64,000 nucleotides of DNA, from the NCBI RefSeq assembly GCF_016026235.1, contig NZ_CP065613.1. The stretch is one strand, 5' to 3'. This DNA is from Escherichia coli (GTDB lineage: Bacteria > Pseudomonadota > Gammaproteobacteria > Enterobacterales > Enterobacteriaceae). This document shows positions 1-64,000 of this stretch, in pieces. The notes under the pieces were generated by a model. It saw only the letters and a program-made list of their open reading frames with translations. It had not been told where the DNA came from and ran no database searches. The translations under genes were made by a program, and so were the position numbers. Each line of letters opens with the position of its first letter. Within the stretch, counting starts at the first letter, position 1.

Positions 1-10934: not shown

Positions 10935-11186
10935 TGGAGCACCTCAAAAACACCATCATACACTAAATCAGTAAGTTGGCAGCATCACCCTCGTTATTAA
11001 AACTGGCGGAGAATGTGATTCGACATTCTCCACTCATACTAAACACACTGTCACTTGACGCAGGGCTGAAAGTTCTACAGCAACGGTATACCAATATGAT
11101 AATGGTTTACTAAATTTTCTGGGGATCCCTCAGGAGCAGTCCCCCACTCCGGCTTAACACGACAATCGCCTTTCAGCGAAACACAA

Positions 11187-11906
11187 TTACTCTTTATCGC
11201 CCAGCAGAACGGATTCCAGTGCGATTTTGATCATGTCGTTGAAGGTGGTCTGACGCTCAGCGGCAGTGGTCTGCTCGTGAGTGCGGATGTGGTCAGACAC
11301 GGTGCAGATGGTCAGGGCTTTCGCGCCAAATTCTGCAGCGACGCCGTAGATACCAGCCGCTTCCATTTCCACGCCGAGGATGCCGTATTTTTCCATCACG
11401 TCGAACATTTCGCCGTCCGGAGAGTAGAACAGGTCAGCGGAGAACAGGTTACCAACGCGAGCATCAATGCCCAGTGCTTTAGCCGCGTCTACCGCGTTAC
11501 GCACCATGTCAAAGTCAGCGATAGCGGCAAAGTCATGATCTTTAAAACGGATGCGGTTAACTTTGGAATCGGTGCAGGCACCCATACCGATAACGACGTC
11601 GCGCAGTTTTACGTGCGGCAGAACTGCGCCACAGGAACCCACGCGGATAATTTTCTTCACGCCGAAATCGGTGATCAGTTCTTTGGTGTAGATGGAGCAG
11701 GACGGGATACCCATACCGTGACCCATTACGGAAATTTTGCGGCCTTTGTAAGTACCGGTGAAGCCCAGCATACCGCGAACGTTGTTCACTTCACGGGCAT
11801 CTTCAAGGAAAGTTTCAGCAATATACTTCGCACGCAGCGGGTCGCCTGGCATCAAAACTACGTCAGCGAAATCGCCCATTTCTGCATTAATGTGTGGGGT
11901 AGCCAT
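11187..11906 (-). CDS. deoD: purine nucleoside phosphorylase DeoD
   Basis: 239 aa [31 protein letters not shown]. Confidence 0.92.
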
Positions 11907-11985
11907 TGTTTTATCCTTATCAACATGTTTTCACCCTCTCCCTGAGGGAGAGGGCCGGGGTGAGGGCATCAAGCCGCACCCATTA

Positions 11986-13230
<1,245 letters not shown>

Positions 13231-13260
13231 TCAAATTTAAATGATCAGATCAGTATACCG

Positions 13261-14583
13261 TTATTCGCTGATACGGCGATAGACAGTTGGTGTGCTTTCC
13301 GGTGCTTTATCGGCAAGTTTAATTGCCGCTTTCACCGCTTTCGCCGCTTCCTGCCAGCTGTTTTCGTCTTTCGCGTGGATAACCGCCAGCGGACGCTGAC
13401 CGTCTACCTGGTCGCCCAAACGCGCCATATCAGTAAAGCCGACGCTGTAATCAATGGTGTCAGATGCCTGACGACGACCGCCGCCCATTGCAACCACTGC
13501 CATCCCCAGCGCGCGGGTATCCATTTCACTGACAAAACCTTCGGTATCAGCATAGACTGCTTTCGTCAGCATCGCTGTCGGCAGATACTTCGCGTAGTTC
13601 TCAACGAAGTCGGTTGGGCCTTTTTGTGCCGCTACCATACGACCAAAGACTTCTGCCGCTTTACCGTTGTCCAGCACTGCTTGCAATTTCGCGCGCGCTT
13701 CGGCGTCATCTTTCGCCAGTTTGCCGGAGATAAGCATCTCCACGCACAGCGCCATCGTGACATCAAACAGACGCGGGTTACGATACTCACCCGTCAGGAA
13801 CTGCACCGCTTCACGAACTTCAACCGCGTTACCTGCACTGGAGGCCAGTACCTGATTCATGTCGGTGAGCAGCGCGGTGGTGCGCACGCCAGCGCCGTTA
13901 GCCACGCCAACAATCGCTTCGGCAAGGGCTTCAGAGAGTTCGTAGGTCGGCATAAACGCGCCGCTACCCACTTTCACGTCCATCACCAGCGCGTCCAGAC
14001 CTTCCGCAAGTTTCTTCGCCAGAATAGAGGCGGTGATCAGCGGGATGGAGTCCACGGTTGCGGTAATATCACGGGTCGCGTAGAAACGTTTATCCGCCGG
14101 AGCCAGTGAGCTGGTCTGACCGATAATCGCCACGCCGACGTCTTTAATAATTTCGCGGAAACGGTTGTCATCCGGGAAAATGTCGAAGCCAGGGATGGAT
14201 TCCAGTTTGTCGAGCGTACCGCCAGTATGACCGAGGCCGCGACCAGAGATCATCGGAATATAGCCGCCGCAGGCTGCGACCATCGGCCCCAACATCAGCG
14301 AAGTCACATCGCCGACGCCACCAGTGGAATGTTTATCAACAATCGGGCCATTCAGATGCAGGCTTTTCCAGTCGAGAACGGTTCCTGAATCTCGCATCGC
14401 CATGGTCAGCGAGACACGCTCAGGCATTGTCATATCGTGGAAGAAAATGGTCATCGCGAGGGCGGCAATCTGCCCTTCGGAGATAGTGTTGTCGCGAATG
14501 CCGTTGATAAAGAAACGAATTTCTTCATCGCTCAGTGCATGACCATCACGTTTTTTACGAATAATTTCTTGTGCGAGAAACAA
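13261..14583 (-). CDS. deoA: thymidine phosphorylase DeoA
   Basis: 440 aa [29 protein letters not shown]. Confidence 0.92.
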
Positions 14584-14620
14584 GGTAACCTCCCGAGGAA
14601 AAGAGTATGAGGCGGCTTTT

Positions 14621-14696
14621 GCCGGATGCGTCTACGCCTTATCCGGCCTACGGGTAGATACGTCTCGTAGGCCTGATAAGCGCAGCGCATCAGGCG
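14621..14696. repeat. BIME (two REP units) between deoC and deoA
   Basis: gccggatgcg...ccggcctac and inverted taggcctgataagcgcagcgcatcaggcg. Confidence 0.6.
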
Positions 14697-14709
14697 TAAA
14701 GCATCTTAC

Positions 14710-15489
14710 TTAGTAGCTGCTGGCGCTCTTACCGTCACCGTGGCCCAGCGCTTTCAACAGGCTTGCCAGCAGGCTGGAAGCACCAAAGCGGTAGTGACGC
14801 GCATCTGCCCAGTCAGCACCGAACAGTTCATCTGCGATGGCGAGATATTTCTGCGCATCTTCCGCAGTACGCACGCCGCCCGCTGGTTTGAAACCAACGG
14901 TTTTTTCTACGCCCATATCACGGATCACTTCCATCATGATGCGCGCGCTTTCCGGCGTCGCGTTCACAGCCACTTTACCGGTAGAGGTTTTGATGAAGTC
15001 CGCACCCGCTTTGATGGAGATTTCAGACGCTTTACGGATCAGCGCTTCGTCTTTCAGTTCGCCGGTTTCGATGATCACTTTCAGCAGTACGTTAGCCGCA
15101 GCGCAAGCCTCTTTACAGGCTTTCACCAGGTCAAAACCAACCTGCTCGTTACCCGCCATCAGCGCGCGGTACGGGAACACCACGTCAACTTCATCGGCAC
15201 CGTAGGCGATTGCCGCACGGGTTTCTGCCAGCGCAATGTCGATGTCGTCGTTACCGTGTGGGAAGTTAGTTACCGTAGCGATACGGATTTCCGGGGTGCC
15301 CTGCTCTTTCAGAGTTTTGCGAGCAATCGGGATAAAGCGAGGATAGATACAGATAGCGGCGGTATTGCCGACCGGAGTTTTGGCCTGATGACACAGGGCG
15401 ATCACTTTCTCGTCGGTGTCGTCGTCATTCAGGGTGGTCAGGTCCATCAATTTCAGTGCACGCAGGCTGCTTGCTTTCAGATCAGTCAT
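14710..15489 (-). CDS. deoC: deoxyribose-phosphate aldolase DeoC
   Basis: 259 aa from [26 protein letters not shown], Shine-Dalgarno aggag upstream. Confidence 0.92.
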
Positions 15490-15533
15490 TTCATTCTCCT
15501 GGCTTGTCGCCAATAAAATTCACCTTGCGAGTT

Positions 15534-15549
15534 TGTTAGTATTCTAACA
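15534..15549. promoter_or_regulatory. DeoR operator O2 at deoP2 (perfect 16-bp palindrome)
   Basis: tgttagtattctaaca is the reverse complement of the DeoR consensus TGTTAGAATACTAACA; overlaps a TAGAAT -10 element about 45 bp upstream of deoC ATG. Confidence 0.7.
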
Positions 15550-15746
15550 TCTACTCCGCAACACACTTCGATGTACATCACAATTAAGGAAATCTACTTA
15601 CAAGTTTGCATCACTGTAATGCGATCTGGTTCAAATAATTCACTTTCAAATGAATGCGTCAGTGGTGGCAAACGCATCAGGATCAAAGTGAACATCACGA
15701 AACTTCTTACAATGGCGCATCACCTTCGGCATAAAAGGAAAAGAAG

Positions 15747-17297
15747 ATGCCCACTTCTCATGAAAATGCACTGCAACAACGTTGCCAGCAAATTGTCACC
15801 AGCCCGGTACTTAGCCCGGAGCAGAAGCGCCATTTTCTGGCACTGGAAGCAGAAAACAATCTGCCTTATCCGCAGCTTCCTGCCGAAGCCCGCCGCGCGC
15901 TGGATGAGGGGGTAATCTGCGATATGTTTGAAGGTCATGCGCCGTACAAACCGCGCTATGTCTTACCCGATTACGCCCGTTTTCTGGCGCACGGTTCCGA
16001 ATGGCTGGAGCTGGAAGGCGCGAAAGACCTTGATGACGCACTCTCTCTGCTCACCATTCTTTACCACCATGTACCGTCGGTCACATCGATGCCGGTCTAC
16101 CTGGGGCAACTGGATGCGTTGTTGCAACCGTATGTTAGAATTCTAACGCAAGACGAGATCGATATTCGAATAAAACGTTTCTGGCGTTACCTCGACAGAA
16201 CCCTGCCAGATGCCTTTATGCACGCCAATATCGGCCCGTCTGATTCGCCCATTACCCGCGCAATCTTACGTGCAGACGCAGAGTTGAAGCAGGTTTCACC
16301 GAACCTGACCTTTATCTACGATCCTGAAATCACCCCTGATGACCTGCTGCTGGAAGTGGCGAAGAACATCTGTGAATGTAGCAAACCGCACATCGCCAAC
16401 GGTCCGGTGCATGATAAAATTTTCACAAAAGGGGGCTACGGGATTGTGAGCTGTTACAACTCACTGCCGCTGGCGGGTGGTGGCAGCACGCTGGTACGCC
16501 TAAACCTGAAAGCCATTGCCGAGCGCAGTGAATCGCTGGAGGACTTCTTTACGCACACTCTACCGCACTACTGCCAGCAGCAGATCGCCATCATCGATGC
16601 GCGGTGTGAATTCCTCTATCAACAATCACACTTCTTTGAGAATAGCTTCCTGGTGAAAGAAGGGCTGATTAACCCTGAACGTTTTGTGCCAATGTTTGGC
16701 ATGTATGGGCTGGCGGAAGCGGTTAACTTGCTGTGTAAGAAAGAAGGGATTGCCGCGCGCTACGGTAAAGAAGCCGCCGCAAATGAAGTGGGTTATCGCA
16801 TCAGCGCGCAACTGGCGGAGTTTGTCGCCAATACCCCCGTGAAATATGGCTGGCAAAAACGCGCCATGTTACACGCACAGTCGGGGATCAGTTCCGATAT
16901 CGGCACCACGCCGGGCGCGCGTTTGCCGTATGGTGATGAGCCAGATCCGATCACCCATCTGCAAACTGTCGCCCCGCATCATGCTTATTATTATTCCGGC
17001 ATCAGCGACATTCTGACGCTCGACGAAACCATCAAACGTAATCCGCAGGCGCTGGTACAGCTTTGCCTCGGTGCCTTTAAAGCCGGAATGCGTGAATTTA
17101 CTGCCAATGTCAGCGGTAACGATCTGGTTCGCGTTACCGGTTATATGGTGCGTTTGTCGGATTTAGAAAAATATCGCGCCGAAGGTTCACGCACCAACAC
17201 CACCTGGCTGGGCGAAGAAGCCGCACGCAACACTCGTATTCTGGAACGCCAGCCGCGCGTGATAAGCCATGAACAGCAGATGCGCTTTAGTCAGTAA
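15747..17297 (+). CDS. yjjI: glycine-radical-enzyme-like protein YjjI (DUF3029)
   Basis: 516 aa, divergent from deoC, followed by activase yjjW. Confidence 0.85.
16133..16148. promoter_or_regulatory. DeoR operator O1 at deoP1, inside the yjjI coding sequence
   Basis: tgttagaattctaacg, 15/16 palindromic, exactly 599 bp from O2, the published O1-O2 spacing. Confidence 0.65.
16413..16428. promoter_or_regulatory. candidate DeoR operator OE
   Basis: tgataaaattttcaca, 12/16 match to the operator palindrome, 280 bp beyond O1 as expected for OE. Confidence 0.4.
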
Positions 17298-18132
17298 GAT
17301 TATCCCCTTCTCCTGCGTTGACGGGCCAGGCAGTCGTCTGGCTCTGTTTTTGCAGGGCTGCAATCTGCGCTGCAAAAACTGTCACAATCCGTGGACGATG
17401 GGACGTTGCAATGACTGTGGGGAGTGCGTGCCACAGTGTCCGCATCAGGCGTTGCAGATTGTTGACGGCAAAGTGGTGTGGAACGCAGTGGTTTGCGAGC
17501 AGTGTGATACCTGCCTGAAGAGGTGTCCGCAACATGCCACGCCAATGGCGCAATCCATGAGCGTGGACGAAGTGCTTAGCCATGTCCGCAAAGCGGTGCT
17601 GTTTATTGAAGGGATAACGGTAAGCGGCGGCGAAGCCACGACCCAACTGCCGTTTGTAGTGGCGCTGTTTACTGCTATCAAAAACGATCCGCAACTGCGC
17701 CACCTCACCTGCCTGGTGGACAGTAACGGCATGTTGAGCGAAACCGGCTGGGAAAAATTACTCCCGGTGTGTGACGGCGCAATGCTCGATCTCAAAGCGT
17801 GGGGGAGCGAATGTCATCAGCAATTAACCGGACGCGATAATCAGCAGATTAAGCGCAGCATCTGTTTGCTGGCAGAGCGCGGTAAGCTGGCGGAACTGCG
17901 TTTGCTGGTGATCCCTGGCCAGGTGGATTATTTGCAACACATCGAAGAACTGGCGGCGTTTATCAAGGGACTCGGCGATGTTCCGGTACGCCTGAACGCG
18001 TTTCATGCCCACGGCGTGTATGGCGAGGCGCAAAGCTGGGCGAGCGCCACGCCGGAAGACGTTGAGCCGTTGGCTGATGCGTTAAAGGTGCGCGGGGTGA
18101 GCCGGTTGATATTTCCGGCGCTCTATTTGTGA
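17269..18132 (+). CDS. yjjW: glycyl-radical enzyme activating protein YjjW (radical SAM, ferredoxin-type Cys clusters)
   Basis: 287 aa, CxxCxxC-rich N-terminus ([24 protein letters not shown]). Confidence 0.85.
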
Positions 18133-18134
18133 CA

Positions 18135-18236
18135 TGCCGGATACGGCCTACGGTTCGGCACAAACCTGTAGGCATGATAAGACGCGTTAAGCGTCGCATC
18201 AGGCATTATGCGCCGACTGCCGGATGCTGCCTACGA
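18135..18236. repeat. REP/BIME cluster
   Basis: gccggatacggcctacgg... / cgcatcaggc... / gccggatgctgcctacg units. Confidence 0.55.
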
Positions 18237-18244
18237 AGGGTAAA

Positions 18245-19027
18245 CTACCCACTAACGCTAAACAACGCATACGTATTATTAAGCAACACTTCGGCAATCT
18301 CATCTTCTGGTTCCGGGCGCAACTCGCAAAGCACGTCAAACACCCGCACAGCCTGTTCCGGTCGGTTAGGCTGCCCCTGAAAGCCGTTGAGCGGCATATC
18401 CGGCGCGTCGGTTTCCAGCAACAACGATGCCAGCGGTAATTTTGCGATGACATCGCGGGTTTTACTGGCGCGTGGATAGGTGATAGTACCGCCTACGCCG
18501 ATTTTGTAGCCCAGCTGTACAAACCGCTCGGCCTGTTGCAGGCTGCCGGAAAAACCGTGAACCACGCCAGTGCACGGTAAATCGTGACGTTTAAGATGCA
18601 TCGCCAGTTTGTCGTGTGTACGCCGGGAATGAAGGATCACCGGCAGATCGTAGCGTTTCGCCAGTTTCAGCTGTTCGTCGAGTAACCACTGCTGCCTCTC
18701 AAATTGCGGATCGTCGCCGAAGAGATCCAGACCGATCTCCCCCACCGCCACCACCTTCGCCGGACGCCTTTCCAGCGCCTGCTGTAGCTGATCAAGAGAC
18801 ACATCGCTATGTTTTTCCAACATCCCCGGATGCAACCCCAATGCGGCATACAGCGGTTGATATTTTTCCGCTAACGCCTGCACGCGGGCAAAATTTTCCG
18901 CCTCTGTCGCCGGAACAATGATCTTGCCTACGCCCGCTTGTGCCGCGCGTTGCAGGCTGGCCTCTTCATCGCCACTAAACGGCGGGAAATCAAAATGGCA
19001 GTGGGTATCGATAAAACGGCAAATCAA
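18245..19027 (-). CDS. yjjV: TatD-family metal-dependent hydrolase YjjV
   Basis: 260 aa, MICRFIDTHCHFDFPPF TatD-type N-terminus. Confidence 0.85.
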   Translation of the reverse strand: MICRFIDTHCHFDFPPFSGDEEASLQRAAQAGVGKIIVPATEAENFARVQALAEKYQPLYAALGLHPGMLEKHSDVSLDQLQQALERRPAKVVAVGEIGLDLFGDDPQFERQQWLLDEQLKLAKRYDLPVILHSRRTHDKLAMHLKRHDLPCTGVVHGFSGSLQQAERFVQLGYKIGVGGTITYPRASKTRDVIAKLPLASLLLETDAPDMPLNGFQGQPNRPEQAVRVFDVLCELRPEPEDEIAEVLLNNTYALFSVSG

Positions 19028-20097
19028 GCCAGATCCTCATTGTTAAATGTCGGGTCGTTCGCCTGCGGAGCATCGCTCACTTCGGCAACCAGCGTATCGT
19101 TGGCGACTGGCGCAGGCGGAATAACGATCGATTCCGGCGTCACCACTGGCACCAGATGGCGGGTAAGCGGCGCTTTTTCAGTTAATAGCTTGCCAACCGT
19201 GGCGAGGAAATAACGACCGCATAAACGCCCAAGTTTATAGTCTTCACGCAGCGCCGGAATCCGACTGCCAAGCGCGATACTATGTAATGGCTTCGGTGGA
19301 TAAATTTCGAATATCCGCAGCTTGCCCGGTGGTTTCTCAATAAATTGCTGAATGTCACGATAGCTGGTTTCATGATGCTGCACCAGATTGACCAGCGGCT
19401 GCAGGCTACTGTCACCCAGCCAGCGTTCCATGCGTTTGAACCACTGCGGCGTGTAGTACATTTGTGACGGCACAGTGCGGATGACGACCAACGTTTTAGC
19501 GCCCTGCCTTGCCGCCTCTTTAACCGGAATCGCATCACTGATCCCGCCATCCAGGTAGTTAATGCCTTCCAGCGACACTCCGCTACGATAAAAGCCAGGT
19601 ATCGCACTGGAGGCGCGAATCACATCCAGCCAGTTTTGTTTGGTTGGTAAAAAGTAATTAGGCGCGTAGTCATCCTGACGACAGGCGCACATATAAAACG
19701 ATTTGCCGCCGTCAAACAACCGCGCGGCGGTATCCATTTGCAACGGCATCTGGCTTGCGGTGGCCTCCACCAGCCAGTCGAGATCGATAAGATTTCCTCC
19801 ACGGACAAAGCGCAATGGATCGAAAAATTCGCGTTTTGTGGTATAGCGCATGATGACTTTGCGCGCGTAACCGGGCTGATTGCAGATAAACGCCGAGAGG
19901 TTCTGCGCCCCGGCAGATGTGCCGAGATAAAGATCGAAAGGATTAAACTGCGCGCGCATAAACTCATCCAGCACGCCAGCCGTGAAAATTCCACGCTGTC
20001 CGCCGCCTTCGCACACCAGAGCTATTCGTCCAGGCTGGAACGGCCTTAGCGACAACGGCGCAATATTACCAAGCGTTACAGGTATTCGCTGCCCCAC
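19024..20097 (-). CDS. yjjU: patatin-like phospholipase YjjU
   Basis: 357 aa from GTG; GGGQRG and GTSAG patatin motifs. Confidence 0.85.
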   Translation of the reverse strand: MGQRIPVTLGNIAPLSLRPFQPGRIALVCEGGGQRGIFTAGVLDEFMRAQFNPFDLYLGTSAGAQNLSAFICNQPGYARKVIMRYTTKREFFDPLRFVRGGNLIDLDWLVEATASQMPLQMDTAARLFDGGKSFYMCACRQDDYAPNYFLPTKQNWLDVIRASSAIPGFYRSGVSLEGINYLDGGISDAIPVKEAARQGAKTLVVIRTVPSQMYYTPQWFKRMERWLGDSSLQPLVNLVQHHETSYRDIQQFIEKPPGKLRIFEIYPPKPLHSIALGSRIPALREDYKLGRLCGRYFLATVGKLLTEKAPLTRHLVPVVTPESIVIPPAPVANDTLVAEVSDAPQANDPTFNNEDLA

Positions 20098-20160
20098 CTC
20101 TGCCTTCCTGTTTTTGTTGTGAAAGAATGACAAAGTAACGCAATTTATTATTCGCTAAAA

Positions 20161-20187
20161 CCGCAAAAGCCAGTCCGCTGGACTGGC
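20161..20187 (-). terminator. rho-independent terminator downstream of ytjA
   Basis: hairpin gccagtcc-gctg-gactggc followed on the minus strand by ttttgcgg. Confidence 0.5.
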
Positions 20188-20218
20188 TTTGGATAAAATT
20201 TTCTTAATGGTCTGAAAT

Positions 20219-20380
20219 CTAGGGTCGTTTTCGGCCCATGAACAAACTCACCAGGAACAGAATAATCCCGACGACAAAGACAATTTTAGCTGCGCCTGCA
20301 GCGGTACCGGCCAGACCACCAAACCCAAGTGCGGCGGCGATTAACGCGATAACCAGAAATATGATGCCCCAACGAAACAT
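20219..20380 (-). CDS. ytjA: small membrane protein YtjA (DUF1328)
   Basis: 53 aa [53 protein letters not shown]. Confidence 0.85.
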
Positions 20381-20506
20381 AAGCGTCTCCTTTACCATAG
20401 TTAATGTCACCGCTTGATATGAGCGTGAAAATCACTCAATGCGATATTTTTAGTGTGGTGCACATCGCGCCTCCCGACAAAGTTCGGGAGGTCGAATTAC
20501 GACGAA

Positions 20507-21112
20507 TTACTTAGTTTTCAGATCATTTTTAACGCTTTTCACACCATCTACCGCTTTGGCGATACTTTCAGCACAGTCACTTTGTGCCTGAGAATCTACG
20601 GTACCGGAGAGCTGAACCACACCATCGGTGGTTTCAACTTTCACTTTACGTGAAGGAACGATATCGTCCGCCAGCAGTTTGGCTTTGATTTCACTGGTGG
20701 TGGCGGTGTCACCCGCGTAGCCCTTCACAGAGCCTTCTTTAGCGTCGCGAACGTGCAGTTTGTCGCTGACAGAGGTCACGCCTTCAACGCCTTTCGCCAC
20801 TTTCACTGCCTCTTCGGCCTGGGCCTGGCTTTCAACGAAACCGCTCAGGGTCACGACTTTTTGATCGGTTTTGACAGAGATATCGGTGCTCTTGATGTTG
20901 TCATGATCCACCAGGGCCGCCTTCACTTTCGCGGTGATGGCGCTGTCATCCATGAAATTACCGACTTTATTCATAGAGCTATCGACTTTTTGCCCTGCGC
21001 TTTCATTGGTAGTCTGTGCGTTGTTTTCCGCGTAGGCAGAGCCGGTCGCGACGGCAGAGGTCAACATTACAGCCAGCAGAGTTTTCGAAATCTTCAGTCT
21101 TGTCATAGTCAT
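20507..21112 (-). CDS. osmY: osmotically inducible periplasmic protein OsmY (two BON domains)
   Basis: 201 aa from [28 protein letters not shown] signal peptide. Confidence 0.9.
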
Positions 21113-21504
21113 CGATTTATTCCTGTATGTTTGCTCGTAATTTGAGCCTGGCAACACGAGGTTGCATTGCTGAATAGGGAGAGACTTCACCCTCTACAGA
21201 AGTCAATGGTCGCCATCACAAAAGCGATGGGTGATGAATAACGACCATTACAGCCTCTGAATCAGTTATTAATATCGGTAGAATGACAATCGACGGCTTT
21301 AGATACTGATATCTACGCATTGAACGGTATTTAACGCCATCAGAAATGTCATTACTTTGTTAAATATAGATCACAATTTTGAAACCGCTCGGGATATCCC
21401 CTAAAACATAAGCAAAAGTGAATGTTTTAAGAACATTCCGTAAGCGGCTAATAAGGAAGGGAAATTGACAGGGCGCAGCGGCTACCGCGCCCTGGAGGCT
21501 AGAA

Positions 21505-23094
21505 TTAATGCTCGCGGGTCTGGTGGAACTGAACGTCCGGATAACGTTCCTGCGCCAGGCGCAGATTGACCATGCTGGTAGCGATGTAAGCGAGGTTATC
21601 GCCGCCATCAAGCGCCAGTTGGCTTTCGTTCTTACGCTTGAACTCTTCGAATTTCTTCGCGTCCGCACATTCTACCCAGCGGGCGGTGGCAACGTTGACT
21701 GACTCATACACTGCTTCAACGTTGTATTCGCTCTTCAGGCGCGCTACCACCACATCAAACTGCAGCACACCAACCGCGCCAACGATCAGATCGTTGTTGG
21801 AGATCGGACGGAACACCTGCACCGCCCCCTCTTCGGAAAGCTGTACCAGCCCTTTGAGCAGCTGTTTTTGCTTCAGCGGATCTTTCAGGCGGATACGACG
21901 GAACAGTTCTGGTGCGAAGTTCGGAATACCGGTGAACTTCATCATCTCACCCTGGGTAAAGGTGTCGCCGATCTGAATAGTGCCGTGGTTGTGCAGGCCG
22001 AGGATATCGCCCGGATACGCTTCTTCAACGTGCGAACGGTCGCCCGCCATAAAGGTCAGCGCGTCGGAGATAACCACATCTTTCGCAGTACGCACCTGGC
22101 GCAGCTTCATGCCTTTTTCATATTTACCGGATACTACGCGCATAAACGCCACGCGGTCGCGGTGTTTCGGGTCCATGTTGGCCTGAATTTTAAATACGAA
22201 GCCGGTAAATTTGTCTTCGCTCGCCTCTACGGTACGGGTATCAGTCTGACGCGGCATCGGCGCAGGAGCCCACTCCACCAGGCCATCCAGCATATGATCA
22301 ACGCCGAAGTTACCCAGCGCAGTACCGAAGAATACCGGAGTGATTTCGCCCGCAAGGAACAATTCTTTGTCGAACTCGTTAGACGCGCCTTTCACCAGTT
22401 CCAGTTCGTCACGTAGCTGCTGTGCCAGATCTTCACCAACCGCAGCGTCGAGAGCCGGGTTATTCAGCCCTTTAACAATACGGACTTCCTGAATCGTGTG
22501 GCCTTTACCGCTCTGATAGAGATAGGTTTCGTCTTTATAAAGGTGGTAAACGCCTTTAAACAGCTTGCCGCAGCCAATCGGCCAGGTGATCGGTGCGCAG
22601 CCGATTTTCAGCTCGTTCTCAACTTCATCGAGCAGTTCCATCGGGTCGCGGATATCACGGTCAAGTTTGTTCATAAAGGTGAGGATCGGCGTGTCGCGCA
22701 GACGGGTAACTTCCATCAGCTTACGGGTACGATCTTCAACACCTTTTGCAGCGTCGATAACCATCAGGCAGCAGTCCACCGCCGTCAGGGTACGATAGGT
22801 ATCTTCCGAGAAGTCTTCGTGCCCCGGGGTGTCGAGCAGGTTAACCAGGCAATCGTGATACGGAAACTGCATCACAGACGTAGTAATGGAGATCCCACGC
22901 TGCTTTTCCATCTCCATCCAGTCCGACTTAGCGTGCTGGTTGGAACCACGGCCTTTTACTGTACCGGCGGTCTGAATGGCCTGTCCGAACAGCAGCACCT
23001 TCTCGGTGATGGTAGTCTTACCGGCATCCGGGTGAGAAATAATGGCAAAAGTGCGGCGCTTCGCCACCTCTTGCAAATAAGGAGACAACGTCAT
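21505..23094 (-). CDS. prfC: peptide chain release factor 3
   Basis: 529 aa from [28 protein letters not shown] GTPase. Confidence 0.92.
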
Positions 23095-23184
23095 AATTCT
23101 TTCTTCTTGAGTAAGCGGCATCGCGCCGCGCTTGTTGAAAACGAAAAATTGCGGCTATTTTACCCATCAACGGGGGGGAGGCAA

Positions 23185-23862
23185 TCAGTGTTTACACAGG
23201 AGCTGCTCCAGTTCGTGCAACGAAGAAACGGTCCAGGTGGGCGCGATGCCTTCTGGTTGCTCGCGATGGTGCGCATTCAGCCAGCAGGTCGCAAGCCCGG
23301 CGTTGATGCCACCGAGAATATCGGACTCGGCAGTGTCGCCAACCATCAGCACGCGTGAACGGTCAGGATTGCCCGCCTGTTCCAGCGCATAATCGAAAAT
23401 TTTCTTATTCGGTTTGGCAACGCCAACTTCTTCGGAAATCACCAGCAAATCGAAGTAATCACGCAGGCCCGTGCGTTCCAGACGCACTTGCTGCAAGGCG
23501 CTAAAGCCGTTGGTGATGATGCCGATTTTGGCGTTGCCACGAATGGCGTTAAGCAGAGAAACCGCGCCCGGCAGCGGCGTGCAGATTTCCGCCATCGCAT
23601 TAATAAAGGCATCGTTAAGCAAGCCTGCTTCAACTTTCAGCCGTTCGGCCCAGCTCTCAAAACGCCCGTGCTGAAGCTGTAATGAAGTGATCGCGCCGTT
23701 TTGATAATCCACCCACAGTGGCTTGTTAACGGCCTGATAGTCCTGAAAATCTTCAGCGGTAAAGGTGACGCTGTAATCAAGAAACATCCGCTGCAGGCCG
23801 GTGAATGAGTCAAAGGTAAACAGCGTTTCATCGGCATCAAAGAAAATCCAGTCCCACTTCAT
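23185..23862 (-). CDS. yjjG: HAD-family pyrimidine 5'-nucleotidase YjjG
   Basis: 225 aa, [18 protein letters not shown] motif I. Confidence 0.88.
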
Positions 23863-23876
23863 TATTCCACCTTGTC

Positions 23877-24323
23877 TTACATACTGATTGGCAACGCCAT
23901 GATGATGGCGTCTTCGCGACCGTCCGTGGTGGGGTAGTAATTGCGGCGAATCGTCGCCTCGTTAAAGCCTAAACTTTCGTACAGGGCAATGGCGGCAGCA
24001 TTTGAGGCACGGACTTCCAGCCATAGTGTCGCCACGCCGCGTTTTTCCAGTTCGTCGATCAGATGTTCCAGCAGCGCCCTTCCCAATCCCTGACGCTGAT
24101 AGTCAGGATCGACCGCAATATTGAACAATGTAGCTTCATCCAGCACCACTTGCGTAATCGCAAACGCCGCCATTTTGCCGTTTTGCGTTAACTGAAAGTT
24201 GAGATAACGCTCGCCCTGGTTGCTGGCAAAGGTTTTTTCACTCCACGGAAAGGCGTGGGCGCGTTGTTCAATGTGGTAAGCCGCTGGTAAATCAGTCGTT
24301 TCGAGGGAAGAAATCGTGTTCAT
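23877..24323 (-). CDS. rimI: ribosomal protein S18 alanine N-acetyltransferase RimI
   Basis: 148 aa GNAT fold, synteny with holD. Confidence 0.88.
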
Positions 24324-24705
24324 ATGTGCAAATTTGTTGCCATAACGCGGCGCGTGCCGTTGGGTTTGCCCGTAATTCGGTGAGCGCCGGTGATGCCACC
24401 TGAGCGCCTTCCAGTGATAGCGGTTCGTCAGTACCCAACCGCCAGCTGTTGCAGCGACTGCCTTGCGGCAGCATCGCGATTTTTTCTGGCGTCAGTTGCA
24501 GCACTTGATCGGGGCTGACGGTTAATGCGCGCAGAACATCGCTCACTAAAGGATCGGTCAGGGCGGGAAGATCGTTTGCCACCATCACCAGACGGACGTG
24601 TGCCGGGATCGCAATGGCAATCTCCCCCTGCAACGCGCCAGGGCGACGCAGCGACCACTGGGTAATGCCCAGTTGCTGTAACTGCCAGTCTCGTCGGGAT
24701 GTCAT
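24292..24705 (-). CDS. holD: DNA polymerase III psi subunit HolD
   Basis: 137 aa MTSRRDWQLQQLGITQWSLRRPGALQGEIAIAIP, overlaps rimI start. Confidence 0.88.
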   Translation of the reverse strand: MTSRRDWQLQQLGITQWSLRRPGALQGEIAIAIPAHVRLVMVANDLPALTDPLVSDVLRALTVSPDQVLQLTPEKIAMLPQGSRCNSWRLGTDEPLSLEGAQVASPALTELRANPTARAALWQQICTYEHDFFPRND

Positions 24706-24807
24706 AGCGAATCGCTCCTGTTGTCAGGGGCGCAAATATAGCAAATTCGTCGATACCGCGCCAACATATGGCTATAATCGCCGCCAGTATCAATTGAGGA
24801 GCATTCC

Positions 24808-25839
24808 ATGTCTGCATTTACCCCGGCAAGTGAAGTCTTGCTGCGTCACAGTGATGATTTCGAACAAAGCCGTATTCTGTTTGCCGGAGACTTACAGGAT
24901 GACCTGCCCGCGCGTTTAGATACCGCGGCCAGCCGTGCTCATACCCAGCAATTCCACCACTGGCAGGTATTAAGCCGCCAGATGGGGGATAACGCCCGTT
25001 TCAGTCTGGTCGCCACGGCGGATGACGTCGCAGATTGCGATACGCTGATTTACTACTGGCCGAAGAACAAACCGGAAGCCCAGTTCCAGTTGATGAATTT
25101 ACTTTCTCTGCTGCCAGTGGGGACAGATATTTTTGTCGTTGGCGAGAACCGCAGCGGCGTGCGCAGCGCCGAGCAGATGCTGGCAGATTATGCGCCGTTG
25201 AATAAAGTCGACAGCGCTCGTCGCTGTGGCCTCTATTTTGGTCGTCTGGAAAAACAGCCGGTATTTGATGCGGATAAATTCTGGGGCGAATACAGCGTCG
25301 ATGGCCTGACGGTCAAAACGCTGCCTGGCGTGTTTAGCCGCGACGGTCTGGATGTCGGTAGCCAGTTGCTGCTCTCGACGTTAACCCCGCACACGAAAGG
25401 TAAAGTGCTGGATGTCGGCTGTGGCGCGGGTGTGCTTTCAGTTGCCTTTGCGCGCCATTCGCCGAAAATTCGTCTCACCTTGTGCGATGTCTCTGCGCCA
25501 GCGGTAGAAGCCAGCCGCGCAACACTTGCGGCCAACGGTGTTGAAGGTGAAGTCTTTGCCAGCAACGTCTTTTCCGAGGTGAAAGGTCGTTTTGATATGA
25601 TCATCTCCAACCCGCCGTTCCACGATGGGATGCAAACCAGCCTGGATGCGGCGCAAACGCTGATTCGCGGCGCGGTGCGTCATCTTAATAGTGGCGGCGA
25701 GCTGCGAATTGTAGCGAACGCCTTCCTGCCTTATCCGGACGTGCTGGATGAGACATTTGGCTTCCATGAAGTGATTGCGCAAACCGGGCGTTTCAAGGTA
25801 TATCACGCCATTATGACCCGCCAGGCGAAAAAAGGTTAA
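24808..25839 (+). CDS. rsmC: 16S rRNA m2G1207 methyltransferase RsmC
   Basis: 343 aa, SAM-binding motif [12 protein letters not shown] and NPPFH. Confidence 0.9.
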
Positions 25840-25858
25840 GTATCCCGCCGCAAGCCTT

Positions 25859-25982
25859 GCCGGATGCGGCGTAAACGCCTTATCCGACCTACAAAACCTG
25901 CATGTTAGCCCTTCGTAGGCCAGATAAGACGCGCCAGCGTCGCATCTGGCATCTGCCCCCGCATGCCTACCAAACCTGCACG
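25859..25982. repeat. REP/BIME cluster downstream of rsmC
   Basis: three REP-like palindromic units (gccggatgcggcgtaaacgcc..., gtaggccagataagacgcg..., cgcatctggc...). Confidence 0.6.
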
Positions 25983-26106
25983 CTAGTTTCCTGATGGACA
26001 TTTTTCCAGCAATTACACCTCCGGCGATAATTAACTATTGACGAAAAGCTGAAAACCACTAGAATGCGCCTCCGTGGTAGCAATTCTTTTTAAGAATTGA
26101 TGGTAT

Positions 26107-26193
26107 GCGAAGGTGGCGGAATTGGTAGACGCGCTAGCTTCAGGTGTTAGTGTCCTTACGGACGTGGGGGTTCAAGTCCCCCCCCTCGCACCA
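26107..26193 (+). tRNA. leuQ: tRNA-Leu (anticodon CAG), copy 1
   Basis: 87 nt GCGAAGGTGGCGGAATTGGTAGACGCG...CTCGCACCA with long variable arm; gene symbol is by position only. Confidence 0.9.
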
Positions 26194-26227
26194 AACGAGG
26201 CGATATCAAAAAAAGTAAGATGACTGT

Positions 26228-26314
26228 GCGAAGGTGGCGGAATTGGTAGACGCGCTAGCTTCAGGTGTTAGTGTCCTTACGGACGTGGGGGTTCAAGTCC
26301 CCCCCCTCGCACCA
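26228..26314 (+). tRNA. leuP: tRNA-Leu (anticodon CAG), copy 2, identical to copy 1
   Basis: exact 87-nt repeat of copy 1, 34-bp spacer; gene symbol is by position only. Confidence 0.9.
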
Positions 26315-26352
26315 ATTATCTTTACTTCCTTTCTTGTTTCTTCCTTGATTTT

Positions 26353-26589
26353 TCATCCCTGATTCAAATTCATTATCATCAGCATGATGGCAGCAATAAG
26401 CGCTAGGCACGATGGTAGCAAAACGTAATGCCGTAACTGTTTGTGATACAGCATCACCGGCGTCAATACTAATCCCATCAGAATGACAATCCGCCACTGA
26501 TCCGGCGATAAATCCGCATACATCAGCCCTGCAATCAGCAATCCCGGCAGCAACACTCCCCAGCCACTGCCCAGCGTACGTTGCAACAT
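26353..26589 (-). CDS. yjjZ: small membrane protein YjjZ (DUF1435)
   Basis: 78 aa from MLQRTLGSGWGVLLPGLLIAGLMY. Confidence 0.8.
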   Translation of the reverse strand: MLQRTLGSGWGVLLPGLLIAGLMYADLSPDQWRIVILMGLVLTPVMLYHKQLRHYVLLPSCLALIAAIMLMIMNLNQG

Positions 26590-26604
26590 GGTTTCATCTC
26601 TTTC

Positions 26605-26646
26605 ATTGATAATGATAACCAATATCATATGATAATTTTTATCATT
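26605..26646. promoter_or_regulatory. Fur box(es) in the yjjZ / fhuF divergent promoter region
   Basis: tgataatgataaccaatatc matches the Fur consensus GATAATGATAATCATTATC at 17/19, followed by overlapping gataattttta repeats. Confidence 0.55.
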
Positions 26647-26696
26647 TGCAAGCCAGAGAAATCCCTTGCTATCGGGTAAACCTATCGCTAGGATTA

Positions 26697-26711
26697 GCAA
26701 TCATTATCATT
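26697..26711. promoter_or_regulatory. second Fur-box-like site just upstream of fhuF
   Basis: gcaatcattatcatt matches the AATCATTATC half of the Fur box. Confidence 0.45.
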
Positions 26712-26729
26712 TAGATTGCTATCCCGATT

Positions 26730-27518
26730 ATGGCCTATCGTTCCGCACCGCTCTATGAAGATGTTATCTGGCGAACGCATCTCCAGCCGCAGGATCCCAC
26801 GCTTGCGCAAGCCGTGCGGGCGACGATCGCAAAACATCGTGAACATTTGCTGGAGTTTATCCGCCTGGATGAACCTGCCCCACTTAACGCCATGACGCTG
26901 GCGCAATGGTCATCACCGAATGTGCTAAGTTCTCTGCTGGCGGTCTATTCCGATCATATCTATCGCAACCAACCGATGATGATCCGCGAGAACAAACCGC
27001 TGATCTCACTGTGGGCACAATGGTATATCGGCCTGATGGTGCCACCATTAATGCTGGCGCTACTGACGCAGGAAAAGGCATTAGATGTGTCGCCGGAACA
27101 TTTCCATGCTGAGTTTCACGAAACCGGCCGTGCCGCCTGTTTCTGGGTCGATGTGTGTGAAGATAAAAACGCAACACCACATTCGCCGCAGCAGCGAATG
27201 GAAAGGTTAATCAGCCAGGCGCTGGTTCCGGTTGTGCAGGCACTAGAAGCGACCGGAGAGATCAACGGCAAACTTATCTGGAGTAATACCGGTTATTTGA
27301 TCAACTGGTATCTTACTGAGATGAAGCAACTGCTCGGCGAGGCGACGGTTGAATCGCTGCGCCATGCCCTCTTTTTTGAGAAAACGCTCACGAACGGTGA
27401 AGATAATCCACTCTGGCGTACCGTGGTACTGCGCGATGGCCTGCTGGTGCGCCGCACTTGCTGCCAGCGTTATCGCTTACCGGATGTGCAGCAATGTGGC
27501 GATTGTACGCTGAAATGA
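26730..27518 (+). CDS. fhuF: ferric-siderophore reductase FhuF (2Fe-2S, C-terminal Cys cluster)
   Basis: 262 aa, C-terminal CCQRYRLPDVQQCGDC motif. Confidence 0.9.
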   Translation: MAYRSAPLYEDVIWRTHLQPQDPTLAQAVRATIAKHREHLLEFIRLDEPAPLNAMTLAQWSSPNVLSSLLAVYSDHIYRNQPMMIRENKPLISLWAQWYIGLMVPPLMLALLTQEKALDVSPEHFHAEFHETGRAACFWVDVCEDKNATPHSPQQRMERLISQALVPVVQALEATGEINGKLIWSNTGYLINWYLTEMKQLLGEATVESLRHALFFEKTLTNGEDNPLWRTVVLRDGLLVRRTCCQRYRLPDVQQCGDCTLK

Positions 27519-27555
27519 AAGCACTGCCGGGGAAGTAAACCCGGCATCATGCGGA

Positions 27556-28233
27556 TTAATAGGGATGCAACACATTACTTGTTTCGCAATGCCGCATACA
27601 TAACAGAATATCTGCGGCCTCCAACAACCCTGCATCAGAACTGACGCCCAGTTTCGACATCACATTAAATTTATGTGCACGGATCGTTTTGATATTGCGT
27701 TTAAGCTGCTCGGCAATTTGTGTCATTGAGTAGCCACGCGACATAAAGCGCAATATTTCTCTCTCCGTCGGGCTTAACGTCCGGCTTTGGTTAATGTACC
27801 ACTGATTGTTCAGTCGGTCGGTCGCCTGACGTACACCATTTAATGACAAAAAGAGTTCCTGATGAAAAATCTCCAGCGTTGACGCTTTACTTAATACACC
27901 GTCCAGCGGTGATGGCGACAATGAACCAATCAGCCGAGCTTCAATATCATCATCCGCAATAACTAAACGCTGGGTACGCGGAAACTTAATCGCCAGTTCA
28001 GTCAGGCAAGATAATCCCTCTCTGCGCTCACTTCTCATGGCAGAAAAAGAAAAAATGACCGCCGCAAACGAGATCCGCGACATGGCATCCTGAAATGACT
28101 CCTGACTGGTATAGGTATGGAGCTTGTAAGGGTTACCCGCAAACTTTCTGAATAAACTCTCAATACCGATACTGCTCATGACGCATTTTTCTATGAGTGC
28201 GACATTTCTCTTCTTAATTCGGCTGTGTTCCAT
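27556..28233 (-). CDS. bglJ: LuxR-type transcriptional regulator BglJ
   Basis: 225 aa, C-terminal LuxR HTH. Confidence 0.85.
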
Positions 28234-28916
28234 TCTGCGGCATCTCCATAAACAGAAGGCAAGTTAAGTTCTCTTGCACCCTGCGCGCTATTTATCCATG
28301 CATACATTTCAGCGTTGCTGTGAATTGCCAGTCGACGCATCGCACTGTTTTTTTGGGCGCTGATAGTTTTATTACTTTTCTTAAGCAACGAAGCTATCTG
28401 GTTGATGCCCCATCCTTTACCTAATAGCCGCAGTACCTTGCGCTCTGAAAGAGTGAGAATGACGGAGCGATAGCTAAAATCATGAGTTTCAGTCATTGCC
28501 GGAGAGGTCAGCATGGCGCTGATACGCTCTGCGTGCGTATTGCCGGAACGTACGGTCTTGACCAGATTCTCAATGGGTTCAACATCAGACAATAACGTCG
28601 CCGTAGGGCACATGAGCAATTCTACTGCCTGGGAATACCAGGAGCGTGACACCATGAAAACCCAGTGAATTTCCCGATATTGTGAGATTAAAGAATAATA
28701 ATGTTCACAAACAGAACGTGGATCTTCACTTTCACCGGCTAAATCAGCAATGACTAATCCGGAACGACGTAATTGTAATAAGGTAAGGTCCTCCGCAGAG
28801 GCGCTGGATATTATTTCATATTCAGGGAAGTGAGTCCTCATGACCTCTTTTAACCCTGCTTGCATAACAGGTATTTTACTGATAAAAATTCCATTTTTGC
28901 AGCATCCTGGCAACAT
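28191..28916 (-). CDS. yjjQ: LuxR-type transcriptional regulator YjjQ
   Basis: 241 aa, overlaps bglJ start, AT-rich upstream region. Confidence 0.85.
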
Positions 28917-29534
28917 ATTTCCTCCACATCCACTGTCTAAAAATCATGATGGTTTATTCAGGATATTCATTCCTTAAATGTTTCCAGCAAATTAATAGAT
29001 TAAGCGAATAAATTATCCTTAGCATTCACTTTCATATCAGCATACTCCTGCTGCACAACAACTCCACTGCGTGTGTCAGAAGGTTAGCATCAAATGATAA
29101 CCTGGTGAAATAGCCTGGAGACATTTAAAATATCTACATTAAGTTGTTAGGAATACTTAATGAAAAACAGAAATCACATTCATTTAATTTATAATTAAAT
29201 GATATCCCTTCCCGCAGAATGAAAAATCACACAACCAATATTTATTCAATGAAATCTGATGGTTTTAACTTGTTAACATTAAAAAACGTGCCCGGTTATC
29301 TATTATCCTGATTCGTAAAGGCCAAACAATAAATTCATTATAGTGATAATATTCATGTGATAGTTTGTTTGCGGCGAGAGATAATTCGCTTTTTATCACC
29401 GAGCTTGTCCCGATAACCAGGATTAATCAGCGCAATTTTGATCTTAACCTACCGCAAAACAACCGTGCTTCATGATACAAATGGATTCTCATTATCTGAA
29501 CAATACGCAGCACGTCTATGACAAAGGGCGAGTT

Positions 29535-30769
<1,235 letters not shown>

Positions 30770-30876
30770 AATTGCCTCGCTTAAAGCACACGGATGAGAG
30801 ACAGCCTCCTCTCCTCCGTGTGTTACTATAAAAGTTATCTCCCTTCTCGTTCATCGTTCCATATTTGAGAAACAGT

Positions 30877-31416
30877 ATGTCTTCCAGAGTTTTGACCCCG
30901 GACGTCGTTGGTATTGACGCCCTGGTACACGATCACCAAACCGTTCTGGCAAAAGCTGAAGGCGGTGTGGTTGCCGTATTTGCTAACAATGCCCCGGCGT
31001 TTTATGCCGTCACGCCTGCACGCCTGGCTGAACTGCTGGCGCTGGAAGAAAAGCTGGCGCGTCCGGGAAGCGATGTCGCTCTGGACGATCAACTCTATCA
31101 GGAACCGCAAGCCGCTCCCGTTGCTGTACCCATGGGGAAATTCGCCATGTATCCGGACTGGCAACCCGATGCCGATTTTATCCGCCTGGCGGCGCTATGG
31201 GGTGTGGCACTAAGAGAGCCGGTGACCACCGAAGAACTGGCCTCATTCATTGCCTACTGGCAGGCGGAAGGTAAAGTCTTTCACCATGTGCAGTGGCAAC
31301 AAAAACTGGCGCGCAGCCTGCAAATCGGTCGTGCCAGCAACGGCGGACTGCCGAAACGAGATGTGAATACGGTCAGCGAACCTGACAGTCAAATTCCACC
31401 AGGATTCAGAGGGTAA
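30877..31416 (+). CDS. dnaT: primosomal protein DnaT
   Basis: 179 aa from [21 protein letters not shown]. Confidence 0.9.
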
Positions 31417-31418
31417 CG

Positions 31419-32156
31419 ATGAAAAACGTTGGCGACCTGATGCAACGCCTGCAAAAAATGATGCCTGCCCATATCAAACCTGCATTCAAAACGGGTGAAG
31501 AACTACTGGCCTGGCAGAAAGAACAAGGAGCGATCCGCTCCGCCGCTCTCGAACGTGAAAATCGGGCGATGAAAATGCAGCGCACCTTTAACCGCTCCGG
31601 TATTCGGCCACTGCATCAGAACTGCTCCTTTGAGAACTATCGCGTTGAGTGTGAAGGGCAGATGAATGCGTTAAGCAAAGCGCGCCAGTACGTCGAAGAG
31701 TTTGACGGCAACATCGCCAGCTTCATCTTTTCTGGTAAGCCAGGAACCGGCAAAAACCATCTGGCGGCGGCAATCTGCAACGAGCTGCTGCTACGCGGTA
31801 AATCCGTATTGATCATCACCGTGGCCGATATTATGTCGGCGATGAAAGATACCTTCAGGAATAGCGGTACCAGTGAAGAACAACTGCTTAACGATCTGAG
31901 CAACGTTGATCTGCTGGTGATCGATGAGATCGGCGTGCAGACCGAATCGAAATACGAAAAAGTGATCATCAACCAGATCGTCGATCGCCGCTCTTCTTCC
32001 AAACGCCCAACCGGGATGCTGACCAACAGTAATATGGAAGAGATGACCAAGTTGCTGGGCGAACGCGTGATGGACCGTATGCGCCTGGGTAACAGTTTGT
32101 GGGTGATCTTCAACTGGGATAGCTACCGTAGCCGGGTAACAGGTAAAGAGTATTAA
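31419..32156 (+). CDS. dnaC: helicase loader DnaC
   Basis: 245 aa, Walker A GKPGTGKNHLAAAI. Confidence 0.92.
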   Translation: MKNVGDLMQRLQKMMPAHIKPAFKTGEELLAWQKEQGAIRSAALERENRAMKMQRTFNRSGIRPLHQNCSFENYRVECEGQMNALSKARQYVEEFDGNIASFIFSGKPGTGKNHLAAAICNELLLRGKSVLIITVADIMSAMKDTFRNSGTSEEQLLNDLSNVDLLVIDEIGVQTESKYEKVIINQIVDRRSSSKRPTGMLTNSNMEEMTKLLGERVMDRMRLGNSLWVIFNWDSYRSRVTGKEY

Positions 32157-32201
32157 TCCCCGTTTCTGGCGGTATACTGCGACACAATTCCACCTTGAGT
32201 A

Positions 32202-32699
32202 ATGATGATGAAAACTGTTAAACATCTTCTGTGCTGTGCCATTGCCGCCAGCGCATTAATTTCCACCGGGGTGCATGCTGCGTCCTGGAAAGATGCGCTC
32301 TCCAGCGCCGCCAGCGAACTTGGTAACCAAAACAGCACGACACAGGAAGGCGGTTGGTCGCTCGCGTCATTAACTAACTTGCTTAGCAGCGGGAACCAGG
32401 CCTTAAGCGCAGATAACATGAACAACGCCGCAGGCATTCTGCAATACTGCGCGAAGCAAAAGCTGGCGTCGGTAACCGATGCCGAAAACATCAAGAACCA
32501 GGTGCTGGAAAAGCTGGGCCTGAACAGTGAAGAGCAAAAAGAAGACACCAACTATCTGGATGGCATTCAGGGTTTGCTGAAAACCAAAGATGGTCAGCAA
32601 CTCAATCTGGATAACATCGGAACGACTCCGCTGGCAGAAAAGGTGAAAACCAAAGCCTGCGATCTGGTGTTAAAGCAGGGGCTGAACTTCATTTCCTGA
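32202..32699 (+). CDS. yjjA: secreted protein YjjA (DUF2501)
   Basis: 165 aa with signal peptide. Confidence 0.8.
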   Translation: MMMKTVKHLLCCAIAASALISTGVHAASWKDALSSAASELGNQNSTTQEGGWSLASLTNLLSSGNQALSADNMNNAAGILQYCAKQKLASVTDAENIKNQVLEKLGLNSEEQKEDTNYLDGIQGLLKTKDGQQLNLDNIGTTPLAEKVKTKACDLVLKQGLNFIS

Positions 32700-32952
32700 A
32701 CCGCGAAACGCCGCGTTTTAGCTGTTACCCGGCTGACGCGGCTCTCTCCTGCCCTTTTCCCTGCTTCTGGACGGTTTTCCCCCTGTTACACGGGAAGCGA
32801 CCGCGATCAAAAAAGTCTGTTTATAAACTAATTCCTAACAACATCGCATTTTTTTGACACTAGAATTGCAGCAATATGGCGACGCCATTACATTGTGCTT
32901 CTCAAAAAGCTTAAACGTTGGCTAAACGGCCCGGTTTAGTGAGGATCGCCCG

Positions 32953-35244
32953 TTGTCAGAACTACTCTCTTTCGCCCTTTTTCTCGCCTCTGTGCTAATT
33001 TACGCATGGAAAGCGGGACGTAACACCTGGTGGTTTGCAGCCACATTAACGGTGCTGGGGCTATTTGTCGTTTTAAATATCACCCTGTTTGCCAGCGACT
33101 ATTTTACTGGCGATGGTATTAACGACGCGGTTCTCTATACCTTAACCAACAGCCTGACCGGTGCTGGCGTCAGCAAATACATCCTGCCGGGTATCGGCAT
33201 TGTGCTGGGGCTGACAGCGGTGTTCGGTGCGCTGGGCTGGATCCTGCGCCGTCGTCGCCATCATCCGCACCATTTTGGTTACAGCCTGCTGGCGCTCTTA
33301 CTGGCGCTGGGTTCGGTGGACGCCAGCCCGGCATTTCGTCAGATAACGGAACTGGTGAAATCCCAGTCACGCGATGGCGACCCGGACTTTGCGGCTTATT
33401 ATAAAGAGCCGTCGAAAACTATCCCTGACCCGAAACTCAACCTGGTTTATATCTACGGCGAAAGTCTCGAGCGGACCTATTTTGATAACGAAGCTTTCCC
33501 GGATCTCACGCCTGAACTGGGCGCGTTGAAAAATGAAGGCCTGGATTTCAGCCACACGCAGCAGCTGCCAGGAACGGATTACACGATTGCGGGCATGGTG
33601 GCTTCTCAGTGCGGCATACCGCTGTTTGCCCCCTTTGAAGGCAACGCCTCCGCCTCTGTCTCCAGCTTCTTCCCGCAGAACATCTGTCTGGGCGATATCC
33701 TGAAAAACTCGGGTTATCAGAACTATTTCGTGCAGGGCGCGAATCTGCGTTTTGCCGGTAAAGATGTGTTCCTGAAGTCGCATGGCTTCGACCACTTATA
33801 CGGCTCAGAAGAGCTGAAAAGCGTGGTGGCCGACCCGCACTATCGCAACGACTGGGGATTCTACGACGATACCGTTCTCGATGAAGCGTGGAAAAAGTTT
33901 GAAGAGCTTTCCCGCTCAGGTCAGCGATTCTCACTGTTTACCCTGACAGTCGATACCCATCACCCGGATGGTTTTATCTCGCGTACCTGTAACCGCAAAA
34001 AATATGATTTTGACGGTAAGCCGAACCAGTCATTCAGCGCGGTAAGTTGCAGCCAGGAGAATATCGCGGCGTTTATCAACAAAATCAAAGCGTCACCGTG
34101 GTTTAAAGATACCGTCATCGTCGTCTCTTCTGACCATTTAGCGATGAACAACACGGCGTGGAAATACCTCAATAAGCAGGATCGCAATAACCTGTTTTTT
34201 GTCATCCGTGGCGACAAGCCGCAGCAAGAGACGCTGGCAGTGAAGCGTAACACGATGGATAACGGCGCGACGGTGCTGGACATTCTCGGTGGCGATAACT
34301 ATCTCGGACTTGGTCGTAGCAGTTTATCCGGGCAGTCGATGTCGGAAATCTTCCTCAATATCAAAGAGAAAACATTGGCGTGGAAGCCGGATATCATCCG
34401 CCTGTGGAAATTCCCTAAAGAGATGAAAGAGTTCACCATCGACCAGCAGAAAAACATGATTGCCTTCTCGGGTAGCCATTTCCGTTTGCCGCTGCTGTTG
34501 CGGGTTTCAGACAAACGCGTGGAACCGCTGCCGGAAAGCGAATACTCAGCACCGCTGCGTTTCCAGCTGGCCGATTTCGCTCCACGCGACAATTTCGTCT
34601 GGGTTGACCGTTGCTATAAGATGGCACAACTCTGGGCTCCGGAACTGGCACTTTCCACCGACTGGTGTGTCTCGCAAGGGCAGCTTGGCGGTCAGCAAAT
34701 TGTCCAGCATGTTGACAAAACAACATGGAAGGGCAAAACGGCATTTAAAGATACGGTCATCGACATGGCGCGTTACAAAGGCAATGTCGATACGCTGAAG
34801 ATTGTTGATAACGATATTCGCTACAAAGCCGACAGTTTCATCTTTAACGTCGCCGGTGCGCCAGAAGAGGTGAAACAGTTTAGCGGAATTTCCCGTCCGG
34901 AGTCGTGGGGCCGCTGGTCCAACGCGCAACTGGGCGATGAAGTAAAAATCGAGTACAAGCATCCGCTGCCGAAGAAATTTGACCTGGTGATTACCGCCAA
35001 AGCATACGGCAATAACGCCAGCCGTCCTATTCCGGTACGCGTAGGCAATGAAGAACAAACCCTTGTGCTGGGCAATGAAGTGACCACCACCACACTGCAT
35101 TTCGATAACCCAACCGATGCCGACACACTGGTAATTGTGCCGCCGGAACCTGTCTCAACCAACGAAGGGAATATCCTCGGACACTCGCCGCGTAAGCTCG
35201 GGATCGGCATGGTGGAAATTAAAGTGGTGGAACGTGAAGGATAA
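32953..35244 (+). CDS. opgB: phosphoglycerol transferase I OpgB (MdoB)
   Basis: 763 aa, TTG start, N-terminal TM segments plus sulfatase-like domain. Confidence 0.9.
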
Positions 35245-35258
35245 TTCCTGACTGATGT

Positions 35259-35305
35259 GTAGGTCGCATAAGGTGCGACCTACACACCTTCTGCGGCCTA
35301 CAAAA
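35259..35305. repeat. REP element
   Basis: gtaggtcgcataaggtgcgacctac ... ctgcggcctac. Confidence 0.55.
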
Positions 35306-35382
35306 CATCATTGAGAAACAGAAAAAAACAGCGCCCAACATTTCCTCGGACGCTGCATGGCAACTTTAATAATCTCGCCTTA

Positions 35383-36388
35383 TCAGAAAGTAATTACACC
35401 CTTAATCAACTCACGATTGTTAATCACATCGCGCTCGTAGGTTTCTGCCAGCGTGGCGAACGGATAGCGATGGGTTAACATCATGTCAGCAGTGATTTTT
35501 CCTTCCGCCATCAGTCGACCGACTTTAGCAAAATCTTCCGGCGTGGCGTTGCGGCTACCCATCATCGTCGTTTCTTTTTTATGGAATTCCGGATCGGAGA
35601 ACTGCAACTCACCTTTAAACAGGCCGACAAATACCACCGTGCCGCCGTGACGAATCAAATTCACGGTGTTATTCATCGCATGTTGATTACCTGTCGCGTC
35701 GATCACTTTCTGCGCCAGCGAACCACCAAACTGCGCCCGTAGCTGCGCGTCAAAATCTTCGGCTGACGGGTCCAGTAAAGGTAATTCCAGACGCGTTGCC
35801 ACATGTTCACGGCGCGCCGGACTGGTATCCGCCACCACCACCTGTGCGCCATCGGCTTTAGCGATTGCCGCCGCGCCCAGACCGATTGGCCCCGCCCCGA
35901 CCACCAGCACCTGCTCGCCGGGAGCAATGGCTGCGCGACGCACCGCATGAGCGCTAATAGCGAAAGGTTCAATCAATGCTGCCGCCTGCGGGCAAAATGT
36001 TCGCCACCGGCACGCTCAAATACTCACTAAAACCGCCATCCTGATGCACGCCAATGACTGAAATTTTTTCACAGCAATTGGTACGCCCGCTTTTACACGC
36101 CGGACATTGCTGACAGGCAACATAAGGGATCACAGCAACTTGCTGACCATTTTTAAGATCAGCAATATTTTTACCCAGCCCAACAATCTCCCCACATATT
36201 TCATGGCCTAAAACCCGTGGATAACTAAAAAATGGTTGATTTCCACCCCAGGCATGAATATCGGTACCGCAAATCCCGACAGACTTAATTTTTATTAATG
36301 CTTCATTGTCACCCGGAATAGGTATCTCGCGTTGTTTCCAGACTAATTCTTTCGGCTGCTGGCAAATTAAAACATTCATCGTAGACAT
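35383..36388 (-). pseudogene. lgoD: L-galactonate oxidoreductase LgoD (YjjN), disrupted by a frameshift near 35969-35976
   Basis: two overlapping ORFs (144 aa N-terminal zinc-ADH part ending ...PAGGSID; 197 aa C-terminal part) which together give the 340-aa enzyme. Confidence 0.8.
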
Positions 36389-36526
36389 GATTCGGCTCTC
36401 CATTTTTTGTTGCCTTAGATATCAATGAAAATGAAAAATGGCAGCGGAACGGAAAATCTGTTTTGTGAAAACACACGCATAAAAATGTTTTAAATCGGGT
36501 TTTAATGGACTCACAAGGAGGAAAAT

Positions 36527-37441
36527 ATGAGTCGTTCACAAAATTTACGCCACAATGTGATTAACCAGGTCATTGATGATATGGCGCGGGGTCATATCCC
36601 TTCCCCACTTCCATCGCAAAGTGCGCTGGCGGAAATGTACAACATCAGCCGCACTACAGTGCGTCATATTCTCAGCCACTTACGTGAATGCGGCGTCTTA
36701 ACGCAGGTTGGAAACGACTATGTGATTGCGCGTAAACCTGACCATGATGACGGTTTCGCCTGTACTACCGCTTCAATGAGTGAACAAAACAAAGTGTTTG
36801 AGCAGGCTTTTTTCACGATGATAAACCAGCGCCAGTTACGCCCTGGGGAAACTTTTTCTGAACTGCAACTGGCTCGGGCCGCGGGTGTCAGCCCGGTTGT
36901 AGTAAGAGAATATCTTTTAAAATTCGGCCGTTATAATCTTATTCAAAGCGAAAAGCGCGGCCAGTGGAGCATGAAGCAATTCGATCAATCCTACGCCGAG
37001 CAGCTGTTTGAACTACGCGAAATGCTCGAAACACATTCACTTCAGCACTTTCTCAACCTGCCTGATCATGATCCCCGCTGGCTGCAGGCGAAAACCATGC
37101 TCGAACGTCATCGGCTACTGCGTGACAACATCGGCAATAGCTTTCGCATGTTCTCGCAACTTGACAGAGATTTTCACTCCTTACTGCTTTCAGCTGCCGA
37201 CAATATCTTTTTTGATCAATCTCTTGAGATCATCTCAGTCATCTTTCATTTTCACTATCAATGGGACGAAAGCGATCTTAAACAGCGCAATATCATTGCC
37301 GTCGATGAGCATATGACCATTCTCAGCGCTCTGATTTGCCGCAGTGACCTTGATGCCACCCTTGCGCTCCGTAACCATTTGAATTCAGCTAAACAATCAA
37401 TGATTCGATCCATTAATGAGAACACGCGTTATGCTCATTAA
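36527..37441 (+). CDS. lgoR: GntR-family regulator LgoR (YjjM)
   Basis: 304 aa, N-terminal GntR HTH. Confidence 0.88.
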   Translation: MSRSQNLRHNVINQVIDDMARGHIPSPLPSQSALAEMYNISRTTVRHILSHLRECGVLTQVGNDYVIARKPDHDDGFACTTASMSEQNKVFEQAFFTMINQRQLRPGETFSELQLARAAGVSPVVVREYLLKFGRYNLIQSEKRGQWSMKQFDQSYAEQLFELREMLETHSLQHFLNLPDHDPRWLQAKTMLERHRLLRDNIGNSFRMFSQLDRDFHSLLLSAADNIFFDQSLEIISVIFHFHYQWDESDLKQRNIIAVDEHMTILSALICRSDLDATLALRNHLNSAKQSMIRSINENTRYAH

Positions 37442-37654
37442 GTACGGATTAAAAACAGCAAACTATTAGCGGTGCACGGTTTTATCAAAAGATAAATACC
37501 GGGAAATTCCCGCTTACCTATGCTCACAATCAGTCGACTAAAAATGTTTTTGTGAGCGGTAGTAAAGTCCTAAAACTTTAACCTGCCGTTAATGTCAACC
37601 TTGCGTAATGCACAATTACGTAAACAATTAAAATTATAAATACAGGAGTCCGGC

Positions 37655-39016
37655 GTGGAAAAAGAAAATATCACCCTCGATCCGCGTTCTTCATTTACTC
37701 CATCTTCGTCGGCAGATATTCCCGTGCCACCAGATGGATTAGTTCAACGCAGTACCCGAATTAAACGCATTCAAACCACCGCCATGTTGTTATTATTTTT
37801 TGCGGCGGTAATCAATTATCTCGACCGCAGTTCGCTGTCGGTAGCAAATTTAACGATTCGTGAAGAATTGGGATTAAGTGCCACCGAAATCGGCGCTTTG
37901 CTCTCCGTGTTTTCACTCGCTTACGGGATTGCGCAACTTCCTTGCGGCCCACTATTGGATCGTAAAGGCCCACGCCTGATGCTGGGACTGGGGATGTTCT
38001 TCTGGTCACTGTTCCAGGCCATGTCTGGCATGGTGCACAGCTTTACGCAGTTCGTGTTGGTGCGTATCGGTATGGGGATTGGTGAAGCGCCGATGAACCC
38101 ATGTGGCGTAAAAGTCATTAACGACTGGTTCAACATCAAAGAGCGCGGACGCCCGATGGGCTTCTTCAACGCAGCTTCTACCATTGGCGTTGCCGTAAGC
38201 CCACCGATTCTGGCGGCGATGATGCTGGTGATGGGCTGGCGTGGGATGTTTATTACCATTGGTGTGCTGGGGATTTTTCTCGCCATTGGCTGGTATATGC
38301 TCTATCGCAACCGCGAGCACGTAGAACTGACTGCCGTTGAACAAGCTTATCTCAATGCAGGTAGCGTCAATGCCCGCCGAGATCCGCTCAGTTTTGCCGA
38401 ATGGCGCAGCCTGTTCCGTAACCGCACAATGTGGGGAATGATGCTCGGATTCAGTGGCATCAACTACACTGCGTGGCTGTATCTGGCCTGGCTTCCTGGT
38501 TACCTGCAAACAGCCTATAACCTGGATTTAAAAAGCACAGGGTTGATGGCGGCTATCCCTTTCCTGTTTGGGGCTGCCGGGATGCTGGTCAACGGTTACG
38601 TTACTGACTGGCTGGTCAAAGGGGGAATGGCTCCGATTAAAAGCCGTAAGATCTGCATTATTGCCGGGATGTTCTGTTCTGCCGCCTTTACGCTGGTCGT
38701 ACCGCAAGCGACAACATCCATGACGGCGGTTCTGCTGATTGGCATGGCACTGTTCTGTATTCACTTTGCCGGAACATCCTGCTGGGGCTTGATCCACGTC
38801 GCAGTTGCTTCTCGCATGACGGCGTCGGTGGGCAGTATCCAGAACTTTGCCAGCTTCATCTGCGTCTCTTTTGCGCCGATCATTACTGGTTTTATTGTTG
38901 ATACCACCCACTCATTCCGTCTGGCACTAATCATCTGCGGTTGCGTCACCGCAGCGGGAGCACTGGCGTACATCTTCCTGGTTCGTCAGCCGATCAACGA
39001 CCCGCGTAAAGATTAA
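37655..39016 (+). CDS. lgoT: MFS L-galactonate transporter LgoT (YjjL)
   Basis: 453 aa, 12-TM MFS. Confidence 0.88.
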   Translation: MEKENITLDPRSSFTPSSSADIPVPPDGLVQRSTRIKRIQTTAMLLLFFAAVINYLDRSSLSVANLTIREELGLSATEIGALLSVFSLAYGIAQLPCGPLLDRKGPRLMLGLGMFFWSLFQAMSGMVHSFTQFVLVRIGMGIGEAPMNPCGVKVINDWFNIKERGRPMGFFNAASTIGVAVSPPILAAMMLVMGWRGMFITIGVLGIFLAIGWYMLYRNREHVELTAVEQAYLNAGSVNARRDPLSFAEWRSLFRNRTMWGMMLGFSGINYTAWLYLAWLPGYLQTAYNLDLKSTGLMAAIPFLFGAAGMLVNGYVTDWLVKGGMAPIKSRKICIIAGMFCSAAFTLVVPQATTSMTAVLLIGMALFCIHFAGTSCWGLIHVAVASRMTASVGSIQNFASFICVSFAPIITGFIVDTTHSFRLALIICGCVTAAGALAYIFLVRQPINDPRKD

Positions 39017-39023
39017 ACTCCCT

Positions 39024-39059
39024 ATGCCCGATAACATTTTGCTTATCGGGCATTTTTAT
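39024..39059 (+). terminator. rho-independent terminator after lgoT
   Basis: atgcccgataa...ttatcgggcat stem-loop followed by ttttat. Confidence 0.55.
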
Positions 39060-39064
39060 GGCGA

Positions 39065-40729
39065 TTAAAACGTTTCCCAGTTCTCCCCGCTATCTGCCAC
39101 TGCCATTTTACGCGGCGTAGCTGGCGTCACGTTTTTTACCACAGCCGATGTTTCACGCTGCTGTTGCTGCTGTTGCTGAATCCGGAACACTGCCACAGCT
39201 TCGGTCAGGCGACTGGCCTGCTCTTCCAGCGCGGCGGCGGCAGCGGCAGATTCTTCCACCAGCGCAGCGTTCTGTTGAGTTACCCGGTCCATCTCAGCAA
39301 CCGCTAAGCCAACCTGATCGATACCACGGCTCTGCTCATCAGAAGCAGAAGCAATTTCGCCCATAATGTCCGTCACGCGGGTCACGGCACTGACAATCTC
39401 CGCCATTGTTTCCCCTGCGCTTTCGACCAGCGTAGAGCCAACATCTACTTTCCCCACCGAGTCTTCAATCAGGCTTTTAATTTCACGAGCCGCCTGAGCG
39501 CTGCGCTGGGCCAGATTACGCACTTCACCCGCGACCACCGCAAAACCGCGCCCTTGCTCACCCGCGCGCGCTGCTTCAACCGCCGCGTTCAAAGCCAGAA
39601 TATTGGTCTGGAAGGCAATGCCGTCAATTACGCTGATAATATCGGCGATTTTCTGCGAACTGGTGGAGATATCGCGCATAGTCTGCACCACGTTATCTAC
39701 CACTTTGCCGCCGCGTTGCGCCGTTTCAGAAGCACTTAACGCCAGGTGGCTGGCCTGGCGCGCATTTTCGGCGTTCTGTTTCACCGTTGCGGTCAGTTGC
39801 TCCATGCTGGCTGCCGTCTCTTCCAGCGAAGCGGCCTGTTGCTCGGTGCGCGAAGAGAGATCGTTATTGCCGGTAGCGATTTCGCTGGCACCGCTATAGA
39901 TGGCATTGGCCCCGTTGCGCACATCACCGACGGTACGCATCAGCTCTCCCTGCATATGGCGCAAACTCTCTGCCAGTTGCCCCATCTCATTAGAGCCATC
40001 CACCTCAATCGGTTTCACCAGATCGCCGCCTGCAATATGACGAATGCTGTCAATCAGGCGATTCATTGGCGCTACCAACGAGGCTTTAATACCGAACCAG
40101 ACGGCGAAGATGACTGCCAGTACGACGATCATCACGCCCACCAGAATCCACATCGCCTGGCTGTAGGAGGCATTATTATCGCTGACGGCGATATCATAGA
40201 GCCGATCGTTTTGCTCCATGTAAGCCACATACTGCTTCTCGAAACCGTCCTGATATCCCTGGGTCGGCTGATCAAAGAACTCGTTGATTTTGCCTGCACC
40301 TAACAGTTGGATCAGCTCCGCCAGCGCATTGTGATAAATATCGTAATTACGTTTGATCTCTGCCGCTGCGGCGGTGCTCTGACGCGGGTCACGCGGCAAC
40401 GCTTCGTAATCCGCCCAGTTTTTTTCCGCCTGTTTCAGCGAAATACTGGCACTCTCCATCAGCTCAGCAACGGTTGAACCGCTACCAATATTATTCTGAT
40501 CCATCATGTAGCGGATACCCGCGCGGTTGAGGGTGTTACGCGTCTGCAACAACGCGACCCAGCTGCCATTCAGCGTGGATTGCTGCTGGCGAATGGTTTG
40601 TAAAACAGTGAAATTTTCTTTGTCATTCTTTAAGGCATTAAAGAACAGACCGCCTGATGTCAGTTGTAAAAGGCCAAAAACGGCCAAAACCAGCAGTAAG
40701 CTGGTCACAATTTTGATACGTTTTAACAT
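39065..40729 (-). CDS. tsr: methyl-accepting chemotaxis protein I (serine sensor) Tsr
   Basis: 554 aa, C-terminal NWETF pentapeptide, 7-residue Gln tract before RETSAVV. Confidence 0.9.
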
Positions 40730-40874
40730 GGTTTCTCTTTCCTGTGGACCGATGCAAGATTTTCGGCCAGGAAAGGAAAAACTTTATGAATATCCCGCGG
40801 AGATTACGCCGAGTAATTTTATTCACACTCTGAATTTAAAAAGCCATTATTTACATAAATTACTCACAATATAA

Positions 40875-40896
40875 ATATGTGATATGAATCACATAT
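40875..40896. promoter_or_regulatory. CRP binding site upstream of btsT
   Basis: aaatatgtgatatgaatcacatattt contains TGTGA-N6-TCACA in a perfect palindrome, about 210 bp upstream of the btsT start. Confidence 0.6.
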
Positions 40897-41105
40897 TTAT
40901 CGTCACTTAAACGACGCCTTTGCCGCTCAACCGCAAAACTGACCGCTTACATCCCTAAAATAACCACTCAGTTATTTACCTTACTTTACGCGCGCGTAAC
41001 TCTGGCAACATCACTACAGGATAGCGGTCAATTTACCTCCTCAAACGCAACGCAAACCTAGAACGGCTTCGGCCAACTATTAATCAATACATGCCAGGTT
41101 TTACT

Positions 41106-43256
41106 ATGGATACTAAAAAGATATTCAAGCACATACCCTGGGTGATTCTCGGAATCATCGGTGCATTCTGCCTCGCGGTAGTTGCATTACGTCGGGGGGA
41201 GCACGTCAGCGCCCTGTGGATCGTGGTCGCCTCTGTGTCGGTGTATCTGGTGGCGTATCGCTACTACAGTCTGTACATCGCCCAGAAGGTGATGAAACTC
41301 GACCCCACGCGCGCGACGCCTGCGGTTATTAACAACGACGGTCTGAACTACGTTCCGACCAACCGTTACGTGTTGTTTGGTCACCACTTCGCCGCTATCG
41401 CCGGTGCTGGTCCGCTGGTGGGTCCGGTTCTCGCCGCGCAGATGGGCTACCTGCCTGGCACGCTGTGGCTGCTGGCGGGGGTCGTGCTGGCCGGTGCGGT
41501 TCAGGACTTTATGGTGCTGTTTATCTCCTCTCGCCGTAATGGCGCATCTCTTGGTGAGATGATCAAAGAAGAGATGGGACCAGTACCGGGGACTATCGCG
41601 CTGTTTGGCTGTTTCTTAATCATGATCATCATCCTCGCCGTCCTGGCGCTGATTGTGGTTAAAGCCCTGGCCGAAAGTCCGTGGGGTGTCTTCACCGTTT
41701 GCTCAACCGTACCGATTGCGCTGTTTATGGGTATCTACATGCGCTTTATCCGTCCGGGGCGTGTGGGTGAAGTCTCTGTCATTGGTATCGTGCTGCTGGT
41801 TGCCTCTATCTACTTCGGTGGCGTGATTGCTCACGATCCGTACTGGGGTCCGGCACTGACCTTTAAAGACACCACCATTACCTTCGCGCTGATTGGCTAT
41901 GCGTTTGTTTCCGCACTGCTGCCGGTGTGGCTGATCCTCGCACCGCGCGACTATCTGGCAACCTTCCTGAAAATCGGCGTTATCGTCGGCCTGGCGCTGG
42001 GTATCGTGGTGCTGAACCCGGAACTGAAAATGCCTGCGATGACCCAGTACATTGACGGTACTGGCCCGCTGTGGAAAGGCGCTCTGTTCCCGTTCCTGTT
42101 CATCACCATCGCCTGTGGTGCGGTATCTGGCTTCCACGCGCTGATCTCTTCCGGTACGACGCCGAAACTGCTGGCTAACGAAACCGACGCGCGTTTCATT
42201 GGCTACGGCGCAATGCTGATGGAGTCCTTCGTGGCGATTATGGCGCTGGTTGCTGCGTCCATCATCGAACCGGGTCTTTACTTCGCGATGAATACCCCGC
42301 CTGCGGGCCTTGGCATCACCATGCCTAACCTGCATGAAATGGGTGGCGAGAACGCGCCGATCATCATGGCGCAGCTGAAAGACGTTACCGCACACGCGGC
42401 GGCGACCGTCAGCTCCTGGGGCTTCGTGATTTCGCCAGAGCAGATCCTGCAAACCGCGAAAGACATTGGTGAGCCTTCTGTCCTGAACCGTGCAGGTGGT
42501 GCGCCGACGCTGGCGGTAGGTATCGCTCATGTGTTCCACAAAGTGCTGCCGATGGCTGACATGGGCTTCTGGTATCACTTCGGTATTCTGTTCGAAGCCC
42601 TGTTCATCCTGACCGCGCTGGATGCGGGTACCCGTTCTGGCCGCTTTATGCTGCAAGACCTGCTGGGTAACTTCATCCCGTTCCTGAAAAAAACCGACTC
42701 TCTGGTTGCCGGTATCATCGGTACTGCGGGCTGTGTGGGTCTGTGGGGCTACCTGCTGTATCAGGGCGTGGTCGATCCGCTGGGCGGCGTTAAGAGCCTG
42801 TGGCCGCTGTTCGGTATCTCCAACCAGATGCTGGCAGCCGTAGCGCTGGTACTGGGCACCGTTGTGCTGATTAAGATGAAGCGCACCCAATACATCTGGG
42901 TAACTGTTGTTCCGGCTGTATGGCTGCTTATCTGCACCACTTGGGCGCTGGGTCTGAAACTGTTCAGCACCAACCCGCAGATGGAAGGCTTCTTCTACAT
43001 GGCAAGCCAGTACAAAGAGAAGATTGCTAACGGTACTGACCTGACGGCGCAGCAGATTGCCAACATGAACCACATCGTTGTGAACAACTACACCAACGCG
43101 GGCCTGAGTATTCTGTTCCTGATTGTGGTGTACAGCATCATCTTCTACGGTTTCAAAACCTGGCTTGCGGTGCGTAACAGCGACAAACGTACTGACAAAG
43201 AAACACCGTACGTTCCAATCCCGGAAGGCGGCGTGAAGATCTCTTCGCACCACTAA
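41106..43256 (+). CDS. btsT: CstA-family pyruvate/H+ symporter BtsT (YjiY)
   Basis: 716 aa from MDTKKIFKHIPWVILGIIGAF. Confidence 0.9.
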   Translation: MDTKKIFKHIPWVILGIIGAFCLAVVALRRGEHVSALWIVVASVSVYLVAYRYYSLYIAQKVMKLDPTRATPAVINNDGLNYVPTNRYVLFGHHFAAIAGAGPLVGPVLAAQMGYLPGTLWLLAGVVLAGAVQDFMVLFISSRRNGASLGEMIKEEMGPVPGTIALFGCFLIMIIILAVLALIVVKALAESPWGVFTVCSTVPIALFMGIYMRFIRPGRVGEVSVIGIVLLVASIYFGGVIAHDPYWGPALTFKDTTITFALIGYAFVSALLPVWLILAPRDYLATFLKIGVIVGLALGIVVLNPELKMPAMTQYIDGTGPLWKGALFPFLFITIACGAVSGFHALISSGTTPKLLANETDARFIGYGAMLMESFVAIMALVAASIIEPGLYFAMNTPPAGLGITMPNLHEMGGENAPIIMAQLKDVTAHAAATVSSWGFVISPEQILQTAKDIGEPSVLNRAGGAPTLAVGIAHVFHKVLPMADMGFWYHFGILFEALFILTALDAGTRSGRFMLQDLLGNFIPFLKKTDSLVAGIIGTAGCVGLWGYLLYQGVVDPLGGVKSLWPLFGISNQMLAAVALVLGTVVLIKMKRTQYIWVTVVPAVWLLICTTWALGLKLFSTNPQMEGFFYMASQYKEKIANGTDLTAQQIANMNHIVVNNYTNAGLSILFLIVVYSIIFYGFKTWLAVRNSDKRTDKETPYVPIPEGGVKISSHH

Positions 43257-43264
43257 CCGTGTTT

Positions 43265-43292
43265 AGCCCCGCTTCGGCGGGGCTTTGTTCTT
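43265..43292 (+). terminator. rho-independent terminator after btsT
   Basis: agccccgc-ttcg-gcggggct followed by ttgttctt. Confidence 0.6.
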
Positions 43293-43305
43293 ATCAGAGT
43301 GAACT

Positions 43306-43509
43306 ATGTTTGGTAACTTAGGACAGGCAAAAAAATATCTCGGCCAGGCGGCAAAGATGTTGATTGGCATTCCAGACTACGACAACTACGTCGAGCATAT
43401 GAAGACCAACCATCCCGACAAGCCGTACATGAGCTATGAAGAATTCTTCCGCGAACGCCAGAACGCGCGCTACGGCGGCGATGGTAAAGGCGGTATGCGC
43501 TGTTGTTAA
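43306..43509 (+). CDS. yjiX: small protein YjiX (DUF466)
   Basis: 67 aa [33 protein letters not shown]. Confidence 0.85.
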
Positions 43510-43519
43510 TGGAGAGAGC

Positions 43520-44476
43520 ATGAACCCGATTGCAGTTACCCTACTCACCGGTTTTTTAGGCGCGGGAAAAACCACCCTGCTGCGCCATATTCTTAACGAA
43601 CAACACGGCTACAAGATTGCCGTGATTGAAAACGAATTCGGCGAAGTCTCCGTTGATGATCAACTAATTGGCGACCGCGCCACGCAGATCAAAACGCTGA
43701 CCAACGGCTGCATCTGCTGTTCGCGCTCCAACGAGCTGGAAGACGCACTACTCGACCTGCTGGATAATCTCGACAAGGGCAATATTCAGTTTGACCGTCT
43801 GGTCATTGAATGCACCGGCATGGCCGATCCCAGCCCGATTATTCAGACCTTTTTCTCCCATGAGATTTTATGCCAGCGTTACCTGCTGGACGGTGTGATT
43901 GCGCTGGTGGATGCGGTACATGCCGACGAGCAGATGAACCAGTTCACCATCGCTCAGTCCCAGGTTGGCTACGCCGACCGTATTCTGCTGACCAAAACCG
44001 ACGTCGCAGGCGAAGCAGAAAAACTGCGTGAACGCCTGGCGCGCATCAACGCCCGTGCACCGGTCTACACCGTCACCCACGGCGACATCGACCTGGGCCT
44101 GCTGTTCAACACCAACGGTTTTATGCTGGAAGAGAACGTCGTCAGCACCAAACCGCGTTTCCACTTTATCGCGGATAAACAAAACGATATTTCGTCGATT
44201 GTGGTGGAACTGGATTACCCGGTAGATATCAGCGAAGTTTCCCGGGTGATGGAAAACCTGCTTCTGGAATCGGCAGATAAACTGCTGCGTTACAAAGGGA
44301 TGCTGTGGATTGACGGCGAACCTAACCGCCTGCTGTTCCAGGGCGTCCAGCGCCTCTACAGCGCCGACTGGGACCGCCCGTGGGGCGATGAAAAACCGCA
44401 TAGCACAATGGTGTTTATCGGGATTCAGTTGCCGGAGGAAGAGATTCGGGCAGCGTTTGCGGGGTTGAGGAAGTAA
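43520..44476 (+). CDS. yjiA: CobW/P47K-family GTPase YjiA
   Basis: 318 aa from MNPIAVTLLTGFLGAGKTTLL; P-loop and CxCC motif. Confidence 0.9.
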   Translation: MNPIAVTLLTGFLGAGKTTLLRHILNEQHGYKIAVIENEFGEVSVDDQLIGDRATQIKTLTNGCICCSRSNELEDALLDLLDNLDKGNIQFDRLVIECTGMADPSPIIQTFFSHEILCQRYLLDGVIALVDAVHADEQMNQFTIAQSQVGYADRILLTKTDVAGEAEKLRERLARINARAPVYTVTHGDIDLGLLFNTNGFMLEENVVSTKPRFHFIADKQNDISSIVVELDYPVDISEVSRVMENLLLESADKLLRYKGMLWIDGEPNRLLFQGVQRLYSADWDRPWGDEKPHSTMVFIGIQLPEEEIRAAFAGLRK

Positions 44477-44487
44477 TTTTGGATGAT

Positions 44488-44518
44488 GGCCGCCATGGGG
44501 CGGCCTGAATTATTTTTT
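44488..44518. terminator. convergent stem-loop between yjiA and brnA
   Basis: ggccgcc-atgg-ggcggcc followed by tgaattatttttt on the plus strand. Confidence 0.4.
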
Positions 44519-44812
44519 GTTCTGATCGCGCAGCATCGCTTCACGTAAAATTGCGTTCAGGCGAGTTTGATAGCCTTTACCTGGTCGCTTCAACCATTCC
44601 ATCACATCAGCATCAATACGCACCGAAGCCTGAGTTTTCAATGGCCGATAAAACTTACCGCGTTCGGCGTTAGACCATTGCTCATCGCTGGAAGGTGGGA
44701 TATCACTGTAATCAATATCTTCGTCGGATTTATTCGCCAGCGCCTTCAGTTCGGCCTCATGCTGCACATCGAGTGTAGAGGAGGTCCCTCGTTTATGTTT
44801 AACCATGCTCAT
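44510..44812 (-). CDS. BrnA-like antitoxin (ribbon-helix-helix, COG3514-type)
   Basis: about 100 aa from MSMVKHKRG...; C-terminal SVRIDADVMEWLKRPGKGYQTRLNAILREAM is typical of BrnA; start 8 bp after the BrnT stop. Confidence 0.7.
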   Translation of the reverse strand: MSMVKHKRGTSSTLDVQHEAELKALANKSDEDIDYSDIPPSSDEQWSNAERGKFYRPLKTQASVRIDADVMEWLKRPGKGYQTRLNAILREAMLRDQNKK

Positions 44813-45086
44813 AGCGATTCCTCTCTTTACGATCTGCTTTTCGTGCACTGATGATTCGAATAATTTCATTTCCGCTTTCGAAACGGATGGTATGCGCAAC
44901 CAGAATAACCACGATGCCGTAAACCAGGCCGATTGTCTGCCAGCGATACTCACCGTTTTCTATGCGTTCTTGCTGTGACAAATGTTGTGGATCATCAAAC
45001 AATAACACCGCATCTTCAAAGCGGATGCCATGTTTCACCCGATTACTTTTGGCCTTGTTTTCATCCCATTCAAACTCCATTGGCAT
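44799..45086 (-). CDS. BrnT-like toxin (DUF497 / COG2929 ribonuclease type)
   Basis: MPMEFEWDENKAKSNRVKHGIRFEDAVLLFDDP...IRIISARKADRKERNRYE; DUF497 hallmarks FEWDxxKAxxNxxKHG and IRIISARKA; start codon uncertain (45080-45113). Confidence 0.7.
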   Translation of the reverse strand: MPMEFEWDENKAKSNRVKHGIRFEDAVLLFDDPQHLSQQERIENGEYRWQTIGLVYGIVVILVAHTIRFESGNEIIRIISARKADRKERNRYEHG

Positions 45087-45284
45087 AATTGCCATCCCTA
45101 ATTGTATATACAAAAATGTATCTACAATTATTCTGCAATTATAGCGTTGATGTTGGAAATAGCATCACGTTTCGAATAATCAACCATAAAATTGACAATG
45201 AGTAAGTTGGACTTGATTCATCCAATAGAATTTCTCGCCTGACATGGCACACTAAACACCTCGCTGTCGGGTAATGACTCCAAC

Positions 45285-45787
45285 TTACTGATAGTGTTTT
45301 ATGTTCAGATAATGCCCGATGACCTTGTCATGCAGCTCCACCGATTTTGAGAACGACAGTGACTTCCGTCCCAGCCTTGCCAGATGTTGTCTCAGATTCA
45401 GATTATGTCGCTCAATGCGCTGAGTGTAACGCTTGCTGATAACGTGCAGCTTTCCCTTCAGGCGTGATTCATACAGCGGCCAGCCATCCGTCATCTATAC
45501 TACGACCTCAAAGGCCGACAGCAGGCTCAGAAGACGCTCCAGTGTGGCCAGAGTGCGTTCACCGAAGACGTGGCCACAACCGTCCTCCGTATCCTGTCAT
45601 ACGCGTAAAACAGCCAGCGCTGACGTGATTTAGCACCGACGTAGCCCCAATGTTCGTCCATTTCAGCGCAGACAATCACATCACTGCCCGGTTGTATGCG
45701 CGAGGTTACCGACTGCGGCCTGAGTTTTTTAAGTGACGTAAAACCGTGTTGAGGCCAACGCCCATAATGCGTGCACTGGCGCGACAT
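45285..45787 (-). pseudogene. insB: IS1 insB, frameshifted and interrupted
   Basis: split into 86-aa and 69-aa ORF fragments; alignment to copy 1 shows a 1-bp deletion (cgtggccacaaccg vs cgtgcgcaacaaccg) and a stop (ctatactac). Confidence 0.7.
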
Positions 45788-45981
45788 CCGACGCCATTCA
45801 TGGCCATATCAATGATTTTCTGGTGCGTACCGGGCTGAGAGGCGGTGTAAGTGAACTGCAGTTGCCATGTTTTACGGCAATGAGAGCAGAGATAGCGCTG
45901 ATGTCCGGCAGTGCTTTTGCCGTTACGCACCACGCCTTCAGTAGCGGAGCAGGAAGCACATCTGATGGAAATGGAAGCCAC
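45706..45981 (-). CDS. insA: IS1 InsA (variant)
   Basis: 91 aa [37 protein letters not shown]. Confidence 0.8.
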
Positions 45982-46295
45982 GCAAGCACCTTAAAATCAC
46001 CATCATACACTAAATCAGTAAGTTGGCAGCATTACCAAATTTTAATTACACTTAAGGTGTATATTTTCTATGCAAGCCATCAATTAAAGAGGTGTAATGT
46101 TCTGATGACTATTTGTAATCGTTATACATTCTGACCTGGAGTCAGAAGGTATTTCTCTGTCTGTGTATTCGCAGGCAGTGTGGTTGATTACATGAAATTC
46201 AGTACATTTGTCCTTCTCGCCTGCCTTTCGTCATTACCGACGGTATTGAATTTCGTTTTCCCCATTGGGGTTCTCCGGACAAGGAGTTGTTTGTT

Positions 46296-47528
46296 ATGCC
46301 ACGTTTTTTTGCCCGCCATGCCGCCACGCTGTTTTTCCCGATGGCGTTGATTTTGTATGACTTTGCTGCGTATCTGTCGACGGACCTGATCCAGCCAGGG
46401 ATCATTAATGTGGTCCGTGATTTTAATGCCGATGTCAGTCTGGCCCCGGCTGCCGTCAGTCTCTATCTCGCTGGAGGCATGGCATTGCAGTGGCTGCTGG
46501 GGCCGCTTTCCGACAGGGTTGGCCGCAGGCCGGTGCTGATTACCGGGGCGCTAATATTTACCCTTGCCTGCGCTGCGACAATGTTCACAACGTCTATGAC
46601 ACAGTTTCTTATCGCGCGTGCAATTCAGGGCACCAGTATCTGTTTTATTGCCACCGTTGGTTATGTCACGGTGCAGGAGGCGTTCGGACAGACAAAAGGG
46701 ATCAAGTTGATGGCGATTATCACCTCCATCGTACTGATTGCGCCGATTATTGGCCCGCTTTCCGGCGCAGCTCTGATGCACTTTGTGCACTGGAAAGTCC
46801 TTTTTGCCATCATTGCGGTTATGGGTTTTATCTCATTTGTTGGCTTACTGCTGGCGATGCCAGAGACGGTGAAGCGCGGCGCGGTTCCATTTAGCGCCAA
46901 AAGCGTCTTGCGCGATTTTCGTAATGTCTTTTGCAATCGGCTGTTCCTCTTTGGCGCAGCAACCATCTCTTTAAGCTATATCCCCATGATGAGTTGGGTG
47001 GCTGTCTCGCCGGTGATCCTGATCGACGCGGGCGGCTTAACAACTTCGCAGTTCGCCTGGACACAGGTTCCGGTGTTCGGCGCGGTGATTGTCGCGAATG
47101 CCATCGTGGCGCGTTTCGTTAAAGATCCGACCGAACCGCGCTTTATCTGGCGTGCCGTACCCCTTCAACTGGTTGGCCTCGCGCTGTTGATTATCGGCAA
47201 TCTGCTGTCACCGCACGTCTGGCTGTGGTCGGTGCTGGGCACCAGTCTGTATGCTTTCGGGATTGGTTTGATTTTCCCGACCTTATTCCGCTTTACGCTG
47301 TTTTCCAATAACTTACCGAAAGGGACCGTCTCCGCATCGCTGAATATGGTGATCCTGATGGTGATGTCTGTCTCGGTCGAAATCGGCCGCTGGCTGTGGT
47401 TTAACAGCGGTCGCTTGCCGTTTCATCTGTTAGCCGTTGTGGCAGGCGTTATCGTCGTTTTCACCCTGGCCGGATTGCTTAATCGCGTGCGCCAACATCA
47501 GGCTGCCGAGCTGGCGGAGGAGCGGTGA
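46296..47528 (+). CDS. mdtM: MFS multidrug efflux transporter MdtM
   Basis: 410 aa from [27 protein letters not shown]. Confidence 0.9.
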
Positions 47529-47568
47529 TTTTTGCGCGATCCTGCCGTCAGGCTCTATTCTTAACATT

Positions 47569-48849
47569 ATGAATAAACTCATTGAACTCAGACGCGCCAA
47601 AATGTTGGCGCTCTCTTTACTGCTTATCGCCGCTGCTACCTTTGTCGTTACGCTGTTTTTGCCGCCCAATTTTTGGGTGAGCGGCGTGAAGGCGATTGCT
47701 GAAGCGGCGATGGTCGGCGCGCTGGCGGACTGGTTTGCGGTGGTGGCGCTGTTTCGCCGCGTGCCGATTCCGATCATTTCTCGTCATACGGCGATTATTC
47801 CGCGTAATAAAGACCGGATTGGCGAAAATCTCGGCCAGTTCGTGCAGGAAAAATTTCTCGATACCCAATCGCTGGTGGCATTGATTCGACGTCACGAACC
47901 GGCGTTGTTGATTGGCAACTGGTTTAGTCAGCCAGAAAACGCCCGCCGCGTTGGTCAGCATCTGTTGCAGATCATGAGCGGTTTTCTTGAACTAACCGAT
48001 GATGCGCGTATTCAGCGCCTGCTTAAGCGCGCGGTCCACCGGGCGATTGATAAAGTCGATCTTTCTGGCACCAGTGCGTTGATGCTGGAGAGTATGACTA
48101 AAAACGATCGTCATCAGGTGCTGCTGGATACGCTGATCGCACAGTTGATCGCCCTTCTCCAGCGCGATAAATCGCGCAAGTTTATTGCCCAGCAAATTGT
48201 TCGCTGGCTGGAGAGCGAGCATCCACTGAAAGCCAAAATTTTGCCCACTGAATGGCTGGGCGAACATAGCGCGGAGTTGGTTTCTGACGCGGTGAATTCT
48301 TTGCTTGATGATATCAGCCGCGATCGTGCGCATCAGATCCGCCATGCGTTTGATCGCGCTACCTTCGCCCTGATCGAGAAACTGAAAAACGATCCGGAAA
48401 TGGCGGCGCGAGCCGATGCCGTAAAAAGCTATCTGAAAGAAGATGAAGCTTTTAACCGCTATCTCAGTGAATTGTGGGGGGATTTACGGGAATGGCTGAA
48501 AGCGGATATCAACAGTGAAGATTCTCGTGTGAAAGAACGTATCGCGCGGGCTGAACAATGGTTTGGCGAAACGTTAATTGCCGATGATGCCTTGCGGGCG
48601 TCGTTAAATGGTCATCTGGAACAAGCCGCACACCGCATTGCGCCTGAGTTTTCCGCATTCCTGACTCGCCATATCAGCGACACGGTAAAAAGCTGGGACG
48701 CACGGGATATGTCGCGGCAAATCGAGTTAAATATCGGCAAAGATCTCCAGTTTATCCGTGTCAACGGTACGCTGGTTGGCGGTTGTATTGGACTTATTTT
48801 GTATTTGCTGTCGCAGCTCCCGGCCTTGTTCCCCCTCGGCAATTTATAG
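47569..48849 (+). CDS. yjiN: inner membrane protein YjiN (DUF445)
   Basis: 426 aa from [25 protein letters not shown]. Confidence 0.85.
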
Positions 48850-48964
48850 AAATCCATGAAAAACTAAGTGGCTAACCGCGAGAGAGATCAAATAAACCAC
48901 ACTAAAAGAATGGTAATAATGTGGCCTCTTTTCATTATCTCCCGTGGTACGGGGAAGGAAAATC

Positions 48965-52072
<3,108 letters not shown>

Positions 52073-52139
52073 CAGGCTGGCATATTTCACCTTTTTGTTA
52101 TTAACTTGTTAACAACAAAAATGACATACAAGGTTAAAC

Positions 52140-53318
52140 ATGCCTTCGTCCTCGCATCCCGTAGAACGCTTTTCTTTCAGCACCGCGCTTTTCGGGATGC
52201 TGGTTCTGACCTTAGGTATGGGATTAGGTCGCTTCCTTTATACGCCTATGTTGCCCGTCATGATGGCGGAAGGGGCGTTTTCATTTAGCCAGCTCTCGTG
52301 GATTGCCAGCGGCAACTATGCGGGGTATCTGGCTGGCAGTCTGCTATTTTCGTTTGGCGCATTTCACCAGCCGTCGCGCCTGCGCCCATTTCTGTTGGTT
52401 TCTGCCCTGGCGAGCGGGTTGTTGATCCTCGTAATGGCATGGTTGCCGCCATTTATTCTGGTGTTATTGATTCGCTTCCTGGCGGGTGTCGCCAGCGCCG
52501 GTATGCTGATTTTTGGTTCGACGCTGATTATGCAGCACACGCGCCATCCTTTTGTGCTGGCAGCTTTGTTTTCTGGCGTTGGCATTGGCATTGCACTGGG
52601 CAACGAATATGTTCTGGCAGGCCTGCATTTTGCCTTCTCCTCGCAAACGTTATGGCAAGGCGCCGGGGCGCTTTCTGGCATGATGCTGATTGCACTTACG
52701 CTTTTAATGCCCTCGAAAAAACACGCCATCGCACCAATGCCATTGGCAAAAACGGAGCAACAGATAATGAGCTGGTGGTTACTGGCTATTCTGTACGGCC
52801 TTGCGGGATTTGGTTATATCATCGTCGCGACTTACCTGCCGCTCATGGCGAAAGATGCAGGCTCACCATTGTTAACCGCCCATCTCTGGACGTTAGTCGG
52901 CTTATCAATTGTGCCAGGCTGCTTTGGCTGGCTATGGGCAGCAAAACGTTGGGGGGCTTTGCCTTGCCTGACGGCGAATTTGCTGGTGCAGGCTATCAGT
53001 GTGCTGCTTACTCTCGCCAGCGACTCTCCTCTCTTGCTTATCATTAGTAGTATCGGTTTTGGCGGTACCTTTATGGGCACGACATCTCTGGTGATGACTA
53101 TCGCCCGCCAACTGAGCGTTCCGGGAAATCTCAATCTTTTAGGCTTTGTGACGCTCATTTACGGCATTGGACAAATCCTCGGCCCGGCGCTGACCAGTAT
53201 GCTCGGCAATGGAACATCGGCGCTTGCCGGCGCCACTCTCTGCGGCGCGGCGGCGTTGTTTATTGCTGCGCTTATCAGCACAGTACAATTATTTAAGCTG
53301 CAAGTGGTCACTTCATGA
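52140..53318 (+). CDS. yjiJ: MFS transporter YjiJ
   Basis: 392 aa polytopic membrane protein. Confidence 0.85.
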
Positions 53319-53330
53319 GGAGTGTTTCCC

Positions 53331-53885
53331 TTACCACTCAAGAAATTCGACCGCAACCGTTGATGTCAGCCAGACCCCGTTTTCCGCTTGCCAGAAAGGG
53401 AGGCCTCGTTTCGCCATTTCCTGTGCTTTGACGGTTAAAATAACCGGCGATCCGTGTCTTGCTCCCACTTTGCGTGCCGTTGCTTCATCAGCAGAGAGAT
53501 GTACGTAGTGACGCTCACCTGCAATCAGCCCCTGTTTTTTTATCTCGTCAAGGAAACGGCTTGCCGTACCGTGGTAGAGAAACTGTGGCGGTGTTTTTTC
53601 GGCAAAGGAAATAGCGACCTGCGAAGTCGAATGCCCCTGAACCGCGCGGATGCACCTACCATCACTGGAATAACTAAAACGCTTTTTATCGCTGGTGGCA
53701 ACCACGGTATCCAGCAATGCACGGGTTAACCGCTTGCCCGCTTTTTGGGCACAGAGTATGAGCTTATCGATATCCGCCCATCCTTCACGGTCCAGTACGA
53801 TACCAATCGCCTCCGGTTTGTGTCGGAGGACAAAACTTAAAAACTTGCTCGTATCCGCCAGCTCTTTTTCGTTGTACTTTGCCAT
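53331..53885 (-). CDS. kptA: RNA 2'-phosphotransferase KptA
   Basis: 184 aa [29 protein letters not shown]. Confidence 0.88.
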
Positions 53886-54135
53886 CGCGTTTTCGTCCCT
53901 GGATTATCTGTTTTTTATTTACTATGTCATTGTCACTGGGTTTATGAATTTTCTGCAACTCAATCCTGCGTAGAACCTTTTCCACACAGCGTAATTTTAC
54001 CGCTATGCAAAAAACGCATAGTCAGAAACATACTTGCATTTTCCCCATACCCACATGGCTTATAAGGTTTTTCAGCTCCAGGAATTTTCCTGGCTCAAGC
54101 AACACACAAACACAAAAAAAACAATGGGGATTGTT

Positions 54136-54819
54136 ATGACACAACAAGGGGATGCTGTAGCCGGGGAGCTGGCGACAGAAAAAGTGGGCATTAAAGGGTA
54201 TCTGGCTTTTTTTCTCACCATAATCTTTTTTTCCGGTGTTTTTTCCGGGACAGACAGTTGGTGGCGCGTTTTTGATTTTTCCGTTCTGAACGGATCGTTT
54301 GGGCAACTGCCTGGTGCGAACGGAGCCACCACCTCGTTTCGCGGCGCGGGTGGCGCGGGGGCTAAAGATGGCTTTCTCTTTGCGCTGGAGCTGGCACCGT
54401 CAGTCATTCTCTCTCTGGGGATTATTTCAATTACCGATGGTCTTGGCGGATTACGCGCCGCGCAGCAGTTAATGACGCCAGTGCTAAAACCGTTGTTGGG
54501 CATTCCAGGGATCTGCTCGCTGGCGCTGATCGCTAACCTGCAAAACACCGATGCCGCCGCAGGTATGACCAAAGAGCTGGCGCAGGAAGGTGAAATTACC
54601 GAACGCGATAAAGTGATTTTCGCCGCATATCAAACCAGCGGTAGCGCCATTATCACCAACTACTTCTCTTCCGGCGTCGCGGTGTTTGCCTTTTTGGGCA
54701 CGTCCGTAATCGTACCTTTAGCAGTCATCCTGGTGTTTAAATTTGTCGGAGCCAACATTTTGCGCGTCTGGCTTAACTTCGAAGAACGTCGCAACCCAAC
54801 GCAAGGAGCGCAAGCATGA
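54136..54819 (+). CDS. yjiH: nucleoside-recognition-domain membrane protein YjiH
   Basis: 227 aa from MTQQGDAVAGELATEKVGIKGYLAFF. Confidence 0.85.
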   Translation: MTQQGDAVAGELATEKVGIKGYLAFFLTIIFFSGVFSGTDSWWRVFDFSVLNGSFGQLPGANGATTSFRGAGGAGAKDGFLFALELAPSVILSLGIISITDGLGGLRAAQQLMTPVLKPLLGIPGICSLALIANLQNTDAAAGMTKELAQEGEITERDKVIFAAYQTSGSAIITNYFSSGVAVFAFLGTSVIVPLAVILVFKFVGANILRVWLNFEERRNPTQGAQA

Positions 54820-55277
54820 CAACTCAGGTCCGCAAAAACGTCATGGATATGTTTATCGATGGTGCGCGCCGTGGCTTTACTATCGCCACGACCAACCTGC
54901 TGCCAAACGTGGTGATGGCGTTTGTCATCATTCAGGCGCTGAAAATTACCGGCCTGCTCGACTGGGTGGGGCATATCTGTGAACCCGTAATAGCGCTGTG
55001 GGGATTACCCGGTGAAGCGGCAACCGTCCTTTTAGCCGCATTAATGAGTATGGGTGGCGCAGTCGGTGTTGCCGCCAGTCTGGCAACCGCTGGCGCATTA
55101 ACCGGTCACGATGTCACCGTTTTACTGCCCGCGATGTATTTAATGGGCAACCCGGTGCAAAATGTCGGTCGCTGCCTGGGGACAGCCGAAGTGAATGCCA
55201 AATATTACCCGCATATCATTACGGTCTGCGTGATTAACGCATTGCTGTCGATCTGGGTTATGCAGCTTATTGTTTAA
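54816..55277 (+). CDS. yjiG: membrane protein YjiG (SpmB-like)
   Basis: 153 aa, start overlaps yjiH stop. Confidence 0.85.
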   Translation: MTTQVRKNVMDMFIDGARRGFTIATTNLLPNVVMAFVIIQALKITGLLDWVGHICEPVIALWGLPGEAATVLLAALMSMGGAVGVAASLATAGALTGHDVTVLLPAMYLMGNPVQNVGRCLGTAEVNAKYYPHIITVCVINALLSIWVMQLIV

Positions 55278-55289
55278 CAAGGAGTTACC

Positions 55290-56462
55290 ATGATTGATTA
55301 TACCGCAGCCGGTTTTACCCTGCTGCAGGGAGCGCATTTGTATGCGCCGGAAGATCGGGGAATTTGCGATGTCCTCGTCGCTAACGGCAAAATTATCGCC
55401 GTTGCCAGTAATATCCCTTCTGACATTGTACCGGACTGCACGGTTGTCGATCTCAGCGGGCAGATCCTCTGCCCAGGTTTTATTGATCAACACGTCCATT
55501 TGATTGGCGGTGGCGGCGAAGCAGGTCCCACGACGCGCACGCCGGAAGTGGCGTTAAGTCGTCTGACGGAAGCAGGCGTCACGTCAGTGGTTGGTCTGCT
55601 GGGCACCGACTCTATCTCTCGCCACCCGGAATCCCTGCTCGCCAAGACCCGTGCGCTCAATGAAGAAGGCATCAGCGCCTGGATGCTGACCGGCGCTTAT
55701 CATGTCCCTTCCCGCACTATTACGGGTTCCGTGGAAAAAGACGTGGCGATTATCGATCGCGTGATTGGCGTGAAATGCGCCATCTCTGATCACCGTTCTG
55801 CCGCACCGGACGTTTATCACTTGGCTAATATGGCGGCGGAATCCCGCGTTGGCGGTTTGCTCGGCGGTAAACCTGGCGTCACCGTGTTCCACATGGGCGA
55901 CAGCAAAAAGGCGTTACAGCCTGTCTATGACCTGCTGGAAAACTGCGATGTGCCGATTAGCAAGTTGCTGCCGACCCACGTTAACCGCAACGTTCCGTTG
56001 TTTGAGCAGGCGCTGGAGTTCGCGCGCAAAGGCGGCACCATCGATATCACCAGCAGCATTGACGAACCAGTCGCCCCTGCCGAAGGTATTGCCCGCGCCG
56101 TTCAGGCGGGTATTCCGCTGGCACGCGTCACCCTCAGCTCCGACGGCAACGGTAGCCAGCCGTTCTTCGATGACGAAGGGAATTTAACCCATATCGGTGT
56201 TGCCGGTTTTGAAACGTTGCTGGAAACCGTGCAGGTGCTGGTCAAAGATTATGATTTCAGTATCAGCGATGCCCTGCGCCCGCTCACCAGTAGCGTAGCC
56301 GGTTTCCTTAACCTGAGCGGGAAAGGCGAAATTCTGCCAGGCAATGACGCAGACTTACTGGTCATGACGCCAGAATTACGCATTGAGCAGGTATACGCTC
56401 GCGGCAAGCTGATGGTCAAAGACGGCAAAGCCTGCGTGAAAGGAACGTTTGAAACGGCATAA
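55290..56462 (+). CDS. iadA: isoaspartyl dipeptidase IadA
   Basis: 390 aa amidohydrolase, HxH motif CPGFIDQHVHLIGGGGE. Confidence 0.9.
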   Translation: MIDYTAAGFTLLQGAHLYAPEDRGICDVLVANGKIIAVASNIPSDIVPDCTVVDLSGQILCPGFIDQHVHLIGGGGEAGPTTRTPEVALSRLTEAGVTSVVGLLGTDSISRHPESLLAKTRALNEEGISAWMLTGAYHVPSRTITGSVEKDVAIIDRVIGVKCAISDHRSAAPDVYHLANMAAESRVGGLLGGKPGVTVFHMGDSKKALQPVYDLLENCDVPISKLLPTHVNRNVPLFEQALEFARKGGTIDITSSIDEPVAPAEGIARAVQAGIPLARVTLSSDGNGSQPFFDDEGNLTHIGVAGFETLLETVQVLVKDYDFSISDALRPLTSSVAGFLNLSGKGEILPGNDADLLVMTPELRIEQVYARGKLMVKDGKACVKGTFETA

Positions 56463-56526
56463 ACGGTTGTCAGCCGCCCGAATGGACGTAGAATGCCCGC
56501 AAGGGCGGCTGACAGAGTAAAACGTA

Positions 56527-57438
56527 ATGGATGACTGTGGTGCGGTTTTGCATAATATTGAAACTAAATGGCTTTATGATTTTCTGACCCTGGAAAAATG
56601 CCGCAATTTTTCCCAGGCAGCAGTCAGTCGCAACGTCTCGCAACCGGCATTCAGCCGCCGCATCCGTGCGCTGGAACAGGCGATTGGCGTTGAATTGTTT
56701 AACCGCCAGGTGACGCCGCTGCAACTCTCGGAACAAGGTAAAATATTCCATTCGCAGATCCGCCATCTGTTGCAACAGTTAGAGAGCAACCTTGCAGAAC
56801 TCCGTGGTGGCAGCGATTACGCGCAACGCAAAATTAAAATAGCCGCTGCACACTCTCTTTCCCTCGGGCTGTTACCGTCCATTATCAGCCAGATGCCGCC
56901 GCTCTTTACCTGGGCAATTGAAGCTATTGATGTCGATGAAGCGGTCGATAAACTGCGTGAAGGGCAAAGTGACTGTATTTTTTCCTTTCACGACGAAGAT
57001 TTGCTGGAAGCGCCGTTTGACCACATTCGCTTATTTGAATCTCAATTGTTCCCCGTTTGCGCCAGTGACGAACACGGAGAAGCACTTTTTAACCTCGCGC
57101 AGCCACACTTTCCGTTACTGAATTACAGCCGCAACTCCTACATGGGGCGATTGATTAATCGCACCCTGACGCGCCACAGTGAGTTAAGTTTCAGCACCTT
57201 TTTTGTCTCTTCGATGAGCGAGCTTTTAAAGCAGGTTGCCCTCGACGGCTGTGGGATTGCCTGGCTACCGGAATACGCCATCCAACAAGAAATTCGCAGC
57301 GGGCAGCTCGTTGTACTGAATCGGGACGAACTGGTGATCCCGATTCAGGCCTATGCATACCGGATGAATACCCGCATGAATCCAGTTGCCGAACGCTTCT
57401 GGCGTGAACTACGCGAGCTGGAGATTGTGCTTAGCTGA
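56527..57438 (+). CDS. hypT: LysR-type hypochlorite-responsive regulator HypT (YjiE)
   Basis: 303 aa, N-terminal LysR HTH. Confidence 0.88.
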
Positions 57439-57823
57439 CATTCTCCAGCGTCGCACTGCGCCAACCGCCATTATCCCAGACCAGATCAAACGTTAGCGAT
57501 TCATCGTCGTGATACAGCATTATCTCAAGGCTGATCGCCAGAGTGTGGCAGTACGCTTCTTTCAAATTAACCTGCAACGCCGCAATCCGTGGCTCATGAA
57601 ATAACAGTGCAGAACGCAGCTGACGGCAATACCAGCTCTGGAGATGTTTGTCGCTCGGGTTATGCACTTGCCACTCGGGCATGCCTGAAACAAGTAATGA
57701 CGGTAATGCCGAATGAGGAGAATTAAAAAGAGTGAGGAGATCGCTGCATACTGATTTACGCAGCGGTGACGTTTTATTGCCTGAAATTTCAGGTAAAACA
57801 GCCTGAAGTGATTGGCGCATCAT
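57431..57823 (-). CDS. iraD: anti-adaptor protein IraD
   Basis: 130 aa from [23 protein letters not shown]. Confidence 0.85.
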
Positions 57824-58494
57824 TTTGCGCACTCCTGACGTTTAGCAACATATGCGGCTTGCCCTGAACACCGGGCACCACTGTATTGATGCTCATTTTC
57901 CATAGCCATTCCCTTTTGTTCATTACATCCATGTCAGTCTGAGACAGGCCTGAATCCTGTCAGCAAAGTATAAAACCTTACTTGCCTATGAATATCTACT
58001 GACTTTTCAGGAAAAAAGTCATGATTTGATAAAAATCATCAAACTCAAAAAAAAACCGCTAGTATATTCTGAATATTCCGAATAGTTACGTAGATGAAAA
58101 TACTTGTCACCACCGCTACTTAATTCCGGTGGGAAATTATTTATTTCCGCATAATCAGCCATGTATTATTTAAAACAATTAGTTTGTAAATAATATAAAT
58201 TGATAACATATCAAATACATCAAAAATACCATTCACAGGCATTATTAATATAGACATCAATATAGCAACATCAAATTCCAATTAGTAATAAGATATGCTT
58301 TTAAATTGCATGCAAATAATTTTAAATGAGCGTTTTTTGATACTTTAGAGTGTTTCCCACCATTTAATATCACTGTGTAGAGTTGATATCACTACAACAG
58401 AAACATGCATGTCATTTGTTTACTTCTCTTTTTACTACAGAAAAATTTATCTATTTTTCTAAGCATCAGTGAAATACTCATAAAGGTAACTATT

Positions 58495-59325
58495 ATGTCT
58501 ATGCCATTAAGCAATGCCCTTCAGAGTCAAATTATTACAGATAATCACTTCCTTCATCATCCAAAAGTCGACAGTGAGTTAACACGTAAACATGAACGTG
58601 CACGCATGGATACGGAAAATATCTATCTTCCGCCTCTTGCTCGTGGCAATAACCATAATTACGATGGAAAAAGCGTTGTCGAAATTAGAAAACTTGATAT
58701 TAGTAAAGAGTCCTGGCCATTTAATTATGTGACAGAAACATGCAGAGAATTCAATGGTATTACAACAACAGGACGTATGCTCTATCGAAACTTGAAAATC
58801 ACCTCAGCTTTAGACGAAATATATGGTGGTATATGTAAAAAGGCGCATGCTGCCACAGAGTTAGCAGAAGGATTACGGCTAAATTTATTTATGAAAAGCC
58901 CTTTCGATCCTGTTGAGGACTATACAGTTCATGAAATAACATTAGGCCCTGGTTGCAATGTTCCTGGTTATGCCGGAACCACGATAGGATATATTTCAAC
59001 CCTTCCAGCTTCTCAGGCAAAAAGATGGACCAATGAGCAGCCAAGGATTGATATCTATATTGATCAGATAATGACGGTAACAGGGGTAGCAAATTCTTCC
59101 GGATTCGCCCTTGCCGCATTACTTAATGCTAATATTGAGTTGGGTAATGACCCAATAATTGGTATAGAAGCCTATCCCGGTACCGCGGAGATCCATGCAA
59201 AAATGGGATATAAAGTTATCCTGGGTGATGAAAATGCACCACTCAAACGTATGACTCTGCAACCGTCATCTCTTCCAGAACTGTTTGAATTAAAAAATGG
59301 TGAATGGAATTATATTGGTAAATAA
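58495..59325 (+). CDS. yjiC: uncharacterised protein YjiC
   Basis: 276 aa from MSMPLSNALQSQIITDNHF, AT-rich gene with long AT-rich upstream region. Confidence 0.8.
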   Translation: MSMPLSNALQSQIITDNHFLHHPKVDSELTRKHERARMDTENIYLPPLARGNNHNYDGKSVVEIRKLDISKESWPFNYVTETCREFNGITTTGRMLYRNLKITSALDEIYGGICKKAHAATELAEGLRLNLFMKSPFDPVEDYTVHEITLGPGCNVPGYAGTTIGYISTLPASQAKRWTNEQPRIDIYIDQIMTVTGVANSSGFALAALLNANIELGNDPIIGIEAYPGTAEIHAKMGYKVILGDENAPLKRMTLQPSSLPELFELKNGEWNYIGK

Positions 59326-59425
59326 CTACCAGGAAGAATGAGTACTAACATTCAGGTTATACAGATAGCTAAACAATCCCCTGCAATTTACAAAGTAATA
59401 CTCATTGCGACTTCTTAATTTAAGA

Positions 59426-59462
59426 AAGCGCAAGGAACGTTTACCCTTGCGCTTATTATAAT
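59426..59462. terminator. bidirectional stem-loop terminator between yjiC and uxuR
   Basis: aagcgcaagg-aacgtttac-ccttgcgctt with T/A-rich runs on both sides. Confidence 0.5.
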
Positions 59463-59465
59463 AAG

Positions 59466-60239
59466 TCAGGCGTCGACTTTATCCAGCGGCCATGAATCAA
59501 ACAGATAGCCATCAAAATAAATATCGTCAACGTTCGAGAATTCCAGCAGACGTTGCTTAACGTTTTCCAGATGCTGCCACATTGCCAGCTTCGCCGCTCG
59601 GGCATCTTTTTTGATTAACGCGGCGAGGATCTGTTTGTGATCGCCCAACCACTCTTTGCGATACAGGCTGTCATCCAGATGGCTGTGCAACTGGATCCAC
59701 ATTGGATTGTTTTCCCGCCACTGCCAGGACTGACGGAACAGCTCCACCAGCATGCTGTTATGCGTTGCTTCGGCAATAGCGAGATGGAACTGCATGTCAC
59801 CGCTTTCGCTGCTGCCCGGCGCACTGGAAGCCAGTTCACGCTCTTCCAGTTGCAATGCCTGACGCATTTTGACGATATCTTCGCGGGTAGCCTGCAGGGC
59901 GGCAAACTCGGCGATGTTGCTCTCAAGAAGCTGTCGCGCCTGCAACAGCTCAAAAGGACCCGCATCATTGCAAACGTTGGCATCCGGACTGTCTGTGTTG
60001 TGGCTGCCTGAGCTATCAAGAACATAGATACCGGCACCCCGGCGCACTTCCACCAGCCCTTTGATCTCCAGCATGATCAGCGCTTCACGTACCACCGTCC
60101 GCGTGACATCAAGCATTTCTGCAATTTCACGCTCCGGCGGCAACCGTTCGCCAGGATTGTACGGCGTCTTTATGATCAGATCGCGGATCATCGCCCCGAC
60201 TTCCTGGTAAGGTCTTTGCGCAGAGGTGGCAGATTTCAT
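59466..60239 (-). CDS. uxuR: GntR-family repressor UxuR
   Basis: 257 aa MKSATSAQRPYQEVGAMIRDLIIK. Confidence 0.9.
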   Translation of the reverse strand: MKSATSAQRPYQEVGAMIRDLIIKTPYNPGERLPPEREIAEMLDVTRTVVREALIMLEIKGLVEVRRGAGIYVLDSSGSHNTDSPDANVCNDAGPFELLQARQLLESNIAEFAALQATREDIVKMRQALQLEERELASSAPGSSESGDMQFHLAIAEATHNSMLVELFRQSWQWRENNPMWIQLHSHLDDSLYRKEWLGDHKQILAALIKKDARAAKLAMWQHLENVKQRLLEFSNVDDIYFDGYLFDSWPLDKVDA

Positions 60240-60276
60240 GGTGTTGTGTCCGTTAGGTGCGGTTAATCAAATTTTT

Positions 60277-60310
60277 GCCGGATGCGGCGTGAACGCCTTA
60301 TCCGGCCTAC
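60277..60310. repeat. REP element
   Basis: gccggatgcggcgtgaacgccttatccggcctac. Confidence 0.6.
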
Positions 60311-60380
60311 AACGGGCAATTTTACGGCACCCGTTAATCTCAAACTATACCATTAGCACTGGAAGTTGGCACGTACAGGT

Positions 60381-60429
60381 GGGCAAAAAAACGAAAACTG
60401 GTCAACCAAATATCAGTTTGATTGACCAG
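60381..60429 (-). terminator. rho-independent terminator after uxuB
   Basis: ctggtcaa...ttgaccag stem followed on the minus strand by ttttcgtttttttgccc. Confidence 0.5.
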
Positions 60430-60453
60430 TAAGTCTGTAGGGTAATCAGTTAG

Positions 60454-61914
60454 TTACAGCGCAGCCACACACTCGCGCGCACCTCGTTCGCACAGCTGCT
60501 GATATGCCGCCGTCACCGCGCCAACAAAGTCGGCATTCTGCGGCAGATCATCGGCAAAAATACCGCTCAGGCCCAGCAGCGCTTTCACGCGGTCTGCGCC
60601 CTGATACTGCGCGTTAATCTTCTGGAACTCGGCCAGCATCGGGTCGACCACGTCAATGGCATTACCCTGCTCATCCACGCCCTGGGTGTAACGCATCCAG
60701 CCAGCCACGCCCAGCGCCAGGTGACGCCAGCTGCCGCCGTTTTGCAGGTGCAGACGCACCGGATCCAGCAGACGCTGCGGTAACTTCTGGCTGCCGTCCA
60801 TCGCAATCTGCCAGGTACGGTGACGCAGAGACGGGTTGCTGAAACGCTCGATCAGCAGCGTCGCATAGGCGTTCAGGTCCGTACCTTCCGGCATCGACAG
60901 CGTTGGCGCTTGTTCCTGCATCATCAGGGCAAAGGCCGCTTTGCGATAATCCGGGTTAGTCATGGTGTCGGCAATAGTTTCATAGCCGCCGAGGTAACCG
61001 AGGTATGCCAGGAAAGAGTGGCTGCCGTTCAGCATACGCAGCTTCATCATTTCGAACGGCACAACGTCTGCAACGAACTGTGCGCCCACTTTATCCCAGT
61101 CCGGACGACCATTAACGAAGTTATCTTCAATCACCCACTGACGGAACGGTTCGCAGGCAATGGCGCACGGGTCATAAACACCCAGCTGGTCAGCAATTTC
61201 CTGTAAGGTTTCTGGCGTCGCCGCCGGAACGATGCGGTCAACCATGGTGCACGGGAAGGTGACGTTCTCTTCAATCCATGCCGCCAGCTGCGGGTCACGC
61301 GCCTGAGCCAGCCCCAGTACCGCGACCTTCGCCACATGACCGTTTTCACGCACGTTATCGCAGGACATCACCGTAAACGCTTTCAGCCCTTTTTCACGAC
61401 GCAGACGCAGGGCTTCGACGATGTAACCAATCGCAGACTTCGGCGCAGTCGGGTTTTCCAGATCGTGCTTGATCAGCGGGTTATTGAGATCCAACTGACC
61501 GCTTGCCGCATCAGCGCAGTAGCCTTTTTCCGTGACCGTCAGAGAGACAATCGCCGTCTGCGGACGCGCCATCGCGTTGAGAATACCTTCGCAGCCGTCG
61601 ATTTCCGGATGCAGCGCTTCTTTCATCGAACCGATAATTTTCAGTTCGGTGCTTTCCGCGCCTTTTTCCGCCACGGTGTACAGCAGTTGCTGTTTTTTCA
61701 GGTTTTCAATCAGCACACGGTCGTTACCTGGCATCAGGTTAACTTCGCAGATACCCCAGTCGCTGTCGGTGCTTTCCAGCAGATGATGGGTATACAGCGC
61801 CTGGTGCGCGCGGTGAAACGCCCCGCAACCGAGATGCACAATGCGTGATTCCAGACGAGAATGCTCCCATGACGGGCGGGCAACCGGCAGATTGCTGTCA
61901 ACAATAGTAGTCAT
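60454..61914 (-). CDS. uxuB: D-mannonate oxidoreductase UxuB
   Basis: 486 aa MTTIVDSNLPVARPSWEHSRLESRIVHLGCGAFHRAHQ. Confidence 0.92.
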   Translation of the reverse strand: MTTIVDSNLPVARPSWEHSRLESRIVHLGCGAFHRAHQALYTHHLLESTDSDWGICEVNLMPGNDRVLIENLKKQQLLYTVAEKGAESTELKIIGSMKEALHPEIDGCEGILNAMARPQTAIVSLTVTEKGYCADAASGQLDLNNPLIKHDLENPTAPKSAIGYIVEALRLRREKGLKAFTVMSCDNVRENGHVAKVAVLGLAQARDPQLAAWIEENVTFPCTMVDRIVPAATPETLQEIADQLGVYDPCAIACEPFRQWVIEDNFVNGRPDWDKVGAQFVADVVPFEMMKLRMLNGSHSFLAYLGYLGGYETIADTMTNPDYRKAAFALMMQEQAPTLSMPEGTDLNAYATLLIERFSNPSLRHRTWQIAMDGSQKLPQRLLDPVRLHLQNGGSWRHLALGVAGWMRYTQGVDEQGNAIDVVDPMLAEFQKINAQYQGADRVKALLGLSGIFADDLPQNADFVGAVTAAYQQLCERGARECVAAL

Positions 61915-61994
61915 CGTAAACTCCAGAATCCGTCTTCAGAGAGTGACGGCAAGGAAGAAGGAACCGGCACGGCGCGCAGCCATGCCGGTGGATA

Positions 61995-63179
61995 TTAACG
62001 GCTAAAGAAAGCGCGCTGGATCGCCAGTTCGACACCGCGAACTTCGGCCAGGCCTTTCAGACGACCAATTGCGGAGTAACCTGGGTTGGTTTTCTTCTTC
62101 AGGTCGTCCAGCATCTGATGACCGTGGTCCGGACGCATCGGGATCAGGTCTTCTTTGCCTTCCGCTTTACGACGGTGTTCTTCTTCAACAATCGCTTTCA
62201 CCACTTCGTACATATCAACGTCACCGTTCAGGTGCGCCGCTTCGTGGAAGGTTTTCGGGTTATCTTCACGCATGGTGGAGCGCAGATGGGTGAAGTAAAT
62301 ACGCGGACCGAACTGCTTGATCATATCAACCAGATCGTTGTCAGCACGCACGCCGTAGGAACCGGTGCACATGGTGAAACCGTTCGCCATGCTGTTTACG
62401 GTATCAACCATCCACTGCATATCTTCAATGGTGGAAACAATGCGCGGCAGGCCGAGGAGCGGGCGCGGCGGATCGTCCGGGTGAACAGCCATACGGACGC
62501 CAACTTCTTCGGCAACCGGAATAATCGCTTTCAGGAAGACGGCAAAGTTTTCGCGCAGTTTGGCTTTGTCGATATCTTTATATAGCTCCAGGTGCTTACG
62601 GAACTGGTCGAGGGTGTACCCTTCTTCCGCGCCCGGAAGACCAGCAATGATGTTACGGGTCAGACGCGCTTTGTCTTCGTCGCTCATAGTGGCGAAGCGA
62701 ACAGCTGCCTGAGCAATTTCTTCTTCGGTGTAATCCGCTTCCGCGCCTGGACGTTTCAGGATATGCATTTCGAATGCAGCGAATTCGATCTGGTCAAAGC
62801 GCAGAGCTTTGGAGCCGTCTGGCAGCACGTATTCGAGGTCAGTACGGGTCCAGTCGAGCACCGGCATGAAGTTGTAGCACACGGTGCGAATGCCGCACTG
62901 CGCCAGGTTGCGCAGAGTCTGCTGATAGTTAGCGATCCACTGCTCATAGTTGCCAGTGTGGGTTTTGATATCTTCGTGAATTGGCACGCTTTCTACGACA
63001 GACCATACCAGGCCTGCGTCTTCAACGATCGCCTTGCGTTTGAGGATCTCTTCAACGGACCATACTTCGCCGTTCGGGATATGGTGCAGCGCGGTAACCA
63101 CGCCAGTTGCGCCCGCCTGACGGACATCAGCTAAAGAAACCGGATCGTTTGGGCCGTACCAGCGCCAGGTCTGTTCCAT
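61995..63179 (-). CDS. uxuA: D-mannonate dehydratase UxuA
   Basis: 394 aa from [28 protein letters not shown]. Confidence 0.92.
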
Positions 63180-63518
63180 GATTTTTCCTCTTTCACATAG
63201 TGGGTTCCACAGCAAAGAGACGCGGAACCCTGGAGTTGTTTAGGTATCCGGATGAACAACCAGACCGCAGCCGTGGCGTTGCATCGGATGAGATGGCGTA
63301 TAAGTTCTACCTTTTGGTAATACATGTCAACCCGAATTCTAAAATTGGTTAACCAAATCACAAGAATTTCACTCTCCTGGTTGTTGCTGCAAATTGCAGC
63401 AAAGGGTAATCGATGGTTATTGATCAGAGGATGTGACATTCATCGCAACAATGGTTGACCAATTTACATAACATGTCGCCCAAAATAACAACGGTTCAAC
63501 CAGGTAAGATAAAACGTT

Positions 63519-64000
63519 ATGCATGTGCTTAACATTCTCTGGGTGGTATTCGGCATTGGTCTGATGCTGGTACTGAATTTGAAGTTCAAAATCAATTCAA
63601 TGGTGGCTTTGTTGGTGGCGGCGCTGTCCGTCGGGATGCTGGCGGGCATGGATTTGATGTCGCTGCTGCACACCATGAAAGCGGGCTTCGGCAACACGCT
63701 GGGGGAACTGGCTATCATCGTGGTGTTCGGTGCGGTCATCGGTAAATTGATGGTCGACTCCGGCGCGGCTCACCAGATAGCACATACGCTGCTGGCGCGT
63801 CTCGGTCTGCGCTATGTACAGCTGTCGGTGATTATCATCGGCCTGATTTTTGGTCTGGCGATGTTCTATGAAGTGGCCTTTATCATGTTAGCGCCGCTGG
63901 TTATTGTCATTGCCGCCGAAGCTAAAATTCCGTTCCTGAAACTGGCGATCCCGGCAGTAGCAGCTGCCACTACCGCACATTCACTGTTCCCACCGCAGCC
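63519..64000 (+). CDS. gntP: GntP-family fructuronate transporter, 5' part (runs off the window end)
   Basis: ATG at 63519, [43 protein letters not shown]..., no stop before position 64000. Confidence 0.85.

Follow-up and report, generated by a model that had tools for sequence, protein, structure and literature searches.

The locus described here lies in a 64-kb stretch of Escherichia coli DNA, which was analysed at its full length and is referred to as the window. Two divergent genes are found at the locus, deoC on the minus strand and yjjI on the plus strand, and a match to the segment was obtained in 5423 of 5426 complete E. coli genomes, with 95-99.7% identity and with the two genes annotated as yjjI and deoC. 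The gene layout in K-12 is identical, with 257 bp between yjjI and deoC, and over 1046 aligned columns the window and K-12 showed 99% identity, with the two DeoR operators O2 and OE unchanged. The features of the region, several of them predicted from the sequence, are as follows.

14710-15489, minus strand: deoC coding sequence, first gene of deoCABD, with its ATG at 15489; annotated in K-12 and in the matching E. coli genomes.
15534-15549, no strand assigned: DeoR operator O2, TGTTAGTATTCTAACA, at the promoter deoP2; one mismatch to the consensus, identical to K-12 O2.
15567-15582, minus strand: CRP site 1 of deoP2, with the deo-strand sequence TGTGA-TGTACA-TCGAA; corresponds to a ChIP motif from ETEC, in a block conserved in the intergenic alignment.
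15620-15635, minus strand: putative CRP site 2 of deoP2, in a partly conserved block at a distance of 53 bp from CRP site 1; the deo strand reads TTTGA-ACCAGA-TCGCA.
15673-15686, plus strand: predicted FNR site of the yjjI promoter, CGCAT-CAGG-ATCAA, with the ATCAA half (15682-15686) conserved.
15708-15713, plus strand: predicted yjjI -10 hexamer, TACAAT, with a conserved TGTA/TACA core; it would put the FNR site near -41.
15747-17297, plus strand: yjjI coding sequence, 516 amino acids, YjjI-like glycyl radical enzyme, supported by the open reading frame, Pfam and the codon-position entropies.
16133-16148, no strand assigned: DeoR operator O1, TGTTAGAATTCTAACG, over the predicted -10 element of the promoter deoP1; one mismatch to the consensus, assigned by orthology with K-12.
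16161-16186, minus strand: conserved block upstream of O1 on the deo strand, yjjI codons 139-147, with low third-position entropy.
16412-16427, no strand assigned: DeoR operator OE, TGATAAAATTTTCACA; 12/16 to the consensus, identical in K-12, 279 bp from O1.

Residues 22-504 of YjjI fall in the Pfam YjjI-like domain, so that O1 and OE lie within genuine coding sequence, and the entropies at codon positions 1, 2 and 3 (0.31, 0.21 and 1.14 in an alignment of 68 sequences) indicate that yjjI is protein-coding throughout. A search for a solved structure on which to place the operator-encoded residues of YjjI found none. Downstream, yjjW starts at 17269 and overlaps the last 29 nt of yjjI (17269-17297), an arrangement compatible with coupled translation of the enzyme and its activase.

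Operators were searched for with the consensus TGTTAGAATTCTAACA against the whole 64-kb window. The 16-bp palindrome TGTTAGAA-TTCTAACA, which is equal to K-12 O1, was taken to be the DeoR consensus. With up to three mismatches only two sites were found in 64 kb, 15534-15549 and 16133-16148, where 0.13 would be expected by chance; the consensus scores were 15/16 for O2, 15/16 for O1 and 12/16 for OE in the register 16412-16427. An earlier note on this DNA had called the site at deoP2 a perfect palindrome, which it is not, since it is self-complementary at 14/16 positions and the perfect palindrome is that of K-12 O1. The second site claimed there, 15/16 at 16133-16148 and 599 bp away, was recovered with one mismatch to the consensus. 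For the third site the score of 12/16 held, the position did not (16413-16428 gives 7/16), and the distance of 280 bp had to be corrected to 279 bp. These small errors, the perfect site and the OE register shifted by one base, leave the interpretation unchanged. O1, O2 and OE all look like extended -10 elements.

The spacing between O1 and O2 is 599 bp in the window and in K-12 (6665 and 7264 of the compared K-12 segment), which bears out the proposal that it equals the deo O1-O2 spacing, and the distance from O1 to OE is 279 bp in both. The published deo spacings would include 279 and 878 bp, and the published operator sequences are presumably those of K-12. In the published description, each of two tandem promoters carries one DeoR operator, O1 or O2, with about 600 bp separating them, and OE lies about 300 bp further upstream (PMC8053113); the 599-bp spacing, deoxyribose-5-phosphate as the inducer and the requirement for looping have been reported as well (PMC3334521, PMC5326754). 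The exact operator 16-mers were not found in the literature searched. The comparison with the known deo sequence that the earlier note had proposed came out in its favour, through the match to K-12 and the layout in PMC8053113, and on sequence identity the three sites are the orthologues of the K-12 deo operators O2, O1 and OE, with DeoR binding taken from the literature.

At deoP2, the minus strand of O2 reads TGTTAGAATACTAACA and holds TGtTAGAAT. The extended -10 element of deoP2 is predicted at 15541-15546 within O2, with a start near 15534. In the genomes with deoC adjacent and the region covered, O2 was kept 45-60 bp upstream of deoC with scores of 12-15/16, except at two Edwardsiella loci that scored below 12/16. 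A CRP ChIP-seq peak with the motif TGTGATGTATATCGAA has been found between yjjI and deoC in ETEC (PMC4287617). By arithmetic on the predicted start, the centre of CRP site 1 lies 40.5 bp from the P2 start given by the TAGAAT hexamer. CRP site 1 is presumably the -40.5 site of deoP2, and 15620-15635 was taken as CRP site 2 from the known tandem CRP sites of this promoter. In the spacer of CRP site 1, two adjacent differences from K-12 were observed (15574-15577, TGTACA vs TGTGTA), and the half-sites are intact. About 200 bp of conserved sequence (GGTGAGATGGATCTCA...CTTCAAGGAACCAAGTCCGCTCGCCAACG...) are inserted between O2 and the start of deoC in Hafnia and Edwardsiella, making a long deoC leader that is missing from Enterobacteriaceae; the insertion gave no match to an Rfam family at the gathering threshold.

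Because yjjI starts 257 bp from deoC and runs in the opposite direction, deoP1, O1 and OE lie antisense within yjjI, in codons 129-147 and 222-227. O1 starts at the third base of codon 129 (T GTT AGA ATT CTA ACG, encoding Y-V-R-I-L-T, codons 129-134), and OE starts at the third base of codon 222 (T GAT AAA ATT TTC ACA, encoding H-D-K-I-F-T, codons 222-227), so the placement of the distal sites at about codons 129 and 222 of the open reading frame 15747-17297 was correct. The hexamer TAGAAT is present on the deo strand in both O1 and O2, and in K-12 TGt precedes both; the deoP1 -10 element is predicted to be TAGAAT on the minus strand at 16140-16145, with a start near 16133. The overlap of the deoP1 region with the yjjI coding sequence, also claimed in the earlier note, agrees with a published deoCABD promoter located 'in an upstream gene, yjjI' and bound by sigma70 (PMC6389913). 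The conserved block at 16161-16186 corresponds to about -28 to -53 from the predicted P1 start and includes the rare codons CGA141 and ATA142; it may be a -35 or UP-like element of deoP1, or a site for another factor. Since a simple promoter and terminator scan called none of the three expected promoters (deoP1, deoP2 and that of yjjI), with its matches at chance level, the hexamers assigned here are to be read as predictions.

To compare the locus across genera, yjjI loci were scanned with one genome per species, giving 80 loci, 76 of them linked to deoC and four from Proteus. The divergent neighbour of yjjI was deoC in loci of Escherichia, Citrobacter, Salmonella, Enterobacter, Lelliottia and Kosakonia, among others, and also of Kluyvera, Atlantibacter, Hafnia and Edwardsiella. 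Proteus differs: its four loci have ytjB and serB immediately before yjjI and lack an intervening deoCABD, hipH or lplA block, indicating that in the enterobacterial lineage the deo block was either inserted beside yjjI or lost from this position. O1 was present at yjjI nt +386 with 14-16/16 in 76/76 deoC-linked loci, and the exact OE sequence was present at nt +665 in nearly all of them; both sites were absent from all four Proteus loci, which have no adjacent deoC. The O1-O2 spacing ranged from 567 to 626 bp across genera. A strict helical phasing of O1 and O2 was rejected on this ground, and no precise phasing requirement is evident from a spacing that is not fixed, while between O1 and OE the yjjI reading frame holds the distance at 279 bp.

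For the constraint on the coding sequence, a codon alignment of 68 non-redundant enterobacterial sequences with deoC beside yjjI was used, and 1533 windows of 16 nt were ranked by entropy. The least variable 16-nt stretches of yjjI in the 68 genomes were OE, then the block at nt 424 (16171-16186), then O1, with OE at rank 1 and O1 at rank 7 among the 1533 windows. Uninterrupted invariance at the third positions of yjjI extended furthest in codons 131-134 (O1) and 225-227 (OE). In windows of seven codons, the third-position minima were located at codon 129 (O1), codon 222 (OE), codon 507 (the yjjW overlap, 507-510) and codons 138-143, of which the minimum at the yjjW overlap serves as a built-in positive control for the method; third-position entropy was depressed across codons 138-146. 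The rare codons AGA131, CTA133, CGA141 and ATA142 are fixed, codons 131-142 hold 4/9 of the AGA, CTA, ATA and CGA codons of yjjI, and the local GC content is 33-38% vs 53% for the whole gene.

The amino acids also followed the operators. The codon of residue 131 changes with operator position 6, being AGA, AAA or GGA (R, K or G, respectively). For residue 132, deoC-linked loci invariably use ATT, whereas Proteus has E, N or S there, and residues 224-227 are K-I-F-T in deoC-linked loci vs A-V-F-G in Proteus, where the codons at the O1 position are GTG GGT GAG CTC ACC and others. Taken together, the invariant synonymous sites, the fixed rare codons and the contrast with Proteus indicate selection at the DNA level that acts only where deo is adjacent and dominates codon choice. 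This comparison of sequences shows strong purifying selection on the sites that overrides YjjI codon preference and even some amino-acid choice. Synonymous conservation far over the gene background was thus found together with its loss where the regulated partner is absent, and this comparative evidence for a dual constraint is a small new observation.

Conservation of the intragenic sites might also be explained by the needs of YjjI itself, with selection on its amino acids or codons and a resemblance to the DeoR operator arising by chance. Y129, V130, L133 and T134 are conserved in Proteus as well, and I-K-R-F-W-R (codons 142-147) is conserved at the protein level everywhere, as this explanation would predict. 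It does not account for the synonymous positions that are invariant in 68-70 genomes against a mean third-position entropy of 1.14, for the fixation of the rare AGA and CTA, or for residues 131, 132, 224, 225 and 227, which are free to vary in Proteus, where deoC is not adjacent; moreover, the intragenic sites match operators that were genetically defined in K-12, O1 with one base of difference. An origin from coding constraint alone is therefore effectively refuted and has only a minimal chance of being correct.

For OE, the consensus score carries less information. Four 12/16 matches were found in the window vs 2.3 expected, so that its score alone is at chance level, and the site could be another conserved element, a cryptic promoter or the site of another factor, rather than a DeoR operator. 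The sequence TGnTAAAAT on the plus strand, flagged as promoter-like by the scan, would fit such an element; the scan result, however, is itself at chance (1 found vs 1.1 expected). The site lies 279 bp from O1, which fits the published OE about 300 bp upstream, retains TG..CA at the ends and AATT at the centre of the palindrome, and occurs only beside the deo operon. A non-DeoR element at 16412-16427 is considered very unlikely, and the assignment as OE is supported by the identity with K-12, the position close to the published value of about 300 bp (PMC8053113) and the extreme conservation across genera. Around this site, at 16393-16420 on the plus strand, OE holds TGATAAAAT, which is extended -10-like, with TCGCCA 16 bp upstream; the deo strand reads TGTGAAAAT.

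The region is almost certainly the classical deoCABD control region, with O2, O1 and OE as DeoR operators and with looping and induction as known from the literature. DeoR is an octamer. The repressor would act from three 16-bp operators, O2 at deoP2, O1 at deoP1 599 bp upstream and OE 279 bp beyond. O1 and O2 would each include the -10 element of their own promoter (TGtTAGAAT on the deo strand), and bound DeoR would occlude RNA polymerase since the element lies within the operator. The multivalent DeoR oligomer would connect the operators by single or double looping of the DNA, leading to higher occupancy and repression, and deoxyribose-5-phosphate would free DeoR from the operators. Looping between O1 and O2 is predicted at about 72% in vivo (PMC8053113). 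The deo system is textbook knowledge, and the deo promoter within yjjI is already known, being in print (PMC6389913) and visible in the annotation; the case is one of a textbook looping system recovered by reading the sequence without tools.

On the side of yjjI, TTGATCC, which holds an FNR half-site, is nearly invariant across genera in the intergenic alignment, and the TACAAT block is conserved too. The gene has been listed as directly activated by FNR, with an unlisted transcription start and an FNR ChIP peak (PMC3688515), which after coordinate conversion falls about 93 bp before the start codon of yjjI; yjjI has been grouped with anaerobic respiration genes, and the YjjI protein has been observed. 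These data suggest that 15673-15713 is a class II FNR promoter of yjjI, with its -10 element about 27 nt upstream of the ATG. O2 and O1 flank the predicted yjjI promoter, which places it inside the loop, and the predicted deoP1 opposes it across about 400 bp; counted from this promoter, O1 is about 410 nt and OE about 690 nt into the yjjI transcript. With the promoter inside the O1-O2 loop, facing deoP1, and the operators in the transcript, interference with yjjI, which the earlier note had raised as a possibility, is geometrically plausible, whether through a roadblock, trapping in the loop or convergent transcription. DeoR roadblock or looping, or convergent deoP1 transcription, might thereby lower yjjI expression.

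Whether O1 and OE also regulate yjjI-yjjW, through a DeoR roadblock or loop or through collision with transcription from deoP1 after DeoR release, so that YjjI is tied to deoxynucleosides, has to be weighed against deo regulation on its own. The geometry, with the predicted promoter at 15673-15713 between O2 and O1, fits a second role of the operators, as do the adjacency of yjjI and deoC conserved from Escherichia to Edwardsiella and the high predicted O1-O2 looping in vivo. On the other hand, no link between DeoR and yjjI was found in those papers mentioning yjjI that were searched, where an effect of DeoR, deoP1 or deo-inducing conditions on yjjI expression was likewise not found, and deo regulation alone fully explains the conservation. 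Since yjjI is detectably activated by FNR and its protein has been observed, any block would be partial. Regulation of yjjI-yjjW by these sites is a tentative possibility. It is similarly doubtful that the two effects act jointly, with DeoR looping or roadblock and antisense deoP1 gating YjjI/YjjW by deoxynucleoside supply and with the operators having overwritten residues of YjjI; the overwritten residues, also a speculative proposal, would be G131 (changed to R/K), 132 (fixed as Ile) and 224-227 (fixed as K-I-F-T) throughout Enterobacteriaceae. If true, joint gating would be a case of a regulatory code dominating the protein code of the neighbouring gene, and nucleoside catabolism may cross-regulate YjjI, an uncharacterised anaerobic radical enzyme. 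Apart from such gating, the deo operators and the predicted deoP1 core are among the most conserved stretches of yjjI and represent a clean natural overlap of regulatory and protein codes.

Auxiliary operators embedded in coding sequence are known from lac O2 in lacZ and gal OI in galE, where high-affinity repression likewise depends on a distal operator bridged by a multivalent repressor. Unlike these, the deo operators are located in the divergent neighbour yjjI and not in the regulated operon, and a whole promoter, deoP1, is embedded antisense to its host gene. Looping has been compared with that of other repressor systems in PMC8053113 and PMC3708714. Transcriptional interference between facing promoters is known from coliphage 186 (pR/pL); the resemblance is geometric alone, with an overlap of about 400 bp between predicted promoters in the present case.

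A CRP ChIP-seq peak with the motif CGTACCGTCGGTCACA has also been reported inside yjjI in ETEC (PMC4287617). At 16068-16083 (yjjI codons 108-113) the window reads TGTACCGTCGGTCACA, which is one base nearer to the CRP consensus than the ETEC CGTACCGTCGGTCACA. A conserved intragenic CRP site near deoP1 was rejected, because the synonymous positions there vary freely (third-position entropy 0.9-1.75), and the ETEC peak may result from cross-linking through a DeoR or CytR loop, or from a weak strain-specific site.

The deoCABD region of K-12 has the same O2, the same OE, the same spacings of 599 and 279 bp and the same positions relative to yjjI and deoC, and the window differs from it at 16148 and in the spacer of CRP site 1. 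The difference at 16148 is a synonymous change from ACA to ACG (Thr134) in O1, by which the deo strand changes from TGTTAGAAT in K-12 to CGTTAGAAT. With this A to G change the perfect palindrome of K-12 O1 is gone, as is the T of the extended -10 TG, so that the G allele is predicted to weaken both the O1 palindrome and the extended -10 TG of deoP1, whose -10 element is itself a prediction. The G allele was found in none of the 5426 complete E. coli genomes, in which a control query with the A allele matched 4885 genomes. Assembly GCA_031665325.1, with 4.5 kb of identical sequence, does have the G allele, and another, near-identical assembly carries A.

What the first reader, a model, noticed from the sequence alone, without database searches (positions are those of the whole stretch)
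26107..26314. Only two tandem tRNA-Leu(CAG) genes where K-12 has three
Two identical 87-nt tRNA-Leu genes separated by 34 bp. I recall K-12 as having three tandem copies (leuQ, leuP, leuV) here, so this is probably copy-number variation by unequal recombination. It could be an assembly collapse.
Basis: partly seen in the sequence, partly recalled or inferred. Interest (0 to 1): 0.15.

Follow-up and report, generated by a model that had tools for sequence, protein, structure and literature searches.

The report
Two-copy leucine tRNA array, one deleted
This strain carries two instead of the usual three tandem leucine-tRNA (CAG) genes because one 115-bp repeat unit was lost by recombination between neighbouring copies; this is an ordinary, recurrent polymorphism in E. 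coli.

Summary
Two identical 87-nt tRNA-Leu(CAG) genes lie at 26107-26193 and 26228-26314 (+), 34 nt apart, between rsmC and yjjZ/fhuF, which is the leuQPV locus. K-12 MG1655 has three copies there: leuQ, 28 nt, leuP, 34 nt, leuV. The window lacks exactly one repeat period of 115 bp (87 + 28).

Two assemblies that are nearly identical to the window still carry all three copies. They show 0 mismatches in 2349 nt upstream and 1 or 5 in 4291 nt downstream, and their middle copy has the C48T variant. The loss is therefore recent and private to this genome. The crossover lies in tRNA nt 49-87, joining a leuQ 5' part to the leuP 3' context.

Three copies is the usual state in Enterobacteriaceae: 89 of 109 species representatives found by a scan for tandem junctions. 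Among 5426 complete E. coli genomes, about 4960 have three copies and 425 have one. Only 35 records have two, and 21 of those share the window's spacer. Sampled two-copy genomes carry different crossover points on different flank haplotypes, so the deletion has happened many times.

Assembly collapse cannot be excluded without reads. It is disfavoured, because the junction sequence does not exist in the three-copy relatives. Verdict: real, ordinary, low interest.

The parts
26038..26065 (+). Sigma-70 promoter of the tRNA operon: TTGACG, 16 nt, TAGAAT, followed by the G+C-rich discriminator GCGCCTCC. It lies 41 nt upstream of the first tRNA.
   Evidence: Promoter scan gives 10 of 12 matches. 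This stretch is invariant in the alignment with K-12 and two other E. coli. Distance to the tRNA. That this is the growth-rate-regulated leuQPV promoter is from memory of the literature, not tested here.
26107..26193 (+). tRNA-Leu(CAG) copy 1. Its sequence is identical to K-12 leuQ and leuV (C at nt 48). It sits behind the leuQ leader and in front of the leuP-leuV spacer, so it is a leuQ/leuP fusion.
   Evidence: ARAGORN, Rfam, comparison with K-12 and with L004/L005.
26155..26195 (+). Interval that must contain the deletion crossover: tRNA nt 49-87 plus the AA shared by both spacers. It lies 3' of the C48/T48 marker and 5' of the first spacer-specific base.
   Evidence: The three-copy relatives have Q(C48), 28 nt, P(T48), 34 nt, V(C48). 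The window has C48 followed by the 34-nt spacer. This is an inference from that comparison.
26194..26227 (+). 34-nt spacer AACGAGGCGATATCAAAAAAAGTAAGATGACTGT, identical to the K-12 leuP-leuV spacer. The 28-nt leuQ-leuP spacer is absent from the window.
26228..26314 (+). tRNA-Leu(CAG) copy 2, equivalent to K-12 leuV, the last gene of the operon.
26315..26374 (+). T/C-rich, G-poor trailer (C 14, G 3 of 60) with no hairpin terminator. This is the presumed Rho-dependent termination region.
   Evidence: Composition. No intrinsic terminator on the + strand. Rho-dependent termination of leuQ leuP leuV is stated in PMC2190699. Its function here is inferred.
24808..25839 (+). rsmC, the upstream flank that fixes the locus.
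   Evidence: ORF. Annotated in syntenic E. coli records.
26353..26589 (-). yjjZ (DUF1435), the convergent downstream flank, followed by fhuF at 26730-27518 (+).

Best explanation
This is the leuQPV tRNA-Leu(CAG) operon after loss of one repeat unit. The ancestor of this genome had three tandem genes: leuQ with C48, a 28-nt spacer, leuP with T48, a 34-nt spacer, then leuV with C48. Misaligned homologous pairing between leuQ and leuP removed exactly one 115-bp period. This could have been unequal sister-chromatid exchange or replication slippage between the 87-nt repeats. The exchange fell in the 3' 39 nt of the tRNA sequence. The product is one promoter driving two identical tRNA genes separated by the old leuP-leuV spacer. 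The leuP (T48) isodecoder and the 28-nt spacer are gone. The promoter, both mature tRNA sequences, the remaining spacer and the trailer are intact. The operon should therefore still be transcribed and processed as in K-12, with lower tRNA-Leu(CAG) gene dosage: probably 3 genes instead of 4 genome-wide if leuT is present elsewhere. Shown here: the structure, the polarity (deletion, not duplication in K-12), the recency, and the recurrence in the species. Inferred: the molecular pathway, the expression and the dosage effect.
For: Structure.

K-12 has three copies with 28- and 34-nt spacers and C48T in leuP.

Near-identical relatives L004 and L005 show 0 mismatches in 2349 nt upstream and 1 or 5 mismatches in 4291 nt downstream, yet have the K-12-like three-copy array. 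The length difference is exactly 115 = 87 + 28.

Three copies is the usual state among the 109 Enterobacteriaceae species-representative loci found by a scan for tandem junctions. Eighty-nine have three copies, none has four, and spacers are about 28 and 30-34 nt. This set cannot include single-copy species.

Counts in 5426 complete E. coli genomes:
- 28-nt spacer present in 4975.
- 34-nt spacer present in 4984.
- Single-copy configuration in 425.
- 35 two-copy records, of which 21 have the window's 34-nt spacer and 14 have the 28-nt spacer.

Nine sampled 34-nt-spacer two-copy genomes have C48 in copy 1 in five cases and T48 in four, on several different flank haplotypes. These are independent events with crossovers on either side of nt 48, as expected for recombination anywhere within the repeat.

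The nearest complete RefSeq E. coli, 13E0767 (99.6% over 12 kb), has three copies.
Against: No reads are available, so the copy number in this particular assembly is unverified. The window differs from L004 by almost nothing else, which fits a very recent deletion but also fits an assembly or consensus error in one of many near-clonal assemblies. The recombination pathway, RecA-dependent exchange or slippage, cannot be told from sequence.
Confidence: 0.77

Rival explanations
1. Assembly or consensus collapse: the real genome has three copies like its near-identical relatives, and the assembler dropped one 115-bp unit.
For: The closest relatives L004 and L005 are identical upstream, differ by 1-5 SNPs downstream, and have three copies. 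The two-copy allele with the 34-nt spacer is rare, 21 of 5426 complete genomes. A short-read metagenome contig with the same FhuF protein (L006) shows one copy, and could itself be either collapsed or a true single-copy allele.
Against: The window's junction, C48 followed 39 nt later by the 34-nt spacer, is a 43-nt string absent from L001 and L004-L007. A de Bruijn graph built from three-copy reads with k of 43 or more has no such path. The natural collapse there is to one copy, not to this two-copy form. The window has no homopolymer-indel noise over 38 kb compared with strain MJ-T, so it is not a raw long-read consensus. The identical allele type recurs in closed genomes, including two assemblies of strain 167.
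Confidence: 0.2
2. Two copies is the older state, and K-12 and most E. coli gained a third copy by duplication.
For: None beyond the formal possibility. Unequal exchange makes both products.
Against: Three copies with the same spacer pattern occur in E. albertii, Salmonella, Citrobacter, Enterobacter, Klebsiella, Kosakonia and others, 89 of 109 junction-bearing loci. The middle-copy C48T marker is shared across genera. Relatives that differ from the window by 1 SNP in 6.6 kb have three copies.
Confidence: 0.01
3. The reduction was selected rather than being a neutral accident: lower tRNA-Leu(CAG) dosage is favoured in a slow-growth or host-restricted lineage.
For: Deleting redundant tRNA genes, including leuVPQ, costs growth in rich media and can help in poor media (PMC9981150). 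7.8% of complete E. coli genomes carry only one copy. The window carries two IS1 copies and a 17-bp frameshifting deletion in lgoD, which hints at a lineage accumulating gene losses.
Against: The deletion is private to this genome among near-identical relatives, so there is no sign of spread. Tandem repeats delete at high rates without selection. No fitness data exist for a 3-to-2 change.
Confidence: 0.08

Closest known systems
E. coli K-12 leuQ-leuP-leuV operon (b4370, b4369, b4368)
   Same: Same locus (rsmC | array | yjjZ | fhuF). Same promoter and leader, same mature tRNA sequence, same 34-nt spacer and trailer. In K-12 the transcript is cut into pre-tRNAs by RNase P and terminates Rho-dependently (PMC2190699).
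   Different: Two genes instead of three. The 28-nt leuQ-leuP spacer and the leuP C48T isodecoder are missing.
Single-copy allele of the same locus (for example strains TUM9803, HS30-1, SMBL)
   Same: Same kind of event: loss of whole repeat units inside the array, leaving leader, tRNA, trailer.
   Different: Both spacers are lost (236 bp). It is much commoner, 425 of 5426 complete genomes against 21 for the window's allele.
Two-copy allele with the 28-nt spacer (for example MJ-T, O157:H7 TR01)
   Same: Also two copies from one unit lost.
   Different: The exchange was between leuP and leuV, a 121-bp loss, so the other spacer survives. It is found in 14 records.
Other tandem tRNA arrays of E. 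coli that vary in copy number (for example glyVXY)
   Same: Tandem identical tRNA genes whose number differs between strains. McDonald et al. note three or four glyV-type copies in a tandem array across E. coli (PMC4539685).
   Different: A different tRNA and locus. Not examined here.

Membership tests
tRNA-Leu(CAG) genes of the leuQPV operon | Cloverleaf tRNA with a long variable arm and anticodon CAG | tested here: met
   ARAGORN places anticodon cag at position 35 in both copies. Rfam RF00005 scores 48.5 bits against a gathering score of 29.
tRNA-Leu(CAG) genes of the leuQPV operon | Sequence identity with K-12 leuQ and leuV | tested here: met
   0 mismatches in 87 nt for both copies.
tRNA-Leu(CAG) genes of the leuQPV operon | Position between rsmC and yjjZ/fhuF, behind the conserved promoter and leader | tested here: met
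   Synteny. Promoter. Leader invariant.
tRNA-Leu(CAG) genes of the leuQPV operon | Three tandem genes with 28-nt and 34-nt spacers | tested here: not met
   Two genes, with only the 34-nt spacer present. It is a deletion allele of the operon, not a different family.
tRNA-Leu(CAG) genes of the leuQPV operon | Transcribed as one precursor and separated by RNase P | not testable with these tools
   Shown for K-12 only (PMC2190699).
Deletion by homologous exchange or slippage within a tandem repeat | The missing segment equals exactly one repeat period, and the junction lies inside the repeat with no extra bases | tested here: met
   115 = 87 + 28. The junction lies in tRNA nt 49-87, and the flanks align base for base with L004.
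Deletion by homologous exchange or slippage within a tandem repeat | Undeleted state present in the closest relatives and in outgroups | tested here: met
   L004, L005 and 13E0767 have three copies, as do 89 of 109 junction-bearing species representatives.
Deletion by homologous exchange or slippage within a tandem repeat | Independent recurrence with different exchange points | tested here: met
   Copy 1 has C48 in five and T48 in four sampled two-copy genomes, on several flank haplotypes. The 28-nt-spacer class and the one-copy class also exist.
Deletion by homologous exchange or slippage within a tandem repeat | Copy number confirmed by reads or PCR in this isolate | not testable with these tools
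   No reads or DNA are available.

The most novel reading that the evidence does not exclude
The middle gene leuP carries a C48T change, giving a U-G wobble pair in the variable-arm stem. This change is kept in E. coli, E. albertii, Salmonella and at least 27 other enterobacterial species, despite sitting between two identical paralogues that could convert it. If the U48 isodecoder has its own function, then this genome, and every one-copy genome, has lost a distinct tRNA species rather than just a redundant gene. Copy number at this locus might also be tuned by selection on growth rate.
Probability: 0.08. Interest if true: 0.35.

Novelty: already known. Interest (0 to 1): 0.08.

Why it matters
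It matters little. It is a clean example of how tandem tRNA genes gain and lose units, and it gives population numbers for one locus: about 91% three copies, 7.8% one copy and 0.65% two copies among complete E. coli genomes. tRNA-Leu(CAG) reads CUG, recalled here as the commonest E. coli codon. A one-gene loss may slightly lower maximal translation capacity in rich media, going by published tRNA-gene deletion experiments. For annotation, the first gene should not simply be named leuQ or leuP, because it is a fusion of the two.

Tried and rejected
1. The first 34-nt spacer query (58 nt) gave no match, probably because the low-complexity filter masked the A-run and left no 28-nt word. A longer query worked.

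2. I first read the best 23-kb match of 98.8-98.9% as meaning no close relative exists in RefSeq, and that the nearest relatives have 1-2 copies. That ranking was biased, because three-copy genomes split the query into two places. An array-free 12-kb query gave 99.6% to B1-like strains that have three copies.

3. I guessed that the 158-nt two-piece hits were expanded arrays with a duplicated 34-nt spacer. Strain EC4 is an ordinary three-copy array. I therefore have no confirmed case of four or more copies. The only hint is 4982 places in 4975 genomes for the 28-nt spacer, which I did not follow up.

4. A first BLAST suggested 15 mismatches and 5 gaps upstream against L004. This was misalignment through the array. 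A register-correct comparison gives 0 mismatches.

5. I tried to identify the organism of GCA_031665325.1 and GCA_901482675.2 through the paper library and found nothing. The yjjZ SNP that separates the window from L004 is synonymous, so an exact-protein look-up could not single out the source assembly.

6. A search for 'leuV promoter' found nothing useful. Statements about promoter regulation rest on memory only.

Full report
**Observation**

ARAGORN finds only two tRNA genes in the 64-kb window. Both are tRNA-Leu(CAG), at 26107-26193 and 26228-26314 on the + strand. Rfam's tRNA model confirms both at 48.5 bits against a gathering score of 29. The repeat finder shows a perfect 89-nt direct repeat with 121-nt spacing, so the spacer is 34 nt (sequence).

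**Locus**

The array lies downstream of rsmC (24808-25839). Between them sit a REP-rich intergenic stretch and a strong sigma-70 promoter, TTGACG, 16 nt, TAGAAT, at 26038-26065, followed by the G+C-rich discriminator GCGCCTCC. Downstream are the convergent yjjZ (26353-26589, minus strand) and fhuF (26730-27518). Annotated E. coli records show the same order.

No intrinsic terminator follows the array on the + strand. The first 60 nt after it are T/C-rich and G-poor, with C 14 and G 3. That fits the Rho-dependent termination reported for leuQ leuP leuV in K-12. In K-12 the polycistronic transcript is separated by RNase P, and the trailer is trimmed by PNPase and RNase II (PMC2190699).

**Comparison with K-12**

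MG1655 has three genes here, in transcription order leuQ, leuP, leuV. Their spacers are 28 nt (AAAACCACGTTGATATTGCTCGCACTGG) and 34 nt (AACGAGGCGATATCAAAAAAAGTAAGATGACTGT). leuP differs from the other two by C48T. By my own reading of the sequence, that base pairs with G55 in the variable-arm stem.

The window has the leuQ leader, a C48 tRNA, the 34-nt spacer, a C48 tRNA, and the leuV trailer. It lacks the 28-nt spacer and the T48 copy. The difference is exactly 115 bp, which is 87 + 28.

**Polarity and age of the change**

An exact-protein look-up with the window's FhuF returned two large NCBI contigs, L004 (GCA_031665325.1) and L005 (GCA_901482675.2).
- Both are identical to the window over the 2349 nt upstream of the array.
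- They differ by only 1 and 5 substitutions over the 4291 nt downstream.
- Both carry the K-12-type three-copy array, including T48 in the middle copy.

The window's state is therefore a very recent, private loss. The first copy keeps C48 but is followed by the leuP-leuV spacer. The exchange must therefore lie between tRNA nt 49 and the second base of the spacer, window 26155-26195.

A scan of species-representative genomes for tandem tRNA-Leu(CAG) junctions returned 109 loci across Enterobacteriaceae.
- Eighty-nine have three tandem copies, with spacers of about 27-29 nt and then about 30-34 nt.
- None has four.
- Only four are clearly two-copy away from locus edges.
- The scan cannot see single-copy species, because it requires a junction.

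The pattern '=, C48T, =' is shared by E. coli, E. albertii (which also carries C24T in the middle copy), Salmonella enterica subsp. arizonae and at least 27 species. Three copies is therefore the older state, and the idea that K-12 gained a copy is rejected.

**Frequency in E. coli (5426 complete genomes)**

| Configuration | Count |
|---|---|
| 28-nt spacer junction present | 4975 genomes |
| 34-nt spacer junction present | 4984 genomes |
| Leader-tRNA-trailer (single copy) | 425 genomes |
| Two copies, 34-nt spacer (as in the window) | 21 records |
| Two copies, 28-nt spacer | 14 records |

These numbers agree with each other and imply about 4960 three-copy genomes. That is roughly 91.4% with three copies, 7.8% with one and 0.65% with two. 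The window's own type is about 0.4%.

I fetched nine two-copy genomes with the 34-nt spacer. Copy 1 has C48 in five (O111:H2 12A, 167, LR-33, FDAARGOS_1283, STEC299). It has T48 in four (ETEC1701, AVS0747, O84:H7 Trh52, 2015C-4136CT1). They sit on several different leader and trailer haplotypes. The deletion has therefore arisen repeatedly, with exchange points on both sides of nt 48. That is what homologous exchange or slippage anywhere in an 87-nt repeat predicts. MJ-T and O157:H7 TR01 represent the reciprocal class, leuP-leuV exchange with the 28-nt spacer kept.

**Real deletion or assembly collapse?**

Reads are not available, so this cannot be settled. Three points favour a real deletion.
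- The junction in the window (C48, then 39 nt of tRNA, then AAC of the 34-nt spacer) is a 43-nt string that does not occur in K-12, L004, L005, L006 or MJ-T. A k-mer graph built from three-copy reads with k of 43 or more cannot produce it. Its natural collapse would be to one copy.
- Over 38 kb aligned to strain MJ-T, the window has only a handful of indels and no homopolymer noise. It does not look like an unpolished long-read consensus.
- The same allele type exists in closed genomes, including two assemblies of strain 167.

Against a real deletion: every close relative seen has three copies, and the allele is rare. I put a real deletion at about 0.77 and an artefact at about 0.2.

**Consequence (inferred)**

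The promoter, leader, both mature sequences, the remaining spacer and the trailer are unchanged, so the operon should work as in K-12 with one gene fewer. If leuT is present elsewhere, as in K-12, the genome has three rather than four tRNA-Leu(CAG) genes and no U48 isodecoder.

Published deletions of redundant tRNA genes in E. coli, including the whole leuVPQ set, lower growth and elongation rate in rich media. They are neutral or beneficial in poor media, and the remaining copies do not compensate fully (PMC9981150). A single-gene loss would be expected to have a smaller effect of the same kind. This was not tested.

**Comparison with what is known, and novelty**

This is a deletion allele of a textbook operon, made by a textbook mechanism. 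Tandem tRNA arrays that vary in copy number between E. coli strains are already described (PMC4539685). Nothing about the structure is unexpected. Interest is low.

The only mildly curious point is the cross-genus conservation of the leuP C48T variant between two identical neighbours. That was seen in passing and is not part of the finding.

**Source of the window**

The nearest complete RefSeq E. coli genomes are 99.6% identical over an array-free 12 kb. They are bovine and human strains such as 13E0767 and NCTC9040, and 13E0767 has three copies. The window carries two IS1 copies, an IS4-like transposase remnant where K-12 (from memory) has yjjJ, and a 17-bp frameshifting deletion in lgoD. 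It has no hsd/mcr/mrr region. A Shigella or another IS-rich E. coli lineage is possible, but this was not established.

Noticed in passing
L001 (K-12), L004, L005, and L009, L029, L052, L084 among others; absent from window 26107-26314: The middle gene of the array (leuP) carries C48T, giving a U-G wobble pair in the variable-arm stem. The pattern 'identical, C48T, identical' is shared by E. coli, E. albertii, Salmonella arizonae and at least 27 enterobacterial species representatives, even though two identical paralogues flank it and could convert it. The window has lost this isodecoder.
   Followed up: partly
E. coli genome collection: 425 of 5426 complete E. coli genomes (7.8%) have only one tRNA-Leu(CAG) gene at this locus. 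14 records have two copies with the 28-nt spacer. The phylogenetic distribution was not mapped.
   Followed up: partly
window 35383-36403 (-), deletion near 35986: lgoD (L-galactonate oxidoreductase) is split into two ORFs (35383-35976 and 35969-36403) by a 17-bp deletion relative to strain MJ-T. It is probably a pseudogene.
   Followed up: partly
window 44477-46286: Between yjiA (43436-44476) and mdtM (46287-47528), where K-12 (gene order recalled from memory) has mrr-hsdRMS-symE-mcrBC and neighbours, there are only about 1.8 kb. This holds a small overlapping gene pair that looks like a BrnT/BrnA toxin-antitoxin pair by eye (44510-45113, minus strand). It also holds an IS1 copy (about 45250-46020) whose insB reading frame is broken into 86-aa and 69-aa pieces.
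   Followed up: partly
window 9893-11133: About 1.24 kb is absent from strain MJ-T. It contains a second, apparently intact IS1 (insA 10659-10934, insB 10237-10740, minus strand) next to the N-terminal remnant of what looks like an IS4-family transposase (9925-10302). K-12 has yjjJ here (from memory). Two IS1 copies in 64 kb suggest an IS-rich lineage, possibly Shigella.
   Followed up: no
window 26606-26651: An AT-rich palindrome, TTGATAATGATAACCAATATCATATGATAATTTTTATCATTTGCAA, lies in the divergent yjjZ/fhuF promoter region and overlaps promoter-like hexamers on both strands. It resembles tandem Fur boxes. That fits the iron regulation of fhuF, which I recall from the literature and did not test.
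   Followed up: no
window 25845-25990: REP/BIME-type repeats lie between rsmC and the tRNA promoter, including a 21-nt direct repeat at 25888 and 25966. The distance from rsmC to the array differs between E. coli strains, and REP variation may explain the low identity of the first 1-kb query.
   Followed up: no
window 39157 (tsr, 39065-40729, minus strand): A 9-bp in-frame insertion (GCTGCTGTT) is present relative to strain MJ-T tsr.
   Followed up: no
L124 (E. coli 2015C-4136CT1) 401-486 and 521-606; L125 (EC4) 390-477: Some deposited genomes have 86-nt or 88-nt tRNA-Leu(CAG) genes because the 8-C run is 7 or 9 long. This run is the indel hotspot reported in mismatch-repair-defective mutation-accumulation lines (PMC8510543). 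Such length variants in deposited genomes could be real mutations or homopolymer sequencing errors.
   Followed up: no
L006 (ENA ERZ1310317 NODE_1286) 2499-2585: A 22-kb metagenome contig encoding the same FhuF protein as the window has a single tRNA copy and is about 98.6% identical to the window in the flanks. It is either a true single-copy strain or a short-read collapse.
   Followed up: no

What the first reader, a model, noticed from the sequence alone, without database searches (positions are those of the whole stretch)
26590..26729. Tandem Fur boxes in the yjjZ-fhuF divergent promoter
Overlapping GATAAT hexamer arrays (tgataatgataaccaatatcatatgataatttttatcatt) plus a second aatcattatcatt site occupy the 140-bp interval between the divergent starts. 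This is consistent with iron control of both fhuF and the small membrane protein yjjZ.
Basis: partly seen in the sequence, partly recalled or inferred. Interest (0 to 1): 0.2.

Follow-up and report, generated by a model that had tools for sequence, protein, structure and literature searches.

The report
Known Fur operators between yjjZ and fhuF

Summary
Observation confirmed, interpretation supported, already known. The window is Escherichia coli. yjjZ (26353-26589, minus strand) and fhuF (26730-27518, plus strand) diverge across 140 bp. Both quoted strings are present (26607-26646 and 26699-26711).

- **Statistics.** Three of the four best matches to the 7-1-7 Fur motif in all 64 kb overlap at 26607-26644. 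None of 5000 shuffles of the interval itself gave three such sites. The distal site (26695-26709) is weak on its own.
- **Published experiments.** The box sequences are identical to K-12. There, Chen et al. 2007 found a high-affinity DNase I footprint (maps to 26601-26653) and a low-affinity one (26683-26736). In CFT073, one shared Fur ChIP-seq peak covers both genes, and a fur deletion raises fhuF 90-fold and yjjZ 208-fold.
- **Anatomy.** The strong cluster covers the yjjZ promoter (-28 to +10). The weak site covers the fhuF transcription start.
- **Added here.** In Citrobacter, Salmonella and Klebsiella a GGDEF gene separates the two genes by about 1.4 kb. The strong cluster stays with yjjZ and the weak site stays with fhuF. 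The Escherichia interval is therefore two separate operators joined when that gene was lost.

Interest is low.

The parts
26353..26589 (-). yjjZ coding sequence (78 aa, DUF1435, small hydrophobic protein)
   Evidence: ORF and annotation. Pfam PF07256, E=1.8e-35. Three hydrophobic segments, GRAVY 0.96.
26590..26616 (-). yjjZ 5' UTR (27 nt); transcription start at 26616
   Evidence: The published K-12 start, 4,605,777 (PMC10301672), was mapped onto the window using the gap-free alignment.
26624..26629 (-). yjjZ promoter -10 hexamer, TATGAT
   Evidence: Promoter scan. The same hexamers are given by Shimada 2014 and the ROSE paper. Invariant across 4 genera.
26646..26651 (-). yjjZ promoter -35 hexamer, TTGCAA (16-bp spacer)
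   Evidence: Other genera have CTGACA at the equivalent place.
26607..26627 (.). Classical Fur box: two 7-1-7 motifs offset by 6 bp (26607-26621 and 26613-26627, 2 mismatches each). It contains the 19-mer 26608-26626. Relative to the yjjZ start it spans -11 to +10.
   Evidence: Nearly invariant in 10 taxa.
26630..26644 (.). Third and best 7-1-7 Fur motif, TGATAATTTTTATCA (1 mismatch). It sits in the spacer of the yjjZ promoter (-14 to -28).
26606..26651 (.). 46-bp near-palindrome that makes up the strong Fur cluster. It also carries a mirror-image promoter-like site pointing toward fhuF (TTGATA 26606-26611, then TATGAT 26628-26633 or GATAAT 26631-26636).
   Evidence: Inverted repeat I1: 23-nt arms, 78% complementary, no gap between them. 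Promoter scan. Shimada 2014 prediction TTGATA-19-GATAAT.
26601..26653 (.). Published high-affinity Fur DNase I footprint 'fhuF1', mapped from K-12
   Evidence: Chen 2007 Table 3 gives 4603763-4603815. The same coordinate offset (1977) fits both ATGs.
26647..26657 (.). Junction between the yjjZ-side module and the fhuF-side module, to within about 5 bp. This is where a GGDEF gene of about 1.3 kb lies in other genera.
   Evidence: Alignments A2 and A3. Inference.
26666..26671 (+). fhuF promoter -35 hexamer, TTGCTA
   Evidence: It lies 17 bp upstream of the -10 hexamer. The bases CTTGC are invariant in 11 taxa. The assignment is inferred from the published start.
26689..26694 (+). fhuF promoter -10 hexamer, TAGGAT (TATGAT in K-12)
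   Evidence: The pattern TAnnAT is invariant in 11 taxa. The difference from K-12 is at 26691.
26699..26700 (+). fhuF transcription starts
   Evidence: Chen 2007, Figure 5 legend: 4603717 and 4603716, mapped to the window.
26695..26709 (.). Weak Fur 7-1-7 site, TAGCAATCATTATCA (3 mismatches), spanning -5 to +10 of fhuF. It lies within a block (26699-26717) that is invariant or nearly so across 11 taxa.
26683..26736 (.). Published low-affinity Fur DNase I footprint 'fhuF2', mapped from K-12
   Evidence: Chen 2007 Table 3 gives 4603680-4603733, mapped to the window.
26730..27518 (+). fhuF coding sequence (262 aa, ferric-siderophore reductase)
   Evidence: NCBIfam NF007932, 475.7 bits. Pfam FhuF and FhuF_C.

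Best explanation
The interval holds two Fur operators, one on each of two divergent sigma-70 promoters.

The strong operator (26606-26651) is a 46-bp near-palindrome with three overlapping 7-1-7 motifs. It spans -28 to +10 of the yjjZ promoter. The weak operator (core 26695-26709) spans the fhuF transcription start and the first part of its leader.

When iron is sufficient, metal-loaded Fur dimers occupy both operators and keep RNA polymerase off the promoters. When iron is scarce, Fur leaves and both genes are transcribed.

- Shown in the literature, for box sequences identical to those here: Fur binding at both places, with different affinities; in vivo occupancy; strong derepression of both genes in fur mutants.
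- Shown here: the two operators are separable modules. In genera where a GGDEF gene keeps the genes 1.4 kb apart, the strong cluster travels with yjjZ and the weak site with fhuF.
- Inferred: repression works by promoter occlusion. The low affinity of the site on the fhuF core promoter is why fhuF is easily derepressed, which is the property the Fur titration assay exploits.
For: Sequence and statistics. Identity of the boxes to K-12. Near-invariance within Escherichia.

DNase I footprints at two affinities and the fhuF starts: Chen 2007, mapped. yjjZ start and transcription only in a fur mutant or in vitro. Promoter hexamers.

ChIP-seq summit 5300 shared by both genes, with 90-fold and 208-fold derepression independent of RyhB. 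Core Fur regulon in nine strains. fhuF::lacZ as the Fur titration reporter.

Cross-genus evidence: the strong cluster sits 18, 24 and 41 bp from the yjjZ ATG where present (all three sites in Escherichia; one to three of them score at 3 mismatches or fewer in the other genera). The weak site sits 21-30 bp from the fhuF ATG in the taxa where it scores. This holds whether the gap is 140 bp or about 1.4 kb. Salmonella yjjZ, whose gene lies far from fhuF, is still iron-repressed and in the Fur regulon.
Against: - No experiment exists on this exact strain. Its interval differs from K-12 at 4 positions (26591, 26658, 26691, 26718), one of them in the fhuF -10 hexamer.
- The distal site is a poor consensus match. 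Its cross-genus invariance could owe as much to the transcription start, the leader or OxyR binding as to Fur.
- K. grimontii has no 7-1-7 match with 3 or fewer mismatches near fhuF, although the core block is conserved there.
- Whether the strong cluster contributes to fhuF repression in Escherichia is untested.
- Occlusion is inferred from positions, not shown.
Confidence: 0.93

Rival explanations
1. One integrated operator. The strong cluster is the main control element for both genes. Fur nucleates there and spreads or cooperates across about 75 bp to the weak site, so fhuF repression in Escherichia depends on the yjjZ-proximal cluster.
For: Chen 2007 and others treat the strong cluster as the fhuF Fur site, and the consensus-based method found only that one. 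ChIP-seq shows a single shared peak. Fur is documented to extend its footprints at higher concentration. The strong cluster also carries a promoter-like site pointing toward fhuF.
Against: In four Citrobacter loci and one Salmonella locus, fhuF keeps only the weak site, 1.4 kb from the strong one. The weak site is therefore a self-standing module. The two footprints are separate, with unprotected DNA between them. ChIP-seq cannot resolve sites 75 bp apart.
Confidence: 0.3
2. Chance resemblance. The interval is simply A+T-rich promoter DNA whose -10-like and UP-like sequences look like Fur boxes.
For: The interval is 66% A+T against 48% for the window. The Fur motif overlaps TATAAT-like hexamers. 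The distal site alone is only marginally unusual (P about 0.015).
Against: Composition-matched shuffles never reproduce the cluster (0 of 5000). The published footprints, ChIP data and fur-mutant data apply to identical box sequences.
Confidence: 0.01
3. The conserved distal block (26683-26717) is primarily an OxyR operator or a leader element of fhuF, and Fur binding there is secondary.
For: OxyR is reported to repress fhuF, and RegulonDB lists four OxyR sites at fhuF. An OxyR-like match with 13 of 20 specified positions lies at 26671-26707. The block is more conserved than a weak Fur site would seem to need.
Against: Fur protects this region in vitro. The OxyR motif score is not distinctive: nine sites score at least 13 in the window. 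The primary OxyR paper could not be read. The two roles are not mutually exclusive.
Confidence: 0.25

Closest known systems
The fhuF promoter Fur sites fhuF1 and fhuF2 of E. coli K-12 (Chen, Lewis, Shultzaberger et al., Nucleic Acids Res 2007)
   Same: It is the same locus. The 140-bp interval has the same length with 4 substitutions, none inside the Fur motifs. The footprint coordinates transfer directly.
   Different: Only strain-level differences: G instead of T at 26691 in the fhuF -10 hexamer, which is the commoner Escherichia state, and three other substitutions.
Divergent Fur-controlled promoter pairs of the enterobactin cluster (fepA-fes, fepB-entC, fepD-entS)
   Same: Two divergent sigma-70 promoters in a short A+T-rich interval, both repressed by Fur bound over the core promoters. 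The papers are cited; the comparison itself rests on established knowledge.
   Different: Here each promoter has its own operator, with very different affinity. The two were brought together secondarily by a gene loss. They did not arise as a shared bidirectional control region.
Extended Fur operators made of hexamer or 7-1-7 arrays (aerobactin iucA promoter; Escolar/de Lorenzo and Baichoo/Helmann models)
   Same: The strong cluster consists of overlapping 7-1-7 units offset by 6 bp plus a further unit, and it gives a 53-bp footprint.
   Different: It is shorter than the aerobactin operator and arranged as a 46-bp near-palindrome.

Membership tests
Fur operator (E. coli Fur regulon site) | Sequence match to the Fur box (19-bp consensus, overlapping 7-1-7 motifs, or three or more GATAAT-type hexamers) | tested here: met
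   Strong cluster: 19-mer with 2 mismatches and 7-1-7 motifs with 2, 2 and 1 mismatches, far above chance. Distal site: 7-1-7 with 3 mismatches, marginal on its own.
Fur operator (E. coli Fur regulon site) | Overlap with the core promoter or transcription start of the regulated gene | tested here: met
   Strong cluster spans -28 to +10 of yjjZ. Distal site spans -5 to +10 of fhuF. Both use published starts mapped to the window.
Fur operator (E. coli Fur regulon site) | Metal-dependent Fur binding in vitro | not testable with these tools
   Published DNase I footprints and a gel shift on K-12 DNA whose box sequences are identical.
Fur operator (E. coli Fur regulon site) | In vivo Fur occupancy and Fur- or iron-dependent expression of the flanking genes | not testable with these tools
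   Published: ChIP-seq summit 5300 and 90-fold and 208-fold derepression in CFT073; core pan-regulon by ChIP-exo; yjjZ transcription only in a fur mutant; iron repression of Salmonella yjjZ.
Fur operator (E. coli Fur regulon site) | Conservation of the site in orthologous promoters | tested here: met
   The strong cluster is nearly invariant across Escherichia, Citrobacter, Salmonella and Klebsiella at fixed distance from the yjjZ ATG. The distal core is invariant or nearly so in 11 taxa.
Shared bidirectional Fur control region (fepA-fes type) | A single operator region that serves both divergent promoters | tested here: inconclusive
   There are two separable operators, each tied to its own gene in other genera. 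Whether the strong one also acts on fhuF in Escherichia cannot be decided from sequence.
OxyR binding site | Match to ATAGnTnnnAnCTAT-N7-ATAGnTnnnAnCTAT over the promoter | tested here: inconclusive
   The best local match has 13 of 20 specified positions, at 26671-26707. Nine sites score that well in the window.

The most novel reading that the evidence does not exclude
The Escherichia yjjZ-fhuF control region is an evolutionary fusion. Loss of a GGDEF diguanylate-cyclase gene in the ancestor of the genus joined the very strong, palindromic yjjZ operator to the weak fhuF operator.

That strong operator also carries the mirror-image promoter that probably served the lost gene. The fusion may therefore have rewired fhuF in one of two ways. 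It could have given fhuF a second, Fur-gated upstream promoter starting near 26640. Or it could have allowed cooperative Fur binding, changing the iron threshold or the dynamic range of fhuF compared with Salmonella and Citrobacter.

The fusion itself is well supported. The functional consequence is untested.
Probability: 0.3. Interest if true: 0.25.

Novelty: already known. Interest (0 to 1): 0.08.

Why it matters
fhuF encodes the reductase that releases iron from hydroxamate siderophores, and its promoter is the reporter in the classic Fur titration assay. The architecture of its control region is therefore of practical interest. All the main claims of the finding were nevertheless established between 2000 and 2023, so confirming them here adds nothing new.

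The small addition is evolutionary. The strong 'fhuF' Fur site of the literature is ancestrally the yjjZ operator, and the site on the fhuF core promoter is the weak one. That fits the easy derepression of fhuF. It also suggests simple experiments on how gene loss can merge regulatory modules.

Tried and rejected
- **19-mer consensus on the distal site.** It gives 7 mismatches, so that model does not support the site. The 7-1-7 model and the published information-theory model do.
- **Three-hexamer array scoring.** It did not single out the region strongly: eight arrays with 4 mismatches in the window, two of them here. I relied on the 7-1-7 model instead.
- **OxyR motif scan.** Inconclusive. 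Zheng et al. 2001 (PMC95352), which maps the OxyR site and the fhuF start, is not held.
- **Rfam search of 25800-27000.** Only the two tRNAs and sub-threshold REP-like matches, with nothing in the interval. There is no evidence for an RNA element.
- **Literature search linking STM4551 with fhuF or yjjZ.** None of the 15 listed papers contains STM4551. The name STM4551 for the intervening GGDEF gene is from memory, and NCBIfam matches it only at domain level.
- **Chance or A+T-richness.** Rejected by local shuffles.
- **Spacer length.** The ROSE paper gives an 18-bp spacer for the yjjZ promoter. The sequence and Shimada 2014 give 16.

Full report
**What is there.** The window is Escherichia coli chromosome. 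A 1.4-kb query around the finding matches 5424 of 5426 complete E. coli genomes over most of its length (at least 80% covered), with yjjZ, fhuF, tRNA-Leu and bglJ annotated under the match. The K-12 reference has the same gene order. yjjZ occupies 26353-26589 on the minus strand and fhuF occupies 26730-27518 on the plus strand, which leaves exactly 140 bp between them at 26590-26729. FhuF matches the NCBIfam equivalog for siderophore-iron reductase at 475.7 bits against a cutoff of 300. YjjZ is a 78-residue DUF1435 protein with three hydrophobic segments.

**Is it more than chance?** Yes for the first cluster.
- The 19-bp Fur consensus, with up to 3 mismatches, hits only 26608-26626 in 64 kb (2 mismatches; 0.02 hits expected).
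- With the 7-1-7 motif TGATAATnATTATCA, three of the four sites with at most 2 mismatches in the whole window are at 26607-26621, 26613-26627 and 26630-26644. A fourth site with 3 mismatches lies at 26695-26709.
- Shuffling the 140 bp itself, which keeps its 66% A+T, never gave three such sites in 5000 trials.
- The distal site alone is only modestly unusual (P about 0.015) and fails the 19-mer model with 7 mismatches.
- The strong cluster is a 46-bp near-palindrome: arms 26606-26628 and 26629-26651, 78% complementary, no gap between them.

**Published experiments on the same sequence.** The interval aligns to K-12 without gaps and differs at four positions (26591, 26658, 26691, 26718), none of them in a Fur motif.
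- Chen et al. 2007 (PMC2189734) predicted two Fur clusters in this region. DNase I footprinting then showed a high-affinity region, fhuF1 (4603763-4603815), and a low-affinity region, fhuF2 (4603680-4603733). The fhuF starts are at 4603717 and 4603716.
- One coordinate offset fits both start codons. With it, fhuF1 maps to 26601-26653, fhuF2 to 26683-26736, and the fhuF starts to 26699 and 26700.
- The yjjZ start, 4,605,777 in the current K-12 numbering (PMC10301672), maps to 26616.
- That study saw yjjZ transcription in vitro and in a fur mutant, but not in wild type.
- In uropathogenic CFT073, a single Fur ChIP-seq peak with summit 5300 is assigned to both genes. It is the highest among the core-genome entries of that table. 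The fur-/wild-type ratios are 90.5 for fhuF and 208 for yjjZ, and deleting ryhB has no effect (PMC7157518 Table S1).
- Both genes belong to the core Fur regulon defined by ChIP-exo and expression in nine strains (PMC10164565).
- The fhuF::lacZ fusion is the reporter of the Fur titration assay.

**Anatomy and mechanism.**
- The yjjZ promoter is TTGCAA (26651-26646), a 16-bp spacer, then TATGAT (26629-26624). The three strong 7-1-7 motifs span -28 to +10 of it.
- The fhuF promoter is inferred from the published start: TTGCTA (26666-26671), a 17-bp spacer, then TAGGAT (26689-26694). The patterns CTTGC and TAnnAT are invariant in 11 taxa. The weak Fur site spans -5 to +10.
- The strong cluster lies at -56 to -93 relative to fhuF, upstream of its -35 hexamer.
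- The most likely mechanism is plain promoter occlusion at each promoter by metal-loaded Fur. This is inferred from positions. Binding and regulation themselves are shown in the literature.

**What related sequences add.** A scan of one genome per species with FhuF returned 12 loci.
- In every Escherichia locus the gap is 140 bp. In four Citrobacter loci, Salmonella enterica subsp. arizonae and Klebsiella grimontii it is 1417-1444 bp. In five of those six loci the gap holds a 348-355-aa gene on the fhuF strand; in the second C. amalonaticus locus (L013) only a 205-aa ORF was called there. The gap gene was scanned in C. amalonaticus L007 and S. arizonae and has a GGDEF domain (PF00990, E about 1e-47).
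- The strong cluster stays at the same offsets from the yjjZ ATG (18, 24 and 41 bp), with one to three of the three sites scoring at 3 mismatches or fewer outside Escherichia. The weak site stays 21-30 bp from the fhuF ATG where it scores.
- Homology on the yjjZ side runs from the ATG to about 26651. Homology on the fhuF side starts at about 26655. The block 26699-26717 is invariant or nearly so in 11 taxa.
- The gene is present in Klebsiella, Citrobacter and Salmonella, so by parsimony it was lost in the Escherichia ancestor. That loss fused two independent promoter-operator modules at about 26647-26657.
- It follows that the 'strong fhuF Fur site' of the literature is ancestrally the yjjZ operator. 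Salmonella yjjZ, which lies far from fhuF, is still iron-repressed and in the Fur regulon.
- Within Escherichia the Fur motifs hardly vary.

**Open points.**
- Whether the strong cluster also acts on fhuF cannot be decided from sequence. It might do so through cooperative Fur binding, or through the mirror-image promoter-like site TTGATA...TATGAT/GATAAT, which Shimada et al. list as the fhuF-directed RpoD site.
- OxyR is reported to repress fhuF. My motif scan gives only an undistinguished match at 26671-26707, and the primary paper was not available.
- Rfam finds no RNA element in the interval.

**Verdict.** The feature is already known in detail, so interest is low. The only addition is the two-module origin of the interval.

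Noticed in passing
L006-L009, L011, L013 (for example L007:1324-2388); junction at window ~26647-26657: In Citrobacter, Salmonella and Klebsiella a GGDEF-domain gene of about 354 aa lies between yjjZ and fhuF. All Escherichia loci lack it. The 140-bp interval is therefore a fusion of two formerly separate promoter regions. In Citrobacter a hairpin (GGCGCATTCGTGCGCC) follows the GGDEF gene, and both flanks share a short G[C/T]CAG microhomology at the junction.
   Followed up: yes
L016 (E. coli strain 200164, NZ_CM128590.1), equivalent to an insertion next to window 26607: This strain has a 164-bp interval. Four extra GATAAT hexamers (24 bp) are inserted in the strong Fur cluster and yjjZ leader, giving TGATAAT(GATAAT)x4GATAAC. 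It is either a natural slippage allele or an assembly artefact.
   Followed up: partly
window 26691: The fhuF -10 hexamer is TAGGAT here and TAGGAT or TAGTAT in all sampled Escherichia sequences other than K-12. K-12 is the odd one out, with the more consensus-like TATGAT.
   Followed up: partly
window 26107-26193 and 26228-26314: There are only two tandem tRNA-Leu(CAG) genes, where K-12 has three (leuQ, leuP, leuV). This looks like copy-number variation in the tandem tRNA array.
   Followed up: partly
window 58027-58041: This is the only other 7-1-7 Fur-like match with 2 mismatches in the window (TGATAAAAATCATCA). It lies in a 570-bp A+T-rich gap between a gp25/TssE-like baseplate gene (57431-57832, minus strand) and a DUF2686 gene (58405-59325, plus strand). 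Fur control of a type VI secretion cluster is known in another E. coli (PMC3145626), so this may be worth a look.
   Followed up: partly
window 26364-26384: Fur-like 7-1-7 matches with 3 and 4 mismatches (TCAAATTCATTATCA, TCATTATCATCAGCA) lie inside the 3' end of yjjZ. They are probably a by-product of the codons for the hydrophobic C-terminus.
   Followed up: no
window 41614-41637: A run of overlapping Fur-like matches with 3-4 mismatches (TCTTAATCATGATCATCATCC). Its context was not examined.
   Followed up: no
window 26671-26707: OxyR-like motif match with 13 of 20 specified positions, covering the fhuF -35/-10 spacer through to the transcription start. OxyR repression of fhuF is reported in the literature, but the published site coordinates could not be retrieved.
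   Followed up: partly
window 25824-25889 and 25918-25981: Sub-threshold Rfam naRNA4 matches (41 and 36 bits against a gathering score of 59.5) between rsmC and the tRNA-Leu genes. They are most likely REP-type repeats.
   Followed up: no

What the first reader, a model, noticed from the sequence alone, without database searches (positions are those of the whole stretch)
28917..29534. AT-rich divergent control region between yjjQ-bglJ and yjjP
A 600-bp AT-rich spacer with A/T tracts separates the LuxR-type yjjQ-bglJ operon from yjjP-yjjB. It is typical of an H-NS-silenced, LeuO-activated locus and is the second-largest non-coding block in the window.
Basis: partly seen in the sequence, partly recalled or inferred. 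Interest (0 to 1): 0.15.

Follow-up and report, generated by a model that had tools for sequence, protein, structure and literature searches.

The report
Known H-NS-silenced yjjQ/yjjP control region
This is the well-studied AT-rich DNA spacer between the E. coli genes yjjQ-bglJ and yjjP-yjjB, which the silencing protein H-NS keeps switched off and the regulator LeuO can switch on; it is real, but it was described in 2008.

Summary
Window 28917-29534 is exactly the 618-bp spacer between yjjQ (28191-28916, minus) and yjjP (29535-30305, plus) of an E. coli chromosome. Its GC is 34.5% against 51.7% for the window.

One detail is off. By current RefSeq annotation it is the largest feature-free block in the window, not the second largest.

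The interpretation matches published K-12 work by Stratmann et al. 2008, as quoted in papers I could read. H-NS represses both yjjQ-bglJ and yjjP, and LeuO activates yjjQ-bglJ. The window differs from MG1655 at only 7 of 618 positions, with no indels.

New here, all computational:
- The divergent gene order and an AT-rich spacer (32-44% GC) are conserved across Enterobacteriaceae.
- Conserved blocks mark a likely yjjQ -10 element, a central AT-rich core with H-NS-motif-like palindromes, and a near-invariant TTGATCT...TGnTAnAA module about 50-100 bp upstream of yjjP.
- About 230 bp of the spacer is specific to Escherichia. The published mouse-gut adaptive IS insertions fall inside that stretch.

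I found no hidden RNA or conserved small ORF. Verdict: already known, low interest.

The parts
28917..29534 (.). The 618-bp AT-rich divergent intergenic control region between yjjQ and yjjP (34.5% GC).
   Evidence: It is present in 5424 of 5426 complete E. coli genomes at 97-99.8% identity.
27556..28916 (-). The yjjQ-bglJ operon, encoding two LuxR/GerE-type regulators. yjjQ is 28191-28916 and bglJ is 27556-28233.
   Evidence: Operon status and H-NS/LeuO control are from the literature.
29535..30769 (+). The yjjP-yjjB operon, encoding ThrE-family proteins annotated as a putative succinate exporter. The two reading frames overlap by 10 bp.
   Evidence: The exporter role is quoted in PMC7236211.
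28920..28925 (-). The yjjQ Shine-Dalgarno sequence (GGAGGA on the minus strand), conserved across genera.
   Evidence: Alignment of 53 spacers.
29012..29040 (-). Predicted sigma-70 promoter for yjjQ-bglJ, CTGATA-17-GATAAT, with an inferred start site near 29005. The -10 element (GGATAAT/GGATAAA) is conserved in Escherichia, Citrobacter and Salmonella.
   Evidence: Consensus scan. The same hexamers are listed for yjjQ-bglJ in the RpoD genomic-SELEX table of PMC3946193. Conservation is shown. This is a prediction and was not mapped here.
29117..29216 (.). Central AT-rich core, the lowest-GC block at 26%. It holds a motif conserved across genera (GTTAGGAATACTTAATG, 29147-29163) and a perfect palindrome (TCATTTAATT-TAT-AATTAAATGA, 29180-29202) whose arms each differ by one base from the H-NS high-affinity motif. 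It is a candidate H-NS nucleation site and central LeuO site.
   Evidence: (I5). Assigning proteins to it is inference.
29200..29430 (.). AT-rich segment of about 230 bp specific to Escherichia and absent from the shorter spacers of other genera. It contains the positions of the published mouse-gut adaptive IS1, IS2 and IS5 insertions, near 29424, 29350 and 29279.
   Evidence: IS positions are converted from the supplementary tables of PMC5094792.
29438..29481 (+). Conserved yjjP-proximal module. TTGATCT (29438-29444) is near-invariant, and an extended -10-like TGnTAnAA lies at 29473-29480 at a fixed spacing. The inferred yjjP start site is near 29488.
   Evidence: TTGATC also lies 80-98 bp upstream of yjjP in genera where pobA-pobR separates yjjP from yjjQ. 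The promoter role is inferred.

Best explanation
The spacer is the shared regulatory region of two divergent operons: yjjQ-bglJ (LuxR-type regulators) and yjjP-yjjB (ThrE-family putative succinate exporter). H-NS binds the AT-rich DNA, probably nucleating in the 26%-GC centre, and forms a nucleoprotein complex that silences both outward-facing promoters. The LysR-type regulator LeuO binds sites in the spacer and counteracts H-NS at the yjjQ-bglJ promoter.

BglJ, acting with RcsB, in turn activates leuO. This makes a double-positive loop on paper, but H-NS dominates under laboratory conditions and keeps the locus off. Insertion sequences that land between the AT-rich centre and the yjjP core promoter raise yjjP expression and are selected in the mouse gut.

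Shown in the literature for K-12: H-NS repression of both units, LeuO activation of yjjQ-bglJ, and the IS effect. Shown here: identity of the locus, its composition, near-identity to K-12, and conservation across genera. Inferred here: the exact positions of the promoters, of the H-NS nucleation site and of the LeuO sites.
For: - Locus identity and coordinates.
- Composition: 34.5% GC, in the lowest 1.2% of windows, with enriched A/T runs and TpA steps.
- The H-NS motif TCGWTWAATT occurs 6 times at up to 2 mismatches. The window-wide density predicts 1.65. Three of these sites have a single mismatch.
[quoted passage not shown] - The spacer is flagged H-NS bound and carries an RpoD holoenzyme SELEX peak (PMC3946193). 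It also carries an RpoS holoenzyme peak (PMC5493296).
- IS insertions in the spacer recur in mouse-gut evolution, and a representative evolved clone showed a 2-fold rise in yjjP expression (PMC5094792; PMC4674774).
- The window differs from MG1655 by 7 substitutions in 618 bp, none in the predicted elements.
- The AT-rich spacer and divergent gene order are conserved in about 70 enterobacterial species.
Against: - The primary paper (Stratmann 2008) could not be read, so the mapped start sites and footprints were not compared with my predicted positions.
- The promoter scan found only 6 promoter-like sites against 3.2 ± 1.7 expected from shuffles. On its own this is weak.
- The H-NS motif is not enriched in the window as a whole, with 171 matches against 177 expected. 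The local enrichment largely restates the AT-richness.
- PMC5025477 reports that LeuO activation of the native operon gave too little BglJ to activate its targets. The physiological inducing signal is unknown.
- No binding or expression data exist for this particular strain.
Confidence: 0.9

Rival explanations
1. The spacer hides an unannotated gene, either a small RNA or a small protein, and that explains its unusual length.
For: A promoter-like site (29279-29306, +) lies upstream of a terminator-like hairpin (29373-29390 plus a T-run). This would give a transcript of about 80 nt. Several ORFs of 21-44 aa exist in the spacer.
Against: - No Rfam family matches; the best hit is a spurious eukaryotic lncRNA at E = 0.83.
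- Folding is no better than shuffled sequence, with z = -0.80 for 29310-29400 and z = -0.33 for the yjjQ leader.
- The candidate lies in the Escherichia-specific segment and is not conserved elsewhere.
- Neither MG1655 nor other RefSeq records annotate any RNA or CDS there.
- The one terminator-like hit is within the shuffle expectation of 0.5 ± 0.6.
Confidence: 0.04
2. The AT-richness is a scar of recent horizontal acquisition of yjjQ-bglJ, or a remnant of a mobile element or of a deleted pobA-pobR cassette, and not a selected regulatory feature.
For: - yjjQ has lower GC than its neighbours, 43.8% against 52.7% for yjjP.
- YjjQ and BglJ evolve much faster than YjjP and YjjB, at 55-74% and 39-68% identity against 82-91% and 79-90% across non-Escherichia genera.
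- About 230 bp of the spacer is specific to Escherichia.
- Some genera carry pobA plus an AraC-type regulator between yjjP and yjjQ.
Against: - The yjjB-yjjP / yjjQ-bglJ divergent order is conserved in all 75 loci of the genome scan that are long enough to show it, from Escherichia to Raoultella. The arrangement is therefore old.
- The spacer is AT-rich (32-44% GC) in every genus where the two genes are adjacent.
- The Escherichia-specific segment has no similarity to pobA-pobR, to other loci or to the rest of the window.
- It is single-copy in E. coli genomes.
- This rival is also compatible with H-NS silencing, because H-NS targets AT-rich DNA whatever its origin.
Confidence: 0.05
3. It is an ordinary long promoter region controlled mainly by specific, still unidentified transcription factors, with H-NS binding incidental.
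For: The TTGATCT motif at a fixed distance upstream of an extended -10-like element is near-invariant across genera. This looks like a specific factor site for yjjP. RpoD and RpoS holoenzymes bind the spacer on their own in vitro.
Against: Published genetics quoted show derepression in hns or hns stpA backgrounds and dominance of H-NS. A specific factor at yjjP would add to H-NS control, not replace it.
Confidence: 0.03

Closest known systems
The yjjQ-bglJ / yjjP regulatory region of E. coli K-12 (Stratmann, Madhusudan & Schnetz 2008, J Bacteriol 190:926)
   Same: It is the same locus. The flanking genes are the same and the spacer is 618 bp in both. Sequence is 98.9% identical to MG1655 (7 substitutions, no indels).
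   Different: The strain is different: the window's best matches are non-K-12 isolates at 99.8-99.9% identity, against 98.9% for MG1655. From memory, the 2008 paper describes a 555-bp intergenic region. That length corresponds to the older yjjP start at window 29472. Current annotation, and the cross-genus conservation found here, place the start at 29535.
The bgl operon regulatory region of E. coli (H-NS silenced; relieved by LeuO, BglJ-RcsB or IS insertion)
   Same: An AT-rich regulatory region silenced by H-NS. LeuO acts as an anti-silencer, and IS insertions upstream of the promoter raise expression (PMC9678765 abstract).
   Different: bgl silencing uses an upstream and a downstream H-NS site with looping, and needs CRP. 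Here a single spacer serves two divergent operons. The IS effect reported is modest, at 2-fold on yjjP.
The leuO promoter region (H-NS/StpA silenced, activated by BglJ-RcsB, autoregulated by LeuO)
   Same: It is the partner node in the same circuit. It is silenced by H-NS and linked to this locus by mutual activation.
   Different: leuO control involves BglJ-RcsB and LrhA sites and negative autoregulation. No BglJ-RcsB site has been reported, or was examined here, in the yjjQ/yjjP spacer.

Membership tests
E. coli yjjQ-bglJ / yjjP-yjjB divergent intergenic region (the specific known locus) | Flanked by yjjQ-bglJ on one side and yjjP-yjjB on the other, transcribed divergently. | tested here: met
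   The ORFs and RefSeq annotation agree. The BglJ equivalog NF008548 scores 382.7 bits against a cutoff of 176, and the YjjB equivalog NF007391 scores 325 bits against 249. GerE and ThrE Pfam domains are present.
E. coli yjjQ-bglJ / yjjP-yjjB divergent intergenic region (the specific known locus) | Sequence collinear with, and near-identical to, the K-12 region on which the experiments were done. | tested here: met
   611 of 618 positions are identical to MG1655 4602859-4603476, with no indels.
H-NS-silenced loci | AT-rich DNA well below the genome average, with A/T runs and TpA steps. | tested here: met
   GC is 34.5% against 51.7%. Runs of A/T bases are enriched 3.6-fold and TpA steps 2-fold.
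H-NS-silenced loci | Presence of sequences resembling the H-NS high-affinity site (tCGwTwAATT, recalled from Lang et al. 2007). | tested here: inconclusive
   There are 6 matches at up to 2 mismatches in 618 bp, against 1.65 expected from the window density. Three have one mismatch and none is perfect. The enrichment is largely a consequence of AT content.
H-NS-silenced loci | H-NS occupancy, and derepression in hns mutants. | not testable with these tools
   Literature only, for K-12: plus the H-NS flag in the SELEX table.
LeuO-activated (anti-silenced) promoters | LeuO binding sites in the regulatory region, and induction by LeuO. | not testable with these tools
   Literature only. A TTAG-N-CTAA-like dyad at 29147-29163 is conserved across genera and could be a LysR-type site. 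This is conjecture.
Sigma-70 promoters (for the two predicted core promoters) | -35 and -10 hexamers at 16-18 bp spacing, or an extended -10 element. | tested here: inconclusive
   yjjQ side: CTGATA-17-GATAAT, 9 of 12 matches. It is the same site predicted in PMC3946193. yjjP side: a conserved TGnTAnAA without a recognisable -35. The scan total of 6 sites is not significantly above the shuffles (3.2 ± 1.7). No start-site data were available.

The most novel reading that the evidence does not exclude
The near-invariant TTGATCT motif sits at a fixed 32-bp spacing upstream of the extended -10-like element of yjjP. It is conserved from Escherichia to Raoultella, even where pobA-pobR separates yjjP from yjjQ. 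It could be the binding site of a specific, still unassigned transcription factor that controls the YjjPB succinate exporter independently of H-NS.

If so, the Escherichia-specific 230-bp AT-rich extension would be a lineage-specific silencing add-on, and gut-adaptive IS insertions would uncouple it from that conserved core promoter.
Probability: 0.25. Interest if true: 0.3.

Novelty: already known. Interest (0 to 1): 0.1.

Why it matters
The region matters as one node of the H-NS / LeuO / BglJ-RcsB silencing circuit, and as a recurrent target of adaptive IS insertions in the gut. Both points are already published. The comparative anatomy added here could help in designing promoter-fusion or footprint experiments. 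It comprises the conserved yjjP-proximal module, the conserved central core, the Escherichia-specific extension that receives the IS insertions, and support for the 29535 start codon. None of it changes the picture.

Tried and rejected
- **Hidden sRNA or structured leader.** The Rfam E-value scan of 28500-29900 gave nothing credible. Folds of the promoter-to-terminator candidate (29310-29400) and of the predicted yjjQ leader were no better than shuffles. Rejected.
- **Hidden small ORF.** Sixteen ORFs of 20 aa or more overlap the spacer. None lies in a conserved block and none is annotated in MG1655 or other RefSeq records. Rejected.
- **Longer 277-aa YjjP starting at 29472.** That ATG and the stretch downstream of it are not conserved and carry indels that are not multiples of three. 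Rejected in favour of 29535.
- **Escherichia-specific 230 bp as a pobA-pobR remnant or repeat.** blastn and tblastx against the non-Escherichia loci and against the rest of the window gave only chance-level hits. Rejected.
- **TTGATCT as a -35 hexamer.** The spacing to the conserved -10-like element is 32 bp, and nothing -10-like is conserved 17 bp downstream. Rejected.
- **TTGATCT as an FNR half-site (TTGAT-N4-ATCAA).** The second half-site is absent in all genera. Not supported.
- **Primary literature.** I tried to read Stratmann 2008 (DOI and PMC2223560), Wiebe 2015 (PMC4507341) and Thomason 2015 (PMC4288677) for mapped start sites and footprints. None is held.
- **Repeats.** Direct and inverted repeats in the spacer are short two-copy matches apart from the 10-bp perfect palindrome I5. 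No repeat family was found.

Full report
**1. What is there**

The window is an E. coli chromosomal segment running from sltY to gntP, inverted relative to MG1655. The stretch 27400-30900 matches 5424 of 5426 complete E. coli genomes, the best at 99.9% identity. The annotated genes there are fhuF, bglJ, yjjQ, yjjP and yjjB.

- ORF listing and RefSeq annotation of a collinear genome put yjjQ at 28191-28916 (-), bglJ at 27556-28233 (-), yjjP at 29535-30305 (+) and yjjB at 30296-30769 (+).
- BglJ and YjjB pass their NCBIfam equivalog cutoffs.
- YjjQ and BglJ carry the LuxR-type GerE domain. YjjP and YjjB carry ThrE and ThrE_2 domains.

The finding's coordinates, 28917-29534, are therefore exactly the 618-bp spacer between two divergently transcribed operons.

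**2. Is it more than chance?**

- The spacer is 34.5% GC in a 51.7% GC window. Only 1.2% of 618-bp windows are as AT-rich, and they cluster at this locus and at one other place, 57.6-59.1 kb between iraD and yjiC.
- The lowest block, 29117-29216, is 26% GC.
- Runs of 6 or more A/T bases are 3.6-fold enriched and TpA steps 2-fold enriched. Pure homopolymer A or T tracts are only about 1.4-fold enriched.
- The low-GC zone continues about 200 bp into the 5' end of yjjQ.
- Using the RefSeq features of collinear genomes, the spacer is the largest feature-free gap in the window, at 618 bp. The next are 392 bp (osmY-prfC) and 376 bp (tsr-btsT).

**3. What is known about it**

The primary paper is Stratmann, Madhusudan & Schnetz 2008, J Bacteriol 190:926. 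It is not in the held library. Its conclusions are restated by the same laboratory and by others:

[quoted passage not shown] - Similar statements appear in PMC2646131, PMC4264507 and PMC12893673.
- The title of the 2008 paper itself names the divergent yjjP gene as regulated by H-NS and LeuO.
- A genomic-SELEX survey lists an RpoD holoenzyme site in the yjjP/yjjQ spacer and flags it 'HNS'. It gives predicted promoters ATGAAA-17-TTTAAT for yjjP and CTGATA-17-GATAAT for yjjQ-bglJ (PMC3946193).
- An RpoS holoenzyme SELEX peak also falls in the spacer (PMC5493296).

From memory only, not verified here: the 2008 abstract says H-NS binds the centre of a 555-bp AT-rich intergenic region, distal to both promoters. 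It also says LeuO binds the centre, sites distal to the yjjQ promoters, and one site overlapping the yjjP promoter. A length of 555 bp equals 28917-29471, which is the spacer measured to the older yjjP start.

**4. Transfer to this strain**

The MG1655 spacer (4,602,859-4,603,476) aligns to the window without indels. It has 7 substitutions, at window 28945, 29071, 29222, 29268, 29342-29343 and 29407. None touches the elements described below. The K-12 results should therefore apply.

**5. Comparative anatomy (new here, computational)**

A scan of one genome per species with YjjQ returned 80 loci from Escherichia, Citrobacter, Salmonella, Klebsiella, Enterobacter, Kluyvera, Raoultella and others.

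- All 75 loci long enough to show it keep the order yjjB-yjjP / yjjQ-bglJ.
- YjjP and YjjB are far more conserved than YjjQ and BglJ. Across the non-Escherichia genera they are 82-91% and 79-90% identical, against 55-74% and 39-68%.
- Where yjjP and yjjQ are adjacent, the spacer is 387-709 bp and 32-44% GC. The surrounding loci are 47-56% GC.
- In Klebsiella, Raoultella, Kluyvera, Intestinirhabdus and some Citrobacter, a 2.6-kb insert lies between yjjP and yjjQ. It carries pobA (TIGR02360, 650 bits) and an AraC-type regulator. Pseudocitrobacter has a shorter 1.8-kb insert with pobA alone. The yjjQ-proximal sub-spacer stays AT-rich at 29-40% GC, and the yjjP-proximal one is 39-47% GC.

A MAFFT alignment of the window's spacer with 52 others shows six features:

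- (a) The yjjQ Shine-Dalgarno sequence is conserved.
- (b) The minus-strand GGATAAT at 29012-29018 is conserved in Escherichia, Citrobacter and Salmonella. It is the -10 of the CTGATA-17-GATAAT site found by the scan and listed in PMC3946193.
- (c) There is a conserved central AT-rich block at 29110-29200. It includes GTTAGGAATACTTAATG (29147-29163) and, in E. coli, the perfect palindrome TCATTTAATT-TAT-AATTAAATGA (29180-29202). Each arm of the palindrome is one mismatch from the H-NS high-affinity motif.
- (d) An Escherichia-specific AT-rich segment of about 230 bp lies at 29200-29430. It has no similarity to anything else examined.
- (e) A near-invariant TTGATCT (29438-29444) is followed, at a fixed 32-bp spacing, by TGnTAnAA (29473-29480). 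This reads as an extended -10 element and implies a yjjP start site near 29488.
- (f) A conserved CAGGGC precedes the ATG at 29535. This supports the current yjjP start over the ATG at 29472.

TTGATC also sits 80-98 bp upstream of yjjP in the pobA-bearing genera, so this module travels with yjjP.

**6. Link to published adaptive mutations**

IS insertions in the yjjP/yjjQ spacer recur when E. coli K-12 adapts to the mouse gut. They were seen in 57% of wild-type mice (PMC4674774). A representative evolved clone showed a 2-fold rise in yjjP expression aerobically, and the yjjP mutation carried a selection coefficient of about 0.03-0.05 (PMC5094792).

The supplementary tables give IS1 at -111, IS2 at -185 and IS5 at -256 from the yjjP start. 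These convert to window positions of about 29424, 29350 and 29279. All three lie inside the Escherichia-specific segment. They sit between the central AT-rich core and the conserved yjjP-proximal module.

This placement fits a core promoter at 29438-29488 that is uncoupled from an H-NS complex centred upstream. It fits less well with the SELEX paper's predicted yjjP promoter at 29161-29189, which these insertions would separate from the gene. That reading is inference.

Natural isolates also show IS1 events:

- in the yjjQ 5' leader, with target duplication 28924-28933 (strain DAX4);
- inside yjjQ at 28706-28714 (strain OkiPb01676);
- an IS1-linked deletion running from bglJ to codon 13 of yjjP (strain PS3Tanimalfeces2).

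Only 26 of 5424 genomes lack a single match covering 80% or more of the 1-kb query.

**7. Alternatives examined**

- No Rfam family matches.
- There is no significant RNA structure in a promoter-to-terminator candidate or in the yjjQ leader.
- No small ORF is conserved or annotated.
- The overall promoter-like site count, 6 against 3.2 ± 1.7, is not remarkable.
- Recent horizontal acquisition is unlikely given the family-wide synteny. The fast evolution and low GC of yjjQ-bglJ are nonetheless noteworthy.

**8. Verdict**

The feature is already described in the literature. I give 0.1, because the only additions are descriptive comparative details and one conserved motif of unknown function.

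Noticed in passing
window 57642-59060 (iraD / idlP / ytiD to yjiC): This is the only other strongly AT-rich spot in the window, with a minimum GC of 28.8% over 618 bp. The gap at 58258-58494 is 27.4% GC. It is more AT-rich than the yjjQ/yjjP spacer and holds small annotated ORFs (idlP, ytiD and a 38-aa hypothetical). It is a likely further H-NS target.
   Followed up: no
window 29438-29481; also L013-L087, 80-98 bp upstream of yjjP: A near-invariant TTGATCT lies at a fixed 32-bp spacing upstream of an extended -10-like TGnTAnAA, across about 70 enterobacterial species. It is kept even where pobA-pobR separates yjjP from yjjQ. No factor could be assigned. It is not a -35 at this spacing and not a full FNR site.
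   Followed up: partly
L075:1376-4000 (K. pneumoniae); also L013-L016, L030-L032, L039, L045, L047, L064, L069, L071, L079-L081, L084, L086. A shorter, pobA-only form is in L035-L037.: In Klebsiella, Raoultella, Kluyvera, Intestinirhabdus and some Citrobacter, a 2.6-kb cassette is inserted between yjjP and yjjQ and splits the spacer in two. It carries pobA (4-hydroxybenzoate 3-monooxygenase) and an AraC-type regulator. Pseudocitrobacter has a 1.8-kb form with pobA only.
   Followed up: partly
window 28191-28916 (yjjQ); L001/L002 (strain 720632), L006: yjjQ is intact in the window (241 aa). It is annotated as a pseudogene with an internal stop in the otherwise 99.9%-identical strain 720632, and is interrupted by IS1 in two bovine isolates. 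So yjjQ is lost repeatedly in nature.
   Followed up: partly
window 45285-45982 and L003 versus L004: An IS1 copy sits next to the brnT-brnA toxin-antitoxin pair. In strain 720632 the mdtM-yjiJ block between two IS1 copies is inverted relative to the window and to strain MLI023K1. This suggests an IS1-mediated inversion polymorphism.
   Followed up: no
window 27556-28916 compared with 29535-30769, across L013-L087: The two sides of the spacer evolve at very different rates. Across non-Escherichia genera YjjP is 82-91% and YjjB 79-90% identical, against 55-74% for YjjQ and 39-68% for BglJ.
   Followed up: no

What the first reader, a model, noticed from the sequence alone, without database searches (positions are those of the whole stretch)
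35383..36403. lgoD (L-galactonate dehydrogenase) is frameshifted while lgoR and lgoT look intact
The zinc-ADH gene is split into a 144-aa N-terminal and a 197-aa C-terminal ORF overlapping at 35969-35976. The regulator LgoR and transporter LgoT downstream are full length. This predicts loss of L-galactonate catabolism with retained uptake and regulation.
Basis: partly seen in the sequence, partly recalled or inferred. Interest (0 to 1): 0.35.

Follow-up and report, generated by a model that had tools for sequence, protein, structure and literature searches.

The report
lgoD killed by 17-bp deletion
The gene for the first enzyme of L-galactonate breakdown in this E. coli strain has been inactivated by a genuine 17-base deletion between two short repeats, an ordinary, recent, clone-restricted pseudogene, not a sequencing error and not a new biological system.

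Summary
On the minus strand, lgoD (yjjN) is split into ORFs 35969-36403 and 35383-35976. The cause is a 17-bp deletion, not a homopolymer slip. Intact alleles read CCCGCAG-ACGGTATTGA-CCCGCAG at nt 397-420. The window keeps one CCCGCAG (35986-35992) and has lost the other copy plus the 10-bp spacer. Otherwise the gene is identical to the intact ATCC 8739 allele.

The true N-terminal product is 139 aa (start 36388), carrying only the ADH_N domain. The 197-aa TTG ORF holds the Rossmann domain.

The deletion is real. It recurs in NCBI assembly GCA_000805835.1 (100% identical over 5.6 kb) and in at least two short-read assemblies. It is also the only frame-breaking lesion among 54 K-12 orthologues checked in the window. 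No match among 5,395 complete E. coli genomes carries it, so it is recent and clone-restricted.

LgoR and LgoT are full length and are alleles found with intact lgoD elsewhere. They lie divergently upstream of lgoD, not downstream.

Loss of growth on L-galactonate with uptake retained is a sound but untested inference. Other E. coli lineages have lost lgoD or the whole locus by other lesions, so this is ordinary gene decay. Interest is low.

The parts
35383..36388 (-). lgoD (yjjN) pseudogene. It is 1006 nt instead of 1023 nt and lies between opgB (32953-35244, +) and lgoR.
   Evidence: Aligned with ATCC 8739 and K-12 lgoD. Synteny is as in K-12. tblastn splits K-12 LgoD into two HSPs.
35969..36388 (-). 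Truncated N-terminal reading frame of 139 aa: residues 1-134 of LgoD, then GGSID and a TGA stop. It contains only the ADH_N (GroES-like, zinc-binding) domain.
   Evidence: Translation. Pfam ADH_N covers residues 26-133, E = 3e-29. The exact product is NCBI STM01206.1.
35383..35976 (-). C-terminal ORF of 197 aa. It starts at a TTG that replaces Leu144 and holds LgoD residues 144-340, including the Rossmann NAD-binding domain. Its TTG overlaps the upstream stop (TTGATTGA). No evidence that it is translated.
   Evidence: Pfam ADH_zinc_N covers residues 30-157, E = 3.6e-26. The exact product is NCBI STM01209.1.
35986..35992 (-). Deletion junction: the single retained copy of the 7-bp direct repeat CCCGCAG. 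Intact alleles have CCCGCAG-ACGGTATTGA-CCCGCAG here, and 17 bp (one repeat plus the 10-bp spacer) are missing.
36389..36526 (.). Divergent lgoD / lgoRT intergenic control region of 138 bp. It is the same length as in K-12 and differs by 2 SNPs.
36527..37441 (+). lgoR (yjjM), a GntR/FCD-family regulator of 304 aa, intact.
   Evidence: Identical to ATCC 8739 LgoR and 1 substitution from K-12. The exact sequence occurs on at least 1000 contigs.
37655..39016 (+). lgoT (yjjL), the L-galactonate:H+ symporter of 453 aa, intact. The proton-coupling residue Glu144 is present.
   Evidence: The exact allele occurs on 34 contigs, including a 5,272,040-bp contig whose length equals that of NZ_CP065615.1, where lgoD is intact.

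Best explanation
lgoD is a genuine, recently formed pseudogene. Shown: a 17-bp deletion removed one of two 7-bp direct repeats (CCCGCAG) plus the 10-bp spacer between them. The most likely cause is slipped-strand mispairing during replication (inferred). The resulting shift ends the reading frame after residue 134 plus 5 aberrant residues. The break falls between the zinc-binding ADH_N domain and the Rossmann NAD-binding domain, so no polypeptide carries both. The conserved 'LIEPF' active-site segment is separated from the Cys/His zinc ligands. Inferred: the strain cannot oxidise L-galactonate to D-tagaturonate and so cannot feed it into the UxaB/UxaA/KdgK/Eda route. It still encodes the regulator LgoR and the transporter LgoT. 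The allele is confined to a narrow clone. It looks like ordinary loss of a dispensable catabolic gene, as seen independently in other E. coli lineages.
For: The deletion and flanking repeats are shown directly. Apart from the deletion, the gene is identical to the intact ATCC 8739 allele, which points to a recent event.

Domain split: intact LgoD has ADH_N at 26-134 and ADH_zinc_N at 173-300, and each fragment keeps only one of them. The closest solved homologues are RspB, ketose reductase, threonine dehydrogenase and sorbitol dehydrogenase, all single-chain MDR enzymes, and they align across the break.

Not an artefact: the exact 139-aa and 197-aa products are on record. The same 17-bp deletion is in GCA_000805835.1 (100.000% identical over 5594 nt), SRR17652784 and SRR13627093. 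In the window, all other indels whose length is not a multiple of 3 are intergenic. Of 54 K-12 proteins, 52 are intact, hipH is absent, and only LgoD is split.

Rarity: in the 5,395 complete E. coli genomes with a match, the best hits all span 1216-1219 nt against the 1201-nt query, so none carries the deletion.

Function of the three genes: bioRxiv 10.64898/2026.05.20.726482, PMC5934670, and the citation of Kuivanen & Richard 2014 in PMC12928451.
Against: No phenotype, transcript or protein data exist for this strain. The 197-aa ORF starts at a TTG that overlaps the upstream stop (TTGATTGA) and has a weak AGG about 8 nt upstream, so some translation of the C-terminal half cannot be excluded. 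Only 64 kb of the genome is visible. A paralogous L-galactonate dehydrogenase elsewhere cannot be excluded; a 55%-identical YjjN homologue exists in some ExPEC strains (PMC12928451). The slippage mechanism is inferred from the repeat geometry only, and the local DNA has no unusual hairpin (z = 0.16).
Confidence: 0.9

Rival explanations
1. Sequencing or assembly artefact: the real gene is a continuous 340-codon frame.
For: The exact products carry STM-series NCBI accessions, and a 4.56-Mb contig carries them. From memory, STM-series accessions come from long-read NCTC assemblies, which can carry indel errors.
Against: The lesion is 17 bp of complex sequence bounded by direct repeats, not a homopolymer. 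The same allele is present in independent short-read assemblies and in another NCBI assembly. No other coding frameshift occurs in about 60 kb or 54 genes.
Confidence: 0.02
2. The split gene still works. The N-terminal fragment and a translationally coupled C-terminal fragment (TTG overlapping the stop) assemble into an active two-piece dehydrogenase.
For: The break lies at the boundary of two Pfam domains. The start and stop overlap (TTGATTGA) with a weak upstream AGG, a geometry compatible with termination-reinitiation.
Against: Nine native residues (135-143) are lost. In MDR enzymes the catalytic domain is built from both the N-terminal ~150 residues and the C-terminal tail, and the homologues are all single chains aligned across the break. 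TTG with a poor Shine-Dalgarno sequence is a weak start. None of the 5,395 complete genomes has this arrangement, so it is not a conserved architecture.
Confidence: 0.03
3. The loss was positively selected rather than neutral, for example to avoid a cost or an unfavourable flux of L-galactonate catabolism in this clone's niche.
For: Independent lgoD or lgo-locus lesions occur in other E. coli backgrounds. They include a 10-bp deletion, a 17-bp duplication, 1-2-bp indels, and IS1-associated deletions of lgoR/lgoT. A relative with the same 17-bp deletion also has an IS end joined to lgoR.
Against: Those examples were found by querying for truncated products, so they are heavily ascertainment-biased. 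Some come from low-coverage assemblies. At least 99% of complete genomes keep a full-length-spanning lgoD, which argues for general retention. A second hit in lgoR fits relaxed selection after lgoD loss equally well.
Confidence: 0.12

Closest known systems
E. coli K-12 LgoD/YjjN (b4358), L-galactonate oxidoreductase, with the divergent lgoR-lgoT (yjjM-yjjL) operon
   Same: Same chromosomal position between opgB and lgoR. Amino-acid identity is 99-100% on both halves. It has the same MDR zinc-ADH domains and the same intact regulator and transporter genes.
   Different: A 17-bp deletion at nt 397-413 shifts the frame, so no 340-aa protein can be made.
Short deletions between direct repeats by replication slippage (textbook class of spontaneous mutation; named from general knowledge)
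   Same: The deleted length equals one repeat plus the spacer (7 + 10 = 17). One repeat copy is retained exactly at the junction.
   Different: Nothing unusual. No hairpin is likely to bring the repeats together.
Other lgo-locus inactivations in E. coli assemblies
   Same: Loss of LgoD function with neighbouring opgB intact. Examples are a 10-bp deletion at nt 396 in GCA_019365805.1, a 17-bp duplication at nt 426 in SRR29188684, and IS1-associated deletions in GCA_958328115.1 and CP182331.1.
   Different: They are independent events in backgrounds 1-1.5% diverged from the window. Several also remove lgoR and/or lgoT, whereas the window keeps both.

Membership tests
LgoD/YjjN orthologue (L-galactonate oxidoreductase, MDR zinc-dependent dehydrogenase) | Orthologous position: between opgB and the divergent lgoR-lgoT, next to tsr | tested here: met
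   the gene order is the same as in K-12 and ATCC 8739.
LgoD/YjjN orthologue (L-galactonate oxidoreductase, MDR zinc-dependent dehydrogenase) | Near-identity to the characterised K-12 protein | tested here: met
   residues 1-136 are 99.3% identical and residues 139-340 are 100% identical; the DNA is identical to the ATCC 8739 allele except for the deletion.
LgoD/YjjN orthologue (L-galactonate oxidoreductase, MDR zinc-dependent dehydrogenase) | ADH_N and ADH_zinc_N domains on one ~340-aa polypeptide | tested here: not met
   the two domains lie in different reading frames (139-aa and 197-aa products). It is therefore filed as a pseudogene of lgoD, not as a functional member.
LgoD/YjjN orthologue (L-galactonate oxidoreductase, MDR zinc-dependent dehydrogenase) | NAD+-dependent oxidation of L-galactonate to D-tagaturonate; growth on L-galactonate | not testable with these tools
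   This needs an enzyme assay or growth test. The K-12 function is taken from the literature.
Deletion by slippage between short direct repeats | The ancestral allele has two identical repeats. The deletion removes one repeat plus the spacer and leaves one copy. | tested here: met
   CCCGCAG occurs at nt 397 and 414 of intact alleles. The window has one copy, and 17 = 7 + 10 bp are missing.
Genuine mutation rather than assembly error | The same allele is recovered in independent assemblies or read sets, and there is no general excess of frameshifts. | tested here: met
   (GCA_000805835.1, SRR17652784, SRR13627093). Searches show it is the only coding frameshift in the window.
Programmed frameshift / conserved split gene | The frameshifted arrangement is conserved among orthologues. 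| tested here: not met
   none of the 5,395 complete E. coli genomes with a match carries the deletion. The spans of the 100 listed matches show the 17 bp present.

The most novel reading that the evidence does not exclude
The lgoD break is not neutral decay. Either it is a selected change in which LgoT-mediated uptake and LgoR sensing of L-galactonate are kept for some purpose other than catabolism, or the two domain-sized fragments are co-translated through the TTGATTGA overlap and reassemble into a working split dehydrogenase.
Probability: 0.04. Interest if true: 0.45.

Novelty: already known. Interest (0 to 1): 0.12.

Why it matters
It matters little beyond strain bookkeeping. It predicts that this clone cannot use L-galactonate, which is useful for metabolic models, phenotype-array interpretation and annotation. 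The two 'putative zinc-binding dehydrogenase' CDSs in the public record should be one pseudogene. The 17-bp deletion is also a convenient clone-specific marker. Together with the other lgo lesions seen in passing, it adds an anecdote to the picture of recurrent loss of peripheral sugar-acid pathways in E. coli.

Tried and rejected
1. Homopolymer or sequencing error was rejected. The lesion is 17 bp of complex sequence, it recurs in independent assemblies, and no other coding frameshift is present.

2. I suspected the window was Shigella because of IS-like multi-copy hits. This was not supported. The exact products are recorded as E. coli, the region is otherwise intact, and the multi-copy hits are explained by two IS1 copies.

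3. I tested for a hairpin-assisted deletion. The ancestral 59-nt context folds no better than shuffled sequence (z = 0.16).

4. I considered a mutational hotspot at nt 387-429, since several other lesions cluster there. I rejected it as an inference. Those loci were retrieved by asking for the same 197-aa ORF, which forces the lesions into that interval.

5. I tried to read Reed et al. 2006 (PNAS), the original yjjLMN assignment, but it is not held in the library.

6. I did not run genome contigs or metagenome-contig scans for the junction. The question of whether the lesion is real and how widespread it is had already been answered.

Full report
**Observation.** The locus lies between opgB (32953-35244, +) and the divergent lgoR (36527-37441, +) and lgoT (37655-39016, +), followed by tsr. 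This is the same order as in E. coli K-12 and ATCC 8739. K-12 LgoD aligns to the window in two pieces: residues 1-136 at 99.3% and residues 139-340 at 100%. This is therefore a broken lgoD, not a chance pair of ORFs. The annotated start is the ATG at 36388 (MSTMNV), so the true truncated product is 139 aa.

**Nature of the lesion.** Alignment with ATCC 8739 and K-12 lgoD shows a single indel, a 17-bp deletion of reference nt 397-413. Intact alleles read TTTTG-CCCGCAG-ACGGTATTGA-CCCGCAG-GCGGC. The window reads TTTTG-CCCGCAG-GCGGC, with the retained repeat at 35986-35992. The deleted length equals one 7-bp repeat plus the 10-bp spacer. That is the signature of slippage between short direct repeats, an inference from geometry. 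The local DNA has no unusual hairpin (z = 0.16). Apart from the deletion, the 1006-nt gene is identical to the intact ATCC 8739 allele, so the event is recent.

**Consequence for the protein.** The frame shifts after residue 134 and terminates after GGSID. Pfam places ADH_N at residues 26-134 and the Rossmann-type ADH_zinc_N at 173-300 of intact LgoD. The 139-aa fragment keeps only the first domain, and the 197-aa ORF keeps only the second. The closest solved homologues (RspB 4ilk, ketose reductase 1e3j, threonine and sorbitol dehydrogenases) are single-chain MDR enzymes that align straight across the break. That includes the conserved 'LIEPF' segment, which ends up at the extreme N-terminus of the second ORF. 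From general knowledge of this subfamily, the Glu of that motif lies at the catalytic zinc. The second ORF starts at a TTG overlapping the upstream stop (TTGATTGA), preceded only by a weak AGG. Some reinitiation cannot be excluded, but a functional two-piece enzyme is unlikely.

**Real or artefact?** Three lines of evidence say it is real.
- The lesion is complex sequence, not a homopolymer.
- The exact 139-aa and 197-aa products are on record as NCBI STM01206.1 and STM01209.1. The same 17-bp deletion is present in GCA_000805835.1 (100.000% identical to the window over 5594 nt) and in Logan assemblies of SRR17652784 and SRR13627093 (one mismatch each).
- Across the roughly 60 kb that is collinear with K-12, every other indel whose length is not a multiple of 3 is intergenic. 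Of 54 K-12 proteins, 52 are recovered intact and full length, hipH is absent, and only LgoD is split.

**Distribution.** lgoD is nearly universal in E. coli: 5,395 of 5,426 complete genomes match, and 5,349 match over at least 80% of the query. None carries the deletion. The best hits are 98.4% identical and span 1218 nt against the 1201-nt query. A spread sample of 60 records shows the same span, apart from divergent or partial matches at the tail. The allele is thus confined to a narrow clone.

**Neighbours.** LgoR is identical to the ATCC 8739 protein, and its exact sequence is on at least 1000 contigs. LgoT is full length with 2-4 conservative substitutions. It retains the proton-coupling residue Glu144. 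Its exact sequence occurs on 34 contigs, including a 5,272,040-bp contig whose length equals that of NZ_CP065615.1, where lgoD is intact. The 138-bp divergent control region is the same length as in K-12 and differs by two SNPs.

**Function and predicted phenotype.**
- The same work assigns YjjM/LgoR as the pathway regulator and LgoT as the sole, stereospecific L-galactonate:H+ symporter (bioRxiv 10.64898/2026.05.20.726482; Kuivanen & Richard 2014 as cited in PMC12928451).
- D-tagaturonate then enters the UxaB/UxaA/KdgK/KdgA(Eda) route (PMC6353982).
- Loss of growth on L-galactonate with retained uptake and regulation is the logical prediction, but it is inferred and not shown. The rest of the genome is unseen, so a paralogue cannot be excluded.

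**Context.** Querying for truncated LgoD products turned up independent lesions in other backgrounds that are 1-1.5% diverged from the window. They include a 10-bp deletion at nt 396, a 17-bp duplication at nt 426, 1-2-bp indels, a variant with no indel and a single SNP (cause of truncation not examined), and IS1-associated deletions that also remove lgoR and/or lgoT. These examples are ascertainment-biased and some come from low-coverage assemblies. They cannot establish a hotspot or selection, but they do show that loss of this locus recurs. In SRR13627093, a relative with the same 17-bp deletion, the contig ends inside lgoR in 27 nt that exactly match the end of an IS10-like element present at window 9894-9920. 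This suggests a second hit in the locus.

**Verdict.** It is an ordinary, recent, clone-restricted pseudogene of a characterised gene, produced by a textbook mutational mechanism. It already sits in public records, mis-annotated as two CDSs. Interest is low.

Noticed in passing
window 44476-46036: The whole K-12 'immigration control region' (hsdRMS, mcrBC, mrr, symE, yjiT and others; K-12 4,568,790-4,587,909, about 19 kb) is absent. In its place are about 1.5 kb carrying a brnT/brnA toxin-antitoxin pair (44510-45113, minus strand) and an IS1 copy whose insB is split into 86-aa and 69-aa pieces (45285-45981).
   Followed up: partly
window 9479-11133: The K-12 hipH gene is absent. The segment holds the terminus and N-terminal transposase fragment of an IS10-like (IS4-family) element (about 9894-10236). 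That fragment is truncated by an apparently intact IS1 (insA 10659-10934, insB 10237-10740). The IS10-like assignment rests on the terminal sequence and on resemblance to IS10 transposase recalled from memory; Pfam gave no hit for the 125-aa fragment.
   Followed up: partly
L004:1-27 (Logan SRR13627093) versus window 9894-9920 and window 36599: In a relative carrying the same 17-bp lgoD deletion, the contig ends about 73 nt into lgoR in 27 nt identical to the IS10-like element end. This suggests an IS insertion in lgoR, a second hit in the lgo locus.
   Followed up: partly
L007, L009-L021 (other E. coli assemblies): Independent lgoD or lgo-locus lesions occur elsewhere. They are a 17-bp duplication at nt 426 (SRR29188684), a 10-bp deletion at nt 396 (GCA_019365805.1), 1-bp deletions at nt 420-429, a +2 insertion at nt 387, and IS1-associated deletions removing lgoR and/or lgoT (GCA_958328115.1; CP182331.1). 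Retrieval was biased toward lesions near nt 370-430, and some assemblies are low coverage.
   Followed up: partly
window 39170 (tsr, 39065-40729, minus strand): tsr carries an in-frame 9-nt insertion (CTGTTGCTG on the + strand) relative to K-12. It lengthens the C-terminal poly-Gln run (QQQQQQQ) and makes Tsr 554 aa instead of 551.
   Followed up: no
window 26107-26314: There are only two tandem tRNA-Leu(CAG) genes, where K-12 has three (leuQ, leuP, leuV).
   Followed up: yes
window 35383-36388 / NCBI STM01206.1 and STM01209.1: The public record annotates the two lgoD fragments as separate 'putative zinc-binding dehydrogenase' proteins rather than as one pseudogene.
   Followed up: yes

Follow-up and report, generated by a model that had tools for sequence, protein, structure and literature searches.

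Results

The tsr gene and its surroundings in the window

We have analysed a 64-kb stretch of Escherichia coli DNA, referred to below as the window, which carries on its minus strand at 39065–40729 the coding sequence of tsr, the gene for the serine chemoreceptor (methyl-accepting chemotaxis protein I), as an open reading frame of 554 codons plus a stop. A preliminary description of this DNA had named the gene tsr, and its domains, its full-length alignment with the K-12 protein and its synteny all bear this out. The encoded protein contains the Pfam domains PF02203 TarH (E 5e-55), PF00672 HAMP and PF00015 MCPsignal (E 2e-62), each above its gathering score, and the gene order btsT-tsr-lgoT is that of MG1655, with 98.0% DNA identity between the two tsr genes. 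The C-terminus reads ...SGENWETF and places the NWETF pentapeptide at residues 550–554 (39068–39082, minus strand), a motif that is kept across orthologues while the tail past residue 517 varies. The window protein is Tsr on every point of membership that could be tested. Its serine sensing and its docking of CheR and CheB are predicted from its near-identity to K-12 Tsr.

K-12 Tsr (551 aa; PDB: 6S1K, 8C5V and 1QU7) has the same gene, synteny, domain architecture and NWETF terminus. Residues 1–551 of the K-12 protein (PDB: 6S1K) align end to end with residues 1–554 of the window protein at 1132 bits, and the sole gap is one of three residues inside a run of glutamines. The difference of three codons from the 551 aa of K-12, which the preliminary description had given, is thus real and lies within the Gln tract: the window protein has seven Gln where K-12 has four at the start of the tether. 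Apart from this gap, window Tsr departs from K-12 Tsr by four substitutions only, one close to residue 178 (H→Y) and three in the tail (T→N, A→T and E→G).

We searched 5426 complete E. coli genomes for tsr and found a match in about 5385–5387, with tsr as the annotation among the matches listed; about 40 have no match at all. In strain PCN061 (NZ_CP006636.1) the gene is cut into two pieces by an IS1A element, and in strain a7 (NZ_CP122496.1) the first 212 nt alone remain. Three matches come from records that are labelled plasmid, not the expected place of a core chemotaxis gene, and could reflect misassigned replicons or large chromosomal inserts. A record labelled Chryseobacterium sp. 18061 (CACSKA010000015.1) encodes an enterobacterial-type Tsr of 555 aa with an NWETF end and 80% sensor-domain identity; the label is probably the result of contamination or mislabelling of the assembly.

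The gene convergent with tsr varies by strain. It is lgoT, encoding an MFS transporter, in the window (37655–39016), K-12, O104:H21 and O6:H16, and in FEA3, BEN2908, LF82 and 1217KP its place beside tsr is taken by the large permease of a TRAP transporter. The switch marks a replacement or indel boundary ∼40 bp beyond the tsr stop codon. In the interval between lgoT and tsr, which converge in the window, positions 39024–39053 form a hairpin with an 11-bp stem followed by a T-run, which is probably the terminator of lgoT and may serve both genes. Within tsr, a second small repeat at 39231–39249 (GCGGCA × 3.2, Tandem Repeats Finder score 31) encodes part of an Ala run, which is conserved across the Enterobacteriaceae orthologues and constant in length among the aligned alleles.

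A perfect 9-bp tandem repeat encodes the Gln run

The polymorphic element of tsr, as defined by the sequence, by Tandem Repeats Finder and by allele alignment, is a perfect 9-bp tandem repeat, CAGCAACAG × 2.33, at 39158–39178 on the minus strand. It encodes Gln518–Gln524 and is denoted Q7 here, the other alleles being named in the same way by their number of Gln. The plus strand of this interval reads CTGCTGTTGCTGCTGTTGCTG and the minus strand CAG CAA CAG CAG CAA CAG CAG, so that the seven consecutive Gln codons of the preliminary description are present where it had placed them. A search for the corresponding pattern, (YTG)7, gave a single occurrence in the window, and 100 dinucleotide-preserving shuffles gave none. 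Tandem Repeats Finder gives a best period of 9 for 39157–39178, with 2.4 copies, 100% matches and a score of 44. At period 3 the tract matches at only 78% (score 30), because CAA breaks CAG at fixed positions. With at least two perfect copies arranged head to tail, the tract has the form of an in-frame VNTR.

Gln→His changes (CAG→CAT) are found inside the repeat in a few strains, as QQQQQQH in 06-00048 and as Q8HQ in 2014C-3338 and DCE7. Breaks of this kind in the tract should make the repeat more stable.

Four length alleles in E. coli

That the tract length varies among strains, as the preliminary description had anticipated, is seen in a series of four alleles. In K-12 (BW25113, MG1655) the tract reads ATT CAG CAA CAG CAG CGT, with four Gln, in a gene of 1656 bp. 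Alleles Q4, Q7, Q10 and Q13 have gene lengths of 1656, 1665, 1674 and 1683 bp and carry 1.33, 2.33, 3.33 and 4.33 copies of CAGCAACAG, respectively. Q4 is carried by K-12 and BEN2908, Q7 by the window strain, Q10 by FEA3, LF82 and O104:H21, and Q13 by RM14723, in which the 13 Gln were verified. The length alleles recur in many independent complete genomes, which rules out an assembly artefact as their source.

When a 121-nt query centred on the tract was matched without gaps at ≥95% identity, a Q7-length tract was found in 4059 of 5382 complete E. coli genomes (∼75%). A 9-nt gap caps identity at 92.6%, and this band therefore excludes other tract lengths. The ∼1323 remaining genomes include ∼1180 with Q4 (∼22% of genomes), ∼100 with Q10 and 3 with Q13. 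For Q4, the ≥95% band of 1270 genomes also holds Q10 alleles joined from two pieces. For Q10, the estimate comes from the 102 genomes in the 90–95% identity band; in a separate listing at least 60 have a 130-nt span, including LF82, NRG 857C and O104:H21. Among the matches listed, the sources of Q10 are humans, mice, dogs, soil and poultry. A further allele of Q7 length is interrupted (CAG CAA GAG CAG CAA CGC CAG, encoding QQEQQRQ) and accounts for the other 40 of the ∼1323 genomes. Among evenly spaced whole-gene matches, 30 of 39 have a gene of 1665 bp and 9 of 39 one of 1656 bp. All class counts are estimates from BLAST identity bands in a genome collection biased towards sequenced lineages, and are not population frequencies.

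The unit of change is 9 bp

All length differences in ∼140 evenly spaced alignment rows that we sampled are multiples of 9 bp. Synthetic Q6 and Q8 queries built on the flanks of the window found no genome at ≥99% identity, in a search that is sensitive only for the commonest flank haplotype and in which the Q7 query matches 1624 genomes in the same band. These results, together with the poor match at period 3, lead us to reject a trinucleotide (CAG) microsatellite that changes in single-codon steps, and the slippage of trinucleotides suggested in the preliminary description gives way to a varying unit of 9 bp. We also rejected a contingency or phase-variation locus, as the 9-bp unit always stays in frame and is present in only 1.3–4.3 copies. 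In all alleles examined, the product is a full-length Tsr with NWETF at its end.

By its behaviour the tsr tract is a low-copy in-frame VNTR. It resembles in-frame coding loci of the VNTR or MLVA type in its perfect head-to-tail units, its whole-unit polymorphism and the recurrence of changes on the same haplotype (see below), but differs from them in its very low copy number (1.3–4.3), in a unit that codes only for Gln and in its position in a disordered tether.

Seven residues is the ancestral length

To place the E. coli alleles among their relatives, the Tsr sensor domain was searched against one genome per species, which gave 80 loci. The open reading frame was extracted from 70 of these; the other 10 were left out as the start-codon pattern gave no reading frame. 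Orthologues of 554 aa make up 46 of the 70 and are the modal class in Enterobacteriaceae, the others being 551–556 aa apart from one of 569 aa. After ...AVFRI, the orthologues of Citrobacter, Salmonella, Enterobacter and Leclercia fill the seven slots with QQEQQR/K and then A or S. These slots read QQTQQRQ and QQAQQRQ in two divergent genomes of the genus, Escherichia sp. E1V33 and E. coli SCPM-O-B-8794, the only Escherichia genomes from a scan that gave no locus of E. albertii, E. fergusonii or the E. coli type strain and thus lacks the closest outgroups. On a tsr tree rooted on these two genomes, the QQEQQRQ allele of E. coli, which has a clearly diverged haplotype, is basal to the other E. 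coli alleles. The outgroup length of 554 aa, the seven slots and the basal position of QQEQQRQ together indicate that 554 aa and seven slots are ancestral.

Parsimony agrees with this. Fitch parsimony gives a root tract length of 7, and Sankoff parsimony on the perfect-repeat clade alone gives root costs of 9 for Q7, 10 for Q10 and 11 for Q4, a small margin obtained from 19 alleles that were picked to span the length classes and not at random. With a length of 7 as the ancestral state, the K-12 Q4 allele is most simply one that has lost one unit, and we suggest that it is best read as a 9-bp contraction.

The preliminary description had read the window tract as expanded relative to K-12, and a recent triplet expansion in the window strain, with three CAG/CAA codons added to a Q4 tract like that of K-12, would fit the four Gln and 551 aa of K-12 and a tract that is built of Gln triplets. 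We consider such an expansion very improbable. Q7 is the majority length in E. coli, at ∼75% of genomes, and it equals the outgroups in both protein length (554 aa) and slot count; the tract matches perfectly at period 9 and at only 78% at period 3; and neither Q6 nor Q8 was seen on the commonest flank haplotype, with every sampled length difference a multiple of 9 bp. It is K-12 that appears contracted. The count of Gln codons in an alignment with K-12 and other strains, which the preliminary description had put forward as the check on its claim, thus gave a divided answer: K-12, with four codons, does differ, but the seven-slot length is common to most E. coli.

A more intricate course is that the loss of a unit from QQEQQRQ came first and produced Q4, from which Q7 arose by later re-duplication, so that Q4 would be older than Q7 within the perfect-repeat clade and 554 aa older still. 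The number of events is about three by either course (a substitution, a deletion and a duplication, as against three substitutions), and the intermediates QQQQQRQ and QQEQQQQ, through which point mutations would pass, were not found on the window flank haplotype. On the other side stand the Sankoff cost of 11 for a Q4 root against 9 for Q7, the presence of Q7 on all sampled backgrounds at a frequency 3–4 times higher, and the finding that the several unrelated local haplotypes with Q4 have Q7 alleles as their closest relatives. We regard this detour through Q4 as unlikely, and favour a direct descent of Q7 from the ancestral seven slots.

Length changes are recurrent

On a gene tree of 19 E. 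coli alleles, 9 changes of tract length are required, a number no lower than that from random shuffles (mean 8.4). The four-gamete test shows strong intragenic recombination in tsr, with all four gametes at 743 of 1891 informative site pairs, so that some of the spread in tract length over the tree is due to recombination and not to new mutation. As the gene tree alone is therefore no proof of recurrence, we relied on local haplotypes, defined as 100 nt on each side of the tract. With identical ±100-nt flanks, the tract is Q7 in the window and DA33135 and Q10 in O104:H21; in a second pair, again with identical ±100-nt flanks, it is Q10 in FEA3 and Q13 in RM14723. Q4 is carried by at least three local haplotypes and Q10 by at least four. 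Outside the tract, SF-173 (Q4) and clone D i2 (Q7) are alike at all but 6 of 1638 sites. We conclude that length changes in tsr are recurrent, since in two pairs one haplotype is found with different copy numbers, with recombination as a partial confounder.

Could recombination account for the whole pattern? If a few old length alleles, each of single origin, had been spread by homologous recombination, no recurrent slippage would be needed. The strong four-gamete signal within tsr is in keeping with this, and the lgoT/TRAP permease difference downstream of the gene points to exchange at the locus. Such spreading would nevertheless have to produce identical ±100-nt flanks with different copy numbers in two independent pairs, and to bring Q4 and Q10 onto no fewer than three local haplotypes each, by way of conversion tracts limited to the ∼20–40 bp of the repeat. 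Recombination without recurrent change is thus distinctly unlikely as a full account, and repeated gain and loss of units remains our preferred reading.

The repeat forms the start of the tether

Beyond the Gln run, residues 525–549 (25 residues; 39083–39157, minus strand) form the rest of the non-conserved, unstructured C-terminal tether (PMC4692393; PMC10561060; PDB: 8C5V), which ends at the NWETF pentapeptide, the site at which CheR and CheB dock with high affinity (PMC7390727; see also PMC4692393). In constructs of the Parkinson laboratory, residue 517 is taken as the end of the conserved Tsr sequence and the residues beyond it are non-conserved (PMC4692393). In an iScience 2023 study, the Tsr tether is given as 30 residues counted from I517 (PMC10561060), and the Tsr chain in PDB: 8C5V stops at residue 516. 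By the boundary between helix and linker that these secondary sources give, the Gln run is therefore the receptor-proximal start of the unstructured tether. The preliminary description was right to associate the tract with the tether that leads to NWETF; the tract does not lie just upstream of this tether, but is its first segment, from I517 on. The tether lengths expected for Q4, Q7, Q10 and Q13 are 30, 33, 36 and 39 residues.

How far such steps could move the docked enzymes is suggested by a tethered-particle-motion study of CheR on Tar, in which the most probable position of CheR moves linearly, by 0.128 ± 0.048 nm per residue, over tethers of 22, 29, 34 and 46 aa (PMC10561060). By extrapolation, one repeat unit would shift CheR by ∼0.4 nm, compared with site distances of 2.1–7.05 nm; the changes tested in Tar start at 5 residues and the steps of the tsr repeat are 3 residues. 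The engineered Tar variants likewise alter the number of residues between receptor body and NWETF, but they are laboratory deletions or insertions of 5–12 residues beside the pentapeptide, whereas the tsr alleles arose naturally and differ in steps of 3 residues, at the receptor-proximal end of the tether. Linkers found in nature span 29–91 aa, are unconserved in sequence and keep a charge pattern (bioRxiv 2024.03.07.583918). Gln is uncharged, so gain or loss of units leaves the charge of the tether unchanged. Judging from the published Tar data, the effect of tract length on the reach of CheR and CheB is probably small and near-neutral, as would be expected from the small CheR shift, the 29–91 aa range of natural linkers and the unchanged charge.

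The coexistence of four length classes might instead point to an adaptive tuning knob, in which selection keeps tether lengths that set the speed or precision of adaptation, and with it serine and AI-2 chemotaxis, according to niche. Tether length does alter CheR positioning in Tar (PMC10561060). We find this reading quite improbable, as the low copy number (1.3–4.3 units) should make mutability modest, no host or niche pattern is seen among the listed matches (the sources of Q10 alone run from humans to soil), linkers tolerate 29–91 aa, and the predicted shift is only ∼0.4 nm per unit.

Discussion

Here, we have shown that the Gln run of Tsr in the window is built from a perfect 9-bp repeat, that E. 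coli carries a series of four length alleles of this repeat with Q7 as the most frequent, that seven residues is the ancestral length and that changes in length have occurred repeatedly. We consider it very probable that Q7 is the prevailing E. coli form of a short tandem repeat, in frame and with a 9-bp unit, at the start of the Tsr tether, and that this repeat gains and loses units and is probably near-neutral.

The course of events that we propose is as follows. The ancestral Enterobacteriaceae segment would have been an imperfect 9-bp duplication, CAG CAA GAG / CAG CAA CGC / CAG, encoding QQEQQRQ in a protein of 554 aa. In the main E. coli lineage, this segment would have become the perfect CAGCAACAG × 2.33 of Q7, leaving protein length unchanged. 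The perfect repeat could then have gained and lost whole 9-bp units, giving rise to Q4, with one unit lost, in K-12, and to Q10 and Q13 in other strains. Slipped-strand mispairing or unequal exchange between units is the mechanism that we infer for these changes. Each step would amount to three neutral residues added or removed, as Gln carries no charge and the tether that holds the run is non-conserved and unstructured.

In a limited search of the open-access literature, we found no description of a natural length polymorphism in tsr and no record of the use of this repeat as a typing locus. This in-frame repeat polymorphism is of an ordinary kind and concerns a gene that is well known, whose tether and NWETF docking are textbook knowledge, and the Q7 allele is already annotated in thousands of RefSeq genomes. 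In the literature searched, tether-length models of CheR action rest on engineered tether lengths in Tar only, and Q4, Q7, Q10 and Q13 offer a ready-made natural set for such models of CheR and CheB action on Tsr. It is rather doubtful that the four-state tether polymorphism of 30, 33, 36 and 39 residues in natural E. coli measurably shifts the kinetics or precision of adaptation. If it did, nearly all quantitative chemotaxis work would, by its use of the K-12 receptor, have dealt with a shortened minority allele and not with the species norm.

For biology at large the polymorphism carries little weight, and its main practical value lies in recognising the K-12 length as the minority form. As the 551-aa Tsr of K-12 appears to be a minority contracted allele, we suggest that 551 aa should not serve as the reference length of Tsr for the species.

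What the first reader, a model, noticed from the sequence alone, without database searches (positions are those of the whole stretch)
40875..40896. Near-perfect palindromic CRP site upstream of btsT
aaatatgtgatatgaatcacatattt contains both CRP half-sites (TGTGA and TCACA) with 6-bp spacing in a perfect 26-bp palindrome, about 210 bp upstream of btsT and in the tsr-btsT intergenic region. This fits the carbon-starvation control expected for a CstA-family transporter.
Basis: partly seen in the sequence, partly recalled or inferred. Interest (0 to 1): 0.2.

Follow-up and report, generated by a model that had tools for sequence, protein, structure and literature searches.

The report
Known CRP site of btsT promoter
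The palindrome is a real binding site for the global sugar-starvation regulator CRP in front of the E. coli pyruvate transporter gene btsT; both the site and the gene's CRP dependence are already published, so the finding is correct but ordinary.

Summary
TGTGATATGAATCACA (40878-40893) is the only exact TGTGA-N6-TCACA in the 64-kb window (expected 0.02). It lies in the 376-bp spacer between tsr (minus strand) and btsT/yjiY (plus strand, ATG at 41106). It is not a perfect 26-bp palindrome: two 13-nt arms flank a non-palindromic ATGA centre.

The interpretation also holds, and it is already known. A published genomic-SELEX table lists exactly this 16-mer, as its reverse complement, as the cAMP-CRP target in the yjiY/tsr spacer. 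Published reporter work states that a crp deletion "completely abolished" btsT promoter activity.

What I add:
- **Conservation.** A CRP-like site is present upstream of btsT in all 78 orthologous loci examined across Enterobacterales. It has at most one mismatch in 74 of 77 real zones, against 0 of 77 control zones inside the gene.
- **Fixed spacing.** The site starts 44 bp upstream of the first of three BtsR (YehT) boxes in 68 of 77 loci, within 1 bp in the rest.
- **It travels with btsT.** The upstream neighbour varies (tsr, hpaC or others), so tsr is not the target.
- **Predicted position.** The site centre lies about 132 bp upstream of a predicted start. That suggests co-activation with BtsR, not a simple class I or II promoter. 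This step is inferred.

Novelty: already known. Interest is low.

The parts
40875..40896 (.). 22-bp CRP site ATATGTGATATGAATCACATAT, centre 40885.5
   Evidence: Read. It matches the CRP consensus at 17 of 22 positions (hand alignment). It contains the published SELEX 16-mer.
40878..40893 (.). Core 16-mer TGTGATATGAATCACA (TGTGA-N6-TCACA)
   Evidence: Only exact match in the window, 0.02 expected. It is the reverse complement of 'TGTGATTCATATCACA', listed for the yjiY/tsr spacer in Shimada 2011 Table S3.
40871..40900 (.). Extended inverted repeat: 13-nt arms 40871-40883 and 40888-40900 around a non-palindromic centre ATGA
   Evidence: repeat I1, 100% complementary. As single-stranded DNA it would fold at -10.2 kcal/mol, z = -4.5. 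The arms beyond the CRP core are not conserved in other species.
40922..40929 (+). BtsR-like box 0, GCCGCTCA (one mismatch to ACCRCTYA)
   Evidence: A box with at most 1 mismatch lies 43-45 bp after the CRP core start in 77 of 78 orthologous loci, at exactly 44 bp in 68. It falls inside the Jung-lab 'yjiY YehT bs' oligonucleotide.
40942..40970 (+). BtsR (YehT) binding repeats ACCGCTTA-N13-ACCACTCA (box 1 at 40942-40949, box 2 at 40963-40970)
   Evidence: Exact match to the motif ACC[G/A]CT[C/T]A-N13-repeat. The motif definition comes from my recollection of Kraxenberger 2012; the sequence is contained in the published YehT-binding oligonucleotide.
41003..41011 (+). Candidate extended -10 element TGGCAACAT (inferred, not mapped)
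   Evidence: A TGnnAnnnT element sits 121-125 bp after the CRP core start in 73 of 78 loci, most often TGGCAAGAT. The generic promoter scan did not call it. No start-site data were available.
41106..43256 (+). btsT (yjiY), pyruvate/H+ symporter, CstA family
   Evidence: ORF. RefSeq annotation. Pfam CstA E 5e-242.
39065..40729 (-). tsr, serine chemoreceptor, divergent neighbour
   Evidence: ORF. Annotation. Pfam TarH, HAMP and MCPsignal.
40760..40786 (-). tsr sigma-28 promoter-like element TAAAGTTT-N11-GCCGAAAA
   Evidence: Read against the sigma-28 consensus, which I recalled from memory. A published RpoF-holoenzyme SELEX peak lies in the yjiY/tsr spacer 112 bp from the CRP site coordinate.
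40791..40922 (.). Segment specific to the K-12-type spacer; contains the CRP site. Other E. coli lineages have different DNA or an island here.
   Evidence: Local blastn, alignment A1 and annotated loci.

Best explanation
This is the cAMP-CRP binding site of the btsT (yjiY) promoter. When preferred sugars run out and cAMP rises, a CRP dimer binds TGTGATATGAATCACA. Together with the pyruvate-responsive LytTR regulator BtsR, bound to three direct repeats starting 44, 64 and 85 bp downstream, it switches on transcription of the pyruvate/H+ symporter gene btsT. Transcription probably reads on into yjiX and yjiA.

Shown in the literature: CRP-cAMP selects this sequence in vitro, and btsT promoter activity is lost in a crp deletion.

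Shown here: the site and its distance to the BtsR boxes are conserved across Enterobacterales, whatever the upstream neighbour.

Inferred: the promoter uses a conserved extended -10 element (TGGCAACAT, 41003-41011). That would put the CRP centre near -132 and the BtsR boxes near -92, -72 and -51. CRP would then act as an upstream co-activator (class III-like), by DNA bending and/or contact with the RNA polymerase alpha C-terminal domain, and not as a class I or II activator.
For: Sequence:
- Exact core, unique in the window.
- 17 of 22 matches to the CRP consensus (hand alignment).

Published binding:
- The identical 16-mer is listed as the genomic-SELEX CRP target in the yjiY/tsr spacer (PMC3105977 Table S3).

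Published function:
- A crp deletion abolishes PbtsT-lux (PMC7730263).
- cAMP-CRP dependence and catabolite repression are cited in PMC5431176, PMC5936718 and PMC10653868.

Conservation:
- All 78 orthologous loci with enough upstream DNA have a CRP-like 16-mer 195-365 bp before the ATG. Mismatch counts are 0 in 29 loci, 1 in 46 and 2 in 3.
- At most 1 mismatch occurs in 74 of 77 real zones. Controls gave 0 of 77 inside the gene, 0 of 74 further upstream and 7 of 1540 shuffles.
- Flanking columns carry almost no information, while the half-sites are nearly invariant.

Fixed geometry:
- Box 0 lies at +44 in 68 of 77 loci and box 1 at +64 in 64 of 78.
- The candidate -10 lies at +121 to +125 in 73 of 78.

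Linkage to btsT:
- The upstream neighbour is divergent tsr in 22 loci, co-directional hpaC in 15 and other genes in 37 of 74.
- In E. coli with the hpa island, the site sits directly after the hpaC terminator, 11 kb from tsr.
Against: - I could not read the primary paper (Kraxenberger 2012 is not held). I therefore cannot confirm that this exact site was mutated or footprinted.
- SELEX shows binding within the spacer and the best motif under the peak. It is not a footprint.
- I found no in-vivo ChIP record. One ChIP-exo paper's held supplementary files do not mention the gene, and the other's are not held.
- The start site is predicted only. A centre near -132 is unusually far for direct CRP activation.
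- Loss of expression in a crp deletion could be partly indirect, for example through effects on BtsS/BtsR or on pyruvate excretion.
Confidence: 0.93

Rival explanations
1. The CRP site serves the divergent gene tsr, or both genes, and links chemoreceptor expression directly to cAMP.
For: In the K-12-type spacer the site lies between the two genes. It is about 133 bp from the predicted tsr sigma-28 start, roughly as far as from the predicted btsT start. In 22 of 74 loci tsr is the divergent neighbour, and among Salmonella and Citrobacter the distance from the site to the tsr ORF is similar at 141-142 bp.
Against: In 52 of 74 loci tsr is not the adjacent upstream gene, yet the site persists at a fixed distance from the BtsR boxes. 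In hpa-island E. coli the site is 11 kb from tsr, with co-directional genes and a terminator in between. Homology on the tsr side between E. coli haplotypes stops at 40790, just past the sigma-28 -35 element, so the conserved tsr promoter does not include the site. By established knowledge, tsr belongs to the FliA regulon, whose CRP dependence runs through flhDC.
Confidence: 0.08
2. The palindrome works as a DNA or RNA hairpin (terminator, cruciform or recombination site), and the CRP match is incidental.
For: The 13-nt arms fold at -10.2 kcal/mol as DNA, z = -4.5. The site sits at the edge of a structurally polymorphic segment, with a breakpoint near 40922.
Against: - The terminator scan finds nothing in 40700-41150.
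- The stem is A+T-rich and has no trailing T-run.
- In other species only the CRP half-sites and the btsT-side flank are conserved, not the extended arms, so selection acts on the protein-binding motif and not on pairing.
- Rfam gives only a sub-threshold chance hit.
- The SELEX and crp-deletion data explain the element fully.
Confidence: 0.02
3. The site is bound mainly by another CRP/FNR-family regulator, such as FNR, and not by CRP.
For: CRP/FNR-family sites share the inverted-repeat layout. The inner bases GAT-N4-ATC fit both proteins.
Against: The site reads GTGAT...ATCAC. By established knowledge, the G/C at these positions discriminates CRP (TGTGA) from FNR (TTGAT). cAMP-CRP selected this sequence in vitro, and a crp deletion abolishes expression.
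Confidence: 0.02

Closest known systems
The published cAMP-CRP target in the E. coli K-12 yjiY/tsr spacer (Shimada et al. 2011 genomic SELEX; CRP dependence of yjiY/btsT in Kraxenberger et al. 2012 and Gasperotti et al. 2020)
   Same: It is the same element. The 16-mer is identical. The K-12 MG1655 spacer is 99.2% identical to the window, with an identical site.
   Different: Nothing in the site itself. The window comes from another E. coli strain (100% match to strain 720632), whose spacer has a 1-bp deletion and two base substitutions relative to K-12, all outside the site.
Co-dependent (class III-like) CRP promoters with CRP upstream of a specific activator, such as rhaSR (CRP about -111.5 upstream of RhaR), uhpT (CRP about -103.5 upstream of UhpA) and araBAD (CRP about -93.5). 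Positions are from my own knowledge, not checked here.
   Same: CRP lies upstream of an array of sites for a signal-specific activator, and both regulators are needed for expression.
   Different: The partner is a LytTR-type response regulator with three direct repeats. The inferred CRP position, near -132, is further upstream than in those examples. The start site is not verified.
cstA promoter CRP site (paralogous CstA-family pyruvate transporter)
   Same: The paralogous transporter is also activated by cAMP-CRP and repressed translationally by CsrA. Its CRP site is also unusually far upstream, described as about 80 nt from the start (PMC7730263).
   Different: cstA has no BtsR control and has Fis as repressor. 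Its site in the SELEX table, TGTTAACTCGATCACT, is much weaker than the perfect btsT core.

Membership tests
CRP (CAP) binding site | Inverted pentamers TGTGA and TCACA separated by 6 bp within a 22-bp roughly symmetric site | tested here: met
   Exact match at 40878-40893, unique in the window, 0.02 expected. 17 of 22 positions match the consensus.
CRP (CAP) binding site | cAMP-CRP binds the DNA | not testable with these tools
The literature look-up shows the identical 16-mer listed as the motif under a genomic-SELEX CRP peak in the yjiY/tsr spacer (PMC3105977 Table S3). I found no footprint or ChIP record.
CRP (CAP) binding site | Expression of the adjacent gene depends on crp/cAMP | not testable with these tools
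   Published: PbtsT-lux is abolished in a crp deletion (PMC7730263). Catabolite repression is cited. Mutation of this specific site was not verified.
CRP (CAP) binding site | Located in non-coding DNA upstream of the regulated promoter | tested here: met
   It lies in the 376-bp tsr-btsT spacer, 210 bp before the btsT ATG.
CRP (CAP) binding site | Conserved in orthologous promoters (phylogenetic footprint) | tested here: met
   All 78 loci have a site with at most 2 mismatches. At most 1 mismatch occurs in 74 of 77 real zones, against 0 of 77 and 0 of 74 control zones.
Class I or class II CRP-dependent promoter | Site centred at -41.5 (class II) or at -61.5, -71.5, -82.5 or -92.5 (class I) from the start, with CRP sufficient as activator | tested here: not met
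   With the conserved candidate -10 at 41006-41011 the centre falls near -132, and three BtsR boxes lie between the site and the promoter. BtsR is required according to the literature. Caveat: the start site is predicted, not mapped.
Intrinsic terminator | G+C-rich stem-loop followed by a T-run | tested here: not met
   No terminator-like site in 40700-41150. The stem is A+T-rich and has no T-run.
Known structured RNA (Rfam) | Match at or above a family's gathering score | tested here: not met
   Only Pistol at 20.4 bits against a gathering score of 34.5, E 0.2.

The most novel reading that the evidence does not exclude
CRP and BtsR form a stereospecific upstream activation complex. The CRP core starts exactly 44 bp before the first of three BtsR boxes in 68 of 77 species, within 1 bp in the rest, while the DNA between them is free to vary. 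The same geometry was kept when different DNA, such as the hpa island, was placed upstream. This would mean CRP acts from about -132 through a fixed-phase contact with BtsR or with RNA polymerase alpha-CTD looped over the BtsR array. That arrangement has not been described for a LytTR regulator, as far as I could find.
Probability: 0.35. Interest if true: 0.35.

Novelty: already known. Interest (0 to 1): 0.12.

Why it matters
The site explains why the high-affinity pyruvate scavenging system of E. coli needs two signals: external pyruvate, sensed through BtsS/BtsR, and the absence of better carbon sources, sensed through cAMP-CRP. That logic is already in the literature, so the finding adds no new biology.

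The modest additions are these. The CRP site and its spacing to the BtsR boxes are invariant across Enterobacterales. They also survive repeated rearrangement of the upstream DNA. This marks the btsT promoter as a clean natural model for how CRP co-operates with a LytTR-type activator.

Tried and rejected
- **Primary paper.** I tried to read Kraxenberger et al. 2012 by PMC id and by DOI, and Behr et al. 2014. None is held.
- **Literature search for the sequence.** A full-text search for the literal 16-mer found nothing in main texts. It turned up only in a supplementary table, as the reverse complement.
- **In-vivo binding.** One CRP ChIP-exo paper's held supplementary files do not mention yjiY, btsT or tsr, and the other paper's are not held. 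So I have no in-vivo binding evidence either way.
- **Generic promoter scan.** The sigma-70 scan found only two weak, chance-level hits, neither at the conserved element. I therefore inferred the -10 from cross-species conservation.
- **Origin of the K-12-type segment.** I tested whether 40791-40922 derives from the hpa island or its CRP-regulated promoters. Local blastn found no similarity beyond the CRP core itself, so I rejected that idea.
- **Terminator or hairpin, Rfam RNA and FNR-site readings.** All rejected (and sequence reading).
- **First spacing estimate.** I initially thought the hpa-type E. coli differed by 1 bp in spacing. That was a counting slip, corrected by the script: both types have 64 bp from the core start to box 1.

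Full report
**1. What is in the sequence**

Window 40875-40896 reads ATATGTGATATGAATCACATAT. The core TGTGATATGAATCACA (40878-40893) has both CRP pentamers with the canonical 6-bp spacer. It is the only exact TGTGA-N6-TCACA in the 64-kb window, where dinucleotide shuffles give 0.02. With up to two mismatches the window holds 27 matches against 26.5 expected, so only the exact site is remarkable.

The repeat finder shows two perfectly complementary 13-nt arms (40871-40883 and 40888-40900) around a 4-nt centre, ATGA. The 22-mer matches the textbook consensus AAATGTGATCTAGATCACATTT at 17 of 22 positions (my alignment).

**2. Genomic context**

The DNA is E. coli. A 451-bp stretch around the site is 100% identical to strain 720632 and is annotated tsr / btsT. 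The K-12 MG1655 spacer is 99.2% identical, with an identical site.

- tsr occupies 39065-40729 on the minus strand.
- btsT (formerly yjiY) starts at 41106 on the plus strand.
- Pfam confirms CstA for BtsT and TarH, HAMP and MCPsignal for Tsr.

The site ends 210 bp before the btsT ATG, and its centre lies about 220 bp upstream.

Downstream of the site lie the BtsR (YehT) direct repeats ACCGCTTA-N13-ACCACTCA (40942-40970). A further related box, GCCGCTCA, lies at 40922-40929.

On the tsr side, the minus strand carries TAAAGTTT-N11-GCCGAAAA (40786-40760), a good sigma-28 promoter. A published RpoF-holoenzyme SELEX peak in this spacer lies 112 bp from the published CRP-site coordinate, which fits this layout.

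**3. The site is already known**

- **Binding.** Shimada et al. [quoted passage not shown] This is the exact reverse complement of the window's 16-mer.
- **Function.** Gasperotti et al. [quoted passage not shown]
- **Citations.** Three further papers cite Kraxenberger et al. 2012 for cAMP-CRP dependence and catabolite repression of yjiY/btsT.

I could not open the 2012 paper. I therefore cannot say whether the site itself was mutated there. I also found no ChIP record.

**4. Comparative evidence obtained here**

A scan of one genome per species returned 80 loci encoding BtsT orthologues at 90-100% identity. They span Escherichia, Salmonella, Citrobacter, Klebsiella, Raoultella, Kluyvera, Kosakonia, Enterobacter, Lelliottia, Pantoea, Erwinia, Rahnella and others.

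All 78 loci with enough upstream DNA carry a CRP-like 16-mer 195-365 bp before the ATG. Mismatch counts are 0 in 29 loci, 1 in 46 and 2 in 3. The commonest form is TGTGATCTCAATCACA.

| Zone searched | Loci or shuffles with at most 1 mismatch |
|---|---|
| Real upstream zone | 74 of 77 |
| Equal-sized zone inside btsT | 0 of 77 |
| Equal-sized zone further upstream | 0 of 74 |
| Shuffled upstream zones | 7 of 1540 |

In an ungapped stack anchored on the site, the half-sites and the btsT-side flank are nearly invariant, while the surrounding columns carry almost no information.

The geometry is fixed relative to the start of the CRP core:

| Element | Offset from CRP core start | Loci |
|---|---|---|
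| BtsR-like box 0 | +44 | 68 of 77 |
| BtsR-like box 1 | +64 | 64 of 78 |
| BtsR-like box 2 | +84 or +85 | 66 of 78 |
| TGnnAnnnT (candidate extended -10) | +121 to +125 | 73 of 78 |

Box offsets are and the -10 candidate. In the window the -10 candidate is TGGCAACAT at 41003-41011.

**5. The site belongs to btsT, not tsr**

The gene upstream of the site differs among loci: divergent tsr in 22, co-directional hpaC in 15 and something else in 37 of 74.

Within E. coli there are several spacer types:

- **K-12 type.** This is the window's type; its diagnostic 66-mer is found in 2043 of 5426 complete genomes.
- **Alternative type.** Its diagnostic 65-mer is found in 2223 genomes. In these genomes an 11.3-kb hpa island, an amino-acid deaminase gene or a small ORF lies between tsr and btsT.

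In the alternative type the CRP site (TGTGATCTCAATCACA) sits immediately after the terminator of the upstream co-directional gene. Its spacing to the BtsR boxes is the same.

The segment 40791-40922 is specific to the K-12 type. Its only similarity to the alternative type is the CRP core. On the tsr side, homology between the types stops just past the sigma-28 -35 element.

**6. Mechanism**

Shown by others: CRP-cAMP binds this spacer, and crp is required for btsT promoter activity.

Shown here: the site, three BtsR-like boxes and a -10-like element form one conserved module with fixed spacing.

Inferred: if the conserved TGGCAACAT is an extended -10, the start lies near 41018. The CRP centre would then be near -132 and the boxes near -92, -72 and -51.

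That position excludes simple class I or II activation. It suggests that CRP co-activates from upstream of the BtsR array, through DNA bending and/or alpha-CTD contact. This resembles co-dependent promoters such as rhaSR or uhpT, a comparison from my own knowledge. An indirect component of the crp-deletion effect cannot be excluded.

**7. Rivals**

- **A role at tsr** is unlikely, for the reasons in section 5.
- **A terminator or hairpin role** is unlikely. No terminator is called, the stem is A+T-rich with no T-run, and other species conserve the protein-binding bases but not the pairing.
- **A known RNA** is excluded: Rfam gives only a sub-threshold chance hit.
- **An FNR site** is excluded by the discriminating G/C positions and by the CRP data.

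**8. Verdict**

The element is already known, so interest is low.

The one open point worth an experiment is the strictly conserved CRP-BtsR spacing, which hints at a stereospecific co-activation complex.

Noticed in passing
window 40791-40922; L004 8588-20012; L002; L086: The DNA between tsr and the btsT CRP site is structurally polymorphic in E. coli. Four types were seen: the K-12 type with no insert, an 11.3-kb hpa (4-hydroxyphenylacetate) island, an amino-acid deaminase gene, and a small hypothetical ORF in O157. All keep the CRP half-sites and the spacing to the BtsR boxes. E. albertii (L007) shares the K-12-type flank, so the polymorphism looks old.
   Followed up: partly
L001 1664-1790 (absent from the window, between about 41075 and 41095): A 127-bp insertion sits in the btsT 5' leader, between the predicted promoter and the ATG, in about 2063 of 5426 E. 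coli genomes. Loci L005, L007, L017 and L077 also have a longer leader. By my memory of the consensus it resembles an ERIC/IRU repeat. It could affect CsrA control or mRNA stability.
   Followed up: partly
window 40922-40929: A third BtsR-like box lies 20 bp upstream of the two published YehT repeats. It reads GCCGCTCA here and ACCGCTYA in most species, and it is present in 77 of 78 orthologous loci. The Jung-lab SPR oligonucleotide spans it, so it may be known to them. In K-12-type E. coli its first base is degenerate.
   Followed up: partly
window 40760-40786 (minus strand): A sigma-28 promoter-like element for tsr, TAAAGTTT-N11-GCCGAAAA. It is consistent with a published RpoF SELEX peak in this spacer.
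   Followed up: partly
window 63432-63447: TGTGACATTCATCGCA, one mismatch to the CRP core, lies upstream of uxuA. Its reverse complement is the published gntP/uxuAB CRP site in Shimada 2011 Table S3.
   Followed up: partly
window 46574-46589: Another one-mismatch CRP-like 16-mer, TGCGACAATGTTCACA. By coordinate transfer from the annotated identical strain it falls inside the yjiK coding region. It is probably chance.
   Followed up: no
window about 44500-46200 (L087 23811-25504): Next to yjiA this strain carries a brnT/brnA toxin-antitoxin pair and IS1 remnants. K-12 has the mrr-hsd-mcr restriction cluster at this position.
   Followed up: no
window 39065-40729: Tsr here is 554 aa, against 551 aa annotated in K-12 MG1655. 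This is a small length variant of the chemoreceptor.
   Followed up: no

Follow-up and report, generated by a model that had tools for sequence, protein, structure and literature searches.

The immigration control region (ICR) is the textbook defense island of Escherichia coli. In the window, by which we mean the whole 64,000-nucleotide stretch of E. coli DNA analyzed here, the slot of this island holds very little between yjiA and mdtM, raising the question of whether defense genes were lost from it or never arrived and, if they were lost, which genes these were and how they went. A 2025 review for which 9,040 enterobacterial genomes were surveyed defines the ICR by its anchors yjiA and yjiN (PMC12707154), and the region is treated as a variable defense island that is remodeled by IS elements (PMC12707154; PMC3032704). 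By location, the locus in the window belongs to this region, being a slot flanked by the conserved anchors yjiA and mdtM/yjiN (anchors per PMC12707154).

Contents of the yjiA-mdtM interval

The first-pass annotation placed the yjiA stop at 44476 and the mdtM start at 46296, some 1.8 kb apart, and described the space between them as nearly empty, with only a BrnT/BrnA-like pair and an IS1. The coordinates are correct (44477-46295, 1,819 bp), and Pfam and NCBIfam matches, together with the open reading frames, bear out the contents as an intact brnT-brnA operon and a 767-bp IS1 only. The features of the locus and its flanks are as follows:

43520-44476, plus strand: yjiA, GTPase, left anchor gene of the ICR (NCBIfam PRK11537, 680 bits versus a cutoff of 361)
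44488-44505, between the convergent yjiA and brnA: GC-rich hairpin with a 7-bp stem and a 4-nt loop, then a T-run, probably a terminator (consensus scan only)
44510-44812, minus strand: brnA antitoxin, 100 aa, ORF intact (Pfam PF14384, E = 3.1e-17, model positions 1-68 of 68)
44799-45086, minus strand: brnT ribonuclease toxin, 95 aa, ORF intact (Pfam PF04365, E = 4.7e-24, model positions 1-77 of 77)
45087-45269, no strand: AT-rich spacer, 183 bp, 35.5% GC (collinear with loci L003, L004 and L013 up to 45269)
45270-46036, minus strand: IS1 of the IS1F type, 767 bp (identity to K-12 IS1F; ORF analysis; NCBIfam transpos_IS1 on three ORF fragments)
46037-46295, plus strand: native upstream DNA of mdtM, 259 bp, including a ytiE-like mini-ORF (blastn against K-12, ST131, E20 and 2014C-3075; alignment)
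46296-47528, plus strand: mdtM, MFS efflux pump, intact, on the right side of the island (NCBIfam MdtM equivalog, 855 bits versus a cutoff of 700)

No restriction-modification or type IV restriction genes were found in 44477-46295, and an Rfam scan of 44300-46500 returned nothing above chance (a sub-threshold match to drz-agam-1, E = 0.28). Judged by its gene content, the locus would today be without any restriction function, and a corresponding restriction phenotype is predicted. A candidate -35-like TTGGCA from a consensus scan lies at 46023, in the IS1 end facing mdtM, and through it the IS1 end might influence mdtM transcription.

The brnT gene lies upstream of brnA, overlaps it by 14 nt and, like brnA, is free of internal stops, so that the two form a two-gene, toxin-first operon. 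Pfam matches both proteins, whereas neither NCBIfam nor PADLOC has a model that matched BrnT or BrnA. Window brnA has zero codon differences from loci L001 and L010, which carry the PGAP-annotated BrnA (WP_000063156.1). Among structures, BrnT matched PDB 7VD7, a solved close homologue, at E = 4e-52. The pair resembles BrnT/BrnA of Brucella abortus in having both Pfam domains at full length and overlapping genes in a toxin-first operon, although window BrnT is only distantly similar to the Brucella toxin itself (3U97, E = 1.6e-4). This type II toxin-antitoxin operon is apparently functional, its activity being a prediction from sequence. Matches to brnTA were obtained in 2,112 of 5,426 complete E. 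coli genomes (at least 80% query coverage in only 1,780), once per chromosome and with one match on a plasmid, and in every locus inspected brnTA adjoins yjiA. The review names brnAT as one of three ICR toxin-antitoxin systems, the others being symE-symR and rpn (PMC12707154).

In size, the IS1 beside brnT agrees with its family (~768 bp, with terminal inverted repeats of roughly 23 bp). Both terminal inverted repeats are intact, and the outermost 30 nt at each end are identical to K-12 IS1F. Intact are insA (45706-45981) and the A6C frameshift motif, but two lesions divide insB into the segments 45527-45787 and 45285-45494: a 1-nt deletion, common to every sampled locus of the form found in the window (type 1, defined below), and a TGG-to-stop change that is also present in the K-12 insB7 pseudogene of K-12 IS1F. 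With this deletion and premature stop, no functional insA-insB (InsAB') product can be encoded, and PGAP labels the same IS1 copy in other genomes as “frameshifted; internal stop”. Its earlier description as degenerate is right in that insB is broken, but overstates the decay, as the element is 98.96% identical to K-12 IS1F (90.7% to IS1A). We predict that the copy is non-autonomous with usable ends, an IS1 family member by descent only. No target duplication of 8-11 bp was found: the flanking 9-mers, TCGCTGTCG on the left and AAATTTTAA on the right, are unrelated, in agreement with the first reading of the sequence. The copy is identical to that of FDAARGOS_943, and private to these two is a Pro-to-Ala change at insA codon 9 (window 45957), within the first CxxC zinc-finger motif (RCPSCS to RCASCS).

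A second IS1, of the IS1A type, 768 bp long and with insA and insB ORFs intact, is located at 10222-10989 between lplA and deoD. It too is without a target duplication (CGAATTACC versus CTCGTTATT), making it unsuitable as a positive control for such duplications, and is probably another IS1-associated deletion. FDAARGOS_943 carries ISEc60 in place of this IS1, and K-12 presumably has yjjJ/hipH at the lplA-deoD site.

The block missing beside brnT

In K-12 MG1655, 19,389 bp separate the yjiA stop from the mdtM start, in line with the roughly 20 kb given by the first-pass annotation, and the anchors are not adjacent there; the interval holds mrr, hsdRMS, symE, mcrBC, yjiV, yjiT, yjiS, yjiR and rpnD. 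By blastn, homology between the window and K-12 runs exactly to the yjiA stop codon and begins again at 46036/46037, 271 bp upstream of K-12 mdtM. As had been supposed, 46037-46295 matches the K-12 sequence upstream of mdtM, with one 11-bp indel. The K-12 ICR (mrr-hsdRMS-symE-mcrBC-yjiVTSR-rpnD) thus shares with the window its chromosomal slot and the mdtM upstream DNA from -271, but differs in lacking brnAT and is a separate 19.4-kb cassette. Since K-12 is without brnTA, its island was not the parent of the window's arrangement, and the supposition that a K-12-type island (mrr-hsdRMS-symE-mcrBC) had been lost does not stand; the parent was another ICR allele, one bearing brnAT.

Fuller alleles of this kind occur in ST131 strain 4993, E20 and 2014C-3075, where the gene order is yjiA-brnA-brnT-Mrr-like REase-hsdM-hsdS-hsdR-symE-yjiS-yjiR-rpn-mdtM. 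The Mrr-like type IV REase of these alleles has 388 aa and a GTG start (PADLOC mREase_IV / PDC-S02). They resemble the window in their anchors, in the position of brnAT beside yjiA and in the sequences upstream of brnT and mdtM, at 96-98% identity, but keep the Mrr-like REase, hsdMSR, symE, yjiS, yjiR and rpn where the window has IS1. On the left, the window is collinear with the full alleles through 45269, 14 bp before the REase start codon; on the right, the alignment restarts at 46036/46037, 259 bp before mdtM, with 46037-46295 being the mdtM-proximal portion of the rpn-mdtM intergenic region. In 2014C-3075 (locus L013), window positions 45269 and 46036/7 correspond to 14012 and 25372/3, and the segment between these breakpoints comprises 11.36 kb and eight genes. 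Both IS1 ends coincide to the base with the loss of collinearity against this intact relative, the mark by which a scar was recognized. In each of the full alleles L003, L004 and L013, the missing block forms one uninterrupted segment; it includes yjiS, yjiR and rpn, which are conserved framework genes of the ICR (PMC4498929). Of these, yjiR occurs in 3,760 of the 5,426 complete E. coli genomes, which favors its loss from the window. In brnTA, present-day full alleles differ from the window by 1.4-3%, and the true parent is therefore unsampled.

The AT-rich spacer left of IS1 is what remains of the intergenic region that separates the divergent brnT and Mrr-like REase genes. Within it, at 45201-45211, lies an 11-mer (AGTAAGTTGGA; expected count in shuffles, 0) whose sequence equals the core of the IS1 terminal repeat. 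It stands 59 bp beyond the IS1 boundary and is inverted with respect to the near-end repeat. It is also present in full alleles without this IS1, and is thus older than the insertion. Perhaps an IS1 end once lay here and left it behind, or else the 11-mer mimics such an end and thereby draws IS1 in. Two further observations concern the full alleles themselves. In the ST131 strain 4993 island, an independent IS1A truncates hsdR (L003 25045-26248), showing that IS1 damage to the island is recurrent. In others, brnT is partly deleted with brnA intact (L013 13728-13829 in 2014C-3075, plus about 330 other genomes), as is usual for toxin-antitoxin pairs, in which the toxin gene decays first.

Probable origin of the scar

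We are confident that a single old IS1-associated deletion, within a brnAT-bearing ICR allele, left this interval as its scar. The IS1 sits exactly, to the base at both termini, where eight genes are missing, it has no target duplication, and framework genes were lost, which together argue for an IS-associated deletion and against an empty ancestral site, as the first-pass annotation had proposed. From this anatomy we infer the following order of events. A parental allele would have carried yjiA, brnA-brnT, the Mrr-like type IV REase, hsdM-hsdS-hsdR (type I), symE, yjiS, yjiR, rpn and mdtM. An IS1F-type element would then have come to sit 14 bp upstream of the REase start codon, and the DNA from this IS1 to 259 bp upstream of mdtM (11.36 kb and eight genes in the intact relative) would have been lost, leaving a single IS1 between non-duplicated flanks. 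This DNA could have been removed by an adjacent deletion during intramolecular IS1 transposition, or two IS1 copies in the same orientation could have recombined, with an identical product. Later, the IS1 transposase would have been lost through the insB 1-nt deletion, on top of a stop codon also found in K-12 IS1F, with the ends kept, and the haplotype would afterwards have been inherited and spread by recombination. That all sampled type-1 copies share the insB 1-nt deletion points to a single origin.

In a classical IS1 adjacent deletion, the IS1 is kept at the breakpoint, no target duplication is present, and one end of the deletion is fixed while the other varies. The window's locus shares the retained IS1 at the breakpoint, the missing duplication and the fixed and variable ends, a process recorded here by its end product alone, and deletion by IS1 transposition specifically may have been the route. 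A pre-deletion intermediate (this IS1 with a target duplication and the REase gene still adjacent) was sought with a query joining the IS1 left-end repeat, the 9-bp duplication and the REase start (...GCAGCATTACC + TCGCTGTCG + TTAAGGGATTACCGTG), and was found in 0 of the 5,426 complete genomes. The only match to this query, in Ec-91, was rejected as a different IS1 located ~200 bp inside the REase gene. The intermediate was also found on none of the metagenome contigs, a weak negative in that the positive control, the brnT-IS1 left junction, was itself recovered on only 16 gut-metagenome contigs.

How this strain came to carry the scar is a separate matter from how the scar arose. It is quite possible, if somewhat short of likely, that a ready-made short cassette was imported into this strain by homologous recombination of flanking DNA. 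Both E24377A- and NCTC86-like backgrounds carry the haplotype, whose internal diversity reaches 0.7%, the mdtM of a sister haplotype (type 2, below) is only 95.8% identical to that of the window, suggesting a mosaic history, and the ICR has been described as a high-recombination region and a “bastion of polymorphism” (PMC12707154; PMC4498929). However, such an import bears on how the strain obtained the scar and not on the origin of the scar, and vertical inheritance is equally possible.

Far less probable is ancestral absence, whereby yjiA-brnTA-mdtM would be a primitive empty site into which IS1 inserted, with the cargo of fuller alleles gained later. Such a history would accord with the lack of yjiR in 1,666 of 5,426 complete E. 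coli genomes and with a passage of the review, citing Sibley and Raleigh 2004, in which E. coli C is historically described as having an “empty” ICR (PMC12707154). Yet a simple IS1 insertion is expected to leave a duplication of 8-11 bp, and there is none here; the IS1 flanks match full alleles to the base, although they stand 11.36 kb apart there; the left flank retains the upstream region of the REase gene to position -14; and gain of the cargo would have required precise replacement of the IS1. Nor does E. coli C (NCTC122) resemble the window at this point, as none of its matches spans the brnT-IS1 junction and the best covers the IS1 half of the query only. A collapse of the assembly across IS1 copies, with the island really present, can be excluded: despite the second IS1 at 10222-10989 and the more than 40 IS1-matching places in the closest relative, complete genomes from many laboratories show the same junctions (450 the exact form, 1,112 the left one), metagenome contigs independently carry the left junction, and the IS1 beside brnT is an IS1F-type pseudogene in its own right, sharing only 90.8% identity with the second copy and having a private insB 1-nt deletion in all type-1 loci sampled.

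Distribution, a sister haplotype and significance

Reduction of the hot spot had first been ascribed to this strain. The short locus is real, but it is not strain-specific: the brnT-IS1 left junction is present in 1,112 of the 5,426 complete E. coli genomes (a collection from which the window's own genome is absent), and the window's exact right junction, which defines type 1, in 450 of them, including E24377A and NCTC86. The scar is old; its exact form occurs in roughly 8% of complete E. coli genomes, and both forms together in roughly 20%. E24377A (NC_009801.1), NCTC86, FDAARGOS_943 and ~450 others match the window exactly in gene order, in the two IS1 junctions and in the insB 1-nt deletion, and the loci of these three named strains differ from it by point differences only (99.25-99.8% identity over 2.4 kb). 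The closest complete genome is FDAARGOS_943 (99.8% identity over 24 kb). Its mdtM is frameshifted by an 8-bp insertion (L010 6380-7620), while that of the window is intact.

Type 2, found in about 550-630 complete genomes, has the same left junction and an IS1 that is about 99.1-99.4% identical to that of the window, with its transposase intact in SCU-122. On the right, the IS1 is directly followed by a 273-bp duplicate that comprises the 3′ end of yghX, the spacer between yghX and yghW, and codons 1-18 of yghW; this duplicate is joined in frame to mdtM codon 9 at a 7-bp microhomology (CATGCCG) to give yghW'-'mdtM. These genomes also retain their native yghX-yghW copy at another place. The fusion, seen at L005 4889-5161 (CP051714) and L008, reads MNNHFGKGLMAGLKATHA followed by 13 mdtM-side residues and is called plain mdtM. 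Capture of yghX-yghW would let the promoter and start codon of yghW direct mdtM expression, and the pattern looks like homology-facilitated illegitimate recombination with IS1 as the homologous arm. A donor for the patch, with IS1 in native yghX at the exact patch boundary, was not found; the IS1 of STK78-E lies ~58 bp away.

A fixed left junction with a variable right junction is the pattern expected if the IS1 end beside brnT acts as an anchor. One could accordingly imagine this IS1 as a long-lived anchor from which the mdtM side was rebuilt repeatedly, first by the 11-kb deletion and then by the yghX-yghW capture, with BrnTA addiction shielding the yjiA edge; we consider this unlikely. Were it true, both forms would be selected variants (restriction loss, altered mdtM control) and not neutral debris. 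Metagenome contigs L026 and L029 showed a third right flank, but proved unusable as evidence: the flank is a fimbrial-gene site that carries IS1A in 360 complete genomes and lies ~20 kb from brnTA in Z0117EC0005, and the junction reflects either an assembler that passed through the repeat or two IS1 copies that recombined to invert the DNA between them.

Documented natural ICRs without restriction genes are those of E. coli C, Crooks and W, the Crooks version being attributed to IS insertions (PMC3032704; PMC12707154). The window resembles these in being a natural ICR without hsd, mcrBC and mrr, and differs from the E. coli W region, which carries pac (Archer et al. 2011, PMC3032704), as it does from E. 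coli C at the brnT-IS1 junction. PGAP already annotates the BrnA, BrnT, IS1 pseudogene and mdtM of the present arrangement in hundreds of RefSeq genomes; the arrangement is already known, and there is nothing new in the window's version of it. Mildly new side points are the fixed left and variable right IS1 junctions and the common sister haplotype with its chimeric yghW'-'mdtM, the latter being the sole item that may merit a short follow-up. For the rest, the gain is mainly one of correct annotation. The island's type I and type IV restriction genes are gone from this strain, as they are from roughly one in five sequenced E. coli, a fact that may serve as background when restriction barriers, DNA uptake and phage sensitivity are predicted from genomes.
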